Notes under the pieces: generated by a model
Database searches by the model: none
What the model was told of the DNA's origin: nothing
Seen by the model: only the letters and a program-made list of their open reading frames with translations
Assembly (NCBI RefSeq): GCF_055900595.2
Contig: NZ_CM148325.1
Length of the DNA: 64,000 nt
Strand: one strand, 5' to 3'
In this document: positions 1 through 64,000 of the stretch, one piece after another
How positions within the stretch are numbered: the stretch's first letter is position 1
How the letters are laid out: every line of letters starts with the position of its first letter
Translations under genes and position numbers: made by a program

Positions 1-864
1 CAGATGCTCGATCTGTTAGAACAAACTCGCGATGTGATTGATTACGCGGTGAAAGCGCACCAGAGCAAAGTGGCGCACGGCCTGGAAGCGCAAGTGCCTT
101 TCCACGGCGCGCGGGCGCAGATTCTGGCGGTCGATAAACAAATTGCTGCCGTTAAAGGGCAAATCACCGAAACGCGAGAATCTCTGCGTGCATTGATTGG
201 CGCAGGAGCCAGCGATATGCCGGAGATCAAACCGGTGGCATTACCGCAAGTCCAGACCGGTATTCCGGCGACACTCTCTTATGAGTTGCTCGCCAGACGC
301 CCGGATCTGCAAGCCATGCGCTGGTATGTTCAGGCGTCATTAGATCAGGTGGATTCCGCGCGGGCGCTGTTCTATCCGAGCTTTGATATCAAAGCGTTTT
401 TCGGCCTGGATTCTATCCACCTGGATACCTTATTCAAAAAAACCAGTCGCCAGTTCAACTTCATTCCTGGTCTGAAATTGCCGCTGTTTGACGGTGGACG
501 GTTGAATGCCAATCTCGAAGGCACGCGCGCCGCCAGCAACATGATGATTGAACGTTACAACCAGTCAGTGCTGAATGCGGTGCGCGACGTTGCCGTCAAC
601 GGCACGCGTCTGCAAACGCTCAACGACGAGCGAGAGATGCAGGCTGAACGCGTGGAAGCAACGCGCTTCACCCAGCGCGCTGCCGAGGCCGCCTATCAAC
701 GCGGCTTAACCAGCCGCTTACAGGCCACCGAAGCCCGGTTGCCTGTGCTTGCCGAGGAGATGTCATTACTGATGCTGGACAGCCGCCGGGTGATCCAAAG
801 CATTCAGTTGATGAAATCGCTGGGTGGCGGGTATCAGGCGGCTCCCGTCTTCGAGAAAAAATAA
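1..864 (+). CDS. mdtP: Outer-membrane efflux factor (TolC/NodT-family), C-terminal part; gene begins upstream of the window
   Basis: Open frame runs from window edge to TAA at 862-864; translated sequence looks like an OMF C-terminus; sits immediately upstream of fdhF as in E. coli. Identity from recall, not from a search. Confidence 0.75.
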   Translation, partial: QMLDLLEQTRDVIDYAVKAHQSKVAHGLEAQVPFHGARAQILAVDKQIAAVKGQITETRESLRALIGAGASDMPEIKPVALPQVQTGIPATLSYELLARRPDLQAMRWYVQASLDQVDSARALFYPSFDIKAFFGLDSIHLDTLFKKTSRQFNFIPGLKLPLFDGGRLNANLEGTRAASNMMIERYNQSVLNAVRDVAVNGTRLQTLNDEREMQAERVEATRFTQRAAEAAYQRGLTSRLQATEARLPVLAEEMSLLMLDSRRVIQSIQLMKSLGGGYQAAPVFEKK

Positions 865-872
865 AATGTCAG

Positions 873-906
873 CCGCGTGATGGCTGTCACGCGGTATTTC
901 GTTTCG
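873..906 (+). terminator. Probable intrinsic terminator after mdtP (stem ccgcgtga / tcacgcgg followed by T-rich run)
   Basis: Inverted repeat directly after the mdtP stop codon, followed by tatttcgtttcg. Confidence 0.4.
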
Positions 907-924
907 TCACGTCAAAACTGACGA
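904..924 (+). promoter_or_regulatory. Inverted repeat TCGTCA-N9-TGACGA, candidate FhlA-type upstream activator site for fdhF
   Basis: Perfect hexamer inverted repeat about 80 bp upstream of the sigma-54 promoter-like element; fdhF is known to need FhlA bound upstream. Assignment is inference. Confidence 0.35.
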
Positions 925-994
925 CAGCCTGTTTTTCGTCAGAGTTTTGAACAAATAGTGCCCGTAATATCAGGGAATGACCCCAAATAAAATG

Positions 995-1010
995 TGGCAT
1001 AAAAGATGCA
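995..1010 (+). promoter_or_regulatory. Sigma-54 (-24/-12) promoter of fdhF: TGGCAT-aaaag-ATGCA
   Basis: GG and GC dinucleotides at the canonical 10-bp spacing, about 50 bp upstream of the fdhF ATG; fdhF is an established sigma-54/FhlA-dependent gene. Confidence 0.6.
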
Positions 1011-1061
1011 TACTGTAGTCGAGAGCGCGTATGCGTGATTTGATTAACTGGAGCGAGACCG

Positions 1062-3209
1062 ATGAAAAAAGTCGTCACGGTTTGCCCCTATTGCGCATCA
1101 GGTTGCAAAATCAACCTGGTCGTCGATAACGGCAAAATCGTCCGGGCGGAGGCAGCGCAGGGGAAAACCAACCAGGGTACCCTGTGTCTGAAGGGTTATT
1201 ATGGCTGGGACTTCATTAACGATACCCAGATCCTGACCCCGCGCCTGAAAACCCCCATGATTCGTCGCCAGCGTGGCGGCAAACTCGAACCTGTTTCCTG
1301 GGATGAGGCACTGAATTACGTTGCCGAGCGCCTGAGCGCCATCAAAGAGAAGTACGGTCCGGATGCCATCCAGACGACCGGCTCCTCGCGTGGTACGGGT
1401 AACGAAACCAACTATGTAATGCAAAAATTTGCGCGCGCCGTTATTGGTACCAATAACGTTGACTGCTGCGCTCGTGTCTGACACGGCCCATCGGTTGCAG
1501 GTCTGCACCAATCGGTCGGTAATGGCGCAATGAGCAATGCTATTAACGAAATTGATAATACCGATTTAGTGTTCGTTTTCGGGTACAACCCGGCGGATTC
1601 CCACCCTATCGTGGCGAATCACGTAATTAACGCTAAACGTAACGGGGCGAAAATTATCGTCTGCGATCCGCGCAAAATTGAAACTGCGCGCATTGCTGAC
1701 ATGCACATTGCACTGAAAAACGGCTCGAATATCGCGCTGTTGAATGCGATGGGCCATGTCATTATTGAAGAAAATCTGTACGACAAAGCGTTCGTCGCTT
1801 CCCGTACAGAAGGCTTTGAAGAGTATCGTAAAATCGTTGAAGGCTACACGCCGGAGTCGGTTGAAGATATCACCGGCGTCAGCGCCAGTGAGATTCGTCA
1901 GGCGGCTCGGATGTATGCCCAGGCGAAAAGCGCCGCCATCCTGTGGGGCATGGGTGTAACCCAGTTCTACCAGGGCGTGGAAACCGTGCGTTCTCTGACC
2001 AGCCTCGCGATGCTGACTGGTAACCTCGGTAAGCCGCATGCGGGTGTAAACCCGGTTCGTGGGCAAAACAACGTGCAGGGTGCCTGCGATATGGGCGCGC
2101 TGCCAGATACTTACCCTGGCTACCAGTACGTGAAAGATCCGGCTAACCGCGAGAAATTCGCCAAAGCCTGGGGTGTAGAGAGTTTGCCAGCACATACCGG
2201 TTATCGCATCAGCGAGCTGCCGCATCGCGCAGCGCATGGTGAAGTGCGTGCCGCGTACATTATGGGCGAAGATCCGCTACAAACTGACGCGGAGCTGTCG
2301 GCAGTACGTAAAGCCTTTGAAGATCTGGAACTGGTCATCGTTCAGGACATCTTTATGACCAAAACCGCGTCGGCGGCGGATGTCATTTTACCGTCAACGT
2401 CGTGGGGCGAGCATGAAGGCGTGTTTACTGCGGCTGACCGTGGCTTCCAGCGTTTCTTCAAGGCGGTTGAACCGAAGTGGGATCTGAAAACGGACTGGCA
2501 GATTATCAGTGAAATCGCCACCCGTATGGGTTATCCGATGCACTACAACAACACCCAGGAGATCTGGGACGAGTTGCGTCACCTGTGCCCGGATTTCTAC
2601 GGTGCGACTTACGAGAAAATGGGCGAACTGGGCTTCATTCAGTGGCCTTGCCGCGATACTTCAGATGCCGATCAGGGGACTTCTTATTTGTTTAAAGAGA
2701 AGTTTGATACCCCGAACGGTCTGGCGCAGTTCTTCACCTGCGACTGGGTAGCGCCAATCGACAAACTCACCGACGAGTATCCGATGGTACTGTCAACGGT
2801 GCGTGAAGTCGGTCACTACTCTTGCCGTTCGATGACCGGTAACTGTGCGGCACTGGCGGCGCTGGCTGATGAACCTGGCTACGCACAAATCAATACCGAA
2901 GACGCCAAACGTCTGGGTATTGAAGATGAGGCATTGGTTTGGGTGCACTCGCGTAAAGGCAAAATTATCACCCGTGCGCAGGTCAGCGATCGTCCGAACA
3001 AAGGGGCGATTTACATGACCTACCAGTGGTGGATTGGTGCCTGTAACGAGCTGGTTACCGAAAACTTAAGCCCGATTACGAAAACGCCGGAATACAAATA
3101 CTGCGCCGTGCGCGTCGAGCCGATCGCCGATCAGCGCGCCGCCGAGCAGTACGTGATTGACGAGTACAACAAGTTGAAAACTCGCCTGCGCGAAGCGGCA
3201 TTGGCGTAA
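1062..3209 (+). CDS. fdhF: Formate dehydrogenase H (selenocysteine-containing, molybdopterin subunit of formate hydrogenlyase); 715 codons with in-frame UGA at 1479-1481
   Basis: ORFs 1062-1481 and 1530-3209 are in the same frame, separated only by TGA; the N-terminus has the Cys cluster (CPYCASGC) and reads VDCCARV-[UGA]-HGPSVAG, matching FdhF as I recall it. Confidence 0.95.
1479..1525 (+). other. UGA selenocysteine codon plus downstream SECIS stem-loop (SelB-binding recoding element)
   Basis: In-frame TGA at 1479-1481 followed by sequence able to form a hairpin (cacggcccatcggttgcaggtctgcaccaatcggtcgg); the reading frame continues for more than 570 codons beyond it. Confidence 0.85.
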
Positions 3210-3302
3210 TACAGTCCTTTCTACAGCCTCCTGTTGGAGGCTGTTTTTTTATCCATTCGAACTCTTTATACTGGTCACTCCCTACCCAATCGTATTATCA
3301 AA

Positions 3303-3992
3303 ATGAAAAAAATTATCGCATTGATGTTGTTTTTGACATTCTTTGCCCACGCGAACGACTCCGAGCCTGGCAGTCAGTATTTAAAGGCAGCAGAGGCCGG
3401 GGACCGACGCGCACAATATTTTCTTGCCGACAGCTGGTTTAGCTCCGGCGATTTGAGCAAAGCCGAATATTGGGCACAGAAAGCCGCCGACAGCGGTGAT
3501 GCTGATGCCTGCGCACTGTTAGCGCAGATCAAAATCACCAATCCGGTCAGTCTGGACTATCCACAAGCAAAAGTTCTTGCAGAGAAAGCGGCGCAAGCAG
3601 GCAGTAAAGAAGGTGAAGTGACGCTGGCGCATATTCTGGTGAATACTCAAGCGGGTAAACCGGATTATCCAAAGGCGATTTCGCTGTTAGAAAACGCCTC
3701 GGAAGATCTGGAGAACGACTCCGCCGTCGATGCCCAAATGCTGCTTGGTTTGATTTACGCCAACGGCGTGGGCATTAAGGCCGACGATGACAAGGCAACC
3801 TGGTATTTCAAACGCAGCTCTGCGATTTCCCGAACCGGTTATTCCGAGTACTGGGCGGGAATGATGTTCTTAAATGGTGAAGAAGGTTTTATCGAGAAGA
3901 ACAAACAGAAGGCGCTGCACTGGCTGAACCTGAGCTGTATGGAAGGGTTTGATACCGGGTGTGAAGAGTTTGAAAAATTAACTAACGGTTAA
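3303..3992 (+). CDS. yjcO: Sel1/TPR-like repeat protein with N-terminal signal peptide (229 aa)
   Basis: ORF 3234-3992; start moved to ATG 3303 (MKKIIALMLFLTFFAHA signal-like N-terminus); repeated A/G/Y/W-rich Sel1-like motifs. Confidence 0.8.
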   Translation: MKKIIALMLFLTFFAHANDSEPGSQYLKAAEAGDRRAQYFLADSWFSSGDLSKAEYWAQKAADSGDADACALLAQIKITNPVSLDYPQAKVLAEKAAQAGSKEGEVTLAHILVNTQAGKPDYPKAISLLENASEDLENDSAVDAQMLLGLIYANGVGIKADDDKATWYFKRSSAISRTGYSEYWAGMMFLNGEEGFIEKNKQKALHWLNLSCMEGFDTGCEEFEKLTNG

Positions 3993-3993
3993 T

Positions 3994-4150
3994 GTAGGCC
4001 TGATAAGACGCGGCAAGCGTCGCATCAGGCATTGATGTCGGATGCGGCGTAAACGCCTTATCCGACCTACAAAATCACGCTAAATCAGGCTATTGCGCAG
4101 TCTGGCGTAGGCCTGATAAGACGCGGTAAGCGTCGCATCAGGCATCCACA
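3994..4150. repeat. REP/BIME cluster (repeated gtaggcctgataagacgcg...cgcatcaggc palindromic units) between convergent yjcO and gltP
   Basis: Two near-identical copies of the aggcctgataagacgcggcaagcgtcgcatcaggca unit plus gccggatgcggcg...ccttatccg units; typical enterobacterial REP sequence. Confidence 0.7.
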
Positions 4151-4183
4151 CATTGCCGGGTGTATGTCCCCGGCAATCCTCAA

Positions 4184-5497
4184 TTATTGATCCGCAGTTT
4201 TATCAAATTTGCCCAGCACTTCGCGCTCATAAGCCAGCGCTTTCTTACGGTCAAATTTGTGTTCCCACTTGGCAATCACCAGCACCGCCAGCGCGTTACC
4301 CACCACATTCAGTGCCGTACGTGCCATGTCGAGGATACGGTCAACACCGGCAATAAACGCCAGACCTTCCAGCGGGATCCCTACGCTGCCCAGCGTTGCC
4401 AGCAACACCACAAACGACACGCCCGGCACGCCAGCAATCCCTTTCGAGGTCACCATCAGCGTCAGCACCAGAATGATTTCCTGCCAGATGGACAGGTCAA
4501 TGCCATACAACTGCGCGATGAAAATAGCGGCAATACTTTGATACAGCGTCGAACCATCAAGGTTAAAAGAGTAACCGGTCGGCACCACGAAACTGGTGAT
4601 CGACGCCGGTGCACCGTAGGCTTCCATCTTCTCAATAATTCGCGGCAACACGCTTTCAGAGCTGGCAGTGGAGTACGCCAGAATCAGCTCATCTTTCAGA
4701 ATACGAATCAGGATCCAGACGCTTAACCCGCACAGGCGCGCCACAATTCCCAGCACTACCAGCGCGAAGAACAGAATGGCGAAATGCACCAGCAGCACCA
4801 GTTTCGCCAGTGGCCACAGAGACGAGAAACCAAAGTTAGCCACCGTCACCGCAATCAGCGCAAACACACCCACCGGCGCATAACGCATCACCATATGAGT
4901 CACTTTAAACATGGTTTCAGAGATGGAGCGGAACACGGTCACCAGCGGTTCACGATGCGTCGCGGGCAGGGAGGAAAGCCCCAGACCAAACAGTACCGAG
5001 AAGAAGATGATCGGTAACATTTCGCCTTTCGCCATCGACGCCACAATGTTCGTCGGCACCAGAGACAAAATCGTGCCCATAATACCGTGGGAACTGCTCT
5101 GTACCGCTTCTGTAGTGCTCTGATATTTCGAGATATCGACGGTTGCCAGCTGCGACATATCCACCCCGGCACCGGGCTGGAAGACGTTCGCCAGGGTGAT
5201 CCCCAGAATGATGGCGACAGTGGTGATCACCTCGAAATAGATAATGGTTTTCGCGCCAATACGCCCGAGCTGTTTGGCATCACCAACACCCGCGATACCC
5301 ACCACCAGCGTGGAGATCACAATCGGCACAACAATCATTTTGATCAGATGGATGAAGATATCACCCGCCGGAGAGAGCAAATTGACGACCAGCCAGTCGC
5401 GGCTGTCGCTATGGTAGTGCAGGTAGCTTCCCAGGAGAATGCCCAGCACCATAGCAAACAGAATCTGCCAGGCCAGGCTGAATTTTATATTTTTCAT
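4184..5497 (-). CDS. gltP: Proton/glutamate-aspartate symporter (437 aa)
   Basis: Full-length minus-strand ORF with ATG start (cat at 5495-5497); multi-pass membrane protein matching GltP. Confidence 0.93.
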   Translation of the reverse strand: MKNIKFSLAWQILFAMVLGILLGSYLHYHSDSRDWLVVNLLSPAGDIFIHLIKMIVVPIVISTLVVGIAGVGDAKQLGRIGAKTIIYFEVITTVAIILGITLANVFQPGAGVDMSQLATVDISKYQSTTEAVQSSSHGIMGTILSLVPTNIVASMAKGEMLPIIFFSVLFGLGLSSLPATHREPLVTVFRSISETMFKVTHMVMRYAPVGVFALIAVTVANFGFSSLWPLAKLVLLVHFAILFFALVVLGIVARLCGLSVWILIRILKDELILAYSTASSESVLPRIIEKMEAYGAPASITSFVVPTGYSFNLDGSTLYQSIAAIFIAQLYGIDLSIWQEIILVLTLMVTSKGIAGVPGVSFVVLLATLGSVGIPLEGLAFIAGVDRILDMARTALNVVGNALAVLVIAKWEHKFDRKKALAYEREVLGKFDKTADQ

Positions 5498-5838
5498 CAG
5501 AATAACTTCCTCAATGGAGCGCCGTTCCCCGTTCAGAAACGCGAGAACGTGACATACTGCCAGGGCATGAATTGTGTTGCGTTGGTTTGTAGATTTTTTT
5601 AACGCTTATGATCAGTATCATTTGCGCGGTATGTTGCGCAACCCTTTAACAACAGAGCTTTTCGCTGCATTAATGCATAATAACGCGAGTTTATGGCAGG
5701 ATTAATGAATAACCATTTGTTATGGAAAGATTTTTATTTGTTTAACCTGCAATAATACTGATTAGTGATTATTTTGGGCATATGTTCATTCGATTATTTT
5801 TTATGCAGCTCAATAACATAATCTTCATCACCAGATGA

Positions 5839-6435
5839 TTAATCTGATCTCCGCTGCAACAGTTTCGCCAAATTAATCGACTCGACCAGCTGTGTCCGGT
5901 TGATCCGGGGTGAGTTGAGATCCATCACTTTTTGCCATAGTTCGATGGCTTGCGCGTAATTCGCCTGCATAAACGCATCGGAAGCCAGCAGCATCAGAGC
6001 GGTGATTTCGTTAGAGTCCAGCGCGAGGGCTTTGTCGATCATTGCGCGAGTCTGGGCGGTCATATGCTGGCTGGCCTGGTAATAAAGCACCGTCGCCAGC
6101 GCCGCATACAGTTCAGCGTTCTCACCACGTAGTTGCAACGCCTGACGGTACGCCAGCAGCGAATTGCTGTAATCGTTTTGCCACAGATAATACTCGCCCA
6201 GTAACGCCCATTGTTCGCTGTTTTGTGGATTAGCGCGGATTTTATCCTGCAATGCCTGAAGCTGCGCTTCCGGGGTTTGCTGGCTGGCAAACTGATGTAG
6301 CGGATCGCGCTGACGCTGATACTCCGCACGTACCGCCTGCCATTTTGGGCTTAACAGATAACTGCCGATACAGAGAAATACCATCAATATCGTGAGTGTT
6401 GTCAGCATTTTCACCGGTATTTGAGGCTGTTTCAT
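5839..6435 (-). CDS. nrfG: Formate-dependent nitrite reductase complex TPR protein NrfG (198 aa)
   Basis: ORF 5839-6501 trimmed to ATG 6435 ([11 protein letters not shown]...); overlaps the nrfF stop by 4 nt; TPR-like repeats. Confidence 0.85.
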
Positions 6436-6815
6436 CGCTTCGCCCTTACCCGCCAGAGGATCAGTATCATCAGCAGTAACAACACCACTGGCAGCGCCCA
6501 CAACACCAGCGTCTGACCGGTTAACGGTGGGTTATAGCGAACAAAATCTCCGTAGCGTTCGGTCATCCAGCCAATGATTTCGACTTCACTTTTCCCCTCC
6601 GCCACCATGCTGTAAACCTGATGGCGCATACTGACTGCCACCGGCGCATTGGATTCCAGTAAGTTCTGATTCTGGCACTGCGGGCAGCGTAACTGGCTGG
6701 CAATATTTAACGCCTGTTCCTGTTGTTGCGGATTGGCGAATTGCCAGGTGTCTACAACCTGAGCGCGCGCAAAACAGGTAAATAACAGCAGTAGCGTGAG
6801 AAGCCCTTTATTCAT
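6432..6815 (-). CDS. nrfF: Cytochrome c-type biogenesis protein NrfF (CcmH-like, 127 aa)
   Basis: ATG start at 6815; signal peptide and CPQC motif; position in the nrf operon. Confidence 0.9.
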
Positions 6816-8466
6816 CGCGCTTCCTCCCCCGCCATCCGCTTAACAATGCGCCCGCAATCATCAACAATCCTCCCCCCCAGATCCAGCGCACACCGCGTTG
6901 TACATACAAACGAAAAGCGTAACGATCCGGTCCGGTTTTCTCGCCCATGACCGCATACCAGTCATGGATGCCGTTCCAGCGAATTGACGGTTCCATCATT
7001 TGCTGACGACGTGCTTCGTAAAAACGCCGCTCCGGCGTTAATTCACCAATGCGTTGCTGATGGTCAAACAGCGCCACTATCGCTTTTTCGCTGGTGTAAT
7101 TGCCTTTGGCTTGCAGATCGAGGCGCTCAAAACGGAAGGTGTATCCTGCCAGAGTCACCTGCTGACCCGGCTGTAAATTCAGGCTGATCTCCTGATGGCT
7201 GACGCTTGAAACCACGATCCCCGCGGCAAATAACAGCACACCCGCATGCGCCAGCAGCGCCGGAAGCTGCACGCGTTTGCCAGAGACAAACGTCGCCAGC
7301 ACAATCACCACCAGCATCAACAGACCAAACGGTAACGTCGCGCGGTTAAAATACGGCGCGCCAACGGAGAGGCGTCCCCAGCCCAGCAGGCCGTAAATCA
7401 TCGGATAAAGCGTTCCCACCAGCACTATCAGTAGCACTGCGCAAAACAGCAACAGCGTAGCGAGGATTAACATTTCCCGCGATAACCCCGAAAAACGCAC
7501 CGCCGGGCCACCGTCCCGCGCTCGCCAGCCATACAGAGCCAGAGACGCAAGGCTAATCAGTGCAAACAGGCTGAACAACGGCACGGCGCGGACGTTATCC
7601 AGTGCGAACGCATGAACCGAAACCAGAATGCCAGAACGGACAATTAAGGTGCCCAGCAGCGACAGCATCAGAGTAACTATCGCCAGTAACAGCGACCAGT
7701 GGCGGAAAATCCCCCGCTGGCGTGTCAGGGACAAACTGTGCAGCAGCGCAGTGGCAGAAAGCCAGGGTAATAAAGAGGCGTTTTCCACCGGGTCCCAGAA
7801 CCACCAGCCGCCCCAGCCCAGTTCGCAATAGGCCCACCAGGAACCAAGGATGATCCCCGCCGTTAATGCGCTCCAGCCAGGTAGTGCCCAACGCCAGCAA
7901 ATTCGGGCGTTGACACCATCAAACTCGCCGCGCAGTAGACTCGCCAGCGCCACGCTCGCCGCTACCATCAAACCGCCATAGCCAAGATAAAGCAGCGGTG
8001 GATGAAAGATAAGACCGGGATGTTGCAGCATCGGATTGAGATCGCGACCTTCGATTGCTGGTGGAAATATCCGCACGAAGGGATCGGACCACAGCACCAC
8101 AAACAGTAGCAGTGCGGCGAGCATGAGAGATAAAACGGCTAGCGTCAGCGGAAATAGCGGATCGGTTTGCTGCCGATAATGCCAGGCAAACAGCGCGCTC
8201 CACGCGGAAAGGAGTAGCACCCAAAGTAGCAGCGAACCTTCATGCCCTCCCCACACTGCCGCCAGTTTGAGTTCCCACGACAGCAGGCTGTAGCTATGTT
8301 GGGCGACATAAATGACCGAGAAATCGCTGATGAGAAAACAATACGTCAGTACGCCAAAAGCGATCAGCAGGAGCGCGAACTGTGCCAGAGTGCCGATGCA
8401 AGTGAGTCGCATCATGGCAGGCCAGCGCAACCGCACTCCCGCAAAGGTTGTCAACGGGGTCAACAC
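6808..8466 (-). CDS. nrfE: Heme lyase NrfE (CcmF-like; start uncertain, ORF extends to 8490)
   Basis: Long polytopic membrane ORF 6808-8490 (track start is TTG); I placed the start at an in-frame GTG (8466) to give the roughly 552-aa product I recall; the start is the least certain part. Confidence 0.8.
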   Translation of the reverse strand: MLTPLTTFAGVRLRWPAMMRLTCIGTLAQFALLLIAFGVLTYCFLISDFSVIYVAQHSYSLLSWELKLAAVWGGHEGSLLLWVLLLSAWSALFAWHYRQQTDPLFPLTLAVLSLMLAALLLFVVLWSDPFVRIFPPAIEGRDLNPMLQHPGLIFHPPLLYLGYGGLMVAASVALASLLRGEFDGVNARICWRWALPGWSALTAGIILGSWWAYCELGWGGWWFWDPVENASLLPWLSATALLHSLSLTRQRGIFRHWSLLLAIVTLMLSLLGTLIVRSGILVSVHAFALDNVRAVPLFSLFALISLASLALYGWRARDGGPAVRFSGLSREMLILATLLLFCAVLLIVLVGTLYPMIYGLLGWGRLSVGAPYFNRATLPFGLLMLVVIVLATFVSGKRVQLPALLAHAGVLLFAAGIVVSSVSHQEISLNLQPGQQVTLAGYTFRFERLDLQAKGNYTSEKAIVALFDHQQRIGELTPERRFYEARRQQMMEPSIRWNGIHDWYAVMGEKTGPDRYAFRLYVQRGVRWIWGGGLLMIAGALLSGWRGRKRDE

Positions 8467-8545
8467 GTTGACCCCAAGACTTAACAACAACGCCAGAAAA
8501 CCGACTTCAGGAAGGAATACGTCCAGAAACCACCTCTTTTCTGGC

Positions 8546-9502
8546 TTACGCCACCGTCAACTGCCCAGCGTAGAGAATGAAAAAGCGCAGCATCAACACC
8601 CCGACCAGGCTGGCCCCACACGCCGCCAGCACGGCAGGAATCCCGGAACTGCGATTGACCCACGGTTTGAGCAACATTGGCACAATCAGCCCCAGCCCGG
8701 CGACACCAAGCCAGAACCACCACGTCCAGAAACCACCGCCCAATGCTGCCACCAGCGCACGCACTTTGCCGTCATCGCCCAGCGCCAGGCCAACAAAAAA
8801 CGCCACCAGCAGGAAGATTTCGCCCCATACCACAGGGATTTCCATCCGGTGAACAAAGTGCGCTTCCGTGGAATGCGGATTACTGCGCTGGCGTATCGCC
8901 ATAGCGATCAACGCCACCGCCGCACCGGACGAGATGCCGGAGAAGAGGAATAGCACCGGTAAAATCGGATTATTGAGGAACGGATATGATTTCAGCGCAG
9001 ACAGCAGAAAGCCGGTATAAGCCCCCAGCAACACCGCCAGCACCAGCATCAGCGTTTCCAGTCCGCGGTGAACGGGCGTCAGCAGGCTCAGAACCTTTTG
9101 CACAATTCCCAGCTTCGGCAACCAGCGTTGTTGCAGGGCAAGCAAATCATGTTCAAAGATTTTCGCCAGCCACAACACCAGCACCACCATGTAGAGCTGA
9201 AACAGCATCACCCCCATCGACATCACCGAGGTAAAACTGTAGTGGAACATCAGCTTCCAGAAGGTCCACGGTCTTGTCAGGTGGAAGACGAGGATCAACA
9301 GACCGAGGATCACCGCGCCAGGCCCGACAATCAGCGTGGTGCGCAGCAACGTACTGTCTGCACCGCCCGCCTGTGGGTAGAAGCGACGTAACAGCACGGC
9401 CAGCGTCACCAGACCGGCAGAAATACCAATCAAAAACAGGTAGATGGCAATCGGCCAGTCCCACACCAGCGATTCAAAATGAAATGCGGAAGTCTGCGTC
9501 AT
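8546..9502 (-). CDS. nrfD: Nitrite reductase membrane subunit NrfD (318 aa)
   Basis: ATG at 9502; polytopic NrfD/PsrC-family membrane protein; 4-nt overlap with nrfC. Confidence 0.9.
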   Translation of the reverse strand: MTQTSAFHFESLVWDWPIAIYLFLIGISAGLVTLAVLLRRFYPQAGGADSTLLRTTLIVGPGAVILGLLILVFHLTRPWTFWKLMFHYSFTSVMSMGVMLFQLYMVVLVLWLAKIFEHDLLALQQRWLPKLGIVQKVLSLLTPVHRGLETLMLVLAVLLGAYTGFLLSALKSYPFLNNPILPVLFLFSGISSGAAVALIAMAIRQRSNPHSTEAHFVHRMEIPVVWGEIFLLVAFFVGLALGDDGKVRALVAALGGGFWTWWFWLGVAGLGLIVPMLLKPWVNRSSGIPAVLAACGASLVGVLMLRFFILYAGQLTVA

Positions 9503-10170
9503 TGGCTCACCTCCCCGTATTTAAACGGTACGCGGTACAGCTTCGGTTTGGTTCCCAGCGCCAGCTTGTAGCGGTAAGTGGGCTTCTGGCGTAGCAGTTG
9601 CGAAATCTCACTGTTGGGATCGTCCAGATTGCCAAACGTCAGCGCCTTCGTCGGGCAAGCCTCAACGCACGCGGGGAGCTTACCGGCCTGCAAATTGGTC
9701 TTACGGCAGAAATCGCATTTGTCCGCCGTCTTCGTGACCGGATGGATAAAGCGCACGCGGTACGGACAGGCGGCGATGCAGTACTGACAACCGACGCAGA
9801 GATCTAGGTTAACATCGACAATCCCGCTGGCAGCATCGCGAAAAGACGCACCCGTTGGGCAGACGTCAACGCACGGTGCATGGTCGCAGTGCTGGCAAGA
9901 CTTACGAAAGAAGCGATATTTCACATCAGGAAATTCGCCCTGCGGCTCGCTACGAATAATTGTCAGGCGCGAGACGCCTTCCGGCACCTTGTTCACTTCC
10001 CGACAAGCATCCATACAGGCAGTACAGCCGATGCATAACGACTCGTCATGCACCATGCCGTAACGCACCCCATTGATATTCAACGTTTTCGCCACCACGC
10101 GTCCTGCGGTGCCGCTGACGGCTGCCAGCACGCCGACGCCGGTGAGAAACTGGCGACGAGACCAGGTCAT
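9499..10170 (-). CDS. nrfC: Nitrite reductase Fe-S subunit NrfC (4x[4Fe-4S] ferredoxin-like, Tat signal; 223 aa)
   Basis: N-terminal RRQFL twin-arginine motif; four CxxCxxCxxxCP clusters; overlaps nrfB stop. Confidence 0.92.
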
Positions 10171-22948: not shown

Positions 22949-24535
22949 TTATTGCCCGCGCGTTAACCCCCGCGCGGGTAATTGCTCCATCCATTGCATA
23001 AACACCTGCGGCGGCATCGCCTTCGCAAAGAACCATCCCTGGCAATAACGCACGCCGCGTTTACGCAACCAGTTAACCTGATCCTCAGTTTCTACCCCTT
23101 CTGCAATCGTTTTCAGCCCCAGGCTGTGCGCCAGCTCGATGATGTGTTCCGCAATCAAATGGCTGGTTTTGTGGGTAGTCAGCGTCTCAACAAACGATTT
23201 GTCGATTTTCAAAATATCAACATTCAATGATTTAAGGTTATGCAAGTTAGAGTAGCCAATACCAAAATCATCAATTGCCACTTCGTAACCGGCCTGGCGG
23301 AAAGCCAGAATAATCGGCGTCATTTTGTCGACATCAAGAAATGCATGTTCAGTCACTTCAAATTTAATTTGCTGTGGACGCACCGCGTATTGCTCTGTTT
23401 TCTGATTGGTTCGCGCTATCAACCGTGACGTATGAAAATCGGAGGCCGACAGATTAATAGAAACATAGCGATCGGCATGTGTTGCCAGGTACGCGCCCAG
23501 ATCGCGGAAGACATTATCAATAACATAATCAGTTACCTGTCCGATCATCCCCTCCTTTTCTGCCAGCGGAATAAACTCTGCCGGATTCATTACTTGCCCC
23601 TGCTCACCAGGCCAACGTAACAATGCTTCAGCGCCGATACATTTTTCTGTTTTGATATCGATTATGGGCTGGTAATAAAGGCAAAGTTGATGTTTTTCGA
23701 GGGCGCGTTGCAATTTGCGTTTGGGAGACAAATAGTTTTGTCGAATACGTAGCCAGAGTAATAACAGAACAAGACTCCCCAAAATGCCGGCGGGTAACGC
23801 AAAAATAAGATGATTATAAAAATGCGCTATAAGACGTTGATATGAAGTCGCAACAATGGCTGCAATTGGGCGTTTTGTCGAATAAACTGTCGCATATAAA
23901 TAGCCATTTCTTTGTACGGTTAAATCATTCAAATGAATCAGCGGAGAAAACGTTGCTGCCGAGGCCTCGTTGCTTAACGAGAAAAAGGTTTTCGTTACCG
24001 TATCATACACACCCCATTGCAATGTCGGATCATCAGACATCACTTCACTCCAGAATAGAGGGTTGATGACCGCCACATAATTTCCCCGCTGCATATAGGT
24101 CATTTTATAGCCAGAGAAAAAAGGCGTATCGCGGTAATAATAGATAGAAACGTTAGGTTCACGCTTATAATCGGCTGGTGCAATCGTATAACCGTTTACA
24201 GGCGCTATCAGCGATGAGCATAAAAAATGGTTATCACGGGCATAGATCAATTCATTAATATAAAGATAGCCACGAATAATATTCAACATTCGCTTTTGAT
24301 GGGCCGGAGTGCAAACTTGCCCCTGATAGCGTTCTGCTGCATCGCTCACTAAATCTGCCTGGCGAATGACCAGCTCGGATTTATCCAGCGCCAGCTGAGC
24401 AAAAGTTTGGAGCTGACTATTCACTTCTGATTTTGCCCAAAGGAAGGCAATCCATAGCGACAGAATGATGGGAAAGAGAACTAAAAAGATAATGCCCGGC
24501 AACGCCAGTAATTGGTGTCGTGCATGATGACTCAT
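22949..24535 (-). CDS. pdeC: Membrane-anchored c-di-GMP phosphodiesterase (CSS-motif sensor + EAL domain), about 528 aa
   Basis: ORF 22949-24544 trimmed to ATG 24535; two transmembrane segments flanking a periplasmic domain and a C-terminal EAL domain. Confidence 0.85.
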
Positions 24536-24963
24536 TGCTATCAATTTCCTGCCTGTTTATACCCGGTCATTGCAAGGCGAGAACCCTGGTTATCGACGTC
24601 TTTAGATAAATCTTACGGTATAAATAGCACTTTTGCCTGATTTGAAATTGATACCTTTTTAATCGTCACCTGAATAAAAATAATTCATTGATATTCAAAA
24701 TTAATTTCCTACAGGAATGCAGAGGCGGCGGGAAGATATGCCCTTAATGCCGCTGAAAAAACACATAATCTGTACGGCAATAAAAGTCACGGCCTAATCT
24801 GGCTAACAAACAATCAATTGTGATATAGTTCACAAAATTAATGAAACAAACAGAGTGTTTCTTTTTGTGTTCTGCAAGCCCCGCGATAGCCAGATTGTAT
24901 CACGCCTCCCGTGAACAACGCCGCGCTGTCCAGGGTATCGGCTCTTTTCAGAGGAATTGTTTG

Positions 24964-25245
24964 ATGGCTACCCTCACCACTGGCGTGGTTCTTCTTCGCT
25001 GGCAACTTCTTAGTGCCGTAATGATGTTTCTGGCCAGCACGCTCAACATCCGTTTTCGTCGGTCTGATTATGTCGGGCTTGCAGTGATCAGCAGCGGTCT
25101 GGGCGTGGTTTCCGCCTGTTGGTTCGCAATGGGGTTGCTTGGCATCACAATGGCGGACATCACCGCCATCTGGCACAACATCGAGTCGGTGATGATAGAA
25201 GAGATGAATCAGACACCGCCACAATGGCCAATGATTTTGACTTGA
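24964..25245 (+). CDS. yjcB: Small inner-membrane protein (93 aa)
   Basis: ORF 24841-25245 trimmed to ATG 24964 (MATLTTGVVLL...); two hydrophobic helices; followed by a clear terminator. Confidence 0.65.
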   Translation: MATLTTGVVLLRWQLLSAVMMFLASTLNIRFRRSDYVGLAVISSGLGVVSACWFAMGLLGITMADITAIWHNIESVMIEEMNQTPPQWPMILT

Positions 25246-25251
25246 TATGTA

Positions 25252-25281
25252 GAAGCCTCCATAACGGAGGCTTCTTTTTTT
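25252..25281 (+). terminator. Intrinsic terminator after yjcB (gaagcctcc-ataac-ggaggcttc + T7)
   Basis: 9-bp GC-rich stem followed by ttttttt. Confidence 0.65.
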
Positions 25282-25344
25282 ATGGCTGGCAGATGCTTTA
25301 ATCATCCACCTTAAAACAATATAACCTATTGTTTTAATGACAAA

Positions 25345-25881
25345 TCAGAACGGAATATCGTCATCAAAGTCCATCGGCGGCTCATTAGACGGTGCTGCCG
25401 GAGCAGACTGCTGCGGGCGAGACTGCGCGCCGCCGCTGAACTGATTGCCGCCCTGCGGCTGCTGAGGCTGACCCCAACCGCCCTGCGGCTGACCACCACC
25501 GATATTGCTACCTGCAGGAGCGCCACCACCCTGACGACCACCCAGCATCTGCATGGTGCCGCCAACGTTCACCACGACTTCTGTGGTGTAGCGATCCTGA
25601 CCGGATTGATCGGTCCATTTGCGGGTACGTAGCTGACCTTCGATATAAACCTGAGAACCTTTACGCAGATATTCGCTGGCCACTTCTGCCAGTTTGCCGA
25701 ACAGCACAACGCGGTGCCATTCAGTCTGCTCTTTCATCTCGCCGGTCGCTTTATCACGCCAGGATTCGGAAGTAGCCAGCGTAATGTTGGCAACTGCGCC
25801 ACCATTTGGCATGTAGCGTACTTCCGGGTCCTGACCCAGATTACCAACGAGAATAACCTTGTTTACGCCTCTGCTGGCCAT
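25345..25881 (-). CDS. ssb: Single-stranded DNA-binding protein (178 aa)
   Basis: ATG at 25881; OB-fold N-terminus, Gly/Gln/Pro-rich linker, C-terminal DDDIPF tail. Confidence 0.97.
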
Positions 25882-26044
25882 GTTCGTGTCTCCTGAAAAA
25901 AAATCGTTCTGAATAAGTGTAAACGCGCGATTGTACCATTACCAATAGCGCTTTTACTATGTTGTGACCTCGGTTCCGGGAAACAAACCTGGCCAGACAT
26001 TGTTACACAACACTCCGGGTAATGCATTCCAATACTGTATATTC

Positions 26045-26060
26045 ATTCAGGTCAATTTGT
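26045..26060. promoter_or_regulatory. LexA (SOS) box CTGTATATTCATTCAG in the ssb/uvrA divergent promoter region (coordinates approximate)
   Basis: Matches the CTGT-N8-ACAG LexA consensus; lies upstream of uvrA. Confidence 0.7.
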
Positions 26061-26135
26061 GTCATAATTAACCGTTTGTGATCGCCGGTAGCACCATGCC
26101 ACCGGGCAAAAAAGCGTTTAATCCGGGAAAGGTGA

Positions 26136-28958
26136 ATGGATAAGATCGAAGTTCGGGGCGCCCGCACCCATAATCTCAAAAACATCAACCTCGTTATCCC
26201 CCGCGACAAGCTCATTGTCGTGACCGGGCTTTCGGGTTCTGGCAAATCCTCGCTCGCTTTCGACACCTTATATGCCGAAGGGCAGCGCCGTTACGTTGAA
26301 TCCCTTTCCGCCTACGCGCGGCAGTTTCTGTCACTGATGGAAAAGCCGGACGTCGATCATATTGAGGGGCTTTCTCCTGCCATCTCGATTGAGCAGAAAT
26401 CGACGTCTCATAACCCGCGTTCTACGGTGGGGACAATCACCGAAATCCACGACTATTTGCGTTTGTTGTTCGCCCGCGTCGGTGAGCCGCGCTGCCCGGA
26501 CCACGATGTACCGCTGGCGGCGCAAACCGTCAGCCAGATGGTGGATAACGTGCTGTCGCAGCCGGAAGGTAAACGCCTGATGCTGCTCGCGCCAATCATT
26601 AAAGAGCGCAAAGGCGAACACACCAAAACGCTGGAAAATCTGGCAAGCCAGGGTTACATCCGTGCTCGTATTGATGGCGAAGTCTGCGATCTTTCCGATC
26701 CGCCGAAACTGGAACTGCAAAAGAAACATACCATTGAAGTGGTGGTTGATCGCTTCAAGGTGCGTGACGATCTCACCCAACGTCTGGCAGAGTCGTTTGA
26801 AACCGCGCTGGAGCTTTCCGGTGGTACCGCGGTAGTTGCCGATATGGACGATCCAAAAGCGGAAGAGCTGCTATTTTCCGCCAACTTCGCCTGCCCAATT
26901 TGCGGCTACAGTATGCGTGAACTGGAACCACGCCTGTTTTCGTTTAACAACCCGGCGGGTGCCTGCCCGACCTGTGACGGCCTTGGCGTACAGCAATATT
27001 TCGATCCTGACCGCGTGATCCAGAATCCGGAACTGTCGCTGGCAGGTGGTGCGATCCGAGGCTGGGATCGCCGCAACTTCTATTACTTCCAGATGCTGAA
27101 ATCGCTGGCAGATCACTATAAGTTCGACGTCGAAGCGCCGTGGGGCAGCCTGAGCGCGAATGTGCATAAAGTGGTGTTGTACGGTTCTGGCAAAGAAAAC
27201 ATTGAATTCAAATACATGAACGATCGTGGCGATACCTCCATTCGTCGTCATCCGTTCGAAGGCGTGCTGCACAATATGGAGCGCCGTTATAAAGAGACGG
27301 AATCCAGTGCGGTACGCGAAGAATTAGCCAAGTTTATCAGCAATCGCCCGTGCGCCAGCTGCGAAGGAACGCGTCTGCGTCGGGAAGCGCGCCATGTGTA
27401 TGTCGAGAATACGCCGCTGCCTGCTATCTCCGACATGAGCATCGGTCATGCGATGGAATTCTTCAACAATCTCAAACTCGCAGGTCAACGAGCGAAGATT
27501 GCGGAAAAAATTCTTAAGGAGATTGGCGATCGCCTGAAATTCCTCGTTAACGTCGGCCTGAATTACCTGACACTTTCCCGCTCGGCAGAAACGCTTTCTG
27601 GCGGTGAAGCCCAGCGTATCCGTCTGGCGAGCCAGATTGGTGCGGGCCTGGTTGGCGTTATGTACGTGCTCGATGAGCCGTCTATCGGCCTGCACCAGCG
27701 CGATAACGAGCGCCTGCTGGGTACGCTTATCCATCTGCGCGATCTCGGTAATACCGTGATTGTGGTGGAGCACGACGAAGACGCGATTCGCGCCGCTGAC
27801 CATGTGATCGACATTGGCCCGGGCGCAGGTGTACACGGCGGTGAAGTAGTCGCGGAAGGTCCCCTGGAAGCGATTATGGCCGTGCCAGAGTCGTTAACCG
27901 GACAATACATGAGCGGCAAACGCAAAATTGAAGTGCCGAAGAAACGCGTTCCGGCGAATCCGGAAAAAGTGCTGAAGCTGACAGGCGCACGTGGTAATAA
28001 CCTGAAAGACGTGACGCTGACGCTGCCAGTCGGTCTGTTTACCTGCATCACAGGGGTTTCAGGTTCCGGTAAATCGACGCTGATTAACGACACACTGTTC
28101 CCAATTGCCCAACGCCAGTTGAATGGTGCGACCATCGCCGAACCGGCACCTTATCGCGATATTCAGGGGCTGGAGCATTTCGATAAAGTGATCGATATCG
28201 ACCAAAGCCCAATTGGTCGTACTCCGCGTTCTAACCCGGCGACCTATACCGGCGTGTTTACGCCTGTGCGCGAACTGTTTGCGGGCGTACCGGAATCCCG
28301 TGCGCGCGGTTATACGCCAGGACGTTTCAGCTTTAACGTCCGTGGCGGACGCTGCGAAGCCTGTCAGGGCGACGGCGTGATCAAAGTGGAGATGCACTTC
28401 CTGCCGGACATTTACGTACCGTGCGACCAGTGCAAAGGCAAACGCTATAACCGTGAAACGCTGGAGATTAAGTACAAAGGCAAAACCATCCACGAAGTGC
28501 TGGATATGACCATCGAAGAGGCGCGTGAGTTCTTTGATGCGGTGCCAGCTCTGGCGCGTAAGCTGCAAACGTTGATGGACGTTGGTCTGACGTACATTCG
28601 CCTGGGGCAGTCCGCAACCACACTTTCTGGTGGTGAAGCCCAGCGCGTGAAGCTGGCGCGTGAGCTGTCAAAACGCGGCACCGGGCAGACGCTGTATATT
28701 CTCGACGAGCCGACCACCGGTCTGCACTTTGCCGATATTCAGCAACTGCTCGACGTACTGCATAAACTACGCGATCAGGGCAATACCATCGTGGTGATTG
28801 AGCACAATCTCGACGTGATCAAAACCGCTGACTGGATTGTCGACCTGGGACCGGAAGGCGGCAGTGGTGGCGGCGAAATCCTCGTCTCCGGTACGCCAGA
28901 AACCGTCGCGGAGTGCGAAGCATCACACACGGCGCGCTTCCTTAAGCCGATGCTGTAA
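26136..28958 (+). CDS. uvrA: Excinuclease ABC subunit A (940 aa)
   Basis: ATG at 26136; tandem ABC ATPase domains with Walker A motifs ([18 protein letters not shown]) and zinc-finger Cys clusters. Confidence 0.98.
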
Positions 28959-28962
28959 TCGC

Positions 28963-28992
28963 AAAGGCCGCTTTCTGAGCGGCCTTTTTCTT
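28963..28992. terminator. Bidirectional terminator between convergent uvrA and yjbR (aaaggccgc-tttctga-gcggccttt)
   Basis: 9-bp stem flanked by A/T runs immediately after the uvrA stop and before the yjbR stop. Confidence 0.55.
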
Positions 28993-29349
28993 TCAGAGTT
29001 GCACCAGCAATTTACGTTTTTCTTCCGGCAGCAAATTCACCGCCTGCTGATAAGACGCATCCACCAGATAATAGATTTGCGAATCCGGTAGCGATCCGTC
29101 GAGATACACGGTGCTCCAGTGCGCTTTATTCAGATGGCGGCTTGGACGCACATCGCTGTGCTGCTGACGTAGCAGCTCCGCCAGCTCCGGGCTGGTTTTC
29201 AGCGAAACAGCTGGGCGATTTTCTACTTCTTTCACCATCGCAAACAGTACATCTTCCACTTTTATCTGCGTCGCTTTCCAGTCGTTATGCACGCTCTGTT
29301 CTGCGCCTGGTTTTGCCATGCAATATTGTAGCAACTCCGAAATGGTCAT
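28993..29349 (-). CDS. yjbR: Conserved protein of unknown function (118 aa)
   Basis: ATG at 29349; full ORF with a 3-nt gap to yjbQ upstream, suggesting co-transcription. Confidence 0.8.
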   Translation of the reverse strand: MTISELLQYCMAKPGAEQSVHNDWKATQIKVEDVLFAMVKEVENRPAVSLKTSPELAELLRQQHSDVRPSRHLNKAHWSTVYLDGSLPDSQIYYLVDASYQQAVNLLPEEKRKLLVQL

Positions 29350-29352
29350 TTT

Positions 29353-29769
29353 TTACTCCCCTTGTAGTGTCGCGATGATGCGACGCGATCCGCCGTGGAT
29401 GCGATGTTCCCCCAGCCAGATGCCTTGCCAGGTGCCGGTCTGAATACGCCCTTTATGCACCGGCAATACAAGCGATGTTCCCAGCATTGAGGATTTGATA
29501 TGAGAAGGCATATCGTCAGCCCCCTCATAGTCATGCTCATAATTTCCGTTATCGGGAACGGTGCGGAGGAAAAAACGCTCCATGTCGTGGCGTACGGTGG
29601 GATCGCAGTTCTCATTAAGTGTCAGAGAGGCGGAGGTATGTTGCAGCAACAGATGCAGTAAACCGATGTTAACGCGCGGCATATCAGCCAGCTGATTCAA
29701 AATTTCATCCGTTACCAGATGAAACCCACGAGATTTGGCGCTAAGCGTGAGCGTCTTTTGATACCACAT
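29353..29769 (-). CDS. yjbQ: Conserved protein of unknown function, YjbQ family (138 aa)
   Basis: ATG at 29769; compact ORF immediately upstream of yjbR. Confidence 0.8.
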
Positions 29770-29879
29770 GTGCTGCTCCTTGATAAAACTCTCTTAATCA
29801 GTTTGCAGCAAGACAGCGAAAGGATAAAGGTGTGATTAAAAAAACAGCATTCGGGAGAGCATCACGCTCTCCCGCTCTG

Positions 29880-30734
<855 letters not shown>

Positions 30735-30929
30735 TCAGACTATGTTAGTTGTATTTAATAACTTAATGGCTCTCTATCGTGTAAAAATATTCGGATATAA
30801 AAACTTCTATTTTCTCAGTAGGAAATATCGCTTATCAGAACCCATTCCTTTGTACGATTAGCCGAAAAAATACGTATACCCACTTATTGATGATTGAGCA
30901 GGCGGCTGTTCATCCGCCTGCCAACGACA

Positions 30930-32123
30930 TTACATCACCGCAGCAAACGCCTTTGCCACACGTTGTACATTTGCCGTATTTAACCCGGCGACACACATGC
31001 GACCGCTGGCGATGAGATAGACACCAAATTCTTCACGTAGTCGGTCAACCTGAGCGGCACTTAAACCGGTATAACTGAACATACCGCGCTGATTAAGCAG
31101 ATAATCGAAATTGCGTTCTGGCATTTCTGTGCTCAATACCTTCACCAGTTCCTGACGCATCGCCAGAATGCGAGTACGCATCTCTTCTACTTCCGCCAGC
31201 CAGCTGGCTTTCAATGCCTCGTCATTCAGCACCGCAGCCACCACCTGCGCACCAAAATTCGGCGGGCTGGAGTAGTTGCGGCGAACTGTTGCTTTCAATT
31301 GCCCCAGTACGCGGCCTGCGGCTTCGGCATCTTCACACAGCACAGAAAGTCCGCCGACGCGCTCGCCGTAAAGGGAGAAAATTTTCGAGAACGAATTGCT
31401 CACCAGAGCGGGTAATCCAGCGCTGGCAATGGCGCGAATGGCGTAGGCATCCTCTTCCATACCGGCACCAAATCCTTGATAGGCAATATCAAGAAATGGG
31501 ATAAGCTCGCGGGCTTTGAGAATTTGAATCACCGCATCCCACTGGTCATTAGTGAGATCGGCACCCGTTGGGTTGTGGCAACATGGGTGCAGCAACACAA
31601 TACTGCGGGCAGGTAATGTTTTTAGCGTCGCCAACAGGTCATTAAAGCGCACGCCGTTAGTCGCTTCGTCATACCAGGGGTAAGTACTCACTTCGAATCC
31701 AGCCCCGGCGAATATTGCTACGTGGTTTTCCCAGGTAGGATCGCTGACCCAGACGCCTGATTCCGGGAAGTAGCGTTTCAGGAAATCTGCGCCCACTTTC
31801 AATGCCCCTGAGCCGCCAAGGGTTTGAATGGTTGCTACGCGCTGTTGTTGCAGTACCGGATGGTCCGCACCAAACAGCAGTGGCGCAATGGCATGGCGAT
31901 AGCTATTAAGCCCTTCCATCGGTAAATAAAGCGAAGCGCCATGAGGCTGCGCATTCAGGCGCGCTTCCGCATCCGCCACGGCTTTCAGTTGGGGAATAAT
32001 TCCGTCTTCGTTGTAGTACAGACCGATACTTAAATTCACTTTGTCGCTGCGAGGGTCTTCTTTGAAACGCTCCATAAGCGTAAGAATCGGGTCGCCAGCG
32101 TAGGCGTCAACTTTTTGAAACAC
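30930..32123 (-). CDS. tyrB: Aromatic-amino-acid aminotransferase (397 aa), GTG start
   Basis: ORF 30930-32165 trimmed to GTG at 32123 ([14 protein letters not shown]...); class I aminotransferase with PLP-lysine motif ([16 protein letters not shown]). Confidence 0.9.
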
Positions 32124-32374
32124 GCGATGGTTCTCCAGGTTTACGGGCAGGTGGTTAAAACACAATAAACCGGAAGGTGGGGAAGATCGAGAGGATGTTC
32201 AGGGGTGAACGACAATTAGCAACAAAAAGTGACCAATGACAAACGCACATTCGCCAGAGGCACGACCTTTATAACAGCATGAAATAATATCAATTTATTG
32301 AATTAGTAAGATTTTATTAGCCGGATAGGCATTCATACCACATCCGGCACAGATAATCAGATATTACAGAACGA

Positions 32375-33454
32375 TTAATCCACGTATTTCATCGCGACCC
32401 TTGAGGTCAGGCGCGTGATAAGTTCGTAAGCGCTTACTTTCGTCATTTCAGCGATACGCTCTACAGGCAAACCTTCACCCCACAAAATGACCGGATCCCC
32501 GGCTTTATCTTGCGCCTGTGGACCTAAATCTACGCAAATCATATCCATTGCGACGCGGCCAACAATCGGTACTTCGCGACCGTTCACCAGCACCGGCGTA
32601 CCGGACGGCGCGGCGCGCGGATAACCATCGCCATAACCCATAGCGACTACGCCAAGACGGGTATTACGTTCGCTTACCCAGGTTCCACCATAACCGACAG
32701 GCTCTCCGGCTTTATGCTCACGCACAGCAATCAGGCTGGAGGTTAGTGACATCACTGGCTGACAGCCAAAATCGGCACCGGTGGAGCGATCTTCCAGCGG
32801 CGAGACACCGTAAAGAATGATGCCCGGGCGCACCCAGTCAAAATGTGACTGTGGCCACAGCAGAATGCCCCCCGACGCGGCAATGGAACGTTGACCAGGT
32901 TTGCCTTCACAAAAGGTATTAAAGATATCGAGTTGTTTCTCGGTTGCACCGCATTTTGGCTCATCCGCGCGCGCAAAATGGCTGACGATATTCACCGGCT
33001 GACGAACGTTTTTGCACCGCGTCAGACGATGATAAAACGCCTCAGCCTGTTCCGGCCTTACACCCAGACGGTGCATACCAGTATCGAGTTTCATCCAGAC
33101 GGTAACCGGCTCGTCCAGGCTAGCCTCTTCCAGCGCAGCAAGCTGTTCTTCGTTATGCACGGCGGTATGAAAATGCTGCGCAGAAATCGTCGGTAAATCT
33201 CTGGCATCAAAAAAGCCTTCGAGTAACAGTACAGGTTTGGTGATTCCCCCCGCACGCAGTCGCAGAGCTTCTTCGAGACGGGCTACGCCAAAGGCGTCAG
33301 CATCGGGGAGCGTTCGCGCGGTCTCAAGAAGACCGTGACCATAAGCGTTCGCTTTCACCACCGCAACCATTTTACTGGCAGGAGCCAGTTCACGAAGACG
33401 TTGCAGGTTGTGTCGCAGAGCGCGGCGGTTAATCACAACAGTTGCCGCTTGCAT
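32375..33454 (-). CDS. alr: Alanine racemase, biosynthetic (359 aa)
   Basis: ATG at 33454; PLP-lysine motif near the N-terminus ([10 protein letters not shown]). Confidence 0.95.
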
Positions 33455-33506
33455 TTGTGTTCCTTGATAAGTGTTTGCTTTAATTACCTAATTCATAAAA
33501 TAATTA

Positions 33507-34922
33507 TTATTCGTCGTCGTACTGCGGCCCCGCATAGTTGTCGAAGCGCGACCATTGACCGTTAAAGGTCAGGCGTACCGTCCCGATTGGGCCGTTACGT
33601 TGTTTACCGATAATAATTTCCGCGATGCCTTTTAAATCACTGTTTTCGTGATACACCTCATCACGATAGATAAACATGATCAAGTCCGCATCCTGCTCGA
33701 TAGAACCAGATTCACGCAGGTCGGAGTTGACCGGGCGTTTGTCGGCACGTTGTTCCAGAGAACGGTTCAACTGGGACAGCGCCACCACCGGCACGTTCAG
33801 TTCTTTCGCCAGTGCTTTCAGCGAGCGGGAGATTTCTGCAATTTCCAGCGTACGGTTATCGGAAAGCGCCGGTACGCGCATCAATTGCAGGTAGTCGATC
33901 ATGATAAGCCCGATGCCGCCGTGTTCACGGGCAATACGGCGTGCGCGGGAACGCACTTCCGTTGGTGTCAGGCCGGAGGAATCATCAATATAGATATTGC
34001 GTTTTTCGAGCAAAATACCCATGGTGCCGGAAATACGCGCCCAGTCTTCATCATCCAGCTGCCCGGTACGGATTTTAGTCTGGTCAACGCGCGACAGCGA
34101 CGCCAGAGAACGCATCATAATCTGTTCTGATGGCATCTCAAGAGAGAAGATAAGTACCGGTTTATCTTGCAACATCGCCGCGTTTTCGACGAGGTTCATC
34201 GCAAATGTCGTTTTACCCATCGACGGACGCGCGGCGACGATGATCAAATCCGACGGCTGCAAACCAGCGGTTTTTTTGTTGAGATCGTCATAACCGGTGT
34301 TTACCCCGGTAACGCCATCGTGTGGCTGCTGAAACAGCTGCTCAATACGCGCCACGGTTGCGTCGAGCACATCGGCGATGTTCTTCGGCCCTTCGTCTTT
34401 GTTTGCACGACTTTCGGCAATTTTAAAGACGCGGGATTCAGCCAGGTCCAACAGGTCTTCGCTGGTTCGCCCCTGCGGATCAAAACCGGCTTCGGCAATC
34501 TCATTCGCGACAGAGATCATTTCACGGACAACGGCACGTTCACGCACGATGTCCGCATAGGCACTGATGTTCGCCGCACTTGGCGTATTTTTTGACAACT
34601 CTGCCAGGTAAGCAAAACCACCAACGCTGTCGAGTTGCCCCTGACGTTCCAGCGATTCCGCAAGGGTAATCAGATCGATAGGACTACCGCTTTCCTGCAA
34701 ACGCGCCATTTCGGTAAAGATATGACGGTGTGGGCGGGTGTAAAAATCGTCTGCCACCACACGCTCGGCTACATCGTCCCAGCGTTCGTTATCCAGCATT
34801 AAACCGCCCAACACCGACTGCTCCGCTTCGATCGAGTGCGGAGGCACTTTCAGCCCGGCAACTTGTGGATCGCGTTCGCGGGGTTCAGCCTGCTGTTTGT
34901 TGAAGGGTTTATTTCCTGCCAT
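33507..34922 (-). CDS. dnaB: Replicative DNA helicase DnaB (471 aa)
   Basis: ATG at 34922; Walker A (ARPSMGKTT) and characteristic DnaB C-terminal RecA-like domain. Confidence 0.97.
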   Translation of the reverse strand: MAGNKPFNKQQAEPRERDPQVAGLKVPPHSIEAEQSVLGGLMLDNERWDDVAERVVADDFYTRPHRHIFTEMARLQESGSPIDLITLAESLERQGQLDSVGGFAYLAELSKNTPSAANISAYADIVRERAVVREMISVANEIAEAGFDPQGRTSEDLLDLAESRVFKIAESRANKDEGPKNIADVLDATVARIEQLFQQPHDGVTGVNTGYDDLNKKTAGLQPSDLIIVAARPSMGKTTFAMNLVENAAMLQDKPVLIFSLEMPSEQIMMRSLASLSRVDQTKIRTGQLDDEDWARISGTMGILLEKRNIYIDDSSGLTPTEVRSRARRIAREHGGIGLIMIDYLQLMRVPALSDNRTLEIAEISRSLKALAKELNVPVVALSQLNRSLEQRADKRPVNSDLRESGSIEQDADLIMFIYRDEVYHENSDLKGIAEIIIGKQRNGPIGTVRLTFNGQWSRFDNYAGPQYDDE

Positions 34923-35004
34923 AGTGAATGGAGTTACCGAGATAAAGAATGGGTCGAAACTTTACCATATGAAGCAGACCCTGACGATACGTTCTGGAGG
35001 ACAC

Positions 35005-35988
35005 ATGGCAACACGAATTGAATTTCACAAGCACGGTGGCCCGGAAGTACTTCAAGCCGTAGAGTTCACTCCTGCCGATCCGGCGGAGAATGAAATCCAG
35101 GTCGAAAATAAAGCCATTGGCATCAATTTTATCGACACGTATATCCGCAGCGGCCTTTATCCGCCGCCATCGCTACCCAGCGGATTAGGTACCGAAGCGG
35201 CAGGCATCGTGAGTAAAGTCGGCAGTGGTGTAAAGCATATTAAGGCAGGCGATCGCGTAGTCTATGCACAGTCGGCATTAGGCGCTTACAGCTCTGTGCA
35301 TAACGTCAATGCCGATAAAGCGGCGATTCTGCCCGCGGCAATTTCTTTTGAGCAAGCGGCGGCATCATTCCTGAAAGGCTTAACGGTTTATTATCTGCTG
35401 CGCAAAACCTATGAAATTAAACCCGACGAACAGTTCCTGTTCCACGCTGCTGCTGGCGGCGTTGGCTTGATTGCCTGCCAGTGGGCAAAAGCCCTGGGCG
35501 CGAAGCTCATCGGTACCGTGGGAAGCGCGCAAAAAGCGCAGAGTGCGCTAAAAGCGGGGGCGTGGCAGGTGATTAACTATCGCGAAGAAAACCTGGTCGA
35601 GCGGTTAAAAGAGATCACCGGCGGTAAGAAAGTGCGCGTGGTGTACGATTCCGTGGGCAGAGACACCTGGGAACGGTCGCTGGATTGCCTGCAACGCCGC
35701 GGCTTAATGGTCAGTTTTGGCAACTCATCAGGTGCGGTTACCGGTGTGAACTTAGGCATTCTCAATCAGAAAGGCTCGCTGTATGTGACACGCCCTTCCC
35801 TCCAAGGCTATATCACCACGCGGGAGGAATTAACCGAGGCCAGTAATGAACTGTTCTCTTTGATTGCCAGCGGTGTGATTAAGGTCGATGTCACCGAGCA
35901 GCAGAAATATCCGCTTAAGGATGCACAGCGTGCGCATGCGATTCTGGAAAGCCGGGCGACGCAAGGTTCCAGCCTGTTGATTCCATAA
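35005..35988 (+). CDS. qorA: NADPH:quinone oxidoreductase (zeta-crystallin-like MDR family, 327 aa)
   Basis: ORF 34897-35988 trimmed to ATG 35005 (ggagga RBS; MATRIEFHKHGGPEVL...); Rossmann AAGGVG motif. Confidence 0.9.
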   Translation: MATRIEFHKHGGPEVLQAVEFTPADPAENEIQVENKAIGINFIDTYIRSGLYPPPSLPSGLGTEAAGIVSKVGSGVKHIKAGDRVVYAQSALGAYSSVHNVNADKAAILPAAISFEQAAASFLKGLTVYYLLRKTYEIKPDEQFLFHAAAGGVGLIACQWAKALGAKLIGTVGSAQKAQSALKAGAWQVINYREENLVERLKEITGGKKVRVVYDSVGRDTWERSLDCLQRRGLMVSFGNSSGAVTGVNLGILNQKGSLYVTRPSLQGYITTREELTEASNELFSLIASGVIKVDVTEQQKYPLKDAQRAHAILESRATQGSSLLIP

Positions 35989-35996
35989 AAGAAATA

Positions 35997-36026
35997 GGGC
36001 TTCCACCTGGGAAGCCCTTTCTTTTT
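35997..36026 (+). terminator. Intrinsic terminator after qorA (gggcttcc-acctg-ggaagccc + tttcttttt)
   Basis: 8-bp GC-rich stem followed by a T-rich run directly after the qorA stop. Confidence 0.55.
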
Positions 36027-36153
36027 ATAGTTCGGCTGTATGTAGGGTACAGCACGATGAATCTGTTAGAGGCGCAATAGTGACAGATTTGATTATCAAT
36101 TCCTATTTTGTTCTAAGGATAAAACCTTAGGTTGTGATCGTCCGCACAATCCC

Positions 36154-64000: not shown

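Follow-up and report, generated by a model that had tools for sequence, protein, structure and literature searches.

The question raised by this locus is how fdhF is controlled from the short region that separates it from mdtP, and whether the hexamer inverted repeat TCGTCA/TGACGA found there serves both as the terminator of mdtP and as the activator site of a sigma-54 promoter, as a sequence-only reading had proposed. The window, which is the whole stretch of 64,000 nucleotides that was analysed, contains the E. coli mdtP-fdhF junction at positions 1-3209. It is highly probable that the region as a whole is explained as the known fdhF control region, consisting of a sigma-54 promoter and a cluster of probable FhlA boxes, with a separate mdtP terminator.

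Locus and published background

The 3′ end of mdtP, which encodes an outer-membrane efflux subunit, is located at 4-864 on the plus strand with its TAA stop codon at 862-864, as shown by the list of open reading frames and by the mdtP annotation in E. coli RefSeq records that are 100% identical. The coding sequence of fdhF (formate dehydrogenase H) follows at 1062-3209 on the same strand, as given by the open reading frames and the annotation, and an intergenic region of 197 bp lies between both genes. The fdhF reading frame contains an in-frame TGA at 1479-1481, which specifies selenocysteine, and a SECIS element was found at 1474-1528 (Rfam SECIS_2, 87.1 bits, E = 2.8e-19). The TGA and the SECIS element together are the known selenocysteine-140 recoding site of fdhF. 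The Rfam search covered 700-1700 and returned only the SECIS element, with no family assigned in the intergenic region or in the 5′ UTR.

Of 5426 complete E. coli genomes, 5419 carry the 601-bp segment of 700-1300 with an identity of at least 95%, and the intergenic region differs from that of K-12 at only three bases (871, 952 and 986). None of these differences is located in the core boxes (TCGWCA/TGWCGA and GTCAC) or in the −24/−12 element; the difference at 952 lies just beyond a weaker outer half-site, TTTTGAA. The control region of E. coli fdhF, at 886-1061, had been characterised before, and it is present here as the standard E. coli allele.

Both the sigma-54 promoter of fdhF and an upstream element dependent on FhlA have belonged to textbook knowledge since 1989. 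The upstream activating sequence and the ntrA (sigma-54) promoter of E. coli fdhF were reportedly described by Birkmann and Bock in 1989 (Mol Microbiol 3:187), and the binding of FhlA at fdhF is said to have been treated by Schlensog et al. in 1994 and by Leonhartsberger et al. in 2000. The locus analysed here is the same as that of the published system, with no known difference. The upstream activating sequence has reportedly been placed some 105-120 bp before the start, a position that would coincide with 902-916. The discovery value of the present analysis is therefore small, because both the promoter and the upstream element have long been known. The gain is corrective, in that the terminator and the activator site are separated and the functional element becomes a multi-box cluster instead of a single hexamer pair.

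Sigma-54 promoter and transcription start

An element TGGCAT-N5-ATGCA at 995-1010 had been read as a sigma-54 promoter on account of the spacing between its GG and GC. The coordinates are right, with TGGCAT at 995-1000 and ATGCA at 1006-1010, and the spacing is also as described, with GG (996-997) and GC (1008-1009) ten bases apart. The assignment as a promoter is borne out by published data: the 17-mer GTGGCATAAAAGATGCA at 994-1010 on the plus strand, which has GG at −25/−24 and GC at −13/−12, matches at 17 of 17 positions the ChIP-seq motif OS41 of Bonocora et al. (PMC4591121), a motif assigned to fdhF and graded "confirmed" in EcoCyc. Binding of the RpoN holoenzyme in the fdhF-mdtP spacer was reported from genomic SELEX (Shimada et al., PMC8743547). 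For Salmonella, a 10-fold ChIP enrichment for sigma-54 was reported at the orthologous TGGCATAAAACATGCA, and fdhF appears with a 29-fold value in a table of sigma-54-dependent transcripts (PMC3844500).

The element is also conserved. In a sample of 80 fdhF loci from Enterobacteriaceae, TGG(C/T)A(C/T)-N5-NTGC(A/T) is kept at 51-84 bp before the ATG in 76 loci, and the remaining four have decayed versions of the −24/−12 element. Since the 80 loci are related, the independent events are fewer than such counts suggest. As a pattern, the motif is not exceptional: TGGCATAAAAGATGCA (995-1010) has one mismatch to TGGCAY-N5-TTGCW, and the window contains four matches with at most one mismatch, compared with 6.5 expected. 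No sigma-70-like promoter was found in 700-1300. The element at 995-1010 is the fdhF sigma-54 promoter, as was already known.

Using the rule of PMC4591121, in which the start is placed 19 bp downstream of the motif centre, the transcription start is predicted near 1021 on the plus strand. This gives a 5′ UTR of 41 nt (1021-1061) up to fdhF, with a Shine-Dalgarno sequence GGAG at 1050-1053. An inverted repeat of 13 nt at 1001-1013/1029-1041, which takes in the −12 element as well as early 5′ UTR sequence, was also considered; it is probably due to chance, because only 77% of its positions are complementary and other genera do not conserve the 5′ UTR.

Separation of the mdtP terminator and the repeat

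The repeat TCGTCA/TGACGA was previously supposed to overlap the likely terminator of mdtP, so that one hairpin would both end the mdtP transcript and provide the activator site. Its position gives some grounds for this idea, since the repeat is located 40 bp past the mdtP stop codon, could form a stem of 6-9 pairs, and is followed 7 nt downstream by a run of five T residues (932-936). The terminator scan, on the other hand, made no call on the repeat at 904-924 and selected 872-895 instead. The intrinsic terminator of mdtP extends over 872-905 on the plus strand and consists of a stem-loop of ten pairs at 872-895, GCCGCGTGA-TGGC-TGTCACGCGGT, followed by the U-rich tail ATTTCGTTTC at 896-905. 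Only the last one or two bases of this tail touch the left arm of the repeat, and the supposed overlap does not extend further than that.

The folding energies point in the same direction. The RNA of 872-895 folds at −17.3 kcal/mol (z = −3.67), a value equalled by none of 200 shuffles, whereas 900-945, the segment with the repeat, reaches −9.7 kcal/mol (z = −0.51) and is matched in stability by 58 of 200 shuffles. Among loci adjacent to mdtP, three of the ten stem pairs of the 872-895 hairpin show compensatory changes. Since this hairpin is strong, has a U-tail and shows compensatory changes, the polymerase should have terminated before it reaches the repeat.

The distribution of the two elements among the orthologues separates them further. 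In the 76 loci with a recognisable promoter, the median folding energy of the distal segment is −17.5 kcal/mol in the 13 loci with mdtP upstream and −6.1 kcal/mol in the 63 without it. These 63 loci, which have other upstream neighbours, nevertheless retain 2.75 boxes on average, and the inner repeat is present in 53 of them. The boxes and the terminator are therefore separable, because the boxes are kept where the mdtP hairpin is missing. Moreover, changes in one arm of the repeat (GTCA to GACA) are often unmatched in the other arm, for example in loci L005 and L009, which fits a protein site and not an RNA stem. A single element that is both the terminating RNA hairpin and the FhlA site is thus extremely improbable, and the proposal of one hairpin with two functions is not supported. 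Termination of mdtP and binding of the activator belong to distinct elements.

In this arrangement, the mdtP transcript is ended by the GC-rich hairpin at 872-895 with its U-tail, and the boxes follow immediately downstream. Rho-independent terminators are found packed against the regulatory region of the next gene, and the mdtP terminator at 872-905 likewise abuts the first fdhF box. Nothing in the analysis points to a role of the RNA hairpin in the activation of fdhF. The terminator scan also gave a weak terminator-like hairpin on the minus strand at 870-886 (CAGCC...GGCTG followed by ACATTTTATT). This hairpin requires the A at 871, where K-12 has a T, and there is no convergent gene for which such a terminator would be needed.

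Organization of the box cluster

The inverted repeat itself was confirmed: TCGTCA at 904-909 and TGACGA at 919-924 are perfect over 6 bp with a spacer of 9 bp, and the centre of the repeat at 914 is 81 bp upstream of TGGCAT, in agreement with the earlier estimate of about 80 bp. Such a repeat is nevertheless common by chance. Among stretches of 197 bp, 40% of the simulated and 47% of the real ones contain a perfect inverted repeat of 6 bp whose spacer is at most 12, and TCGTCA-N9-TGACGA has one match against 0.21 expected. Three TCGWCA/TGWCGA boxes within 45 bp occur in the 64 kb only at 904/919/936, and 18 of 200 simulations also give one such group. Neither the promoter motif nor the repeat exceeds chance when it is taken alone, so the case rests on conservation, recurrence in the regulon and the literature.

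Several further elements of the region had been missed in the earlier reading. A third TCGTCA is located at 936-941, and with it a 7-bp inverted repeat CTGACGA/TCGTCAG (918-924/936-942) is formed. The pair TCAAAACT/AGTTTTGA at 912-919/943-950 extends this repeat into an imperfect palindrome centred near 930. In addition, there are two sets of direct repeats, namely TTTCGTCA at 902-909 and 934-941, which are 32 bp apart, and GTCACG at 886-891 and 906-911, which are 20 bp apart.

These elements can be described as two cores of an enhancer (UAS). Core I, TTTCGTCACGTCAAAACTGACGA, extends over 902-924, corresponding to about −119 to −97 from the predicted start, and holds the TCGTCA/TGACGA pair (904-909/919-924) together with a nested inner repeat CGTCA-N4-TGACG (910-923). 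Core II, TTTCGTCAGAGTTTTGAA, extends over 934-951, about −87 to −70, and is an inverted copy of core I that is longer by 2 bp; its TCGTCAG (936-942) pairs with the CTGACGA (918-924) of core I. The middle TGACGA is accordingly as symmetric with the downstream TCGTCA as with the left TCGTCA. Measured from the predicted start at 1021, the boxes are located at about −117 to −70, with a further one at about −135, which is the usual distance for an enhancer.

In the TCGTCA/TGACGA pair, the half-site centres are separated by 15 bp (about 1.4 helical turns), and in the inner CGTCA-N4-TGACG pair by 9 bp. Helix-turn-helix dimers commonly have half-sites about 9 bp apart. An activator dimer might hence have as its unit the nested CGTCA-N4-TGACG at 910-923 together with the inverted copy TCGTCAG-N-TTTTGA at 936-951, where the left TCGTCA at 904-909 would be an extra half-site. 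In addition to the closer spacing of the inner half-sites relative to the outer pair, this arrangement is favored by the inverted duplication at 912-924/936-950, by the prediction of two FhlA sites per promoter in Proteus mirabilis (PMC7658346), and by the best match of the published FhlA matrix, which coincides with 910-923, even though the matrix is weak and permissive. Applied second-hand (PMC7658346 Table 2), this matrix scores 8.4 bits at 910-923, and the match ranks 94th in the 64 kb. Reconstruction of its training set gave 3829 fully compatible 14-mers in the window, and the fdhF members were not identifiable in this way. Conservation does not discriminate between the arrangements, because the outer pair and the inner pair are each kept in 64 of 76 loci and TGWCGA-N10-12-TCGWCA in 62 of 76. 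We consider the nested unit to be plausible, with chances somewhat below even.

Conservation of the boxes across species

In an ungapped alignment of 77 distinct orthologous sequences anchored on the promoter, a block with about 80% column identity stands out from divergent flanks, which reads TTCG(A/T)CACGTCA-N4-TGACGA-N11-TTTCGTCAG-(G)GTTTTGAC. The positions of the boxes were measured from the T of TGGCAT, and their presence was counted over 76 distinct loci. The left TCGWCA at −91 and the inner CGWCA at −85 are each kept in 64 loci, the right TGWCGA at −76 in 68, and the third TCGWCA at −59 in 62. The TTT(T/C)G of core II is kept in 52 of 76. Only 21 of the 76 loci have TCGTCA itself as the left arm, and most genera have TCGACA at this position. 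Strict covariation of the central A/T between the arms (GTCA...TGAC versus GACA...TGTC) was considered and rejected: all arms are changed together in Atlantibacter, but not in L005, L009 and other loci, and the comparison yielded no rule.

Within E. coli, the segment of 900-1012 is present at 99% identity or more in 3849 of 5420 records, compared with 10 of 5420 for an mdtP coding segment of equal length. The region between enhancer and promoter, CGTAATATCAG...ATACCCACAATAAAA at 952-993, is moderately conserved across genera, with a column conservation of 50-80%, and may be a looping or bending region. On inspection by eye, this spacer agrees poorly with the IHF consensus; TATCAGGGAATGA misses the TTR of WATCAR-N4-TTR, and the agreement is lower still for the consensus of other genera.

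Decay of the promoter in the four loci is accompanied by decay of the boxes. In these loci (L055, L074, L078 and L081, each upstream of position 2501), the −24/−12 element is degenerate or missing, for example TGGCAA in L055, and the boxes are degenerate as well, for example TGGCGA. The promoter and the enhancer appear to decay together there. In seven other loci (L009, L029, L031, L038, L049, L058 and L072, likewise upstream of position 2501), which represent a clade of Pluralibacter and relatives, the cluster is located about 9 bp nearer to the promoter than in E. coli. This shift corresponds to about one helical turn, and it would be consistent with a constraint that keeps activation on one face of the helix. 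One of these loci, L029 (CACSKA010000007.1), is titled "Chryseobacterium sp. 18061", yet its fdhF locus is of the Enterobacteriaceae type. A second assembly of that project, "Citrobacter sp. 18056" (L031), has an almost identical control region. The assembly of L029 is probably mislabelled or contaminated.

Comparison with other FhlA targets

The dependence of fdhF on FhlA has been reported (PMC11291172, PMC7658346). The box arrangement at fdhF was compared with those of other FhlA targets, where the comparison was anchored on the sigma-54 motifs listed by Bonocora et al. (PMC4591121). The hyc/hyp, hydN-hypF and hyf promoters share TGGCA(C/T)-N5-NTGC(A/T) with fdhF (PMC4591121), and TCG(A/T)C(A/G) or (C/T)G(A/T)CGA boxes were found 32-100 bp upstream of their TGGCA, as at fdhF. 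In K-12, the boxes are located at −87, −78, −65/−63 and −54 for hycA, and at −65, −56/−54, −41 and −32 for hypA. Those of hydN are at −76 and −66, and hyfA has a single box at −100; the corresponding positions for fdhF in this comparison are −91, −76 and −59. The number, orientation and spacing of the boxes differ among the FhlA promoters: at hyc they form direct repeats, TGTCGA-N3-TGTCGA, and at fdhF a near-palindrome centred near 930.

The PspF-dependent pspG promoter, which is also included in the window, served as the sole negative control, and no TCGWCA-type box was found upstream of it. This sigma-54 promoter is TGGCATGATTCTTGTA at 36432-36447 on the minus strand (site OS40, PMC4591121), and the open reading frame downstream of it starts with MLELLFVIGFFVML.

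Another regulator might instead bind the boxes, for instance HyfR, which is a paralogue of FhlA, or a regulator of the nitrate or molybdate response, with the site of FhlA located elsewhere. We regard this as very improbable. The FhlA-dependent promoters that were compared have similar boxes at enhancer distance and pspG has none, and no second conserved cluster of repeats is present between the mdtP terminator and the promoter. FhlA is therefore the most likely protein on the fdhF boxes at 902-951; we infer this assignment, and likewise the stoichiometry, from the comparison. Sigma-54 occupancy, the conserved boxes at fixed spacing, their recurrence in the regulon and the separate terminator are established here or in the literature. 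The earlier identification of an activator site is consequently correct in that the repeat lies within the conserved activator-site region, but the hexamer pair is only a part of a multi-box cluster that extends over about 886-951.

With FhlA as the activator, fdhF would be controlled as follows. The sigma-54 RNA polymerase binds the −24/−12 element at 994-1010 as a closed complex that is unable to start alone. The formate-responsive FhlA (GAF-AAA+-HTH) is most likely bound as an oligomer at the TCG(A/T)CA/TG(A/T)CGA boxes, which precede the start by about 70-120 bp. These boxes would be those of 902-951, possibly together with 886-891, and the TCGTCA/TGACGA pair provides two of them. FhlA would then loop to the polymerase, and ATP hydrolysis would open the promoter, leading to a transcription start near 1021.

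A related enhancer is that of NorR, which belongs to the same group of GAF-AAA+-HTH activators as FhlA (PMC7175178 Table 1). At norVW, NorR has three sites at about −137 to −84, all of which are needed for the assembly of the oligomer and for ATPase activity (PMC2831303). The span of this three-site enhancer is comparable to that of −135 to −70 at fdhF, although the NorR consensus, GT-N7-AC, differs from the fdhF boxes.

Distal GTCAC box

A further box, (T)GTCAC, is located at 886-891, about −135 to −130 from the predicted start, and lies inside the 3′ arm of the mdtP terminator stem. Its GTCAC (887-891) is the top 5-mer in the otherwise divergent segment of −150 to −94, where it was found in 19 of 34 sequence clusters compared with about two expected. 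A GTCA starting at −113 to −105 from TGGCAT is present in 61 of 76 distinct loci, and in 24 of 34 sequence clusters it is locked in position at −106 to −111. In most genera the distance of the box from TGGCAT is about 108 bp. The left GWCAC box follows the GTCAC of 887-891 at a distance of 19-20 bp, or two helical turns.

These observations suggest, tentatively, that the GTCAC box at 887-891 (about −134) is a further contact of the activator, and that the mdtP stem was built around this box in Escherichia, Salmonella, Kluyvera and Pseudocitrobacter, although we consider this rather unlikely on balance. If it is true, the same DNA would be a part of the terminator hairpin and a part of the fdhF enhancer, and the idea of dual use would survive for a different hairpin and at the level of DNA only. 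Together with the shift of one helical turn in the Pluralibacter clade, the distal box provides small testable points on the arrangement of the FhlA oligomer on DNA. The distal GTCAC box was also found in loci without the terminator hairpin.

Follow-up and report, generated by a model that had tools for sequence, protein, structure and literature searches.

Positions 1062-3209 on the plus strand of the window (the whole stretch of 64,000 nucleotides analysed here) are, with hardly any room for doubt, the Escherichia coli fdhF gene with its programmed UGA-to-selenocysteine recoding site. As the best explanation of the data, this reading rests on an in-frame UGA codon, the identity of the encoded protein, the match to a SECIS model, the exact spacing and signature nucleotides of that element, and comparative evidence for selection on the RNA. 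SelB binding, the insertion of selenocysteine (Sec) and the efficiency of this insertion would carry over from the literature. SelB binding and SelB-dependent Sec insertion are known for the identical K-12 sequence, according to PMC4513850 and PMC8659212.

Reading frame and identity of the encoded protein

Translated in a single frame, 1062-3209 (+) comprises 716 codons, and the sole internal stop is the TGA at 1479-1481, which is codon 140. In the program-made list of open reading frames this stretch appears as ORF 1062..1481 (139 amino acids and the TGA) and ORF 1530..3209, both in the same frame. An earlier sequence-only reading had taken these for one gene, split by a single TGA, and had warned that a naive annotation would cut fdhF at codon 140. 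The translation agrees with the first point, and the mechanical ORF caller does exactly what the second foresaw, ending at 1481 and resuming at 1530. The RefSeq record with identical DNA holds one fdhF CDS that runs across the TGA. The gene and its recoded codon are thus placed as follows.

1062..3209, plus strand: fdhF CDS, formate dehydrogenase H (FDH-H); 715 codons and TAA, with UGA140 as selenocysteine; from TIGR01591, PDB identity and the RefSeq CDS
1479..1481, plus strand: UGA codon 140, Sec, the molybdenum ligand of FDH-H; aligned to X140 of the crystallised protein

The read-through product was compared with X placed at position 140. It is identical at 715/715 positions to E. coli FDH-H in PDB entries 1AA6, 1FDI, 1FDO, 2IV2 and 7Z0T, and the chain in 1AA6 likewise carries X, a non-standard residue, at 140. 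A comparison of the joined protein with FdhF across the UGA had been proposed as a check, and the alignment to residues 1-715 of 1AA6_A is gapless with 100% identity. The NCBIfam model TIGR01591 (Fdh-alpha) is matched with 1089 bits (cut-off 666.25), residues 6-685 covering profile positions 1-672 of 672, while TIGR01553 (FDH-N type) reaches 247.8 bits against a cut-off of 814. Since the first model passes and the second stays far below its cut-off, the protein is of the cytoplasmic 715-residue FDH-H type and not of the FDH-N type with about 1015 residues. Sec140, His141 and Arg333 are legible in the translation, as are the cysteines C8, C11, C15 and C42, in line with the complete identity to 1AA6_A. 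In FDH-H the former three are the catalytic residues and the latter four are the N-terminal 4Fe-4S cysteines.

An antisense ORF of 137 amino acids (1098..1511, minus strand) lies entirely within fdhF and spans the SECIS element. We found no support for it as a gene; codon bias on the other strand is its most likely origin.

Layout of the SECIS element

The Rfam model RF01988 (SECIS_2) matches 1474-1528 (+) with 87.1 bits (gathering score 70, E = 7.4e-19). The match spans model positions 1-55 of 55, agrees with every consensus position and occurs on the plus strand only; the Rfam scan returned no further SECIS element in the 64-kb window. Numbers such as U17 are counted throughout from the U of the UGA, taken as 1. 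The element is composed of the following parts.

1474..1528, plus strand: full SECIS (RF01988 SECIS_2); its outer helix 1474-1478/1524-1528 encloses the UGA; covariance-model match, with the same architecture in the minimum free energy (MFE) fold
1482..1492, plus strand: 11-nt spacer CACGGCCCAUC that separates the UGA from the upper stem-loop and also serves as the 5' arm of the lower stem, pairing with 1511-1520
1493..1509, plus strand: minimal 17-nt upper stem-loop GGUUGCAGGUCUGCACC, the SelB-binding part; from the sequence and the numbering of PMC8659212
1495, plus strand: bulged U17 in the upper stem-loop
1500-1503, plus strand: loop GGUC, with G23 at 1501 and U24 at 1502

In section 13 of PMC8659212 the fdhF SECIS is described as a hairpin of 40 nt whose essential part is a 17-nt upper stem-loop, nt 15-31, located 11 nt from the UGA; SelB contacts the bulged U17 and, in the apical loop, G23 and U24. 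PMC4513850 likewise has the stop as codon 140, assigns codons 141-153 to the SECIS and reports 30-40% recoding in vivo. All the published features, namely the spacing, the 17-nt stem-loop, U17, G23 and U24, are found at the expected positions. Thus, the classic bacterial SECIS arrangement that had been proposed after the TGA is borne out by a 55-nt model match above the gathering score. The suggested comparison with the fdhF apical loop within about 11 nt also holds, with a stem-loop that starts exactly 11 nt past the UGA and carries a GGUC loop and a bulged U. The span first given for the element, 1479-1525, was a fair approximation, but the Rfam element is 1474-1528 and begins 5 nt before the UGA, with its essential part at 1493-1509.

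Another SECIS model, RF01989 (SECIS_3), matched 1476-1534 in part; its 35.8 bits fall short of the gathering score of 63, and SECIS_3 was rejected as the family of this element. An Rfam match to SNORA27 (E = 9.9) was discarded as noise.

Folding energy

An imperfect hairpin is predicted for 1479-1525 with -14.9 kcal/mol, in keeping with the hairpin-forming segment that had been noticed after the TGA. Folding 1474-1528 yields -19.7 kcal/mol and adds the outer helix around the UGA. When compared with 200 dinucleotide shuffles, the stability of the hairpin is not exceptional (z from -0.9 to -1.2), and 25-37 of the 200 shuffled sequences fold equally well or better. We folded 1479-1525, 1474-1528, 1479-1520, the 17-mer and the reverse complement, and every z value lies between -0.7 and -1.2. 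The reverse complement folds nearly as well as the element itself (-16.3 kcal/mol, z = -1.04). Exceptional stability is a common expectation and not a criterion of the SECIS family; the real fdhF SECIS is imperfect and moderately stable. Because z is about -1, the case for the SECIS is a comparative and not a thermodynamic one, and the element is established by the Rfam score, by covariation and by the reduced synonymous variation seen in relatives.

Conservation of the element across species

One genome per GTDB species was scanned for TGYGCNCGNGTNTGACAYGGNCC, which encodes C-A-R-V-UGA-H-G-P, and at least 120 matches were obtained. Among the matches listed, the TGA lies in frame within a long FdhF-like ORF in 119/120, and one (L025) is spurious. 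The sources of these listed matches are Enterobacterales, Pasteurellaceae, Shewanella and two Coriobacteriia. The pattern itself fixes the TGA and CAYGGNCC, which is part of the lower stem, and these positions are therefore conserved by construction.

The 55-nt segments from the matches listed comprise 47 distinct sequences that align without gaps. Invariant in all 47 are columns 22 and 27-32, corresponding to 1495 and 1500-1505, that is U17 and the loop with the first closing pairs. U17, G23 and U24 are thus among the invariant nucleotides of these listed sequences, as is the loop from G22 to U24 as a whole. When the pairing is scored according to the literature structure, with 1495 bulged, 89.9% of the cells in the 47 sequences are paired, whereas partners slid by 1-3 columns are paired in 23-46%. 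The observed covariation score was reached by 0/500 shuffles of these 47 sequences from the listed matches, which are phylogenetically related, so that the shuffle control does not translate into a probability.

Compensatory changes in two apical pairs preserve the apical stem. In the 47 distinct sequences among the matches listed, pair 1496-1507 occurs as UA (34), AU (9) and CG (2), and pair 1493-1509 as GC (33), UA (10), UG (2) and CG (1). The register with 1496 bulged, which both the MFE fold and the Rfam consensus adopt, has 11 unpaired cells. We favour the bulge at U17 (1495) because of these unpaired cells and because 1496-1507 covaries. In Pasteurellaceae, Leu takes the place of His149 and the Val145 codon changes synonymously from GUU to GUA, and the pairing is kept. 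A compensatory change that alters an amino acid shows that the RNA constrains the peptide.

The codon usage of relatives points in the same direction. In 115 distinct 303-nt segments from the matches listed, codons 141-153 have a normalised synonymous codon entropy of 0.25, versus 0.67 in codons 100-137 and 0.70 in codons 157-200. The apical loop and the 3' strand of the upper stem are built from codons 146-149 (GCA GGU CUG CAC), and at these four codons the 115 sequences have zero synonymous variation. Conservation of the hairpin as such is partly confounded by the conserved peptide HGPSVAGLHQSVG that it encodes.

These data bear on the question of how the UGA is read. It could in principle be decoded without selenocysteine, for example by a near-cognate tRNA-Trp or by Cys, with a hairpin that merely slows the ribosome or hinders RF2, and a study from 1999, cited in PMC8659212, is said to suggest a minor Sec-independent route. 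We regard this explanation as very improbable. The crystal structures hold a non-standard residue at 140, the invariant nucleotides are the SelB contacts U17, G23 and U24 and go beyond what stem stability needs, and tRNA-Sec is nearly universal in E. coli. A 95-nt tRNA-Sec query matched 5424/5426 E. coli genomes, and the matched features are annotated as 'tRNA-Sec' in the listed records. A competing proposal is that the hairpin arose by chance or has a generic function in the mRNA, for instance in stability or pausing, and takes no part in the decoding of the UGA. This would explain why its folding energy lies inside the shuffled range and why the reverse complement folds too, but it is effectively refuted by a full-length and strand-specific SECIS_2 match of 87 bits, a spacing from the UGA of exactly 11 nt, an apical stem kept by compensatory changes and a suppression of synonymous variation that falls precisely on codons 141-153 and is complete over 146-149.

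The outer helix 1474-1478/1524-1528 is paired in 97% of cases in the 47 sequences. Its changes are one-sided, turning G-C into G-U or C-G into U-G, and none of those seen among the 47 distinct sequences listed is compensatory. That the UGA-enclosing outer helix and the lower stem are selected for a role of their own, perhaps in keeping RF2 away from UGA140 or in timing the refolding of the SECIS between successive ribosomes, seems unlikely to us. The alternative is that this pairing is a by-product of the conserved peptide; for the outer helix, conservation is confounded by the conserved residues V139, G155 and A156.

Two matches from Coriobacteriales and Slackia MAGs (Actinomycetota; L032 at 723-745 and L087 at 610-632) are FdhF-like Sec genes with a very different peptide after the Sec residue, HGPTVVGLIDTLGAGSMS. 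In both, the U corresponding to U17 is retained, as is the loop motif GGUCUG, at the same distance from the UGA, which suggests that the SelB recognition motif is conserved well beyond Proteobacteria.

Variation of fdhF within E. coli

The DNA of 900-3300 is 100% identical in eight RefSeq E. coli chromosomes, and fdhF was found in 5419/5426 complete E. coli genomes. Compared with K-12 MG1655, the gene in the window has 38 differences (98.2% identity), all of them synonymous and 0 non-synonymous, with 3 located upstream and 35 downstream of the TGA. K-12 and five other E. coli alleles differ from the window fdhF at 37-51 sites, nearly all synonymous and none in 1474-1528, and the TGA stands at the same codon in K-12 and in the five other lineages. 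Since all differences from K-12 downstream of the TGA are synonymous, the second part of the gene is translated and under purifying selection as coding sequence. The invariance of the SECIS in the seven E. coli alleles is uninformative, as a stretch of 55 nt is expected to contain just 1.9 variable sites; those closest to the element are 1391 and 1586.

The TGA might instead be an inactivating nonsense mutation, with fdhF a pseudogene that yields a 139-residue fragment and the downstream ORF a decaying remnant. This would agree with the break between 1481 and 1530 made by the mechanical ORF caller, and with the sizeable share of ribosomes that terminates at the UGA in vivo, given the recoding level reported in PMC4513850. 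Yet this explanation is effectively refuted, and we leave it a negligible chance: the TGA is kept in K-12 and five E. coli lineages and lies in frame in the 119 listed fdhF-like genes (found with a pattern that requires the TGA), the protein after the TGA is 100% identical to the crystallised enzyme, and the 35 differences from K-12 that lie downstream are all synonymous, unlike those of decaying sequence.

Several further observations were made in the E. coli collection. The fdhF allele of the window is unusual at the DNA level, with about 10/5420 E. coli records at least 99% identical to it. Among the seven alleles there are 75 variable sites, and 44 of them fall in 2018-2522, which is 24% of the gene; this cluster could be a recombined patch or a locally relaxed region. 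Four fdhF matches are on plasmids and not on chromosomes. Strain Ec-U18 has only the first 39% of fdhF, named 'molybdopterin-dependent oxidoreductase' and adjoining gltP, which suggests a deletion. Several RefSeq records label FDH-H 'formate dehydrogenase N subunit alpha', an inconsistency of naming.

Flanking regions and the rest of the window

In the RefSeq record with identical fdhF DNA the gene annotation reads mdtP, fdhF, yjcO, gltP and nrfG. Elsewhere the window agrees with that RefSeq chromosome at 99.98% identity and consists of ordinary E. coli genes from acs to pgi. Two candidate transcription signals flank the gene.

995..1010, plus strand: sigma-54-type -24/-12 motif TGGCAT-N6-TGCA, 52 nt upstream of the fdhF start; tentative
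3223..3251, plus strand: terminator-like hairpin and T-run, 14 nt past the fdhF stop; a stem of 9 pairs (6 of them G-C) followed by TTTTTTT; identified by its match to the consensus

The gene fdhF is transcribed from a sigma-54 and FhlA-dependent promoter, and the motif at 995-1010 is consistent with this control. It is the sole match in the window, where 0.91 are expected by chance, and the count is thus not significant. Another terminator-like hairpin lies at 872-895, just after mdtP and upstream of fdhF.

The yjcO-gltP intergenic region (3994-4145) contains two direct 39-nt REP-like copies that are 113 nt apart, and it overlaps an Rfam naRNA4 match at 3997-4067. Alignment offsets point to 113 additional bases in this region of NZ_CP098223.1, the closest complete genome, apparently one extra 113-nt unit; this unit is a copy-number polymorphism. 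Other naRNA4 (REP) matches are at 14615-14686, 49857-49927 and 61979-62050. Two small RNAs were matched by Rfam above their gathering scores, the Hfq-binding sRNA sraL at 21941-22080 (+) with 157 bits and the enterobacterial sRNA STnc430 at 61765-61913 (+) with 72 bits.

Proposed mechanism of recoding

The steps that we propose for this gene are those established for the Sec system of E. coli. On arrival at UGA140, a ribosome on the fdhF mRNA would have the upper stem-loop 1493-1509 positioned just outside the mRNA entry channel, 11 nt downstream. The C-terminal domain of SelB would bind 1493-1509 via the bulged U17, G23 and U24, and SelB-GTP would bring Sec-tRNA(Sec), with its anticodon UCA, to the A site in competition with RF2. 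This tRNA, the product of selC, would first carry serine, which SelA would turn into selenocysteine with selenophosphate supplied by SelD. The lower stem and the outer helix would be melted at the time of delivery because they fall within the ribosome footprint. Sec140 would then ligate the molybdenum of the bis-MGD cofactor, and translation would run on to the TAA at 3207-3209, giving the enzyme of 715 amino acids. The hairpin lies inside the reading frame and encodes residues 141-153, so that RNA structure and protein constrain each other.

The genes selA, selB, selC and selD are located outside the window, and a search of the 64-kb window for tRNA and tmRNA genes found none. Judging from the species, the Sec machinery is very likely present in the source genome. 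For K-12, the classical literature reports that read-through of UGA140 is abolished in selB or selC mutants.

Relation to known systems

UGA140 of fdhF and its SECIS have already been fully described as the founding example of bacterial selenocysteine recoding, and there is nothing new in the site as such. For annotation, it matters that ORF callers which treat TGA as a stop will split or truncate fdhF, and the gene must therefore be entered, following RefSeq, as one CDS carrying a selenocysteine transl_except. The comparative numbers confirm known facts and make a clear example of an RNA signal carried within a coding sequence.

The closest known system is the fdhF SECIS of K-12 (RF01988). 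The 55 nucleotides 1474-1528 are identical to those of MG1655, and the UGA, spacer, stem-loop, U17, G23 and U24 are alike. There is no difference in the recoding element, while the surrounding gene has the 38 synonymous substitutions described above. The genes fdnG and fdoG, for the formate dehydrogenases N and O, share with fdhF an in-frame UGA followed directly by a SelB-binding hairpin in the CDS of a Mo-bisPGD formate dehydrogenase. However, several lower-stem pairs of the SECIS_3 model are broken in the window sequence, and the score remains below gathering. A more distant parallel is found in the SECIS elements of eukaryotes and archaea, where an mRNA structure likewise redefines UGA as selenocysteine. 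These elements reside in untranslated regions and rely on other factors to act from a distance, whereas the element in the window lies inside the ORF, immediately 3' of the UGA, in the bacterial style.

Follow-up and report, generated by a model that had tools for sequence, protein, structure and literature searches.

The window, i.e. the whole stretch of 64,000 nucleotides that we have analysed, holds 17 REP units in seven intergenic clusters (nine y units, six z2 units, one z1 unit and one y/z2-like hybrid), and these clusters are almost certainly E. coli REP sequences organised as BIMEs, to which the mechanisms published for such elements, and spread by TnpA-REP and recombination, would apply. 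The family, its subtypes, its hairpin and predicted RNA structure, its extragenic placement and its polymorphism between strains have all been observed directly in the present analysis.

Megablast places the window on the E. coli chromosome, from fdhF to pgi, and the part from 40000 to 64000 has 100% identity with E. coli strains 100117 and Z0117EC0005. The gene order (fdhF, yjcO, gltP, nrf, acs-yjcH-actP, ..., plsB, ubiA, malM-lamB-malK, malEFG, psiE, yjbH-E, pgi) is the reverse of that of MG1655 at about 4.233-4.298 Mb.

Identification of the repeat family

The units have been searched for with nhmmer profiles that were built from the window's own units and applied to both strands, together with a motif search. 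The profiles have recovered the 17 units and nothing comparable elsewhere in the window, and the consensus palindrome GCC(G/T)GATG...CTTATC(C/A)GGCCTAC is seen in all seven intervals. The tail motif CTTATCMGGCCTAC, with up to two mismatches, has 16 matches against 0.51 expected (0 of 100 shuffles get to 16), all of them within the seven clusters, the 17th unit (54126-54157) being degenerate; the head motif occurs 35 times in the window against 8.0 expected. The first-pass annotation had reported near-identical palindromic units at seven intervals, and on the profiles and the tail motif all seven do hold REP-type units; the coordinates it gave are accurate to a few bases, except that the cluster between malE and malF (cluster E) runs to about 54157 and not to 54145.

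The self-dot-plot that had been suggested as a check has been run as a self-BLASTN of the window, in which the units align as a family: 70 of the 78 off-diagonal hits join the seven clusters, and every pair of clusters is linked. The other eight hits are local self-complementary hairpins (18299-18356, 45332-45355, 1439-1458 and 61878-61906), a duplication within uvrA and a single marginal match; at the sensitivity of self-BLASTN, the family is indeed the only dispersed one in the window, as had been claimed. The uvrA duplication is a 48-nt direct repeat (75% identity, 27582-27629 and 28611-28658) that corresponds to the two ABC ATPase modules and is not a dispersed element. The hairpin at 18299-18356, located between convergent yjcF and yjcE, is a 58-bp palindrome whose two 27-nt arms pair perfectly around a loop of 4 nt; only about 30 genomes match it at 90% or more, 4088 at 80-90%, and about 1300 are without a match. 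We have considered this palindrome as a second dispersed repeat and rejected it: it is a single locus, its two apparent places per genome being its two strands.

The ERIC2 primer sequence has no match in the window with up to three mismatches, and no curated REP features are listed in the RefSeq MG1655 annotation that we have used. Outside the window, a 500-bp query that holds three units is matched by 5425 of 5426 complete E. coli genomes, the median number of places per genome being at least 31-34 (megablast); the copy number of REP in E. coli is given as about 600 (PMC3333891).

Structure and subtypes of the units

Each unit is an imperfect palindrome of 29-37 nt with a GTAG/CTAC foot, and y units and z2 or z1 units follow one another in opposite orientations. 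A unit is assigned to the plus strand when GCC...CTAC reads on the plus strand; with this convention, the classification by orientation that had been proposed earlier has been carried out for all 17 units, each typed as plus or minus. The description of the units as near-identical is accurate within the subtypes, with three identical y units and with z2 units that vary mostly in the loop, but not between them, as y and z2 units share only about 70% identity.

The alignment of all units supports a common hairpin: pairing at its 11 stem pairs holds in 97.1% of the cells and drops to 27-41% once the partner is shifted by 1-3 columns. Changes on both sides are seen at four of the stem pairs, and the compensatory changes from y to z2 are G-C to U-A at pair 4-30 and G-C to A-U at pair 11-23. 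The CTAC end is present in 15 of the 17 units, the exceptions being the second y unit of cluster D (CCAG) and the degenerate y unit of cluster E (CTGG), and nearly all units have an internal stem mismatch, where alignment columns 8-9 (GC) are located opposite columns 25-26 (TT); both the mismatch and the CTAC foot are needed for TnpA-REP binding (PMC3333891). Folding of the transcribed strand as RNA gives z-scores of -4.9 to -7.4 in six clusters and -1.9 in cluster C, and the hairpins of individual or paired units are present in the predicted MFE folds. All units are located between annotated CDS, with one 47-aa PGAP "hypothetical protein" over cluster F as the sole overlap.

Every criterion that applies at the level of sequence supports the identification of the units as E. 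coli REP/PU elements organised as BIMEs. The REP/PU and BIME elements of Stern 1984, Gilson 1991 and Bachellier 1999, as these are summarised in PMC3333891, are matched in unit length, in the imperfect palindrome with its internal mismatch, in the GTAG/CTAC foot, in the three subtypes (y, z1 and z2), in alternating inversion, in extragenic sites and in high genomic copy number. Nothing of substance differs; what is peculiar here is the hybrid at 57280-57316, the degenerate y unit at 54126-54157 and a degenerate unit near alr.

Arrangement of the clusters at the gene junctions

Five of the seven clusters are located at convergent gene ends (A and C) or within operons (B, D and E), in line with the earlier statement that this is mostly the case, and the malE-malF and lamB-malM placements had been named correctly; cluster G is located between co-directional transcription units and cluster F in a divergent spacer. 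The units and linkers are the following:

Cluster A, between convergent yjcO and gltP
3994-4030, minus strand: z2 unit (48.2 bits), with its GTAG end 1 nt past the yjcO stop
4031-4036, no strand assigned: S linker ATTGAT (6 nt), joining the GCC ends of the z2 and y units
4037-4070, plus strand: y unit, a variant specific to this locus (GTCGGAT...ATCCGAC) whose stem change is compensatory (nhmmer, alignment)
4071-4106, plus strand: L-like linker of 36 nt, between CTAC and GTAG ends (alignment to cluster C)
4107-4143, minus strand: second z2 unit (nhmmer), at a 113-bp period from 3994 that is the strain-variable module

Cluster B, between acs and yjcH
14573-14594, plus strand: small imperfect hairpin with the REP-like head GCCGGATGCG
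14612-14647, minus strand: z2 unit (45.4 bits)
14655-14689, plus strand: y unit (36.7 bits), forming a BIME-2 pair with the z2 unit across a 7-nt S linker

Cluster C, between convergent plsB and ubiA
45223-45256, plus strand: y unit (42.2 bits), 12 nt past the plsB stop
45257-45292, plus strand: L linker of the BIME-1, 36 nt, containing ATTCAATAAATTG
45293-45321, minus strand: short z1 unit, 29 nt (nhmmer, tail motif, alignment)

Cluster D, between lamB and malM in a minus-strand operon
49806-49839, plus strand: y unit (45.2 bits)
49854-49889, minus strand: z2 unit (45.0 bits)
49897-49930, plus strand: second y unit, tail CCCAG (35.9 bits), 9 nt past the lamB stop on the transcribed strand

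Cluster E, between malE and malF
54034-54067, plus strand: y unit (45.2 bits), 11 nt past the malE stop
54083-54118, minus strand: z2 unit (46.4 bits)
54126-54157, plus strand: degenerate y unit (14.0 bits), stopping a few bases short of the malF ribosome-binding site

Cluster F, in the divergent spacer between psiE and yjbT
57244-57277, plus strand: y unit (40.9 bits), intact here
57280-57316, minus strand: hybrid whose outer stem is y-type and whose length is z2-like (14.6 bits with the Y profile, 13.2 bits with the Z profile)

Cluster G, downstream of pgi and upstream of yjbE, both on the minus strand
61976-62012, minus strand: z2 unit (45.1 bits)
62020-62053, plus strand: y unit (45.2 bits), 29 nt past the pgi stop on the transcribed strand

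The gap between a unit and the stop codon is 1 nt at yjcO, 9 nt at lamB, 11 nt at malE and 12 nt at plsB, and 26-46 nt at the remaining ones.

The IHF consensus is WATCAANNNNTTR, and the linkers of clusters A and C each carry an IHF-like site at one mismatch from it (AATCAGGCTATTG in cluster A, ATTCAATAAATTG in cluster C); the alignment of cluster A, including its 36-nt linker, with cluster C scores 41 against a shuffle maximum of 14. Two further palindromes, neither of them REP, are found beside these clusters: the hairpin CATTGCCGGGTGTATGTCCCCGGCAATCC at 4151-4178, between cluster A and the gltP stop, which is conserved in K-12 with changes, and the perfect 24-nt palindrome AAAGCCGGATGATCATCCGGCTTT at 45332-45355, between the ubiA stop and cluster C, which is probably the terminator hairpin of ubiA. 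The small hairpin of cluster B is located 7 nt past the acs stop and may be the remnant of a REP unit; the K-12 equivalent is 12 nt shorter and without the hairpin. The degenerate y unit of cluster E still folds as a hairpin, and its K-12 orthologue scores 21.3 bits. In cluster F, the hybrid has the exact tail motif, and the CTAC and GTAG ends of the doublet are 2 nt apart.

Some other features of the window deserve mention in their own right. The 47-aa ORF that PGAP places over cluster F in the identical genome (57274-57417, minus strand) has its start upstream of yjbT and runs across the REP unit; it is probably spurious, since it is not annotated in strains without the REP doublet. Near psiE, the gene xylE is absent: a 1,792-bp stretch of MG1655 (about 4240739-4242530), which begins directly past psiE and extends through the MalH sRNA/malG terminator, is missing from the window (at 56625-56718), and malG and psiE are only 93 bp apart. 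In the pgi-yjbE spacer, a match to STnc430 (Rfam, 61765-61913, plus strand) that is above the gathering score directly adjoins cluster G; other Rfam hits above the gathering score are the fdhF SECIS element (1474-1528) and the sRNA SraL/RyjA (21941-22080). At 46969-48549 (minus strand), the window has an intact 526-aa ORF of the SopA family where K-12 has the yjbI pseudogene.

By the published definitions, BIME-1 is composed of y and z1 with a conserved long L linker, often with an IHF site, in single copy, BIME-2 is composed of z2 and y with a short S linker, in tandem, and atypical BIMEs are chimeras of both classes (PMC3333891). Judged by their composition, the clusters at acs-yjcH, lamB-malM, malE-malF and pgi-yjbE (B, D, E and G) class as BIME-2: they share z2 and y units joined at their GCC ends by a 7-nt S linker, with a further y unit across a 14-15-nt linker in D and E, and their arrays are short here (2-3 units). 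The plsB/ubiA cluster (C) reads as a BIME-1 by the same definitions, having the layout y-L-z1 of these elements (also known as RIP/RIB elements), a single copy and a 36-nt L linker whose IHF-like core, one mismatch off WATCAANNNNTTR, is a putative site. Cluster A differs from it by its z2 units and tandem copies; we have filed it as an atypical chimera, because it has z2 units and the S linker but its 36-nt linker is L-like. Cluster F is an odd doublet that no class fits neatly.

An eighth locus at alr

One more locus is found outside the seven clusters:

32280-32348, minus strand: decayed y unit with an L-like linker (alignment score with cluster C 23, against a shuffle maximum of 17)

The decayed y unit itself (32316-32348, minus strand) is found 26 nt downstream of alr and reads GCCGGATGTGGTATGAATGCCTATCCGGC; the linker shares the exact 14-mer AATTCAATAAATTG with the L linker in cluster C. 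At the orthologous site, K-12 carries an intact y unit that scores 33.9 bits, and the copy of the window departs from it by five changes in about 30 nt. Since the locus aligns to cluster C and is intact in K-12, it is a decaying member of the family, one that the first-pass annotation had missed.

Variation between strains

The comparison of copy number with other strains, also suggested earlier, has shown that clusters A, D and F vary while the malE-malF cluster is fixed. Unit counts in K-12, scored on three K-12 stretches (MG1655), are equal to those of the window at clusters B, C, D, E and G, and the layout of cluster C is also the same.

At cluster A, K-12 has five 113-bp modules and a terminal z2 unit, i.e. 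11 units against three in the window, with the variant y unit (GTCGGAT...ATCCGAC) present in all five copies. In a spread sample of complete genomes, the spans of this cluster (688, 801 and 914 bp, and longer split matches) differ by one-module steps, so that the z2-y-L modules at yjcO/gltP range from none to at least five across strains; the closest strains are one module longer than the window. The number of tandem BIMEs is known to vary by strain, and the gltP-yjcO BIME itself has been used as a TnpA-REP substrate (PMC3333891).

The minority allele of cluster D is shorter by 91 bp, which is the spacing of its two direct y units. Cluster F has an intact doublet allele (501 bp span), which is rare and belongs to the lineage of the window, a K-12-like allele (481 bp span) with a 19-bp deletion inside the y unit, and empty alleles (409-426 bp), which occur on both left-flank haplotypes in many strains. 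The span of cluster E is 501-502 bp in all 29 chromosomal records that were taken from across the species, and 5413 of 5425 genomes cover the query for this cluster by at least 80%.

Mechanism and alternative explanations

Judging from what has been published on these elements in K-12, we infer that the clusters would act on mRNA, on ribosomes and, through gyrase and IHF, on DNA. At the level of mRNA, PMC5927463, in the part where it cites Newbury 1987, reports for K-12 that the malE-malF element protects malE mRNA from 3'-to-5' exonucleases after downstream endonucleolytic cleavage, with half-lives of 3.5 min for malE and 1 min for malFG. The transcribed hairpins would block 3'-to-5' exonucleases and protect the upstream message, by which malE mRNA would be raised relative to malFG. 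By analogy, the same protection is likely for lamB versus malM, for acs versus yjcH-actP and for the 3' ends of pgi, yjcO and plsB, given the position and the fold of the units. REPs located up to 15 nt from a stop codon stall ribosomes and lower expression, as stated in the part of PMC12306157 that cites Liang et al. 2015; the units that are located less than 15 nt from the stop (yjcO, lamB, malE and plsB) could stall terminating ribosomes and damp the upstream gene.

At the level of DNA, the z2-S-y pairs of BIME-2 would be preferred sites of cleavage by gyrase, whose cuts are enriched in BIME-2 and there mostly in y units (PMC6379681, with Espeli and Boccard 1997), and the L linker of the plsB/ubiA BIME-1 would be an IHF site, as L linkers of BIME-1 are documented to bind IHF (PMC3333891). 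The first-pass annotation had stated that such elements stabilise mRNA and bind gyrase and IHF; stabilisation stands for malE-malF in K-12 on the cited part of PMC5927463, but the scope given to gyrase and IHF was too broad. The attribution to IHF would narrow to the BIME-1 L linker, i.e. to plsB/ubiA only, with the L-like linkers at yjcO/gltP and alr, and the attribution to gyrase to BIME-2, mainly its y units. For the plsB/ubiA BIME-1, a role, if any, is more likely to be at the level of DNA, since it folds only weakly better than shuffles (z = -1.9). Neither protection of mRNA nor an effect at a stop codon is applicable to cluster F, located as it is between divergent promoters, and this copy may have no host function, since it is absent from many strains. 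To our knowledge, no individual role has been demonstrated for most REP copies in the literature.

Spread and amplification would have occurred through the REP-associated tyrosine transposase (TnpA-REP, encoded elsewhere) and through recombination between direct copies, to which we attribute the 113-bp and 91-bp steps between strains. The explanation that comes closest to this one is that the units are selfish, non-autonomous mobile DNA, i.e. REPIN-like doublets moved by RAYT/TnpA-REP, whose copies are functionless and whose positions mark tolerated insertions. It is compatible with the reading as REP sequences organised as BIMEs on origin and spread, and differs from it only on host benefit. 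The variation at psiE/yjbT between present, truncated and absent forms, in which the empty alleles occur with either flank haplotype, the decay of the alr unit, the high variability of the yjcO/gltP array and the cleavage and recombination of BIMEs by TnpA-REP in vitro (PMC3333891) all speak for it, and the doublet of cluster F is present or absent as a block, as in the Pseudomonas REPINs/RAYTs (PMC3116915), where inverted REP doublets are the indel unit; the sequence family is different there, and the mobilising TnpA-REP gene is located outside this window. We nevertheless consider a wholly functionless family rather unlikely: the malE-malF span is constant in 29 of 29 records, a role of that element has been demonstrated in K-12 (PMC5927463, in the part cited above), and the compensatory differences that preserve the hairpin have been kept.

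Less probable still is that the clusters are small RNA genes of the naRNA4 type, whose Y-linker-Z2 transcripts bind HU, bridge DNA cruciforms and condense the nucleoid. The Y-linker-Z2 module of REP325/naRNA4 (Rfam RF02564) is the same as that of the units, and four z2-S-y pairs score 74.7-79.8 bits against a gathering score of 59.5, with the hit over cluster B at 14615-14686; moreover, REP325 is a BIME-2 array of which naRNA4 constitutes a single repeat, and most REPs are reported to be transcribed (PMC4550694). The experiments, however, concern REP325 between yjdM and yjdN, outside the window (PMC4550694), i.e. a different locus; clusters C, E and F do not match RF02564, and the Rfam model in effect covers any BIME-2 pair and not a distinct gene. 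As the hits fall exactly on the z2-S-y pairs, and naRNA4 is a REP325 repeat, they restate the classification of these pairs as BIME-2.

For the yjcO/gltP array in particular, the number of modules might be a strain-variable dial for YjcO output and for local supercoiling and IHF occupancy, as opposed to neutral length variation. The routes would be ribosome stalling and protection of the mRNA 3' end, with the array starting 1 nt past the yjcO stop; we consider this improbable. That the palindromes are ordinary intrinsic (Rho-independent) terminators with only a superficial likeness is scarcely credible and has been rejected: the units are GC-rich hairpins past stop codons, some at convergent gene ends, but a terminator scan of 45100-62200 (clusters C to G) has flagged none of them, since no T-run follows any, the malM terminator (48725-48744) and the malG/MalH terminator (56695-56712) are located apart from the units, three clusters are inside read-through operons, and the identity between copies is far above what a shared function needs.

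Significance

The earlier finding is confirmed and was correctly interpreted, but it concerns an ordinary, textbook element that is already known. Its importance beyond correct annotation is low, because REP/BIME have been known since the 1980s and malE-malF is the textbook mRNA stabiliser. In practice, masking the clusters or labelling them as repeats is advisable, as PGAP calls a probably spurious 47-aa ORF over one of them, and an Rfam naRNA4 match at a locus of this kind should be taken to mean "BIME-2 pair" and not a particular sRNA gene. Their polymorphism in length also makes the clusters useful in the typing of strains, and a possible source of artefacts in assembly or alignment.

Follow-up and report, generated by a model that had tools for sequence, protein, structure and literature searches.

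A single LexA operator in the divergent ssb/uvrA promoter region of Escherichia coli

The DNA analysed here, a stretch of 64,000 nucleotides (contig NZ_CM148325.1 of assembly GCF_055900595.2) referred to below as the window, is part of an E. coli chromosome with both ssb and uvrA annotated, and a 1.1-kb query around the site under discussion found matches in 5425 of 5426 complete E. coli genomes, several of them at 100% identity. According to the annotation of a 100% identical record, the gene order is nrf-acs-actP-yjcE-soxRS-pdeC-yjcB-ssb / uvrA-yjbR...dnaB...zur-dinF-lexA-plsB. The ATG of ssb is the complement of 25879-25881 and that of uvrA begins at 26136, and the 254-bp spacer that separates these start codons coincides exactly with 25882-26135, the interval given in the original prediction. 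There, a LexA box had been placed between two divergently transcribed DNA-repair genes, and this arrangement is borne out by the coordinates and by the Pfam assignments of both products (Table 1). The gene encoding the LexA repressor of the same genome lies inside the window as well.

Table 1. Coordinates of the features of the ssb/uvrA region and of lexA in the window
Feature	Position	Strand	Basis and remarks
ssb CDS, 178 aa	25345-25881	-	ORF list, RefSeq annotation of 100% identical record, Pfam SSB
ssb transcription start site (TSS; G on minus strand), unstressed cells	25924	-	SMRT-Cappable-seq; 43-nt 5' UTR
Proximal ssb promoter, extended -10 TGGTACAAT, LexA-independent	25930-25938	-	Lenient scan, conservation
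Candidate distal ssb promoter (P1)	26026-26055	-	Minus-strand reading and lenient scan; predicted hexamers
LexA operator (SOS box), 20-mer TACTGTATATTCATTCAGGT	26033-26052	.	Unique, matrix rank 3, conserved
uvrA extended -10 element TGTCATAAT	26060-26068	+	Lenient promoter scan; hexamer CATAAT at 26063-26068
uvrA TSS (G)	26074	+	SMRT-Cappable-seq; 62-nt 5' UTR
uvrA CDS, 940 aa	26136-28958	+	ORF list, RefSeq annotation of 100% identical record, Pfam UvrA
lexA, 202 aa	41530-42138	-	ORF and lexA annotation in identical record; repressor acts on ssb/uvrA box in trans
lexA operator	42145-42164	-	18.3 bits
lexA operator	42166-42185	-	20.8 bits (19.2 with the site left out of training)

No RNA family was found by Rfam within the ssb/uvrA spacer. 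Elsewhere in the window, gathering-level matches were obtained for the SraL sRNA (21941-22080, overlapping the 3' end of soxR on the opposite strand), for a SECIS element (1474-1528), for STnc430 (61765-61913) and for four copies of naRNA4 (3997-4067, 14615-14686, 49857-49927 and 61979-62050), all of which are known features of E. coli. The SECIS element is presumably that of fdhF, judging by the gene order in E. coli.

Compared with K-12 MG1655, the sole difference in the spacer is one extra A in an A-run. This run (25896-25903), located in the ssb 5' UTR just 5' of the ssb ribosome-binding site, is length-polymorphic, with A8 here (T8 on the ssb strand) versus A7 in K-12 and many other strains. 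The adjoining 537-bp ssb coding sequence carries 12 substitutions relative to K-12, against none in the 254-bp spacer apart from this 1-nt change. Of 5426 E. coli records, 5410 have the spacer at 99% identity or more, whereas most have the 1.1-kb region at 95-99%. The noncoding control region is hence more uniform than the ssb gene next to it.

LexA operators of gammaproteobacteria are imperfect 16-bp palindromes with a CTG-N10-CAG core and the consensus TACTG(TA)5CAGTA. The spacer contains one 16-bp core of the form CTGT-N8-TCAG, itself an imperfect palindrome, at 26035-26050; the corresponding 16-mer CTGTATATTCATTCAG occurs once in the window, on the plus strand. The motif that had been predicted near 26045-26060 is thus real, but its position was given 10 bases too high. 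The site carries the CTG-N10-CAG core and its left half equals the consensus, while the right half-site TCAG has a T before CAG, a position at which all 18 boxes used for training have A or C. These 18 LexA boxes (Table 4 of PMC3009722), among which the uvrA/ssb site is absent, were used to build a symmetrised log-odds matrix. With this matrix the 20-mer scores 17.3 bits and ranks third among the approximately 64,000 positions of the window, in agreement with the claimed fit to the LexA consensus. When up to three mismatches to the perfect consensus were allowed, no match was obtained in the window, because the box has more than three. Since leave-one-out scores of the training sites extend from 6.6 to 27.9 bits, with the ssb/uvrA box inside this range in its weaker half, the site can be regarded as a mid-to-weak but typical LexA box. 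Our own heterology index based on the 18 sites is 8.5-9.2, with a training maximum of 9.3, and differs from the published values of 6.98 (PMC9505508) and 6.2 (PMC11228462) due to the different sets of reference sites.

The two higher-ranking positions in the window are the operators of lexA itself, which immediately precede the lexA start codon (ATG at 42138, minus strand), and these serve as positive controls for the matrix within the same DNA. They share with the ssb/uvrA box the CTG-N10-CAG motif, the repressor, the window and scores in the range of 18-21 bits. However, lexA has two adjacent boxes before its start codon and a single operon, lexA-dinF, whereas one box stands between two divergent genes in the case of ssb and uvrA. 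A third weak CTG-N10-CAG match (AACTGCACAATAAACCAGAG, 42207-42226) about 20 bp further upstream of the lexA operators scores 6.0 bits, approximately at chance level. The match ranked fourth in the window reaches only 11.35 bits, which corresponds to chance, as the mean best matrix score in random 64-kb sequences is 11.4 bits. This LexA-like sequence of chance level for 64 kb (TATTGTTTTTCACGACAGTA, 12258-12277) lies in the nrfA-acs intergenic region, and a further one (GGCTGTTTTTTTATCCATTC, 3239-3258; 11.27 bits) likewise scores no better than chance predicts. In the region that extends 300 bp beyond the spacer at both ends (25582-26435), the next best score is 4.0 bits, so that no second box is present and the description of the box as single holds.

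A match to the consensus arising by chance in an AT-rich promoter region and having no function has to be weighed here, since CTG-N10-CAG is common (23 matches in the window versus 12.4 expected, with the ssb/uvrA box and both lexA operators among them), and of 200 random sequences of 64 kb, 4 contain a site scoring as high somewhere, which amounts to 3.9e-7 per position. However, when 400-bp regions upstream of uvrA were shuffled, 12.5 bits were reached in 0.4% and 17 bits in 0 of 2180 cases. Together with the position of the box relative to a mapped transcription start, its presence in all evaluable Enterobacterales loci with an invariant core between variable flanks, and the published LexA-dependent expression, each of which is described below, this explanation is effectively refuted already.

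On the uvrA side, the promoter could be placed precisely relative to the box. SMRT-Cappable-seq assigns to uvrA (b4058) a TSS at K-12 position 4273933, with 96 and 161 reads, and to ssb (b4059) a TSS at 4274083, with 62 reads (PMC6131387 Supplementary Data 1), and the mapping of K-12 coordinates onto the window was confirmed by sequence. Each of the two genes is listed with one transcriptional context in M9 and in rich medium (PMC6131387), whereas the TSS supplements of Ettwiller 2016, Kim 2012 and Conway 2014 gave no usable entry for the ssb/uvrA region. A strict scan of the spacer for sigma-70 promoters and terminators yielded no matches, for the uvrA promoter because its -35 is poor. The promoters on both strands were obtained with a lenient scan that allows extended -10 elements. 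These elements predict starts at about 26075 for uvrA and about 25923 for ssb, one base off the mapped positions in each case, and the comparison with published promoter maps that had been proposed as a check is thus provided by starts at 26074 and 25924. The uvrA -10 hexamer lies 6-11 nt upstream of its mapped TSS, and the corresponding -35 position is occupied by TATTCA (26040-26045), with three of six matches and inside the LexA box. The box covers -41 to -22 of the uvrA promoter, its end lying 84 nt before the uvrA ATG and its start about 152 nt from that of ssb. Overlap of operator and promoter is therefore established on the uvrA side by a mapped TSS, and on the ssb side an overlap with the distal promoter would follow from predicted hexamers.

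For ssb, the -10 hexamer of the proximal promoter is likewise located 6-11 nt upstream of the mapped TSS, and the LexA box lies at -109 to -128 from this start used in unstressed cells. This separation, with an extended -10 element of its own, supports the original statement that ssb has additional LexA-independent promoters. The discriminator between the -10 hexamer and the TSS (25925-25929, minus strand) reads CGCGC, and GC-rich discriminators are typical of promoters under growth-rate or stringent control. Such a sequence would fit the growth-phase dependence reported for ssb expression (PMC9505508).

Reading of the minus strand further revealed a candidate for a distal ssb promoter, P1, the exact hexamers of which we infer. 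Its -35, TTGACC (26055-26050), is a good hexamer that faces ssb and overlaps the LexA box, and with a predicted -10, TGGAAT (26031-26026), it would leave an 18-nt promoter spacer filled by the box; an alternative -10 candidate, TACAGT (26039-26034), lies within the box itself. No TSS for a distal ssb promoter is found in the SMRT-Cappable-seq data from M9 and rich medium, which fits repression of this promoter at its predicted position.

The literature describes the element in much the same terms. A single SOS box with a heterology index of 6.98 overlaps the uvrA -35, and LexA controls only the most distal of three ssb promoters; the LexA binding sequence is documented in the same paper by citing Brandsma 1985 and Fernandez de Henestrosa 2000 (PMC9505508). 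Salmonella enterica also has one box common to divergent ssb and uvrA (heterology index 6.99), with LexA-independent basal expression of both genes (PMC8072944). The proposal that one operator could place both genes under SOS control is accordingly supported: the same model is given in PMC9505508 and PMC8072944, and the location of the box in the uvrA promoter agrees with it. Expression data are unequal for the two genes. In an RNA-seq study of 2024, uvrA showed 3.9-fold induction by AZT and 4.4-fold lexA dependence, as compared to 1.5-fold induction and 1.0-fold lexA dependence for ssb (PMC11228462). Induction of ssb by UV and gamma rays in a LexA-dependent manner has been reported and several older studies saw none (PMC9505508); ssb induction has also been seen in published RT-qPCR, and an ssb promoter-GFP reporter behaves as an 'early' UV-induced promoter (PMC5999292). 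Given RNA-seq data without lexA dependence, the ssb arm of the LexA model is weak or conditional.

These data give some weight to the view that the box is in practice an operator of uvrA only, with ssb placed next to it by gene order and experiencing no meaningful effect. In M9 and rich medium, the sole TSS seen for ssb is remote from the box, ssb responds little to AZT and in several older studies did not respond at all, the P1 candidate hexamers are kept solely within Enterobacteriaceae, and the box with the uvrA -10 module is found order-wide, with Vibrio having the box at uvrA and an ssb without a box 2 kb away. However, UV does induce the ssb promoter-GFP reporter, the good -35 hexamer facing ssb overlaps the box, and the conserved block around the box, including its ssb-side flank, is unchanged in the most divergent genome examined. 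We consider restriction to uvrA unlikely, although it is a live minority view, and it bears only on how much the box matters for ssb.

The box 20-mer is identical to positions 4273955-4273974 of K-12, the uvrA/ssb SOS box of Brandsma et al. 1983, 1985 and Fernandez de Henestrosa et al. 2000 (as cited in PMC9505508), and it has the same flanking genes, orientation and distances. By sequence, the element in the window is therefore the K-12 uvrA/ssb SOS box itself in another E. coli strain. In the most divergent spacer labelled E. coli (strain 14EC007, 91.3% identity), 22 differences were counted and none of them falls in 26023-26081, a block comprising the box and adjoining promoter elements with the ssb-side flank. 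The variable part of this spacer (NZ_CP024131.1) matches the E. albertii type strain, and the comparison suggests that the record is E. albertii or carries an introgressed segment.

For a wider survey at the level of species, 120 loci were picked by a degenerate pattern for the start of UvrA (MDKIEVRGA) and not by the box, and the 400 bp upstream of uvrA were scored in each, with at least 12 bits as the threshold for tabulation. Among Enterobacterales the box is present in 84 of 84 evaluable loci; its score is never below 12.5 bits (median 17.6), and its distance from the uvrA ATG is typically 80-90 nt, with a median of 83 nt. It is found in all three Vibrionales loci (25.2 bits; 63-76 nt from the ATG), all six Aeromonadales loci (13.9-15.2 bits; 40-41 nt) and both Pasteurellales loci (18.6 bits; 59 nt). 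In none of the 21 loci in the group of Alteromonadales, Shewanella and Idiomarina was a box found (highest score 7.5 bits), and this group serves as a natural negative control. Since the genomes are related and the samples are not independent, such counts overstate the number of independent tests, and the informative part of the conservation is the pattern of invariant box positions versus variable flanks.

Alignment of 67 distinct Enterobacterales spacers revealed three invariant elements of the box, CTG (26035-37), ATAT (26039-42) and CAG (26048-50), and variation at its other central positions (26043-26047). The TGnCATAAT of uvrA and the TG/TA...T of the proximal ssb promoter are 90-100% conserved across the order, and the gap between the box and the uvrA -10 hexamer is 10-12 nt in nearly all Enterobacterales. 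The flank tgcattccaa and the P1 candidate hexamers are conserved within Enterobacteriaceae and not order-wide. The right half-site varies as well: S. enterica subsp. arizonae has a consensus-like AACAG (TACTGTATATTCAAACAGGT, 21.6 bits) where E. coli has ATTCAG (17.1 bits), and AACAG is also present in all fetched loci labelled Klebsiella, Lelliottia, Trabulsiella and Phytobacter and in most labelled Enterobacter.

The conserved block (26023-26081) extends beyond the box into promoter elements, and an ArcA site, mentioned in the legend, is drawn in the ssb/uvrA spacer in Figure 1 of PMC9505508. It could accordingly be argued that the block is mainly the target of another regulator such as ArcA, or simply core promoter, with its likeness to a LexA site being secondary. 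However, invariance of CTG, ATAT and CAG around variable positions 26043-26047 is the pattern of a LexA site and not that of a promoter hexamer, and expression is lexA-dependent. Further regulators may act alongside LexA without replacing it, and a primary role for any of them is very improbable.

Some loci depart from the usual arrangement. The box is 140-175 nt from the uvrA ATG, with extra sequence between, in Pectobacterium (L027, L083 and L085), in Serratia (L121), in the Rahnella-like L046, L067 and L106 and in L072, L078 and L024. No uvrA -10 is visible in the 34 nt after the box in the Pectobacterium and Serratia loci, and in the Rahnella-like ones the uvrA -10 is about 24 nt further from the box. 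The geometry of operator and promoter may differ in these taxa. Two contigs carry the box under unexpected labels. In a 9.5-kb contig labelled Flavobacterium paronense (NZ_JAUFQN010000013.1), the box and both flanks are identical to the E. coli window and the N-terminal 114 aa of Ssb are 100% identical; the box in a 2.9-kb Hyphomicrobiales-labelled MAG contig (JAATFR010000166.1) is of the Enterobacterales type and almost the same as the one in Acerihabitans. Contamination or mis-binning seems to be behind both cases.

The gene neighbourhood changes across orders. ssb is divergent upstream of uvrA in 83 of the 83 Enterobacterales loci that have enough upstream sequence to be tested (84 in total), and it directly abuts the uvrA spacer in this order and in L092, the sole Pasteurella locus whose upstream sequence is long enough. 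Outside Enterobacterales and Pasteurellales, a distance of 1.5-2 kb separates ssb from uvrA. In Aeromonadales and Alteromonadales (L068, L075, L114, L007, L058 and others), a tight operon of an MFS transporter gene and ssb diverges from uvrA, the transporter gene carrying a YajR YAM domain, and in Aeromonadales the LexA box sits in the short spacer between uvrA and the MFS gene. In Vibrio (L065 and L105), a gene for a GalU-like nucleotidyltransferase is found between uvrA and ssb, with the box adjoining uvrA. Since the box is kept by uvrA in Vibrio with ssb, 2 kb away, having none, the operator is tied primarily to uvrA.

This distribution leaves room for an evolutionary reading, in which the operator would ancestrally belong to uvrA and SOS control of ssb would have come about as a side effect of gene order. 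If the MFS gene was lost, ssb would come to lie directly against the uvrA spacer, the distal ssb promoter that LexA can repress would derive from the promoter of the former MFS-ssb operon, and the conserved non-consensus T could represent a selected weakening that keeps basal uvrA expression high. We regard this reading as tentative, a possibility that falls well short of even odds, and if true it would be a gloss on a known element with no new mechanism. A related idea, that the proximal ssb promoter was an ancestral promoter between the MFS gene and ssb, was not supported: no TGnTAnnnT is present in Aeromonadales and Alteromonadales, in which 15-25 nt separate the end of the MFS gene from the ssb ATG.

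Taken together, we put the probability at roughly 0.93 that the sequence 26033-26052 serves the divergent uvrA/ssb region of E. coli as its single LexA operator, the LexA mechanism included; the site, its score, uniqueness, TSS-relative position and conservation were computed here, and the LexA dependence is taken from the published work. As long as cells are undamaged, a dimer of LexA, whose gene lies 16 kb away in the window, would bind CTGT-N8-TCAG. Because the uvrA promoter relies on an extended -10 and has a weak -35 inside the operator, bound LexA would hinder RNA polymerase, by what we infer to be steric occlusion, and would lower uvrA transcription a few-fold. For the most distal ssb promoter, on the opposite strand, the box would take up either its spacer or its -10, and LexA is thus expected to silence only that ssb promoter. 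Transcription of ssb would proceed mainly from the proximal extended -10 promoter, whose start is 109-128 nt from the operator and hence too far for occlusion, so that basal ssb expression would be LexA-independent. Upon DNA damage, RecA filaments would trigger self-cleavage of LexA and the operator would be vacated, raising uvrA about 4-fold and giving ssb a small extra share from its distal promoter. The strength of the operator is middling, and the T in the TCAG half-site fits substantial basal expression of uvrA.

The ssb/uvrA operator is real, widely conserved and already known. It is among the earliest characterised SOS operators and, being already in the literature, is ordinary as a finding; only the cross-order tabulation and the coordinate-level account of the uvrA/ssb asymmetry are mildly new. 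As a site of this kind it can be used as a calibration point, with a window that brings its own positive controls in the form of the lexA operators; the original prediction, made from the letters alone, identified a true regulatory site and read it correctly, its one error being the 10-base shift in position. Physiologically, the account addresses an old puzzle in the literature, namely that uvrA is clearly LexA-responsive and ssb with the same box barely so: the asymmetry would arise because the one promoter of uvrA is under the operator, whereas the main ssb promoter is more than 100 nt away.
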